Shown: piece by piece, positions 1 to 32,686 of the stretch
Position numbering within the stretch: the stretch's first letter is position 1
Layout: each line of letters opens with the position of its first letter
Assembly (NCBI GenBank): GCA_038319065.1
Contig: JBBQCU010000001.1
Span: forward strand, 1-32,686
Length of the DNA stretch: 32,686 nt
Reading direction: 5' to 3'
From: Methylococcales bacterium
GTDB lineage: Bacteria; Pseudomonadota; Gammaproteobacteria; Methylococcales; Methylomonadaceae
Made by a program: the position numbers and the translations under genes
Notes under the pieces: model-generated
What the model was told of the DNA's origin: nothing
Database searches by the model: none
What the model saw: the letters and a program-made list of their open reading frames with translations, nothing else

Positions 1-35
1 ACATGGATATCCCGTAGGGTTAATTCAATCCGCAT
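1..35 (-). CDS. 5' fragment of a probable replication-relaxation (Replic_Relax-like) protein, running off the window
   Basis: ATG at 35 overlaps the end of the ATPase gene and reads MRIELTLRDIH(V). LTxRD is the typical N-terminal motif of this family, which commonly follows VirD4-like ATPases. Only 11 codons are visible. Confidence 0.4.
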   Translation of the reverse strand, partial: MRIELTLRDIH

Positions 36-1827
36 TGATGGTTTCTGTTTTTGCTTCCCAGAAATCTCGATTGGTGCTTCCTGACGTTCTACTGGTGGAT
101 CTAGTGGAATCGTCACTTGGGGTTCCTGAATGCGAAATAGATTGTGTTGGTTGGGTAGGCTGTGGGTCATGGATACCTTCCAGTGTAGCAGGTTTTGTCG
201 GCGCTTTCACCGGCTTTTTGTGGCTTGGTTTGCGCGTGCGCTGTGCGATTTCAGCGAAGACTTTTTCTTTGGAGAATCCTGAGCGTAGGGACAGCCGCCG
301 ACAAGCCTCAGTCACGTTCTCCTGATCCGGATAAATCCCGGGATCAATGGCACTGATATCCAACTTCTGGACGTGCTGGGCGGGTTGGCCTTCAACGCCT
401 GAGGCATGCACCAGAAAAGTAAAGCGAGGCAGCGCTTGAATCGCCTGGCTGAACAGGAGCAGCTGATCGGCTGCGGTATATTCTACCGTGCGGTAGTCGA
501 TCACCTTCGGCACGATGCGAGCCCGCTCCTGGATGGAAAGCCCAGAATACGAATACGAATAGGAGGTGTCTATGATCCTAGGATCAGGTTCGCCAAAATA
601 GACCGCCTCTTCTTTCCTGACCCAATCAGGATTGTAGCGAAACAAGTAACGTGCGATCTGCTCGGCATCGTCAGGATTCCGCACGGCGCCGATGAGCAGA
701 TTGCCTTGGAGGAGCGCATTTTGCATGCGCTTATCAAGCTGAGTCAGGGATTGATGAGCAATCGTGAGCATCAAGCCATAATTTCTCGAGAGCACACTGA
801 CCAATTCCTCCAGGTCAGCCGCCATAACCGCTTGGCCGTGCTGTTGATAGCCTAAAAGCTGGCTTATCTCATCGATAATGTACCCCAGCGGTGCGGTGCG
901 CCCCGCGGTACCCCGCCATTTGGTATAGCTAATGACCTCACTGTTGGCCCACAACATGAGAAACCGGCGGTGCTCCTGATTATCGACCTTACTAAAATCT
1001 AGGAGGACGGTTTGTTTTTTGTTGACCACCGTCTCTCCATTGACGGACCGCTGACTGGTGCCAAACATAATCGCCATCTTGGGATCAGCCGTAAACGCTA
1101 AAATTTTGGTAAGAAACGAATCGGAGCGTCGATTGCGCAACTCTTTATGGCTAATAAAATCCCGAAAAAAGACAACCGCAGGATAGACTTCCGGATAGGC
1201 GGCCAGCGCTTGGTCAAACCGTCCCTGCCACTGTTCCGGATGACGAATCAGATCTTCCGCTTCCGTAATTTGCAATCCCAGCGCCGATAAGACCATACCG
1301 ACATACGTGCCCAGCTTATAGGCCGCATTCATGCCCTCAACACTAGCCGTTTCTAGAGCCGGGTCTAATCGACGGATCACCTCAATAAATCGCTGCGCCA
1401 TGTCAAACAAACTCTCATCATGGGCTAAGCGATAGTACAAGGGAAAGCCCCCTTGCCCATTCATGTCCACATACTGGATGCGCTCGGTTAACTGCTCAAG
1501 TTGCACTTCAATATAGCGCACCCATTCCGGGGGCAGGGGCTGGTGATACTGCTGCCACCAGCGCTGTTCAAAATCTGGCGCGATGCGATTCACTTTATCG
1601 ACAATGTTCTGGCTACTGACCCCGGTAGGGTCGATAACAATTTGGGGGGTGCCCTGGATGAAATCGTGATAGGCAAGCACGCGGCCAATGAACCGAGATT
1701 TACCTGCGCCTGGCCCACAGATGATATCTGTTGGATTAAAGCGACCAAGCGAGGTAAGCCACGCCTTCAGGTTAAAGGATGAAGCAGCATCAATGGCAGC
1801 CGGCGCGGTGCGTACCAGTTCATTCAT
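25..1827 (-). CDS. VirD4/TraD-like (HerA-FtsK superfamily) P-loop ATPase
   Basis: Walker A CGPGAGKS, VIDP motif, Walker B YIIDE, AHQSLTQL motif and a low-complexity P/S/T tail. No N-terminal TM segment. Confidence 0.8.
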   Translation of the reverse strand: MNELVRTAPAAIDAASSFNLKAWLTSLGRFNPTDIICGPGAGKSRFIGRVLAYHDFIQGTPQIVIDPTGVSSQNIVDKVNRIAPDFEQRWWQQYHQPLPPEWVRYIEVQLEQLTERIQYVDMNGQGGFPLYYRLAHDESLFDMAQRFIEVIRRLDPALETASVEGMNAAYKLGTYVGMVLSALGLQITEAEDLIRHPEQWQGRFDQALAAYPEVYPAVVFFRDFISHKELRNRRSDSFLTKILAFTADPKMAIMFGTSQRSVNGETVVNKKQTVLLDFSKVDNQEHRRFLMLWANSEVISYTKWRGTAGRTAPLGYIIDEISQLLGYQQHGQAVMAADLEELVSVLSRNYGLMLTIAHQSLTQLDKRMQNALLQGNLLIGAVRNPDDAEQIARYLFRYNPDWVRKEEAVYFGEPDPRIIDTSYSYSYSGLSIQERARIVPKVIDYRTVEYTAADQLLLFSQAIQALPRFTFLVHASGVEGQPAQHVQKLDISAIDPGIYPDQENVTEACRRLSLRSGFSKEKVFAEIAQRTRKPSHKKPVKAPTKPATLEGIHDPQPTQPTQSISHSGTPSDDSTRSTSRTSGSTNRDFWEAKTETINAD

Positions 1828-2236
1828 CCTTCGCTTCCGCTTTCACAAAAATATTCGGCAGCAGCGGGGGGGGTGGCATGGTTGGTAGTGGAGACGAGTC
1901 ATAGAGTGGCATTGGTCTAAGTTTTCGTTGCACGTTGATCATCAATCGACAATAATGCTCGAACATATGGAAGATACAGATGTGTCCCTGTTCGCTGATA
2001 TGGTTCCGATGGTTTTTCGAGACATCAAGTCGTCTCTGCATGTAACTGTCCAGCAGGTTATTCTTCGCTTGGAGGATGGCGGCCAGATCCGCCTGCTGAA
2101 TGTCATCCAGACAGTACTGCTGAATCCATTCCTCAAATTGCTTGGCGTAATCGCAGCGTTTATCCTCCGGTGTGACGACAAATTCAAATTGGTCATGTCT
2201 GCGCAGTTGCTCTAACAGGTGTTGATCAACGTGCAT
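1820..2236 (-). CDS. hypothetical helical protein (138 aa)
   Basis: GGAGG lies 6 nt before ATG 2236 (MHVDQ), a better start than the track's 2269. The 3' end overlaps the ATPase start by 8 bp. Confidence 0.7.
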   Translation of the reverse strand: MHVDQHLLEQLRRHDQFEFVVTPEDKRCDYAKQFEEWIQQYCLDDIQQADLAAILQAKNNLLDSYMQRRLDVSKNHRNHISEQGHICIFHMFEHYCRLMINVQRKLRPMPLYDSSPLPTMPPPPLLPNIFVKAEAKDE

Positions 2237-2256
2237 CTGTATCCTCCACGGTTTAC

Positions 2257-2778
2257 TTACCTCTCCCAAAACCTCTTCCTCGGTAGCTCTACGATCTTCT
2301 CGACAGGCACCTCTTTGATGATTACCTCGGGCTCGTCCTTGACATAGATAGTACGCAACGATTCGTCGACGAGCTTATCGTAATAGAGTTCATCGATTTT
2401 CAACTGATGCCGCCCTAGGGATTGGAGACTAGTCCGATTAAACTGATCAACAAACGCCCCATAGGCCGTACCCGCTGCGGCTTTGGTGAGTGAACCATGA
2501 TGGACGGCTGTCTCAGAAACACAACGAGCAGCCAACTGGGTTAGTTCAGTAAGGCTCTTTGCAACCGCTTGACCTTTGATTGCATCATACTTCGTCACCA
2601 ACAGTTGCTTGTGCGCTTCATTGACAACCCGTTGTTCCGCCTGGGTCAGCACCCGCTGCCTATTACGAGCCAACTGAAATTTGTTCAGACTTTCCTGTTC
2701 CAACTCTTCCTGGGTAGGCAGAGCGAACCGCCACGCTAGGGTCTCAACTGGCTCATCGTTTTTTTTGTTCGTCATCAC
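2257..2778 (-). CDS. hypothetical helical protein, paralog of 3701..4081
   Basis: AAGGAG SD and start directly after the upstream stop. Contains the AGTAYGAFVDQ...RHQLKIDELYY motif. Confidence 0.8.
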   Translation of the reverse strand: MMTNKKNDEPVETLAWRFALPTQEELEQESLNKFQLARNRQRVLTQAEQRVVNEAHKQLLVTKYDAIKGQAVAKSLTELTQLAARCVSETAVHHGSLTKAAAGTAYGAFVDQFNRTSLQSLGRHQLKIDELYYDKLVDESLRTIYVKDEPEVIIKEVPVEKIVELPRKRFWER

Positions 2779-3048
2779 TTAACTCCTTGTAATGTCGTGT
2801 ACCTTGCGAAGATATTCTTCTGACCGTGTTTTCATCTGCCATTCCCGACGCGAACGCTGATCACTGAGTTGATTCATCTTTTGGAGCGTCTTAACCACCG
2901 CTGGATTCATGGTATGATCAGACGGCTGGCTGTGGTGGCTATCGTTTTGCTGGTGATAGGTGATGCCCAATGCGATACCCAGGATGAGCAATCCTACGAA
3001 GAACAGAATGATCAAGCTGAAACAAAGCAGGAAAAGCAAACCTGCCAT
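2779..3048 (-). CDS. small membrane-anchored protein
   Basis: GGAGGTG SD, a ~30-residue hydrophobic N-terminus and a charged helical tail. Confidence 0.8.
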   Translation of the reverse strand: MAGLLFLLCFSLIILFFVGLLILGIALGITYHQQNDSHHSQPSDHTMNPAVVKTLQKMNQLSDQRSRREWQMKTRSEEYLRKVHDITRS

Positions 3049-3066
3049 ACTATCACCTCCTCATGG

Positions 3067-3399
3067 CTACCAGTGTTGCAATTCGGCAATGATCGCATCG
3101 CCGGACTCATCAGCCAATAGCAGCATTTCATACAGATAGGCCTGGGTATAGTGATAGAGGGCGACTTCTTGCAAAGGCGAAAGGCCACTCCTCTGTCGGG
3201 CCGTCTGCTTCACCTGTTCCGCCGCCCGAAGCGTTTGACTAAGCCTTTCGGCAGCATAGCAGTGCGCTGTGCGAATTTCGCGCAGTCCTTGCCGAGCCAG
3301 TGTACCCGCCAGTGCGAGCTCTTGTAACTGCTCGGCCATCGCCCGCGTAAGTTGCGCTTCCAGGCCCACATACCGGTTAGAGATGATTGTTTGTTGCAT
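3067..3399 (-). CDS. hypothetical helical protein (110 aa)
   Basis: AGGAGG SD upstream of ATG. A/Q/L/E-rich helical composition; fits the operon. Confidence 0.75.
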   Translation of the reverse strand: MQQTIISNRYVGLEAQLTRAMAEQLQELALAGTLARQGLREIRTAHCYAAERLSQTLRAAEQVKQTARQRSGLSPLQEVALYHYTQAYLYEMLLLADESGDAIIAELQHW

Positions 3400-3704
3400 T
3401 GCACTGCCTCCTGTTCTTCTGGCGTATGCACCGGATCAACGGGATCAGATTCGACCACGCGGTACTCACCGTCAATCGTCAGCACGGCCGCTTCCCCGAA
3501 TTCCTCATCCTTAACGATCGGGAATCCTACTTCATCTGCTTGCGGCGCTGGGTCATAGAAGGTGTTCATACGCGTCTGTTCTGCCTGGATATGGCGCGTA
3601 AACACACGCGCAAAGGTTTGCTGTTGACGTTGTGCCATCCGCTCAAGTTGTTGATTGAATAAGTCAACTTGGGCTTGTAAGCTCGGATCTAAGGGTACGC
3701 TCAT
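3210..3704 (-). CDS. hypothetical protein (N-terminal ~100 aa credible; tail overlaps the next gene)
   Basis: ATGA overlap with the upstream gene. Protein-like N-terminus; the last 190 bp overlap 3067..3399 in another frame. Confidence 0.6.
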   Translation of the reverse strand: MSVPLDPSLQAQVDLFNQQLERMAQRQQQTFARVFTRHIQAEQTRMNTFYDPAPQADEVGFPIVKDEEFGEAAVLTIDGEYRVVESDPVDPVHTPEEQEAVQCNKQSSLTGMWAWKRNLRGRWPSSYKSSHWRVHWLGKDCAKFAQRTAMLPKGLVKRFGRRNR

Positions 3705-4081
3705 GGTTCACCGCCTTGTTCAAAGATCTGGTCAAAAAAACTTGGCTGCGCCTGTCCAGGCTGGGCAGGCGTTCGAGGGGTCTCCTCACGATTCAAATTC
3801 ATTATGAGCTGATGGTATATGACCTCATGCATCTTGAGAGAGTACCGGGCAAAGATGTGTGCCACATGATGGCTGATCTGCTGTACCACCGCTTGGTAAG
3901 GTGTTCCTGCATACTCCTTCTGAATCTGAACAAGCTCATCCATCATCGCCTCGTAAGACTGCATATTGAACTGGTGAACCTCCGTGATAATCTGTTGAAA
4001 CATCTGATAATCATTCGCTTGATCCTTGAGCTGCTGGCGCTGTCTCTCTGTTTCCCGCCAGACTTTTTCTTCTGGTGTCAA
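3701..4081 (-). CDS. hypothetical helical protein, paralog of 2257..2778
   Basis: GGAGGTG SD and TTG start. Contains the AGTPYQAVVQQ...RYSLKMHEVIY motif. Confidence 0.8.
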   Translation of the reverse strand: MTPEEKVWRETERQRQQLKDQANDYQMFQQIITEVHQFNMQSYEAMMDELVQIQKEYAGTPYQAVVQQISHHVAHIFARYSLKMHEVIYHQLIMNLNREETPRTPAQPGQAQPSFFDQIFEQGGEP

Positions 4082-4134
4082 TGTGTGCTCACCTCCTCAG
4101 GTGACCGTCAAAAAATCATCGCCAATAAAAGGGG

Positions 4135-4163
4135 TAGGAACCCGACTATTCGTCGGGTTCCTA
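4135..4163. promoter_or_regulatory. 12-bp perfect hairpin in an intra-operon spacer
   Basis: TAGGAACCCGAC-tattc-GTCGGGTTCCTA. On the minus strand it is followed by CCCCTTTT, so it may be an attenuator or processing hairpin. Confidence 0.5.
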
Positions 4164-4187
4164 GGCTGGCAACCAGTGGTTGCTGGC

Positions 4188-4439
4188 CTATATCTTTCCA
4201 GCCGCCTGCAAATCCTGCTTGAGTTTTCCAAAATCTTCCTGTAACATGTGAATAAAGGCCTCAATCAAGGCACGCCTGACTTTCGGTCGGATCTGGGTGT
4301 AACAGTCATGACAAAAACTGTATCGAAATTCGACAAGCACCTTGGTTCCAACGTCTTGGGAGGCACGCAATCGATAAAATTGAAGTTTCAGGTCTTTTCC
4401 GCACGCATCACAGGCTAAATTGGGTTCTGGTTTCTCCAT
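4188..4439 (-). CDS. small zinc-finger protein
   Basis: AAAGGAGGTG SD; CDAC...CHDC (CxxC...CxxC). Confidence 0.8.
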   Translation of the reverse strand: MEKPEPNLACDACGKDLKLQFYRLRASQDVGTKVLVEFRYSFCHDCYTQIRPKVRRALIEAFIHMLQEDFGKLKQDLQAAGKI

Positions 4440-4642
4440 AGTAGTGTCACCTCCTTTCGAATGGTTGAAATGTCTATCTCACCTAACCGTGAGACAGACG
4501 CATCAAGCACCGAAACGGTGAGCGAAGAGTAGCAGAACGCCAAGCAATCACAAGCGACTAGAGAAGAATCATGGGTGGGTTCGATACCAACGAATGATAT
4601 CGAACCCGTATGGTAATCATCTCTCCTCAGGTGACTCTTCCT

Positions 4643-5002
4643 CTATCGTCCAAAGATTTCATCCCAAGGGGTATGAAAATGCACGACCTGCGCATACGCA
4701 GAGGCATATTTTCCGACCAACGCATTGAGCATCGGCCCATTCCCGCAGGCTTGATTCAGTTTCTTGACCCGTTCACAGAGTGCTTGATATTCTTTGTAAT
4801 CATCGACGCTCTCCTCAGCCGATGCCGGACCCCCAAAGAGCACCTCTTTCAAGGCTCGATAGTGGTTAGCTGTATCGACGCCAAAGTCATTCAACGCAGC
4901 GGGTGTCAACGGCAGATCAAAGAAAAGGGAAATGGCCATGTGTCGCATCATAGGACGAAGTTTTAGCTCTTCAAACAAAGTTTCGAGTGTATTTGACATC
5001 AT
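4643..5002 (-). CDS. hypothetical protein, first gene of the leftward operon
   Basis: GGGGGTG SD-like sequence before ATG ATG; protein-like composition. Confidence 0.7.
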   Translation of the reverse strand: MMSNTLETLFEELKLRPMMRHMAISLFFDLPLTPAALNDFGVDTANHYRALKEVLFGGPASAEESVDDYKEYQALCERVKKLNQACGNGPMLNALVGKYASAYAQVVHFHTPWDEIFGR

Positions 5003-5050
5003 TCATATCACCCCCGATCTAGAAGTCTAGAATTGGTAACTCTCTCCCCA

Positions 5051-5077
5051 TCGGTAGAACAAATTTTGTTCTACCGA
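5051..5077. promoter_or_regulatory. perfect 13-bp inverted repeat, candidate operator
   Basis: TCGGTAGAACAAA-t-TTTGTTCTACCGA, about 50 bp upstream of the operon start. Confidence 0.55.
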
Positions 5078-5233
5078 AAGACAGACAGTCGTGTAGTGAG
5101 AGGATGCCAACTTTGCCGTGAAGAGATGTCAACCGCTATGATAAAGTTGTTAAGGAACGATCAAGTAAGATAGTTGAATTACAAACGTGATTTTGATTAT
5201 AAAGTTAAAACAAAGGAGAAATCTATAGTTAGG

Positions 5234-5249
5234 TTATAACTTAGTTATG
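5234..5249. promoter_or_regulatory. candidate XRE operator, copy 1 (ATAAC-N3-GTTAT)
   Basis: TTATAACTTAGTTATG, 14/16 identical to 8414..8429. Confidence 0.45.
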
Positions 5250-5356
5250 AAACTATTTATTGGAAATAAAATATGACTAAATTTTGCTGAAGAGATCGTT
5301 ATGTCCAGACATCAAATTAGCTAGAAGGATGTGTCGAGGAGTCAAAAAGAAGATAC

Positions 5357-6250
5357 TTACTCAAGTATATAAGGATAGGGTACCTGTGTAGCATCTTTGC
5401 GAATGAAGGTATAATATAAAAGACCACGCATTTCTTGTTCAGGATAATCTGACATTCCAGTACAAGGTATCGACAAAGGAAATGGTTGAATTTCTACCTC
5501 TGGTGGGAATGGTCTATATTGCCCAAGTATACGTCCAAAACGTACTAGTTGAGGACTATGTGCAACTACCGCAATCCGATCCCCAGGCTCTAAACATAGC
5601 TCAGGAGGTAATGTGATTGTTCTTACCTGCTCGACAGTATTATCGATTTTTCCCTCAATAATATAAACTTTCTCTGGTGGAATTATCACCCGATTTTCTT
5701 GTAAGGCTTGTTTTACAGCTTGTCTTTCATCTTCACGGCCGGTATAAATAAAGTAAGGTCCATATTCTGCAATACTAGCTCTTATCTTACATACCTGTTC
5801 ATCGAGTGTGTCAAGAGAGGCACGAAAACATCTTCCAGTTGAGATTTCAGTGATTCGTCGTATAACCCAGACTGCATGCACAAGACGCTTACGGTCCATC
5901 CATGCAGCCCACACTTTATCTTTATAACGATCTTCTTTCTTCTCCAGATACCATGTACCAGGGCCAGAAAGTACAATCACTGCTTTGATTTGGCATGCAG
6001 CTTCAGATTTTAATGGCAAATTTAACCGTTTATGGAACCATGCAAGCTCTTCAAGTTGTATTACTTCTTCTAGTCCAGATCGTATTATTTGTAATAATGT
6101 CTCTACTGCTATGGATTTTAGAGATGGGTTTTCGGCATACGAATCATGTAAAATTTTAGCTATTAATGAGTTTTTCAATAGCGATTGTTTGATCTCTGAT
6201 AAAGTCGAATAATATTTACCTGGCATCCGATTTAATAGCCCCTTTAACAT
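5357..6250 (-). CDS. DUF218/YdcF-like (HUP fold) protein
   Basis: VIVLSGPG, downstream RLxxA, IEGKIDNTVEQ and VVAHSPQLVR resemble the DUF218 motifs. Start uncertain (ATG 6250 chosen). AT-rich. Confidence 0.6.
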   Translation of the reverse strand: MLKGLLNRMPGKYYSTLSEIKQSLLKNSLIAKILHDSYAENPSLKSIAVETLLQIIRSGLEEVIQLEELAWFHKRLNLPLKSEAACQIKAVIVLSGPGTWYLEKKEDRYKDKVWAAWMDRKRLVHAVWVIRRITEISTGRCFRASLDTLDEQVCKIRASIAEYGPYFIYTGREDERQAVKQALQENRVIIPPEKVYIIEGKIDNTVEQVRTITLPPELCLEPGDRIAVVAHSPQLVRFGRILGQYRPFPPEVEIQPFPLSIPCTGMSDYPEQEMRGLLYYTFIRKDATQVPYPYILE

Positions 6251-6859
6251 ATTGTGTCTTTCTTTATGTCTGGTAGTCAGACTATACAATAACCACGGAT
6301 TCGCCAGCAACGATAGAATATTAACTGGGTTATAGTCTATTAACGACAATTACATTTACCGTAAATTGTGAAATTGGTAATCACAATGGCCCTACCTCAT
6401 CCTCAGAGATCTCACATTGCCTAAATCCAGAAATTAACCAGAGGCTGTCACCAAACTCGTGGCCTTAGGTTGGTTTTAATGGATCAGGTTCGCTCCTTTC
6501 GTCCTCACCTCACGTTAGTTAAAGCTTCAAAGCAGCCGACATAAGCGTTGTGTAATTTCGAATCATCTTTTCTATAGGTATACCAGTAGTCACGCTGCCG
6601 CCGTTTTTCCTTGCGCAGGGTCAAGCTATACACATACTGGGAGAATAGTGTTGATTCTGGTGACCATACACCTGGATGATCATCAAAAGTATTGATAATT
6701 CAACGCTTTCCCGCCATTGACAAGTTGACTCGTATACAGGTTGTCTATAATTATATACGAGCAGGCAGAGATAATCCCCATGATCTATACATAGGTGTTT
6801 GCGCACTCCATGATTGAACGGGTGAGGCTTGCTGAACCTGTTTCTTCTGCCGACCAACT

Positions 6860-8188
6860 TTAGAAATCTTGGGCACAGCGAAAGCCAAGAACATCGTTTC
6901 TTGTCTCATTTGGATCCGAAAATGTTGACTGAGTAATGCGCCAGGCAGCGTGTAAAAATCCTCCTCTCGTACTGCGACCGCCACCCCGTCTTACGTGTAT
7001 TTTGGTGGCTGAGATAGCAGGGCCTTGGGGATTGGTGAGGGACTCTTCTCTATTATAGTAAGCATCGTCATACCAATCGGCGACCCATTCAGAGACATTA
7101 CCTAACATATCCTGCGCACCATAGGGACTTACCCCCCTTGGATAGCTCCCAACGGGCGACAGGGGTGGAGCAGCATCTTTATGGACATAGTTCCCGCGGC
7201 TTTCATCATTTTGATTCCATTCGTTGCCCCAAGGAAATAGTACCCCCTCTGTTCCTCGTGCTGCCTTTTCCCATTCTGCTTCGGTCGGTAGCCGTTTGCC
7301 AGCCCACTCACAGTAGGCTCTCGCATCGGTCCAAGACACATGGACAACCGGATAATTCAACCGATCCCCAATCGATGTGTGAACTCCGTTTGGGTGGCTC
7401 CAGTCGGCACCAGTTGTGCGGACAAACTTGCGCAGCGTATCATTCCATATGTCGCTATCTCCTTTTAGCTCCGCCGTCGTTTTATAACTGGTTCCCTGCA
7501 CAAACTTCAGAAATTCTTGGTTCATTACCTCATACTGATCAATGCGAAAAGCTGAAAGATGAACTTCTTGCTGTGGAAGTTCATCTTGAAAATCATCTAC
7601 CGCACAAGGTATCTTTGCGCTAGCGCAAAGTTCTGCAAAATGTTGCAGTTGTTTTTCCGTGCTTCCCCGCAGAAATTTACCTTCTGGAATGTCACACATG
7701 CCTGCTCGTTTTCGTTGGATACATTGGGGAGTCCTTGCCAGCGGAGAGAAAGGGCTAAGCATCCAGAGAATGAGTCCCCCCACTAAAATAACTACGACAA
7801 TACCTAGACTGATGAGACGTTTACGGACCGCAATCGACTGGTAATATGTTCGTACCAGAGGAGGTTCGCGTTCAGTTCTTCTGGTTTCCTCATTTACAGT
7901 TTCCTCTTCGTTTGCAGTCTCCTCATCGGGAGTTTCCTCCTCTTGTGTTGTTTGTGCCCAAAACTCGTTATATAACGCCACGAGATGGTCTGTTTCTGCT
8001 TCAGTGCGATGAAACACCTCTCGGCATGCTCTTCGTAAAAGATCCGTCGGGAATTTTCTCCTGCCATTCACATATCTATTCAGGGCGCCCGCCGAAACAT
8101 GGAGTCGCTGTCCCAACTCTTCATAAGTAAAGCCATATCTTTGCCTAAGATTATTAAATTCTCTTTGAAATTCGTACTCCTGCTCCAT
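6860..8188 (-). CDS. XRE HTH - transmembrane - FGE-sulfatase (SUMF1-like) domain protein
   Basis: N-terminal HTH (LRQRYGFTYEELGQRLHVSAGALNRYVNGRR), acidic linker, one TM helix, then RLPTEAEWEKAARG, DMLGNVSEW and GFRCA. ATG 8188 is preferred over TTG 8272. Confidence 0.88.
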   Translation of the reverse strand: MEQEYEFQREFNNLRQRYGFTYEELGQRLHVSAGALNRYVNGRRKFPTDLLRRACREVFHRTEAETDHLVALYNEFWAQTTQEEETPDEETANEEETVNEETRRTEREPPLVRTYYQSIAVRKRLISLGIVVVILVGGLILWMLSPFSPLARTPQCIQRKRAGMCDIPEGKFLRGSTEKQLQHFAELCASAKIPCAVDDFQDELPQQEVHLSAFRIDQYEVMNQEFLKFVQGTSYKTTAELKGDSDIWNDTLRKFVRTTGADWSHPNGVHTSIGDRLNYPVVHVSWTDARAYCEWAGKRLPTEAEWEKAARGTEGVLFPWGNEWNQNDESRGNYVHKDAAPPLSPVGSYPRGVSPYGAQDMLGNVSEWVADWYDDAYYNREESLTNPQGPAISATKIHVRRGGGRSTRGGFLHAAWRITQSTFSDPNETRNDVLGFRCAQDF

Positions 8189-8213
8189 TTCTTTTGTTTT
8201 CCTTTGTAGTAAG

Positions 8214-8257
8214 CCATTTCCGCCATTTCCGGCAACAAATTGGAAACGCCGGAAATG
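8214..8257. promoter_or_regulatory. direct plus inverted CATTTCCG repeats upstream of the HTH-TM-FGE gene
   Basis: CCATTTCCG occurs twice in tandem, and CATTTCCGGC (8224-8233) is inverted as GCCGGAAATG (8248-8257). Confidence 0.4.
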
Positions 8258-8413
8258 ATTTCTGTGCTTCAATAATCATTGAGCAGCTTTTAAGTTGCTT
8301 AACAGGAGGTACATAGGTAGGAAGAGACTTCATGGTTCATTTTCAGTTATCCTCCTAAGAAGGCAGAGCAAGGCAGAAACGGACTATCCACTAATTTATA
8401 GCTAAATTGAATT

Positions 8414-8429
8414 TTATAACCAAGTTATG
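8414..8429. promoter_or_regulatory. candidate XRE operator, copy 2
   Basis: TTATAACCAAGTTATG between the two divergent XRE genes. Confidence 0.45.
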
Positions 8430-8536
8430 CCTAAGTGCTAGTTTTTCTTTCAGGATATCGCTATATTCAGCTATGTCAATAATGTTCATGTCTGAAGTTG
8501 TTGACATCGTGATTAATAGACCGAGAGGTTAGACAG

Positions 8537-9655
8537 ATGGCATCACAAAAGAAAGAACAGGTTCCCTATAAGCAACTAGGCGATGCCTTATTGCGTATGA
8601 TCGGCAATAAAACGCAGTCGTGGGTAGCTGGTTTGCTTGGCGTTACACAAGAGGCAGTAAGCCTGTGGTGCAGCGGCAAAAAACAGCCTTCACTCTTTTA
8701 TCTCATTGAACTGGCCTATCAGTTTAACGAAGAGCCAGGCGTCCTTGCACAATTGGCAGGGTATGATCCCCAAATGGCAAGACAACTTTATGCACAACGA
8801 TTTGTCTCTTTCTTCGATTTGGAGTATCTCAAAAGCCAGGAAAAGTATATTTATCAGGCAAGAATCGGTGGGAATCCCCAACTTGCTCAAGAGATGGCAG
8901 AAGCTTTCTCTGCACTCATCAACCGAAAGGGAGGCCAGATTGCTCATGCTAAATTTTTTCCAGAAATTGAGAAAATCCAGGCGCGGATATGGGTAGAGCA
9001 GGCCATTGCTTTCCGAGAAACGTGCCAAGCGAATCAAGTCGACCAGGCCCTAAGGTTTGCTAATGGTATCAAAACGATCGGACAGAAGTATGGTGATTAT
9101 GAAATCATTGCTCTTGGCAATGCCTGTGCCACCGATACGCATTACATTAGCAAGCGCTGGCGAAACGCGATATATGAAGCCAGCGAGGGTAAAAAATTGT
9201 ACGACGGTGGGCAAGAAAAAGACTTTGACAATATTCTCTTGATGCTCCGGACAGAGGTCATGTCCCACGCTTTACTTCGGCAAGCGGATGAATTCAAACG
9301 CGCTGCGGCTAAGGCCATCAAACGAGTTCAGCATGGGCAATTTATCCATACCGAAGTTGTCTGTACACTGCTTGAAGGCATCAGTACGGGACAAGGAATT
9401 CTCCGCCTTAAAGATGCGCCGGAAACGCTCAACAAAGCGCGTGACTTCCTCTCTCAGACGCAAAAAGAACATACTCAAAAGCCGACTTTTCGTTATATTC
9501 AGATTGCTCGCAGTGGGTTGCAATCTGCCCTCCATCTTGGGATGGACACCGGTCCTTATGTGAAGGTGGCAGAGGAAGCACTTAGGCTTGCGCAGGAGCA
9601 TAAATATCTCCGCTATGTCGATCAACTGAATACCTTATTGAGAAAAGTAGGTTAA
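8537..9655 (+). CDS. XRE-family HTH regulator with a TPR-like helical C-terminal domain
   Basis: GAGAGG SD; TQSWVAGLLGVTQEAVSLWCSGKKQP HTH followed by ~280 aa of A/L-rich helical repeats. Confidence 0.8.
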   Translation: MASQKKEQVPYKQLGDALLRMIGNKTQSWVAGLLGVTQEAVSLWCSGKKQPSLFYLIELAYQFNEEPGVLAQLAGYDPQMARQLYAQRFVSFFDLEYLKSQEKYIYQARIGGNPQLAQEMAEAFSALINRKGGQIAHAKFFPEIEKIQARIWVEQAIAFRETCQANQVDQALRFANGIKTIGQKYGDYEIIALGNACATDTHYISKRWRNAIYEASEGKKLYDGGQEKDFDNILLMLRTEVMSHALLRQADEFKRAAAKAIKRVQHGQFIHTEVVCTLLEGISTGQGILRLKDAPETLNKARDFLSQTQKEHTQKPTFRYIQIARSGLQSALHLGMDTGPYVKVAEEALRLAQEHKYLRYVDQLNTLLRKVG

Positions 9656-9862
9656 GCCTAGAGTTAATTTCGATTAGTTAGCAAACCATGATACTACCCA
9701 TGCCGGAGCCACAACAGGATGTATCTAGGCGAAGAGATTAGTATGTTCTTCATCATAATCCGTAAGGATAAGAACTAGATATCGCTAAAGTTACTCATCG
9801 GCAAATTAGATATGGCGTTTTGTAGGTATTTCGATAGATATGTGAGATTAAAAGGAGAGAAA

Positions 9863-10351
9863 ATGCGCAATCTGTATCAGAGGATTTTCAGCTTACGTCG
9901 TTCACGAGCAGTACAAGTGGTTAGTTCCGTAGCATTGGCATTAGTAATTGCTTTGGCCGCAGCCGTGGCCCCTGTGCCTGTGCAGGCTGGCGGTCCTACA
10001 AAGGGTTGGAGTACCGGCATGTTTACAGTGTCACTTAATTACGGCCAAAATGGGTGCACTCTGTTTAACGGGCTGGACTCGTTTCAACACTGCCGTATTG
10101 TTGGCGTGACGTTACCGTTTCGTGCCGAAGCTGATGGTAGGGGAAATACGCAGTTGTCGTGCCCTACTGTAGACCCTGTATCCCAAAGATGTTATTACAT
10201 TACATACAACGGGCAAAAGTACAATCTGAGCTATCGGAATATTACTGGCGCTAGCAGTTCAGATTATTTTTGGGGTGTTTCAACATTATGGCTTAACTGG
10301 GGGCCTAATAGTGCATGGCGGTTCAATCTCGTAGACGGAACCAAATGGTAG
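9863..10351 (+). CDS. secreted beta-rich protein
   Basis: AAAGGAG SD before ATG 9863. Basic N-region, hydrophobic core and PVQA cleavage site; four Cys in the mature part. Confidence 0.8.
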   Translation: MRNLYQRIFSLRRSRAVQVVSSVALALVIALAAAVAPVPVQAGGPTKGWSTGMFTVSLNYGQNGCTLFNGLDSFQHCRIVGVTLPFRAEADGRGNTQLSCPTVDPVSQRCYYITYNGQKYNLSYRNITGASSSDYFWGVSTLWLNWGPNSAWRFNLVDGTKW

Positions 10352-10357
10352 TTAACT

Positions 10358-10395
10358 AAATACGCCAGAGAGTGTATATACTCTCTGGCGTATTT
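10358..10395. terminator. bidirectional intrinsic terminator
   Basis: 16-bp stem AAATACGCCAGAGAGT / ACTCTCTGGCGTATTT between convergent genes. Confidence 0.8.
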
Positions 10396-10436
10396 CAATG
10401 TTCACACCACGTTACAAATGTCGAAACACAACAGCA

Positions 10437-10934
10437 TTATTTTACCAGCTCAATAGAATCAATATAAAGTTCTTGGTCGCCTATATTTCCAATAGTTGAA
10501 AAAATTGAAGTGCGAGGACTGCTAATTGCTCTACACCACTTCCCTCCTATTGATGGATTTATACATTGTTGAGGAGCACCATCACCCCAAACATTTTTCA
10601 TGTTAACATGTACAGTTCTTCCTATGTATAGAGTTAAATTAACAGGGGCATACATAATAATCATTTGTGACTGATAGATTGGGTTTTTTTGCGAGAGCGG
10701 AGATACCTGTTCAAGAGTATAATAGTTTTCAGCTTTTTTATCATCATTTATAGGAAATAAGGTTGATATACGGAATATTGTTTTCTCGCTCTGATCAAAA
10801 GGAAGTGGTAGTAGTCTACAGCATTCAGCAAAGTATATGAACAGGTAAAACAATAACACGCAAATCATAGTTACGCTGAATACACCCACCCAAAAAATGA
10901 TTCTTTTTGGGTATGATGATAATGATTTATACAT
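10437..10934 (-). CDS. membrane-anchored hypothetical protein
   Basis: N-terminal TM helix; AT-rich 165-aa ORF ending near the terminator. Confidence 0.6.
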   Translation of the reverse strand: MYKSLSSYPKRIIFWVGVFSVTMICVLLFYLFIYFAECCRLLPLPFDQSEKTIFRISTLFPINDDKKAENYYTLEQVSPLSQKNPIYQSQMIIMYAPVNLTLYIGRTVHVNMKNVWGDGAPQQCINPSIGGKWCRAISSPRTSIFSTIGNIGDQELYIDSIELVK

Positions 10935-11129
10935 ATTTTATAATTTTATCATAATCTCCAGTTGCTAGATACTTGTTTGTGTATTACTTTTAATCTCCTT
11001 TAAATGAGAAACCAGCTAAGGGATGGCAGCAGTTTTTTCGTCAAATTCTTGCGTAGATATGATTAGCTTTGTCTTTCTGTACAAAAAACACACCCGACTT
11101 CTGCTACTTGCAGTCCTTGTTCCTGTCAC

Positions 11130-11834
11130 TTACTTTTTCATCTGCTTCTTCTCTCGTTTCTTAATCATCTCTTTTATCGCTCTATCAGTTTCTTCAGATT
11201 GCTTTAAAAATTCTTCACCAAACAGATGCCGTATAACTTCACGGGTTTCCTCCTGTTCTTTTTGTAACGCTTCTTTGTTCTCTACAAGCCATCTGTCAAA
11301 GCTTGCCTGATCTTCCCTCTCCATTTGTTTAAAGGCCCTATCACCAATACGAGTTCCTATCAAATTAAGCTCACCTGCTTCGTGCAATCGTTTGTATATC
11401 GTTTCTGTACTTACCCCAAATTGTTTGGCGATTTCTGCCGTAGATATATGTTGGTCTCGATATAATGCGACAATTTTGTTTATTGATAAATCAATGTGTT
11501 TTGGCGCTCCACCGACAATCGGTGGAATATAGCCAGTCTGTTCAAACTGTTCCCGTCGTTTTGCTCTAATTTTCTCTGTATCAATTGTTACTGACTGCCC
11601 TGCTAGCAACCATTGGTTGCTCTCTAAAACTGGGGGTATTGGCTTAGGCGCTAAACCTAAGACAGCCCTCGCATGTGGTTTAGCTGCTTCCAGATATCGA
11701 TTGAGGATCAAAGCGGCTTCTACAAGCGGTGATTGTTGAGGAGATTCTAATGGCGAATCAGTAATGCTCCCACCTGTTTTATTATCAGAGGTAAAATCAA
11801 TGGGTGGCTGTAATTTATGCTCAGGAGATGGCAT
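11130..11834 (-). CDS. HTH domain protein with a charged coiled-coil tail
   Basis: IVALYRDQHISTAEIAKQFGVSTETIYKRLHEAG resolvase/Fis-type HTH. Confidence 0.7.
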   Translation of the reverse strand: MPSPEHKLQPPIDFTSDNKTGGSITDSPLESPQQSPLVEAALILNRYLEAAKPHARAVLGLAPKPIPPVLESNQWLLAGQSVTIDTEKIRAKRREQFEQTGYIPPIVGGAPKHIDLSINKIVALYRDQHISTAEIAKQFGVSTETIYKRLHEAGELNLIGTRIGDRAFKQMEREDQASFDRWLVENKEALQKEQEETREVIRHLFGEEFLKQSEETDRAIKEMIKKREKKQMKK

Positions 11835-11934
11835 ATAATGCCCGTCTTTTGGGCTTCTATAAAATTAATAATGGACTATATAGTAGAAATATTATAGCAA
11901 ACATCTATTTTAGACATTCGTATAAAATTTTCCC

Positions 11935-13443
11935 CTATTGCCAAAACTCCTCCTCATTTTCTCCTGATACAGACTGCGACTCCTGAATGTAGAGGGGAAC
12001 CCCATGCCGTTTTGCTCGGCTGATAATCTCCTGCTCAATCGTTGTACATGGCTTCCCGACTGCTTTGGCTAATGCTTTTTTTACACTCTCAAGCTGTTGG
12101 GCACCCAGATGTGAAGACGGCACTTTCGGAACTCGTAACCGGTAAACTCGTTCCCTGTCAGGCAGCTTCACCAAAACACGGCGCCGGCGTAACCGTTGAA
12201 TCGCCTGCGTAAAAATCTCGTATTGCTCAAGTAAGGGGTCAAAAACTGGATGCGTGCGGTCGTGAGCTTCTGTATCAGCCACCTCATGCTTGATAGACTG
12301 CGGATTAGGCATAAACAATTCTTTGACAATAGATTCCGCAGTCTGACGCCCTGTACCAAACACAATTTTTAGCTTGGCATTTTCTAAAGCACCTTGAATG
12401 CGTGCCCCCGGTAGTTGCGTAACTGTCTGATGTGCCAAGCCTAAATGCAAGCGGTACTTTCTGCATTCAGAAAGAATACGCGCCAGACTCGTCTGATCAC
12501 GAGAGCAGAATAAGGGGAACTCGTCTATCATGCAGAAGAAGGGTTTACGTAGTGAGGCGGGCTGATTGCTGCGTGAGAAGGCAGCCTGTTCTAAACTGGT
12601 GAGAAATAAACTGCCTAATAAACGTTGTGTTTCTTCATCACGAAAACAACCCAAATTAATAATGAGGATCTTGCCACTATCAATAATTGAGCGAAAATCC
12701 AGCTTATTTTCGTTAGCGCCTAACATATAGCGGACCTGTGGTTTAAATAAAAATGCGGAGATTTTATTCAAGACTGGTGATATAAATATGGGTTGTTCAC
12801 GCGGTCCCCATCTATCGAATTGGTGCGTAAAGAACGAAGCAACTAACGGATCTTTTACGTGATTCAGCATGCGCATTCGGAATTCTTTGTCAGTTAATAA
12901 TGGCTCCAGTTCCAACAACGTCAATTGATTGGCAATCAATACCAACACCGCATTGCGCAAAATCTGAGCAAATCGTGGCGCTTCAGCTAATGAATCTGGC
13001 CATACTCTTCGGAACGATTCCACGACATTTTCCGCAATTTCATAGGGTGAACTAACCGTGCTACGGAGAACATTGCACGGAATTATGTAATCGGTACGAC
13101 TTGGATCAAGATAGATAATTCGCTGCTGATTGAATGGATAGGATAACCACGGTTTTGGTTTTGGGTGAGCCGCTAATTGGGCTAATAAATCACTGGCTAA
13201 ATCAGAATGCGGATCAAATACACCACACCCCCAGCCTTTCGTACTCAGTTCAAATAACACATGTTGCAGAAATTTTGATTTACCCTGACCACTCGCTCCA
13301 ACTACATACAGATGGCTTGAGAATCGTTTCAAACTTAAATAGATGGGTAACAGGCCAAAGAAATCACGAGTGCCGATTTGTAACTTAGCATTCGGTGGAT
13401 CAAAGAAGGTTTTGAGGTCGTTCAGCCATGTCCATTGGTCCAT
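11935..13443 (-). CDS. second VirD4/TraD-like ATPase
   Basis: HLYVVGASGQGKS Walker A, VFDPHSDL, CMIDEF Walker B, ECRKYRLHLGLAHQTVTQL. No TM segment. Confidence 0.88.
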   Translation of the reverse strand: MDQWTWLNDLKTFFDPPNAKLQIGTRDFFGLLPIYLSLKRFSSHLYVVGASGQGKSKFLQHVLFELSTKGWGCGVFDPHSDLASDLLAQLAAHPKPKPWLSYPFNQQRIIYLDPSRTDYIIPCNVLRSTVSSPYEIAENVVESFRRVWPDSLAEAPRFAQILRNAVLVLIANQLTLLELEPLLTDKEFRMRMLNHVKDPLVASFFTHQFDRWGPREQPIFISPVLNKISAFLFKPQVRYMLGANENKLDFRSIIDSGKILIINLGCFRDEETQRLLGSLFLTSLEQAAFSRSNQPASLRKPFFCMIDEFPLFCSRDQTSLARILSECRKYRLHLGLAHQTVTQLPGARIQGALENAKLKIVFGTGRQTAESIVKELFMPNPQSIKHEVADTEAHDRTHPVFDPLLEQYEIFTQAIQRLRRRRVLVKLPDRERVYRLRVPKVPSSHLGAQQLESVKKALAKAVGKPCTTIEQEIISRAKRHGVPLYIQESQSVSGENEEEFWQ

Positions 13444-13746
13444 TCATTCATTGTACAGATACCGCACTTATGAAGGGTGTAATAAATCGGTAAGATAATG
13501 GTAAATGGCCGAAAAATGCCTCAAAGACGAGTTCTATCATTGAAACGGCGAAAGATACGTTATATCCTGTTCCCATCGCTTCTAACTCTAGAATTTGAGG
13601 CTTCATCGGGATTGTAGCGCGCGTTTTAAGCATAAAATGCTGATAAAATAAAAATTCTCTCGATTGCGGTTATGAGGAATCTCCCATTCGAGGCTTTGGC
13701 CATGTCCATATGTGCATCAGTGGCTCGCTTATTGCGGAGATGAGGA

Positions 13747-15129
13747 TTAAGGCAGGAACGATTGTAATTGCCCAAATATGCGCTCAATTTCTAGACTGCG
13801 ATCCGTGATAATACGATTGAGATAGGTGAAATAGCCCTGACGATGTTGGGCTAAACGATAAATACGCTGGATCAATTGCTGATAAAACTTTCTGCCTTCT
13901 CGACGAATAATTTCCTGCTCTAGATAATAAATATCTTCCCATATCTGCCGATTACTCGGGTGATTATCATAGGGATAAATACACAGTTTCGCCGTAAATA
14001 TCTCTAGGGCACGGGCCTCATTGCCTTGGGTATATTCCAACTCACCTAAAATCGTTAACGAGTCGCCGATCCCTTTCGCATATTTGGCCTGAGCCCACCC
14101 GTGCAAGGCCATCTCGGCCTTGCGCTTGGCACGCTTGAATTCATCGTTTTCCAAGAGGATCTTCGCTTCCTCCACCTCAATATTAAGCAGAGCGATTGAG
14201 CCACCGAACGAGCCATTATTAAAGATTTGGCGGGCTTTGGCACGTAGGCTGCGGGCCGCTTGCCAATCTCCCTGCTTGTGGAGAACTTGCGCCGTGCGGA
14301 AGTGTTCAAAGGCTTGATTCGTTTCATTGCCCCACCGCTGATCGATCTGATTGGCCTGCGCAAAGCAGTCTACCGCTCGCTGGAAGAGTTGTGCATTCGG
14401 TAAGGCGCTCTGACCGAGACAGCCTAGATCATAATAAATGCGGCCTAAAAAATGCGGATGCTGAAAACGCTCAATGCCCGCCTCCTCACCGAGCTTAATC
14501 CGCGCGCGGTCCCACTGCGCGGCTGGGCCATAGTTACCTTGATAATAGGCTACCCACGTATGAATCCGATACAATTCTGCCTTTGTATTGGGGTCCATCA
14601 CCGCACCATACGTTTGTTGTACGCGCTCTGCCTCGGTCTGCGCTTGATGCAAATCGCCCAGGTTGATAAAGATTTGCGCAATCATGCATCCGGCTAACGC
14701 AGCTTGGCTGGAACCGGCACCGAATATCTCCTCCGCGGTCCGAAAGAGCGCGATGGCTTCTGCATAGACCTTATGGTCATATTGAGTAAGACCGGCAAGC
14801 ATCAAACGACTCCCGATTTCATACGGTGAAGCGTGCTTGTCCGTCATCAGCATCGTATCGTTACTGAAGGCCAAAGCCAGCGGCAATAAACCCGTGGCTA
14901 CAATAAACGTTTTGCGTTCAATGGCAGACAACGTGTGTTGCAGCACACTATACAACTTTACAGCCGAACCGGCTTCTAAGGTGGTTTCACCCTTCAAAAA
15001 GCGAGAGAGGACGCTAGGCTGAAGCCCGGCTTCGCGAGCTAAATTCCGGAGACTACGCGTATGGGCGGTTAACCAGTCGCGGATAATCTGCCGGGCTTGC
15101 TCTTCAAGGGGTTGATTTAGCTCGCTCAT
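13747..15129 (-). CDS. XRE HTH - TPR regulator
   Basis: GAGGTG SD; SLRNLAREAGLQPSVLSRFLKGE HTH followed by several TPR-like repeats (e.g. IGDSLTILGELEYTQGNEARALEIF). Confidence 0.85.
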   Translation of the reverse strand: MSELNQPLEEQARQIIRDWLTAHTRSLRNLAREAGLQPSVLSRFLKGETTLEAGSAVKLYSVLQHTLSAIERKTFIVATGLLPLALAFSNDTMLMTDKHASPYEIGSRLMLAGLTQYDHKVYAEAIALFRTAEEIFGAGSSQAALAGCMIAQIFINLGDLHQAQTEAERVQQTYGAVMDPNTKAELYRIHTWVAYYQGNYGPAAQWDRARIKLGEEAGIERFQHPHFLGRIYYDLGCLGQSALPNAQLFQRAVDCFAQANQIDQRWGNETNQAFEHFRTAQVLHKQGDWQAARSLRAKARQIFNNGSFGGSIALLNIEVEEAKILLENDEFKRAKRKAEMALHGWAQAKYAKGIGDSLTILGELEYTQGNEARALEIFTAKLCIYPYDNHPSNRQIWEDIYYLEQEIIRREGRKFYQQLIQRIYRLAQHRQGYFTYLNRIITDRSLEIERIFGQLQSFLP

Positions 15130-15167
15130 CGGATCACCTCATCCCACTATCCAGAAGGTCAACAAGG

Positions 15168-15184
15168 TGTTGCTCAAAGCAACA
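15168..15184. promoter_or_regulatory. palindromic operator upstream of the HTH-TPR gene
   Basis: TGTTGCT-CAA-AGCAACA, identical at 32408..32424 upstream of the paralog. Confidence 0.7.
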
Positions 15185-15459
15185 GCAGCCTATTGCAAAG
15201 CGGAGACGCATACATTATTCTTCTAGAATAGTATACTACCAATCACCGAAATTCATATAAATCAGGAAAAACGCCGGGTACTGTTCCCTCTAACTCATCT
15301 GATTGAAAGATATTCCCAGATTATAGAATATAGCAATCCCACGTGAATTCCGAAATCGATAACTTGTGGCAAGGTGGTATTCAGTTACAAGTATTTCGCA
15401 TTTCTAGTCGGATTGCTATAGCTATAAGTACTTTGTGTAGCTTTGTTAAAGGACTTACT

Positions 15460-18400
15460 ATGAACAGTCGTTTATTCGTCTTTCGGTTAGGTATTCTTGT
15501 TCTCATTTTGACTGCGCTGCTGGCTTTCAGTTTAGTCGTTCAGGGATCACAGCAATTTAGTTCTTCGAGCTTAACGAGCAATGAGGACAGGGGCGTTACC
15601 GCAAATTCTACCCCACTTGCGTTCTCCTGCAACAACGTGACAGAGATACCCAAGATAGAATGCAATGCACTCGTTGCACTTTACAATAGTACGAATGGTA
15701 CAAACTGGACAAATCATGCGGGTTGGTTGACGACAAGCACGCCCTGTAGTTGGTATAGTGTAACTTGCAATACAAGACATATTACAGAACTTTTTCTATA
15801 TAATAATAACCTCAATGGCATTATTCCCTTAGAGTTGAGTAATTTGCCTTCATTACAAAAGCTCAATTTGTCGTTTAATGGACTGAATGGAAATATTCCT
15901 GCACAGTTAGGAAACTTCAATAATTTACTTGAACTCACATTGGCCTTCAACCAACTAAGTGGCAGTATCCCTGTAGAACTGAGCAATCTTAGTAGTTTGG
16001 CATATCTTGATCTCACTGGTAATCAATTGAGTGGTAACCTCCCATCAGGGCTAGGTAATTTAAACGCATTATCAACTCTTCTTTTGAGTAGAAATCAGTT
16101 GAGCGGCAGCGCTCCATCTGAATTAGGCAACCTAGTTAACCTCCAATACCTCTATCTAGACAATAATCTATTTGATGGTGCATTGCCAGAAAATTTAGTC
16201 AATCTGACCAGTCTCGCCTACTTCTGGTTCCAAAACACCAACCTGTGCGAGCCAGAGGATCCTACCTTTCAGACCTGGTTAGACAGTATTTTCGAGTTAA
16301 ATCGTACCGGTGTGATCTGTGCAGCACCACCATCTGCTGAATTTGATGCCTGGCCACAGAATGGCAACGCACCTCTCACTGTTTCGATGCATATTGTTTC
16401 TACGGCAAATATCAACAATTGTGCATGGGAGTATGGCGATGGGCAAACCGGTAATTCATGCACTGCCTACCACGACCACATCTATACCTCTGCGGGAACT
16501 TACACCATTAAACTGACTGTATCTGGCCCTGGAGGCTCAAATACCATGACCAGAAACAACGATATCGTTGTTTCTGCGTCACCAGTCAACACACCACCAG
16601 TAGCTAACAATCAGAATGTTACCACGGCGCAAAACACTGTGGCGAATATCACACTCACTGCGTTGGACGCCGATAATGATCCTTTGAGCTACCTGATCGT
16701 GAGCTCTCCCAGTCATGGCGCATTCAGCAGTGTAGCTTCTAATGTTATTTATATGCCTGCGAGTGGGTTCAGTGGCATTGACAGTTTTATGTTTAAGGTC
16801 AATGATGGCAAGACCGATTCCAATATTGCGATCGTCAACATCACCATCACGTCACAGACCCCTTGTTACACGTTGACAACTAGCGTCAGTCCTGGTAATG
16901 GAGGAACTGTAGCTACGACGCCTTCTTCCAATTGTCAGGGTAACAAGTATATGCAAAGTACTGGGGTCTTGTTGTCTGCCACAGCAAACCCTGGTTATAT
17001 ATTCAGTCATTGGAGTGGATCAGTCAGCAGCAACGCAAATCCATTAACTGTAGCGATGGATGCAGATAAGAATATCACGGCTAACTTCGACCTGATAGCC
17101 TCAACCAGTACATCTACACCAGCACCCAATGCGACCAGTACAACAACACCTGTGTCGCCTATCAACACGCCACCTGTGGCTAACAACCAAAGCGTCACCC
17201 CAGCACAGAACACCGCTAAAAGTATCACACTCACCGCAACGGACGCCAACAATGATCCGTTGACCTACATTGTCGTGAGTAATCCCAGCCACGGTGCATT
17301 GAGTGGCACACCACCCAATCTTCTTTATACACCCACTGGAGATTTCAACGGCGCTGACAGTTTTACCTTCAAAGTCAACGACGGTCAGGCCGACTCCAAC
17401 ATCGCGACCGTCAATATCGCGGTAACACCTTCTCAGCCGACAACTACAGCGACTTATCTTCCATTGATTGCAAGAGAGAACGTGGTAGAGACCATCGATG
17501 ATCTGTTTGCTATCGTAGGAGAGCGGGCACCAGGATTCGGGGGCATGTACGTCGATGATGAGCAGGACATTCTGTACGTATATATGCAGGGTGGAAATTT
17601 AGAAGCAGCAGTGGTGGCGCTCCGGGATGTCTTTGGAAATGAGAACCTACCAAGCAACGTGCAGGTGCTTCAAGCACAGTTCAGCTTCTTACAGCTCAAG
17701 CAATGGCATGACCGCATGGCGGAGCATGTGTTCGCAATTCCCGGCGTGCTCCAGACGGATATTGATGACGCCAAGAACTTGCTTTCGGTGGGAGTGGAAA
17801 ATCAGGAGGCGAGAGACCAGGTAAAGAAGAAGTTGACCGAGTTAGATATCCCAACAACAGCGGTTAACATAGAGGATGTCGCACCCATCAAACCCGACCA
17901 AAGCATCACGGATTTCCACCGGCTAGGAACCAATATAAAAAATACCGCACCCAACGAATTTAACCAAAGCATCACAGGTTTCCACCGGCCACTAGTAGGC
18001 GGGCTGCAAATCCAAACATTCTTCGACCCAGTAAATGGTGAAACTTGCACCCTTGGCTTCATCGCTATCCGTCATGGCGTCCGTGGTTTCGTAACCAACT
18101 CTCATTGTAGCACCACGCTAGCTGGTGTCGACCAGAACGTCTATTACCAGCCTACTGTAATCGAGGGTGGTGAAATCCAAGACAACAACCAAATCGGCAT
18201 AGAAACTGTCGATCCGAATGGCAGCGACTGCTTCAAAATTTTTAAGTGTCGTCGCAGCGACAGTCTATTTGGAAAGCTTCAGGCAGCTCCTTACCCTGAT
18301 GAGGAGATTCCAGCCAATCTAGGATTCATTGCTCTACCTACCCTCAACTCATTAGCATGGGATGGGGTAAGTAGCTTCCGTATTATACGGGAAGCCCCAT

Positions 18401-18732
18401 CATTCGTAGGTAGGACTGTCACTAAGGTTGGTAGAACCACAGGCAGGACTCAAGGAGTGGTGACCAAAATAGGCGTGAACACATACAGTCATATAGTTCA
18501 AAGGCTAATACTACGGGATCAAGTTTTTGCGACTTATACATCTGACCACGGAGACAGTGGAGCGCCCATCATCGGAGGTTATTTTCCTAATCCGGACCAC
18601 GACCCAGTTGACACCACGCTCTTAGGCATTAACTGGGGAAGTGGAAAAGGAGTAAGCGTTTACAGTCCCATCGGAGGCGTGGAAGCTGACCTTGGTCGAC
18701 TTAATACCTGTGCCTCCCAGTTTAATTGCTGA
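15460..18732 (+). CDS. secreted LRR-PKD-Ig(Big_9-like x2)-bacterial repeat-S1 serine protease
   Basis: AAAGGA SD and signal peptide at 15460. Plant-type LRRs (NQLSGSIP), PKD (WEYGDG...HIYTSAGTY), two PPVANNQ...DSFxFKVNDG repeats, an internal YLPLIAR, a prodomain, and TNSHC / GDSG catalytic motifs. Confidence 0.88.
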   Translation: MNSRLFVFRLGILVLILTALLAFSLVVQGSQQFSSSSLTSNEDRGVTANSTPLAFSCNNVTEIPKIECNALVALYNSTNGTNWTNHAGWLTTSTPCSWYSVTCNTRHITELFLYNNNLNGIIPLELSNLPSLQKLNLSFNGLNGNIPAQLGNFNNLLELTLAFNQLSGSIPVELSNLSSLAYLDLTGNQLSGNLPSGLGNLNALSTLLLSRNQLSGSAPSELGNLVNLQYLYLDNNLFDGALPENLVNLTSLAYFWFQNTNLCEPEDPTFQTWLDSIFELNRTGVICAAPPSAEFDAWPQNGNAPLTVSMHIVSTANINNCAWEYGDGQTGNSCTAYHDHIYTSAGTYTIKLTVSGPGGSNTMTRNNDIVVSASPVNTPPVANNQNVTTAQNTVANITLTALDADNDPLSYLIVSSPSHGAFSSVASNVIYMPASGFSGIDSFMFKVNDGKTDSNIAIVNITITSQTPCYTLTTSVSPGNGGTVATTPSSNCQGNKYMQSTGVLLSATANPGYIFSHWSGSVSSNANPLTVAMDADKNITANFDLIASTSTSTPAPNATSTTTPVSPINTPPVANNQSVTPAQNTAKSITLTATDANNDPLTYIVVSNPSHGALSGTPPNLLYTPTGDFNGADSFTFKVNDGQADSNIATVNIAVTPSQPTTTATYLPLIARENVVETIDDLFAIVGERAPGFGGMYVDDEQDILYVYMQGGNLEAAVVALRDVFGNENLPSNVQVLQAQFSFLQLKQWHDRMAEHVFAIPGVLQTDIDDAKNLLSVGVENQEARDQVKKKLTELDIPTTAVNIEDVAPIKPDQSITDFHRLGTNIKNTAPNEFNQSITGFHRPLVGGLQIQTFFDPVNGETCTLGFIAIRHGVRGFVTNSHCSTTLAGVDQNVYYQPTVIEGGEIQDNNQIGIETVDPNGSDCFKIFKCRRSDSLFGKLQAAPYPDEEIPANLGFIALPTLNSLAWDGVSSFRIIREAPSFVGRTVTKVGRTTGRTQGVVTKIGVNTYSHIVQRLILRDQVFATYTSDHGDSGAPIIGGYFPNPDHDPVDTTLLGINWGSGKGVSVYSPIGGVEADLGRLNTCASQFNC
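17881..17988 (+). repeat. imperfect tandem duplication with 66-nt period
   Basis: APIKPDQSITDFHR / APNEFNQSITGFHR, with starts at 17881 and 17947. Confidence 0.75.
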
Positions 18733-18958
18733 TCCGGGCGCGCCAACACTTTCTGAAAAAAATATTTTGTGAGACTAACGTTTGTCGGTAGATTCATTTT
18801 CCATATGGTCTGCGCCAATCGATAGCCTCCACAGAGAGTATGGTAAGTGTTGCAAAAGTCATTTTGCGCTTGTTCTTGATAGATGATGATTCTATGCTAT
18901 CGATATAATCTTAGTCGGACAATCAGGATAAGAATCATCCCAACCAATCTGCGTAATC

Positions 18959-19288
18959 CTAATTCCGTGGAATTTTGAAGTATATTGGTGGTATAGGAAC
19001 AACCAAGAAATCAATAACATCAAAGGACTGCAATGAGTATACGCTAATAAAAAGCAGACTAACAATAAGAACGATTAGATTAAGAATATGAAATACCCTA
19101 ATCAAAATGTAATATTTTGGCCTCCTTCTTAGCTTTCTATGCTTGAAAAGTAGAGTTCTATAAATAAACGTGAAGATTGCAAATAAAAGAAACCCAAACG
19201 AGAAAGATGGCATCCCAAAAAAAACTGCATGAAGGGCAAGAAGAACATAGATCATGCTCATTACAAGCAATAACTTACTTACCAACAT
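18959..19288 (-). CDS. small AT-rich integral membrane protein
   Basis: Three hydrophobic segments with a basic loop; no strong SD. Confidence 0.45.
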   Translation of the reverse strand: MLVSKLLLVMSMIYVLLALHAVFFGMPSFSFGFLLFAIFTFIYRTLLFKHRKLRRRPKYYILIRVFHILNLIVLIVSLLFISVYSLQSFDVIDFLVVPIPPIYFKIPRN

Positions 19289-19597
19289 AGATTCATAGTA
19301 TGAGATGTAATATAAATTATCAAGACCTCTTAAGTAGAGCCATTACATTCCTCTGTACCTGTGAAGAATGGTATCCTCCTGTATTGCAGCTTGGCTTACA
19401 AACACTCCTCATAATACTACACGGAATCAAAACTCAACGCCGCCTACTTCACTCCCGACACTACCCCTCCGTTGCCCAACCGGCTGCTGGAGTGGCCTTG
19501 ACCGTGTGGTACACTGGGAAAGCCGCAAGCCAGGCCGGCCTACGATCTGACGAACGCCTACCGAAGTGACAGGTGTACTAAACTCACCTGCCGTGTA

Positions 19598-19651
19598 AGA
19601 AACCGCCTAAAACGCCCGTAGCAGCGATTTCGATGGTTTAGCCATAAAAAG
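19598..19651 (+). repeat. dispersed intergenic repeat, copy A
   Basis: AGAAACCGCCTAAAACGCCCGTAGCAGCGATTTCGATGGTTAGCCATAAAAAGG; 47/54 identical to copy C. Confidence 0.8.
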
Positions 19652-20213
19652 GGCGATGCACGAGGGGGGTTGAATATAACCCCTTAAGGTATCCATCACT
19701 TTTCTCTTACGTTTTGAGATATTCGTAGGATCTTAAATAGCTATTTTGTGATATAGTAAAATCTACAAAACTTCTTCTGACCTGCCCCCTGTCTTTCATC
19801 CAACCGTCATGAGAGAAAAATGGTTGAGGCGAAAGACGGCATAAGCGATCCACAGCATTGACTGACAACTCTGATGCTTGCTTGTGCTGAAGTGCATGAT
19901 AGCAATAGCTATCGTGTAAGCATCGGGACAGTTGGCGTTGAAGGTATAGTACGTGAAGTAACTCTTTTCGCCTTTAAACAAGGTATCGCTGCTCCACTGG
20001 TTTTGTTGATTTATGCAGTCACTAGAGCTTCCCTGGATCAATTTATTCAAAGTAATTACCACTAAAATTATTACTCTGATAACATAAATTTTAACGGTCT
20101 AGCCGGGTTATAGACTCAGCAGTACGCTCAAAACGGCGGATCACGGACCCTCATGGAGTAACAATAAGTTTACATTTATTTAAATTTAACATTTTTAGAT
20201 TACTCACTACTAT

Positions 20214-21917
20214 TTAAAATGGTATAGTCTCATCGCGACAAATCGGACCATTCAAACGTTGTACAACAGCGGATGAGCCGAATCTGTACAACAGTTTGTA
20301 ATCACTATAGATACTTAACGGAATTGCATTTACATCTTCGATGATAGCGAATGAGAAACTGCTATTCACTATCAAATACTTTGGGAAATCATGTCTACTG
20401 TTGAACTTAGCGACATTAATGATATCTTCAGTACGAGGTGAGATTCGAGGATTACCCAAAACATCGACATGAAGCCAGTAGGCTGTTACCCAATGACTAA
20501 CCCAATAATCAACACAACCGGTAGGAATGTTTTTTTTAGCCCAAAGTCCAGCTTTATATACTTGATCGTTTATAGGAGAAAATAAGGGTTGGAGAGGCAA
20601 ACCACGTTGTATTGCTACTATAAACACAAGGATTGGTAAAAATAAAGTCAATTTGTACCAGCATATTCGCCAAATAGATGATCCGATATTCCCGAGGATA
20701 TGGCAAATGGCATCAAGAGTGACCGCTGCACAGATAGCCATTGGATAGATTAGCAGATAAAACTGCTTGTACATCATATAATAACTCGATAGGTGATTTA
20801 GCGCCAGCCACCAAAAGACAACAATTTGAATAAGAGTAGCGCCGAAGAATAGGACAATAGGGAGTGTACGTCGCACCTGCACACTCAGAGCGACTCCCAA
20901 AGTACTCAGTATGAGTAAGGGCAAGCTATAAACGTTAATGGATGGCAGCAGAACTGTTCCTTCGTTGGTAATCAGTCCTGCCGATGAAGCTATTTGGCCG
21001 AATTTATAGACAACGCTTAAAACAACAAGCGGGAATACAGCGGCGGTAAGCCAAACAATCTTATTAAAAGGAGACACATCTCGCTTGAAAATTAGTATAA
21101 GTGTAAATACCCCAAGCGGGATTAAAATACAGCCTGGCCATATAAGCAAAACGGTACTCTCCATTAATGTGAAGAATGCCAAAATATATTTTGAGTAGTG
21201 TTCATGCCAGATCACAAGAGACCAAAGTGCCGCTATCAAGAACGTCTCAGCAGTAACCATCGCGTAAAAGTACCAAGCCGTGAACGAATACAAAAAGTAA
21301 CCATACGGTAGCAGGAGCAAGGCTGTTCCTGCAATTGCAATCCCAACGGTACACCTTGATGGTGTTATCAAGCGCCTGATGATATTGTATATAATACCGG
21401 CTTTGACTGCGACCAGGAACGCCAAGAGTGGATGAAGGATATAAAGGCTTTTTGTATTTAACCAGGCGGCCATTAAGGCTGCCAGTATATGGCTACCAGG
21501 TGGATAGACTGTCATCTCAACAAGATAACGCTCCCAGGATGGATCATGAACCAATGTATGATGCTGGGATATAAAATCAATAAGAAGAAGATGATTTACC
21601 AGATCTCCAGATTGAGTCACTGGTAGATAAGATGGGCGGGCCAGTGAAAGGACATATAAGAACATAGAGATAACCACAACAGCAAATCCGAAAATTCCCC
21701 ACCCATCAAGTTTAATGGTCGAAAGATAATTGCTTCGTCGGATCCAAAACAATGTCATAGTGACTGCTATCAATGCCAAAATAAGCACCGAAGCTGGATT
21801 AATAGAATACCCGATGGTACCTAAGATATAGGCTGTGAGAATAAAGGTAGCAAGCAAAGCTACAAGAAGCCCGGATGTGACTTCCGCCAACGTAAGTTTT
21901 AATTTGCTGTGGGTCAC
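20214..21917 (-). CDS. GT-C-fold multi-pass membrane glycosyltransferase-like protein
   Basis: About 13 hydrophobic segments and a loop motif GDLVNH...YPPGSH. The track start (22142) lies inside a MITE; in-frame GTG 21917 is preferred. Confidence 0.7.
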   Translation of the reverse strand: MTHSKLKLTLAEVTSGLLVALLATFILTAYILGTIGYSINPASVLILALIAVTMTLFWIRRSNYLSTIKLDGWGIFGFAVVVISMFLYVLSLARPSYLPVTQSGDLVNHLLLIDFISQHHTLVHDPSWERYLVEMTVYPPGSHILAALMAAWLNTKSLYILHPLLAFLVAVKAGIIYNIIRRLITPSRCTVGIAIAGTALLLLPYGYFLYSFTAWYFYAMVTAETFLIAALWSLVIWHEHYSKYILAFFTLMESTVLLIWPGCILIPLGVFTLILIFKRDVSPFNKIVWLTAAVFPLVVLSVVYKFGQIASSAGLITNEGTVLLPSINVYSLPLLILSTLGVALSVQVRRTLPIVLFFGATLIQIVVFWWLALNHLSSYYMMYKQFYLLIYPMAICAAVTLDAICHILGNIGSSIWRICWYKLTLFLPILVFIVAIQRGLPLQPLFSPINDQVYKAGLWAKKNIPTGCVDYWVSHWVTAYWLHVDVLGNPRISPRTEDIINVAKFNSRHDFPKYLIVNSSFSFAIIEDVNAIPLSIYSDYKLLYRFGSSAVVQRLNGPICRDETIPF

Positions 21918-22036
21918 ACTATTGATTATATAACATTGATTATATAACGCAACTACCGCTGAAACTGAACTGGAGTACACCGTAAGTTTGCGCGAAAAAG
22001 TATGATTTGCAGCAGAATAGTAAGGGATATATCGGG

Positions 22037-22263
22037 CAGGGCAATCGCGTCTAAAATAGTTGAAACGTCCCACGATGATCGTGCTTTTACTGAAAATTAG
22101 ATCAAGATTACCCACTTTGCAGAGATTTGGCGTTGTCGGCAATTAAAATCAGTTTAAGCGTGGCACCAGTTAATTGAAAAAAGTGGGACAAAGACTGCGA
22201 TTTTTGGGAGTATCTTGATGCTAAAGTGGGCTGGCAGCCTCAAATTAAGACGCGATTGCCCTG
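22037..22263. mobile_element. ISAs1-family-derived MITE (227 bp)
   Basis: Terminal inverted repeats CAGGGCAATCGCGTCT (16 perfect, 19/21 overall) flanked by the 10-bp direct repeat ATATATCGGG (22027-22036, 22264-22273). Confidence 0.88.
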
Positions 22264-22351
22264 ATATATCGGGGAGGTATTACTATTTTCTTGCAAACTT
22301 CTTCGCTTTTTTCGTGAAAAATTACATGGCCATAATGATGGAGATATTGCG

Positions 22352-25300
22352 ATGAAGATTCGCCGACTCAATACACAATTACACATCCTGCTTACTGTAG
22401 TGTTTAGCCTTTTCCTTTGGTTTCCTATTGCTGGCATTCCTGCGGTAGCAACAGAGCAGACGAAGATTGATGGCTTTGGTATTAATTCACCTCACTTACG
22501 AGTAGGTATAAAAGAAACGACCAAAGCGATCGGCGTGCAACAAGTGATGGGTGTGCGGTGGGCGCGGGAGGAGATTCCCTGGGGTGAAGTTGAGGTGAAA
22601 GCCGGCTCTTTTCGGTGGGCTTATGATTTTGACAAAACTCGTGGGCGCGACTTTGATTTGCTGCTTACTACGTTGGCAGCACACCATATTCAGATGGTTG
22701 CGGTGCTTGACTATGCTCCGGGCTATCTTAGCGGCAGCCCCGTGCCTGCAGATCAACTAATTAAACGCTGGCAGGGATATGTCCAGGCCGTAGTAAATCA
22801 TTTTGGAAATCAGATTAATTACTGGGAAATCGGGAATGAGATGAACAGTCGATTCTTTTGGGGTAAGGTGGTTAATGAACCAGATAGCCCTGCTGAACCC
22901 GATCCTATTTTGTACACGCGGATGTTGCGTGTTGCGTATGATATCATCAAACAACATAACCCGAAAGACGTAGTGATTCTAGGCGGATTAGCTGGCTATT
23001 ACAGCGATTTAACTGATTGTTCGACAAATTATTTCAAGTATTTAGGTGAAATCCATAAAGCAGGCGCCTGGAATGCTTTTGATATCATTGCTGTTCATCC
23101 CTATCATGTAGGGCCTGGTGACATTGGTCAGCCTCCTGAAGCTTTCATTGAGCGCGGTCTGTCTTATGATGCGACTAGTGGCACATGTCAGACTGCCACT
23201 AGTCGCTACAATCTGATTAGTGAAATTCGGACTATCCGTAATCTGACCGAGATATACGGTGCTAAACCAATCTGGATTACTGAGATTGGTTGGAGCCAAG
23301 CATGGTTACAAACCTTGGCCGCCCGTCGCACTGCTGCTCCTGACAAAGTAGCAGCTGATTATCTGGTTCGCACCTACACTCCTCTGCTTTCTGAACCAGG
23401 CGTCGAAAAAGTCTTCTGGTACACTCAATACGATGATCCAAATATACCAGGCTTTGGTTTGGGCTCATCTGCTCAACTGGCGTTTACCAACCTTTCTGCT
23501 TTACTCACGGGGAGTCAGCCGCTTGGTCAATTCCAGGGGCAAAATGATCAGGGCCAGGCTGAAGCGGACGATGTTTACGAATATCGATTTACCAAAGATA
23601 ACCAACTTATCATTGTCATTTGGCGAGCACGTGGTGGTGATACGGCACGCAATGTGAAAGTAACTAGTCTAAACACGAATACTCTTCGCAGCTATCAACT
23701 CGATGATACTAATTTATCAGCAGGGGGCGGGCGCGAACTTACTGTTGATAATGGTGTGCTAACAATTAGCCTGACCGAACGCCCCGTCTTTCTCATTGCT
23801 AAACAGATTAATCTGACCGATAACGCTCAATATGTCAAAGACGTGACGATTCCCGATGGCACTTTGTTTCCACCTAACAAAGTTTTCCGCAAAACTTGGC
23901 GTATGCGTAACAATGGCCAGACCACTTGGGGTGCTGGTTACCAGCTTGTTTTCGTAGATGGCAACCGCCTAACCAGCAATAATGTTAATCTACCTGCAAA
24001 TATTTCGCCTGGGAATGAGGTGGATATCAGTGTAGATATGGTGGCACCATCCACAGGTGGTACTTACCGCGCCAATTGGCAGCTCCAAAATGCGCAGGGT
24101 AATCGCTTTGGTGAGGCGGTTTTCGTAGAAATAAGTGTCCCAGGCTTGTCAACCCCGACTCCTCAAGCTACACGGACTGCGACTGGTAACTCGATTGACG
24201 ATCTAGGACTCTTTGCCAATGTTACCATCCCAGATGGCACGCTTTTCCCGCCTGGTAAACTTTTTCGCAAGACCTGGCAGGTCAGAAATAGCGGCCAAAC
24301 CACCTGGGGGACTGACTACAGACTGGTTCTTGTGGGTGGTGATCGCCTGAATGCCGTTGATCTGACCCTGCCGGTCAGGGTAGCCCCAAACGACATTATC
24401 GAGGTAGGTCTAAATATGCAAGCGCCGATGGCTGGGGGTATCTACAAAGGTGATTGGCGGATGCAAAACGCACAGGGCAATCCTTTTGGCGCCGAACTAC
24501 ATGTCGAGATTGAAGTACCCAAATTGCCTGTGCCGGTTATCTCCTTTACCGCCGAACGCACCACGCTGAATGCTGGTGAATGTACAGGATTAAATTGGAA
24601 GGTTGAGAATGCAATTGCTGTGCATCTGGGAGGTATTGCGGTTAATAAACAAGCCAGCCAGCAGGTTTGTCCAGCCGCAACACAGACATACAAATTGCGG
24701 GTCTTTGACCTCAATGGCGGCGAAACTGAGCGCACACTCACTCTTCAGGTGAACCCTGCGGCTACTGCCCAGATCGATTTCAGAGCTGATAGTACTACAC
24801 TCAATGCTGGCGAGTGTACGACGCTACATTGGGATATTGAGCAAGTGCGTGAGGTTTATTTGGATGGTCAGGGAGTCACAGGGCACAACAGCAAAAAGGT
24901 CTGTCCATCTGCAACTCAAACATATACACTTAAAGTTATACGCCAGGATGGGAGCCAAGAGGAGCGTTCGATGACCATTCAGGTGAATACTTCCACTCAA
25001 GGCACGACAACAGCTGGCATAGTCTGTGGACAATATATCCGGATCAATCAATCACCAGATAAACTACCTGCCTTCCAGCCATACGGCACCAATGAAGTCT
25101 GGATCTTCGATCCGATCATTTTTGAACGCTATTTATCAGATAAGTTTCAGGAGGGGAGCTACGTACAAATCGACAATCCATCCTTCGGTGATGATAGACC
25201 ACCGGCATGGGGTTACGCCAGAGTCAGATATATGGAAGATTCGGATGATGAGACGATTGTCTCTAATTGCGGCACCACACCTGTCGTGCCGACACCTACG

Positions 25301-26521
25301 CCGCCGGACCAACAAAACAATCTAACTCAGCTTCGGGAAAAGATTCTGTCACACATCAGCAACGCAGCAGTTTCAACGGATTACCCCCAACAGGCTCAAC
25401 AACTTGTGGATGTACTGCTCACCCATCTGGATAACTTCCAACTTGCTAATGTAGGCATTACTAAGCAGACGATGATCCAAGCGTTGAATAAAGGTGATGT
25501 TGGGGTAAGAGTGAATGCGGCTGCCCAAGCGATCTGGGGTCTATGGGCAGATCGAGCAAAGCAAGGCGGATTCAATGCAACTGACACTGACCCAGGTAGT
25601 TTTGCAGATATTTCTCCTTTCCGTCAACTGATGATTCGCATGATGCAAGGACGCCAGGGAAACCTGAGTGATGCTGAGCAACACGCGCTCTATAGCTACT
25701 TCACCAGAAAGGAAGACGCTCAGACCTGGAAGGACAACATGAATGGCATCATTGGCGCTGTAAATCGCGAAAGTTTTAAAGTAGAAAACCCGCCACCGAT
25801 TGCTACTCCTCAAGCACCAAGTAAAACAAATAATCTCGAGCTGATTCTCATTCCTGCCGGAAACTTTACGATGGGGAGCAGTGATACAGATATACAAGCA
25901 GCGGTAGCCGAATGCAACGCCACTGAGGGTAACTGTAAGGAAGAGTGGTTTGGCACCGAAAAACCAACTCGCTCAGTTTTTGTTGACACCTTCAAGATGA
26001 GCAAGTATGAAGTTACCAATTCGCAATATAAGATGTGTGTGGACGCAGGTGTTTGTCAAGCAGCGGGTCGCAATATTGCAGATAATAGTATCCCCTACAA
26101 AAAGGGCTTCTTTGCTGATAACTTTCCCGTTGTTGGTGTTGGCTGGAATGATGCCAACACTTTCTGCAGCTGGGTCGGTGGCCGGTTACCAACAGAGGAA
26201 GAGTGGGAAAAAGCAGCACGGGGAGCTAGTGATCAAAGACGGTATCCCTGGGGAAATGAGTTTGATCCGTCCAAAGCAAATCTTTCGTCGGGATTCCCAA
26301 CTACAATTGGGAGTTATCCAGCCGGAGCTAGTCCTTATGGCATGATGGATATGGCTGGCAATGTGTTTGAGTGGACAGCGACAGCCGTTGACGATAAGTA
26401 TGTAGTACGTAGTGGCGGGTGGAGTAAGTATCCTTTCAGAGGGCGAGTAACAGATCGCGGGACAAAACTTTCACCTAGTTTTGCTAACTATGATATTGGT
26501 TTTCGTTGTGCCAATCAATGA
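22352..26521 (+). CDS. secreted clan GH-A (GH5/GH39-like) hydrolase + 2 NBR1-like Ig + 2 Ig-like repeats + FGE-sulfatase domain
   Basis: GGAG SD and signal peptide. WEIGNE and IWITEIG catalytic Glu motifs, (D/N)VTIPDGT...FRKTW x2, TTLNAGECT x2, then RLPTEEEWEKAARG...GFRCA. Confidence 0.88.
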   Translation: MKIRRLNTQLHILLTVVFSLFLWFPIAGIPAVATEQTKIDGFGINSPHLRVGIKETTKAIGVQQVMGVRWAREEIPWGEVEVKAGSFRWAYDFDKTRGRDFDLLLTTLAAHHIQMVAVLDYAPGYLSGSPVPADQLIKRWQGYVQAVVNHFGNQINYWEIGNEMNSRFFWGKVVNEPDSPAEPDPILYTRMLRVAYDIIKQHNPKDVVILGGLAGYYSDLTDCSTNYFKYLGEIHKAGAWNAFDIIAVHPYHVGPGDIGQPPEAFIERGLSYDATSGTCQTATSRYNLISEIRTIRNLTEIYGAKPIWITEIGWSQAWLQTLAARRTAAPDKVAADYLVRTYTPLLSEPGVEKVFWYTQYDDPNIPGFGLGSSAQLAFTNLSALLTGSQPLGQFQGQNDQGQAEADDVYEYRFTKDNQLIIVIWRARGGDTARNVKVTSLNTNTLRSYQLDDTNLSAGGGRELTVDNGVLTISLTERPVFLIAKQINLTDNAQYVKDVTIPDGTLFPPNKVFRKTWRMRNNGQTTWGAGYQLVFVDGNRLTSNNVNLPANISPGNEVDISVDMVAPSTGGTYRANWQLQNAQGNRFGEAVFVEISVPGLSTPTPQATRTATGNSIDDLGLFANVTIPDGTLFPPGKLFRKTWQVRNSGQTTWGTDYRLVLVGGDRLNAVDLTLPVRVAPNDIIEVGLNMQAPMAGGIYKGDWRMQNAQGNPFGAELHVEIEVPKLPVPVISFTAERTTLNAGECTGLNWKVENAIAVHLGGIAVNKQASQQVCPAATQTYKLRVFDLNGGETERTLTLQVNPAATAQIDFRADSTTLNAGECTTLHWDIEQVREVYLDGQGVTGHNSKKVCPSATQTYTLKVIRQDGSQEERSMTIQVNTSTQGTTTAGIVCGQYIRINQSPDKLPAFQPYGTNEVWIFDPIIFERYLSDKFQEGSYVQIDNPSFGDDRPPAWGYARVRYMEDSDDETIVSNCGTTPVVPTPTPPDQQNNLTQLREKILSHISNAAVSTDYPQQAQQLVDVLLTHLDNFQLANVGITKQTMIQALNKGDVGVRVNAAAQAIWGLWADRAKQGGFNATDTDPGSFADISPFRQLMIRMMQGRQGNLSDAEQHALYSYFTRKEDAQTWKDNMNGIIGAVNRESFKVENPPPIATPQAPSKTNNLELILIPAGNFTMGSSDTDIQAAVAECNATEGNCKEEWFGTEKPTRSVFVDTFKMSKYEVTNSQYKMCVDAGVCQAAGRNIADNSIPYKKGFFADNFPVVGVGWNDANTFCSWVGGRLPTEEEWEKAARGASDQRRYPWGNEFDPSKANLSSGFPTTIGSYPAGASPYGMMDMAGNVFEWTATAVDDKYVVRSGGWSKYPFRGRVTDRGTKLSPSFANYDIGFRCANQ

Positions 26522-26539
26522 TAGATAATCTTGTCTCTA

Positions 26540-27631
26540 TCATACGATTAACGAATCAATGCCTAGCAATACGCCCATCAGATAGATGGGAAATGTGCAA
26601 GCGTACATCTGGGCAACGATTAAAAGTGGTTTTCTTTTGCTGATAGCTCCATAGGCAATCAAGCCGAGCACAACACCGGTCGCCACTCTACTACTTGAGA
26701 TAAGCTCCATATACGAGTAATGCGACAGAAAGGTGATCATCGCAATATTGGCGAGCCACGCAAACAATAGCGGATCAAGCTTTTGCTGCCACAAAAGCTT
26801 CACGGCGAGAATACCAGAAATGGTGGTTGGGATGAGGATGAGCAGAACTAATAACCAAAATTTTCTCGGTGTATCCAAATGAAAGAATATGCCATAAAAC
26901 GGGATAGTCTCAAACGGCGGGGTAAACGTTACTCCCGTTTTTCCAAAGATGCGGGCGAGTATGACAAGCCATACCATCAATGGTAACACGCCCAAAAGCG
27001 TAAATCTACATACATCACGCCATTGGTGCTTAATCAAGAAAAAAACGATATAACCAATCGGGAAGAGCACAGCCGTCTCTCGAGAAAAGGCCGCGATCCC
27101 TAATACCAATGCGGCTAACGTTTTCTGCTGTCTGCCGAACAGCCAGATCCCCAAGCATACCCAAAAATAAGTAAACGGTTCGGTAGTATCGAACGTGAAC
27201 GCCGTCGCTTGTCCGAAATATAACCCATACCCCAGACTAAACCACGGGCTGACCTGATGCATCTCAAGCAGTCGAGCTAAAATTTCGACGCCTAAAACGA
27301 TAGCCAGCCAGTTGACGAAGAGTAAGGCGTAGGGAATGAGGTCAAGATTTCTGCCGCTGATCAGGCGTGCAAAGAGTGGGTAGAGCGTCCGTTGATAGCG
27401 AAACGGGGCATTATCCATAAACTGAGCTGCACCCAAGGGATTTACGGCAATTTGGTAAAAGAACTGCCCATCATAGCCCCAGGTACCGTTGGGATCGCCT
27501 TTGCCCCACACAGTGCCCAAGTGAATAAAATCGATAATTTGATACCCTTTCACCCTGATGAAAATGAGCAAAAGTGCAATATAGGTTAGACCGACCACTA
27601 TAGAAGGTCGAAACAGGTGTTGTTTACTCAT
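26540..27631 (-). CDS. GT-C-fold membrane protein (GYDGQ type, cell-surface glycopolymer related)
   Basis: GYDGQFFYQIAVNP...APFRYQRTLYP, DTTEP and SRET motifs; many TM helices. Confidence 0.75.
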   Translation of the reverse strand: MSKQHLFRPSIVVGLTYIALLLIFIRVKGYQIIDFIHLGTVWGKGDPNGTWGYDGQFFYQIAVNPLGAAQFMDNAPFRYQRTLYPLFARLISGRNLDLIPYALLFVNWLAIVLGVEILARLLEMHQVSPWFSLGYGLYFGQATAFTFDTTEPFTYFWVCLGIWLFGRQQKTLAALVLGIAAFSRETAVLFPIGYIVFFLIKHQWRDVCRFTLLGVLPLMVWLVILARIFGKTGVTFTPPFETIPFYGIFFHLDTPRKFWLLVLLILIPTTISGILAVKLLWQQKLDPLLFAWLANIAMITFLSHYSYMELISSSRVATGVVLGLIAYGAISKRKPLLIVAQMYACTFPIYLMGVLLGIDSLIV

Positions 27632-27808
27632 GCACTCACTTTAGTTCACACTAGCTTTGTCGCGTATGTATTAGTTTGTTTCACTAGTATGGAGCGTGTC
27701 TTAAATACCAAAAACGTTCATTTTTAAATTTATACAATGATTTAGCTCGTTATATCAAATTTAATTTATGTAACAACGCCGTTTAAATTCACAAAGCCTC
27801 GCGCATAA

Positions 27809-27892
27809 CCTGTGCTCATCAGACCGGGCAAGCCGATGGACAATGGCTATATCGAGCGTTTCAATGGCAAGTTTAGAGCTGAGTGTCTGAGT
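27809..27892 (+). pseudogene. IS3-family transposase (integrase core) remnant
   Basis: Translates as PVLIRPGKPMDNGYIERFNGKFRAECLS, the IS3/IS407-type catalytic-Glu region. No start codon or surrounding ORF. Confidence 0.85.
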
Positions 27893-28026
27893 AGCCAACC
27901 GATAGATAAAATTCAGAGGCAGATAAATTTGGTCTTTTATTTGGGATAGGTGCTGCGGTAGTGTATGCGCTGACCCAAACTCAAAAATTAAGTAGCACTA
28001 ATCTTGGATGGGTACCTCACTAGTGA

Positions 28027-29700
28027 TTGACTACACACCAGGTATCACTGTTCCCATTTCGCAGAGAGAATGTGTACACGTTCAATTTGAAAAACCCTTA
28101 TTTGCGGCCAATCATCCTCATGGCATTCATAGTCATCTGGGCAATCAGCACTTATTTTGGACGAAGTGCAGCCGGAGTGACCGGGAGTGATCCTTACGCA
28201 TATACACAGATGGCAGTCGACTTAGTTCGCCGCAGTACTCTTCTGCATCAGTTTCCTCTTGCACAAATTGCTTATCAGCTTAACGTGGCTGTTTGGCCAA
28301 CTGTTCATGTTGGTTATCATATCCCACCTGGTGGCCAAACGGAGTCTGCTTCTGTTTGGCCACCAGGTACATCTATACTCCTCGCCATTGGCTATACTCT
28401 CGCTGGTGAACGTGGGCTACTATGGACACCTTCTCTGTTTGGCTTGCTTGCCGTCATGATGGCAGGAGTCTTAGTGTACGAACTTTTTAGCGATTATCCG
28501 CTCATCAAACGACTTTGGCTATCTGCTATAACCGTCACCCTCCTTGCTACATCCTACCGTCAAGTTGAACTTACACTTGTGCCTATGTCTGATGTTCCAG
28601 CACAGTTTTTCGCAACCTTGACTGTCTGGGCTTCGGTGCGCGCAGCCCGAAAGGCTAGTTGGCAGTGGGGCATAGTTACAGGAATTGCTCTAGGGATAAG
28701 TTGTTTCATTCGTTACACGCACCTATTAATGTTGGCACCTATATTAGTAACGACCTACTGGTTTCGGCAGCAGTCAAATTGGCGACTAACTGTAGGACGA
28801 TGGCTTATTCCAGCAGGATTAGCTTTCATTGTTGTAGATTTACCTTTACTCTGGTATCACCAAATAGCCTTTGGTTCACCGTTCATTACGGCATCTTCTA
28901 AAGAGTTGGGATACTTTTCGTTGACCAATATTTTGCCTGTCGCCCACACTTTAGTGAAGGAGTTATTCCGCACGAACGAATTTTTTTACCTGTTGCCTTT
29001 TCTCGTTGGAGGTATCTGGATCATCTGGCAAACAGAACGGCATGTTTTTGTCTTACTGACAACGTGGTTTATGGGGTTAACAGTATTTCATTTACCCTAT
29101 GCTGCATTGCACCTACGGGGAATATTTTCCATTATGCCAGTGCTTGCCGGGCTGGTGGCTTTTGGCATAGTAGTGTGGATACAGTACTGGAAGAAGATCT
29201 GTGGCCCCAGAGTCAATCTGATCTGTGTCTTTATGATTGCAATTCCGCTCGTGGCCTTTCTACTGCGCTCCCGTCTTACCCTGCTTCTACCTTTAGGCAG
29301 TGAATTTAACACGTTCGGCTATCTCAATGCAGCAGAACGCAATGCGTTCGGAGAAATGGCCCAGATTGTCCCCACGACTGGTGTTATCGGCTGTTCGCTC
29401 AATAGTGGTGCTGTTGATCTGTATGCTAACCGTTTGACATTTCGCCCTGCTTATTGGAATGAGCAAGAGTTTAATCAATTTTTACTTGCCATGCATACTG
29501 CCAGCCGGCCAGTTTATCTATTAGTGGATGGAGATGAAATGCAGATGCCTTTGACATGGGCGCAACAACGCGCTAGATTGGTTCCACTTTGGGAGACCCG
29601 ACTTCCTTTCTTTTCACCCAATGGTAGCAGTTCTCCAAGAATTGTAACCCTCTGGCAGTTAAACATGACAGCATCCTATGTGAGTCCCCACTTGCGTTAA
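28027..29700 (+). CDS. GT-C-fold (PMT_2/ArnT-like) membrane glycosyltransferase
   Basis: GSDPYAY first-loop motif, WPPG, PMSDVPA and IRY motifs; about 11 TM helices and a soluble C-terminal domain. Start uncertain. Confidence 0.8.
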   Translation: MTTHQVSLFPFRRENVYTFNLKNPYLRPIILMAFIVIWAISTYFGRSAAGVTGSDPYAYTQMAVDLVRRSTLLHQFPLAQIAYQLNVAVWPTVHVGYHIPPGGQTESASVWPPGTSILLAIGYTLAGERGLLWTPSLFGLLAVMMAGVLVYELFSDYPLIKRLWLSAITVTLLATSYRQVELTLVPMSDVPAQFFATLTVWASVRAARKASWQWGIVTGIALGISCFIRYTHLLMLAPILVTTYWFRQQSNWRLTVGRWLIPAGLAFIVVDLPLLWYHQIAFGSPFITASSKELGYFSLTNILPVAHTLVKELFRTNEFFYLLPFLVGGIWIIWQTERHVFVLLTTWFMGLTVFHLPYAALHLRGIFSIMPVLAGLVAFGIVVWIQYWKKICGPRVNLICVFMIAIPLVAFLLRSRLTLLLPLGSEFNTFGYLNAAERNAFGEMAQIVPTTGVIGCSLNSGAVDLYANRLTFRPAYWNEQEFNQFLLAMHTASRPVYLLVDGDEMQMPLTWAQQRARLVPLWETRLPFFSPNGSSSPRIVTLWQLNMTASYVSPHLR

Positions 29701-29982
29701 GGGATGCAGTAAATATAAAAGTATGAGTAGCGTTCTTGCAACGCTTGTACAATCAGGCAACACAGAAAGAGCAAGGGAACCCTGGGCCGTCAGCACTCGT
29801 GGCGAACTATTAATGGCAAAGATCTCGACAAAAAAACTCTGTCTACTTGCACAGGTCGCAATTGAAAAATATATCAATTGTAAAAACAATTTAAATTTAT
29901 CTTCTACTTGCTGAAACTGTTTTAGAACACCATAATTCGACAATAAGACTCATGATAGTTACCCCCGTTCTCCCACTCTTCA

Positions 29983-30100
29983 GCAAACGGCCTAAAACGC
30001 CTGTAGGCACGATTTTGATGAGTTAACCATAAATAGGCTGTTCACGATGCTTTCATCGCCTTCTGTACCCAAATTCAAGGCTGTAGAGGGATTACAGAGT
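29983..30100 (+). repeat. dispersed intergenic repeat, copy B
   Basis: GCCTAAAACGCCTGTAGGCACGATTTTGATGAGTTAACCATAAATAGG plus a tail resembling that of copy C. Confidence 0.7.
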
Positions 30101-30468
30101 GCATTGAGACAAATTTCGTGCTTGGGTATTTCACATGGAATACTTTTTATTTACAAGAAAGATATTTTTTCTTGAGAAATACGGTAAACGCTCTCATTTC
30201 TGCTTGATATTCAAGCAGTTTTTGACTTCGTTCTTCTGATAATACAATTTCTTGGCATTGACTACCTTGGCTTGCCATTCGGTTTCCCTGAATTGTGAGG
30301 AGTCGATCATAGGCTACTTGTCTCATTTGATAAAACTCAGCCAGCAACTGCATAACTTTTTGTAGCTCTTCCAACTGTGGGCGTTTTATTTCCCTATACA
30401 ACTGTTGGATCTCTTGATAGAGCGGCGCTAGTTCTTCGCCTGGTTCACCTTTAAGCTCGAGAGTTTCT

Positions 30469-30695
30469 GTGACACTCCCATCCCTAAAGGGAATGGGCTT
30501 CTGCCAATTCAACATTGGCAGCAACTTGCACCGTGTCTGGGTGGCTACGCATAACCCGCCGAAGCAGGATACGATACTTTGGTGAACTCTGTTCACACGT
30601 TGAAAATTTTACGTCGTCAACGCTTGCTGACGACAACGCCCTATTTTCAGTTGGTAATGTGCTTGTAAATACGCCACTCTGTGCTGTATCTACAG
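30469..30695 (-). ncRNA. putative stand-alone TnpB-type omegaRNA scaffold
   Basis: Extended -10 TGGTATAAT (30709-30701), then several hairpins (GTCGTCAGCAAGCGTTGACGAC, GTGAACAGAGTTCAC, CCTGCTTCGGCGGG, TGCCAATGTTGAATTGGCA) leading into the right end. Confidence 0.5.
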
Positions 30696-30834
30696 GTGTA
30701 ATTATACCACGAAACAGGATAAAACTATGTTACATTTGGATTACAGTGGCACAACCAACACAACACCTCACCGGCTAAAGCCTACTGAAACCCGCCTTGC
30801 CGCACGGTTAAAACCGCAGGGGTTTGCGGCGGGT
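30469..30834 (-). mobile_element. non-autonomous IS200/IS605-family element (PATE-like), 366 bp
   Basis: Inserted 3' of TTGA with no target duplication. Left-end hairpin ACCCGCC...GCGGTTTTAACCGT...GGCGGGT; right end GAAGCCCATTCCCTTTAGGGATGGGAGTGTCAC ending in TCAC. No tnpA or tnpB. Confidence 0.85.
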
Positions 30835-31279
30835 TCAAGATCTATCATATCTGAGAGTTTATGCGTGCGCGTTCTTAATGTTCTGAGTTCATCGGTTTCT
30901 GGTGTTTGCATCTCTACCCACGGTGCAGCTATGCCACCGTCAAGATGACCTTCACAGGATTGCGTCGTGTGGATGTTAAACAGATTGAGGGCGACTACGG
31001 TATCAAATATCCCTGAATCAATCGGTTTCCCTAATCTGTCCGTCACGTTCCCTAATTGGTCGGCAAAATGTTTCCAAGCTTGTTCCTTTTGGTTCCTTTC
31101 TAAAGCTAAAGCGGTATCGGATGTTTGTGTCCCTTCTGTATTCTCCATTCAATAAGTAGCTTTAGGAAATTCCTAAAGTTTTTGAGTAATGAGTAACGTC
31201 TATAAGTGTAACAAAATTTGGTGGTAGATTCCAGAGAAAAAGGCGCATATCGTTGGCTTACCCAAAGGAGTAAACTAGC

Positions 31280-31801
31280 ATGAGCGACAAGTGTAATGTG
31301 TGCAGTGGCCTGGGTTCCTTGACCTGTAATAAGTGTACGGGCTCCGGTGGGATAACGTGTTTTAAATGTGAGGGTTCGGGCTATATGGCTACCCCTGTGG
31401 CGTGGGATAAACCGACTTGGCGCCATGACGTTGCGCCGGAACGCGGTTCAAGGACGTGTCATAAGTGTGAAGGAAAGGGCGTACTCCCTTGTCTTAAGTG
31501 TAGAGCAACCGGGCAAGTCGAATGTCGTAAATGTGGCGGCACCGGAACGTATACACGTAGTGGGCATAGTTCATCTTCTTATTCTCCATAGCGCGCGGAA
31601 ACGCGTGTTACCGGTACGATTAAGTTCTATAACAAAGACAAAGGGTTCGGCTTTATTGCGCCTGACTCGGGTGAACCTGATGTGCATGTCAGTCGAAAAA
31701 ATCTTCAAGAAGCAATCGACTTGCAGCAAGGAGACCGTGTTGAGTTTGTACACAGAAAAGGCGACAAAGGTCCCTGGGCTGCCGCAGTCTCCGTGTTATA
31801 A
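31280..31801 (+). CDS. DnaJ-type CxxCxGxG zinc-finger / cold-shock-domain fusion with one in-frame TAG (31589-31591)
   Basis: AAAGGAG SD and six CxxC repeats. After TAG the same frame reads RAETRVTGTIKFYNKDKGFGFIAPDSGEPDVHVSRKNL...GDRVEF...GDKGPWAAAV, an intact CSD with no start of its own. Confidence 0.8.
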
Positions 31802-31817
31802 AAGCTAACGTCGCCTT

Positions 31818-31932
31818 AGAAACCACGTAAAACGCCCATAGAAGCGGTTTCGATGGCTAGCCCTAAAAAGGAGTAATACATAATCCATTCGTCGCTCCAA
31901 GACCGAATTTTAAGGGTCTACAGCCATTTCTA
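31818..31932 (+). repeat. dispersed intergenic repeat, copy C
   Basis: AGAAACCACGTAAAACGCCCATAGAAGCGGTTTCGATGGCTAGCCCTAAAAAGG plus a tail resembling that of copy B. Confidence 0.8.
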
Positions 31933-31984
31933 GTTAGTGTTCTCAACATCATCACTTGCTGATAAAATCAAGTCCTTCTATTCC

Positions 31985-32367
31985 ATTCAATCGCCCTCTT
32001 CATAGTGCGGTCACTTAGACAACTCAAAGACCGCTACCATCAAACGATTGGCCACTTCATAAACCGGCTGCTGCATATCAATGTTCAATCATCTATCACG
32101 ACTGAAGGCCGCCGCCAAGGGCAGTAAATCCATCTTCTCGATGAAATTTTTACGGTCAAGCAAGTTCATGCTCTGTTGCATAACGTTATACACCTTTAAA
32201 GCAGAACCTGCTTCTAACGTAGTTTCACCTTTGAGGAAGCGAGAGAGGACACTGGGCTGAAGCCCAGCTTCCTGGGCTAGGTTCCGAAGGCTACGGGTAT
32301 AGGCAGTGAGCCAGTTACGCACAATTTGTCTTGCTTGTTCCTCAAGAGGTTGGTTTGGCTCATTCAT
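31985..32367 (-). pseudogene. truncated paralog of HTH-TPR regulator 13747..15129
   Basis: Near-identical HTH. Homology continues past TGA 32089 (LNIDMQQPVYEVANRLMVA vs LMTDKHASPYEIGSRLMLA), followed by a second TGA and an apparent frameshift. Confidence 0.85.
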
Positions 32368-32407
32368 AGGATTCCCTCATTATAGGTGACACGAGTATCC
32401 GTGTAGG

Positions 32408-32424
32408 TGTTGCTCAAAGCAACA
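32408..32424. promoter_or_regulatory. palindromic operator, copy 2
   Basis: TGTTGCTCAAAGCAACA. On the minus strand it overlaps a TTGCTT-17 nt-GATACT promoter-like arrangement. Confidence 0.7.
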
Positions 32425-32546
32425 GAAGACGATTGCCAGGCAGCTCCTTCTATGTTACTTTATACTATATAACGATATACTACCTAGCGATTCCTCATAC
32501 ATACCATATACGTCTGTCTACTGTCAATATAATGACGAGTGCATTG

Positions 32547-32686
32547 CAGGGCAATCGCATCTTAATTCCAATAAATATCGCTGCAAAATCGAGTCGAAAT
32601 GCCCACAATTCAGGTCACCACATCCCGGTTTCGCAGCAAAATCACAAGCTTACTCACGGCAGTCAAGCGCCATCTTGCTCGCTCAC
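32547..32686. mobile_element. end of a second ISAs1-type element or MITE running off the window
   Basis: CAGGGCAATCGCATCTTAATT is 20/21 identical to the right terminal repeat of the MITE at 22243-22263, with weak sub-terminal similarity. Confidence 0.7.

Follow-up and report, generated by a model that had tools for sequence, protein, structure and literature searches.

The interrupted gene and the inserted element

The window analysed here, a stretch of 32,686 nucleotides, lies on contig C1 of the assembly GCA_038319065.1 (termed G000; 91.7% complete, 514 contigs). On its minus strand, a gene coding for a hypothetical protein without Pfam match (31148-30147; 208 aa when empty) is split by an ORF-free IS200/IS605 mini-element (PATE) of 375 bp, which occupies positions 30469..30843 and is delimited by empty-allele joints, the junction in the host protein and sister copies. 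The 5' part of the gene comprises 30844..31148, and the 3' part, assigned by reading frame and protein junction, 30147..30468. Neither ORF inspection nor tblastn revealed a transposase or nuclease gene inside the element. The sole frame located wholly within it on the sense strand comprises 50 codons and is broken by a 2-nt gap in the sibling element L008, and a short frame in the element resembles the C-terminus of TnpB. Another open frame (30596-30147) extends out of the element and, without a change of frame, into the gene's 3' half, and therefore, a fusion peptide is possible.

Boundaries, target and ends of the element

The original prediction described an insertion of 366 bp after TTGA, and both the length and the target have to be revised. 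Empty alleles were sought by placing the contigs of four public sequencing runs (X1-X4) on the locus at 80% likeness, and three of the four runs yielded joints that lack exactly 375 bp. One contig of X1, possibly the source sample, skips 375 bp with a short side of only 27 letters, one contig of X4, from another study, also skips 375 bp, and X3, a run of a third study, has a joint that skips 422 but holds 47 letters in the middle, again giving 375; no empty-allele joint was present among the contigs of X2 at the locus. Accordingly, the 9 nt that include TTGA are part of the element, and TGAT (30847-30844) is the motif at its flank. Six host-protein homologs, aligned out of 39 intact ones found, all harbour a single residue between LSDM and ETLEL, in agreement with an insertion of 375 bp, since 366 bp would leave four residues.

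The target motif TGAT (30844..30847, minus strand) represents the left cleavage site and the predicted TAM. In the Caldilineales (Chloroflexota) genome G061, which contains sister copies, all six left ends with the DNA guide CAAA directly follow TGAT (five mini-elements and one tnpB element), and both related left ends with the guide CAAG follow TGAC. That the element inserts 3' of a fixed tetranucleotide and does not duplicate its target, as had been proposed, is borne out by these ends and by the empty alleles: a 3-nt overlap at the window site is absent at the sibling L008, and no real duplication was found.

The left end (30787..30843), recognized by sequence, fold and likeness to the tnpB element L038 (96% across 51 nt of the latter's left end), starts with 5-7 nt that vary among subfamilies, followed by the DNA guide CAAA (30826-30823) and a subterminal hairpin (30822-30800), whose fold z of -1.2 is weak when taken alone. 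Extra left-end bases specific for individual insertions were considered and rejected: four G061 copies at different sites have identical first bases, and the variation thus follows the subfamily. The right end (30469..30501) comprises the DNA guide GAAG (30501-30498), a hairpin and the TEM TCAC (30472-30469), as indicated by the fold and by guide/TEM pairing across families. Hence, the hairpins at both ends and the TCAC terminus of the original prediction are present.

The rule that governs the position-by-position pairing of guides and sites in IS200/IS605 ends derives from work on IS608. Across families, DNA guides and cleavage sites co-vary: four right-end pairs were found (GAAG/TCAC, CAAG/TGAC, AAAG/TTAC and GAAT/TCAA), and the window element combines CAAA/TGAT with GAAG/TCAC, consistent with the pairing principle put forward by Meers et al. 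(bioRxiv 10.1101/2023.03.14.532601). The window element and L008 have a right-end hairpin with a TTTAG loop (30477-30497) and a left end with a TTTTAA loop (30800-30822), whereas the siblings L038 and L011 carry TTTTAA at both ends. The mixed loops suggest an end swap between families, and because of this difference, a fit of the window RNA to the L038 TnpB is not assured.

An IStron was weighed as another identity of the element. Group I introns of IStrons end in G, the window element ends in C, and Rfam matching up to an E value of 5 did not reveal a group I intron core. A cognate tnpA with the ends described above was found neither in G000 nor in G061, where Y1 matches represent fragments or look like another type; mobility is implied by the several insertion sites. 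A contig of 1807 nt (run X5, record 11) joins the right-end core and the left end of the family and has room for tnpA plus tnpB, its interior not being visible.

Sister copies, a cognate tnpB element and the probable source of the contig

At least five copies of the element reside in G061, along with a tnpB element whose ends are the same. One copy is 90% identical and another 83%, in addition to fragments at contig ends, and the five left and five right ends all have different flanks. The tnpB element L038 spans ~1.6 kb and comprises the same left end after TGAT, an RHH gene, a gene for a TnpB of 416 aa and the same right-end core. In the RuvC-II motif of this TnpB, a glycine replaces the usual glutamate and a later glutamate is present, a rearranged pattern known from TnpB2 proteins that are reported to be active (PMC10530073). 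The best solved-structure match is the TnpB-like protein 9b0l. Plasmid and phage collections contained only short right-end or chance matches to the element, and pattern scans returned one unrelated tnpB element and two empty results for viral contigs, one chance match for metagenomes, and one true plus one chance match for genomes.

G000 itself contains a single copy of the element, and no element DNA was detected in 60 of its relatives. The tnpB gene that the original prediction expected in the same genome is absent from this assembly (tblastn with the L038 TnpB matches only the window element), yet it was found in another genome, G061. At face value, the absence from G000 counts against a supply of TnpB in trans; C1, however, is probably derived from a different organism. 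Among the 141 G000 contigs of at least 8 kb it is the most atypical one, its tetranucleotide correlation with the bulk of G000 is 0.53 as compared to 0.77-0.89 for C2-C10, and its DNA has matches in 16 of 151 genomes of G061's family and in none of 150 relatives of G000. Judged by this composition and these matches, C1 probably originates from a Chloroflexota organism and was mis-binned or recently transferred. The tetranucleotide scores set C1 apart from G000 but provide no assignment to G061 (r 0.48 vs 0.53). The host gene was found in none of 151 genomes of G061's order, and a 557-aa neighbour protein has only one weak match among five genomes; a cluster look-up yielded no taxonomic information. 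A loose contig end in X1 carries the same flank as the left end of L038. Elsewhere in the window, two copies of a ~260-bp stretch (14936-15196 and 32174-32436) are 74% identical, the second overlapping a 92-aa ORF (32089-32367).

An omegaRNA-type scaffold

The last ~110 nt of the element (roughly 30579-30469) match the 3' end of the L038 tnpB, with 95% identity over 55 nt; the element is therefore an omegaRNA-carrying PATE. This omegaRNA-type scaffold (30469..30579, minus strand) is close in length to the scaffolds of 106 and 116 nt described for two TnpBs (PMC10278001, PMC10097598). Its hairpin arms change together among the siblings, and the sequence GACAC (30537-30533) is complementary to GTGTC (30475-30471). 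Such a terminal complement of at least 5 nt occurs in 27 of 40 related elements, which are kin and not independent, as compared to 10.2 +/- 2.6 after shuffling and 8.3 +/- 2.6 with swapped tails. As a predicted structure, the right-end hairpin together with this pairing resembles the omegaRNA pseudoknot (PMC10097598). The ~225 nt of hairpin-rich sequence between promoter and right end that the original prediction had noted correspond to ~227 nt from the expected start, and the RNA 30700-30449 has a better fold than any of 200 shuffles (z -3.4). By analogy with the known architecture of TnpB systems (PMC10097598), the 3' flank at 30449..30468 would provide the guide of the window copy, the same stretch (30468-30449) that had been designated before.

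An RNA that binds TnpB (or Nus factors) as a decoy and damps its activity, or a mere by-product of an element surviving by TnpA alone, would account for a G000 assembly devoid of tnpB, and many copies with many guides could indeed dilute TnpB. We consider this quite unlikely, since right-end hairpin and terminal complement are preserved in the scaffold in a manner specific to each family, activity in trans has been reported for stand-alone omegaRNAs (PMC10691335), and C1 is probably not part of G000.

Promoter-like motif and boxA-like leader

The original prediction held that the element keeps only its ends, a promoter and the scaffold, and that its internal sequence is related to tnpB 3' regions. 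The ends, a promoter-like motif and an omegaRNA-type scaffold are present, and the relation applies to the last ~110 nt, but approximately half of the RNA (30700-30580) is a separate leader that is not derived from tnpB. Part of this leader also matched other G061 loci with unrelated ends.

The leader is preceded by an extended -10 promoter-like motif, TGGTATAAT (30701..30709, minus strand), which is invariant in four of four aligned family members. Thus, the internal promoter that had been noted is recognizable at 30709-30701 by its sequence only, but it does not appear in the list of a sigma-70 scan, because the scan demands a -35 box at 16-18 nt. Similar promoter-like motifs lie upstream of 43 of the 47 examined loci that carry the conserved module described below, a count obtained with a loose pattern and no chance control. 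By eye, several mini-elements have a TTGACA-like hexamer 21-23 nt before the -10 box instead of the usual 17 (L020:1430-1465, L022:1430-1465 and window 30733-30701), which may represent a divergent promoter or a regulator site. A 5' hairpin (30664..30694, minus strand; fold z -3.6) resides between the promoter and the boxA-like motif, in a boxB-like position, and is variable or absent in relatives, where the segment from promoter to boxA measures 4-82 nt if the promoter motif was found. In this segment, 15 of 53 leaders harbour an optional AAGGC...GGTTT domain (AAGGCAC...GGTTT, loose pattern), e.g., L011:1670-1740 and L043:1555-1635; the window copy has the plain hairpin only.

Directly upstream of the module, the window copy carries GCACATTACCAAC, and the boxA-like motif at 30650..30663 (minus strand) matches, by leader matrix score, the 16S rRNA leader motif of G061's order. 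A like motif is present shortly after the promoter in all of 30 16S leaders, frequently preceded by a small hairpin; these leaders are the first 30 of 82 genomes with a match and comprise five distinct cores only, and the search motif was chosen after the leaders had been seen. On a matrix built from the 30 rRNA leaders alone, the window motif reaches 21.2 of 26.2 bits, a score not equalled at any position on the plus strand of the first 2 Mb of G000. Hence, a motif matching the rRNA leaders of the probable host lineage is located close behind the promoter-like motif. Among the 47 module loci, 31 score above the best of 13 tnpB loci (11.9 bits) and 16 no better than this control; the covariance model used to collect the loci, R1, includes the boxA columns, and its matches are therefore selected for boxA. 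In the family L098-L101 the first half of boxA is missing.

From the position of the 16S-leader motif and its likeness to the published consensus, we infer that it is boxA. The window motif likewise resembles, in position and sequence, the boxA elements described for E. coli, Aquifex and B. subtilis (PMC5725501, PMC3177189, PMC13753749), and some viral copies appear by eye to be nearer to the B. subtilis form. G061 encodes matches to Rho_N and NusB.

A conserved RNA module and its spread

Downstream of the boxA-like motif, a conserved RNA module (30601..30649, minus strand) comprises a 7-bp stem, an 8x5 internal loop in which GUU and GUAAA are invariant, and a stem-loop of 8-9 bp; a short hairpin follows (30582..30596, minus strand), both arms of which are changed yet still pair in L008. 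The module is defined by covariation and by R1, which was built on 12 module sequences. In 12 hand-picked sequences, 99.4% of the cells are paired and 10 of 15 pairs show double changes; none of 500 shuffles scored as high, and slid controls reached 37-53%. The fitted alignment, with 44 distinct model-fitted rows, gives 98.2% paired cells and double changes at 13 of 15 pairs.

This covariation largely refutes the view that the locus is a decayed tnpB element, the interior being neutral or at most a mobile outward promoter for the 3' half of the host gene. The frame that crosses from the element into the host gene and the short frame resembling the TnpB C-terminus would fit such decay. However, the interior does not represent a remnant of tnpB, its structure covaries from family to family, and the 2-nt gap in L008 interrupts the internal 50-codon frame, so that we regard decay as highly improbable.

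R1 has 19 matches in G061 and 11, 5 and 24 in the other of four related genomes, and it matches only the window element in G000. Matches occur in three of 150 other genomes of G061's phylum and in none of 150 genomes of G000's phylum. Of the 67 matches outside the window, 47 loci were examined: an IS200/IS605 right end lies within 330 nt in 35 of them and in none of 152 control stretches, 7 loci are truncated where the contig ends, and 5 are without a right end. A pattern scan of viral contigs yielded nine module matches, eight of which, by eye, have a promoter-like motif on one side and an IS200/IS605 right end on the other; one match is cut by a contig end, and two of the eight are near duplicates. 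Accordingly, the leader comprising boxA-like motif and module is common to unrelated ORF-free families in Chloroflexota and viral contigs.

R1 did not match any of 14 tnpB loci, and in G061, none of the 19 matches lies on the 13 contigs with tnpB. The module was not found within tnpB coding sequence: a relaxed scan of 13 loci (one further locus had no usable frame) gave seven sense and two antisense matches at unrelated positions. In the rRNA leaders the stem/loop/stem structure is absent; only the boxA part of R1 aligns (best E 1.2). The covariance-model search suggested with the original prediction, run with Rfam, gave no match above threshold: matches to element and module were sub-threshold, the only one on the module being to TLS-PK5 (22 bits against a cut-off of 70), and neither HEARO nor another Rfam family matched at its gathering score. 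Fixed-column covariation did not reveal a pseudoknot in the leader; between the loop and downstream bases a small pairing excess was observed (3.70 vs 3.48 +/- 0.08), and pairing of the near-invariant AAC and GUU bases is possible.

A tRNA scan of 12 loci called nothing. In L057:1690-1750, an apparent 3' half of a tRNA, uncalled by ARAGORN, follows the element and possibly represents an integration scar. The same promoter, boxA and module were also seen in a different ORF-free element type (L072:1380-1890, L076:1380-1890, L057:1380-1640), which has no IS200/IS605 hairpin ends, is bounded near GG and ends in CAGG. By these borders, the elements are possibly of the IS607 type (GG core).

RNA-library contigs

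A sibling element is represented by contigs in three RNA-library runs, all from one study; they cover the equivalent of 30496-30665, without the left end, and extend 47-64 letters past the match at the 3' side, i.e., 18-35 nt beyond TCAC. The left end of the sibling is deeply covered in a DNA run. One RNA contig, provided that it belongs to the L011 type, extends to ~10 nt upstream of where transcription is expected to begin. Transcripts of the window copy itself were not seen. These assembled contigs, which are silent on strand, start and level, provide a weak hint of a sibling transcript that crosses the right end.

A model for guide RNA production and its alternatives

The usual source of a TnpB guide RNA is the tnpB mRNA itself. 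On balance, we find it probable that the 375-bp protein-free IS200/IS605 PATE inserted after TGAT produces a TnpB guide RNA of its own, behind a boxA leader predicted to recruit Nus factors. In this model, TnpA made elsewhere would excise and insert the element via the end hairpins and the guide pairs CAAA/TGAT and GAAG/TCAC. RNA polymerase would start near 30695 and read through the right end into the flank, and boxA would load NusB/S10, thus shielding the untranslated RNA from Rho. Antitermination is proposed because, unlike the translated tnpB mRNA of the full element, this RNA is not covered by ribosomes, and the leader would likely put Nus antitermination in the place of translation coupling. 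The TnpB of a sister element would trim off the leader as it does its own mRNA, keeping the ~110-nt scaffold and the flank-derived guide; trimming of the 5' end by TnpB has been reported (PMC10278001). Finally, empty alleles next to TGAT would be cleaved by the TnpB-RNA complex, and their repair with the filled copy would bring the element back, following the cut-and-repair retention model of Meers et al. (bioRxiv 10.1101/2023.03.14.532601). As a guess, the stem/internal-loop/stem module may provide a handle by which the RNA is processed or loaded into TnpB.

With a length of only ~230 nt and heavy folding, the RNA does not obviously need to be protected from Rho. This shortness is compatible with a working stand-alone omegaRNA, in which boxA and module would contribute to folding (with Nus factors as chaperones), 5'-end protection, nuclease processing or TnpB loading rather than antitermination, a possibility we hold to be unlikely but not negligible. 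The invariant unpaired GUU and GUAAA of the module are missing from rRNA leaders, Nus factors also act as regulators of rRNA folding (PMC5725501), and a TnpB that trims the 5' end of its RNA (PMC10278001) fits a role in processing as well. Yet the order promoter-hairpin-boxA copies the rRNA leader, boxA is reported to be enough for an antitermination complex to form (PMC13753749), and the module is not found in tnpB coding sequences; we thus retain antitermination as the preferred function of the leader.

More broadly, and with a confidence slightly short of even, we envisage promoter, lineage-matched boxA and module as a portable cassette present in several phyla, which was grafted repeatedly, in place of tnpB, onto unrelated omegaRNA scaffolds. 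Elements of this kind would then be specialised guide-RNA parasites and not products of decay; they would mimic the rRNA leader to co-opt Nus factors, and the module would serve processing or loading by TnpB made elsewhere.

Relation to known systems

PATEs encoding omegaRNAs for use in trans have been described by Meers et al. (bioRxiv 10.1101/2023.03.14.532601). The window element agrees with these in being ORF-free, in the DNA guides and TAM/TEM pairing at both ends, in scarless insertion and in the omegaRNA for TnpB in trans; it differs by the leader with promoter, boxA and module, which is shared across families with four TEMs and is not mentioned in the passages of that report that were consulted. 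Mobile, effector-less stand-alone omegaRNAs are reported to function in trans, their biological role being called unknown (PMC10691335). Like the window element, they occur in genomes that also hold effector loci, whereas the account consulted describes no leader. The window element also shares its left end, TGAT and right-end core with L038, which corresponds to the tnpB-only IS605-family elements with an Arc/RHH gene and a TnpB2-type RuvC domain (10.64898/2026.09.24.754181, PMC10530073), but it carries promoter, boxA and module in place of the RHH and tnpB genes. With the boxA signal of rRNA leaders (PMC5725501, PMC3177189, PMC13753749), the element has in common the order of promoter, small hairpin and boxA as well as the motif of 16S leaders in G061's order; in contrast to these, its boxA precedes a transposon RNA of ~230 nt and is followed by the internal-loop module, which rRNA leaders lack.

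The omegaRNA PATE is thus of a published kind, and the addition is a leader that is found neither in tnpB loci nor in Rfam. A literature search covering paper listings and text passages gave no description of a boxA/module leader on TnpB or PATE elements. To the question of how gene-less elements supply guides in trans, a conserved leader in the place of the ORF offers an answer that is concrete and can be tested. If the model is true, guide RNAs of transposons would join rRNA and CRISPR arrays under the control of boxA and Nus factors. The leader also serves as a marker for unannotated PATEs, given 19 and 24 matches in two genomes, and as a natural design for the expression of TnpB guides, and the corrected boundary implies TGAT as the predicted TAM for TnpBs of the L038 type.

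Within many of the elements, short recurrent inserts were noticed by eye (CCCAGAGGG-CACCC type, or with a CGCTTC...GAAGCG palindrome), some of them in frame within tnpB. These inserts, seen at L038:820-845 and in L034, L043, L073, L081 and L092, look like a tiny mobile repeat.
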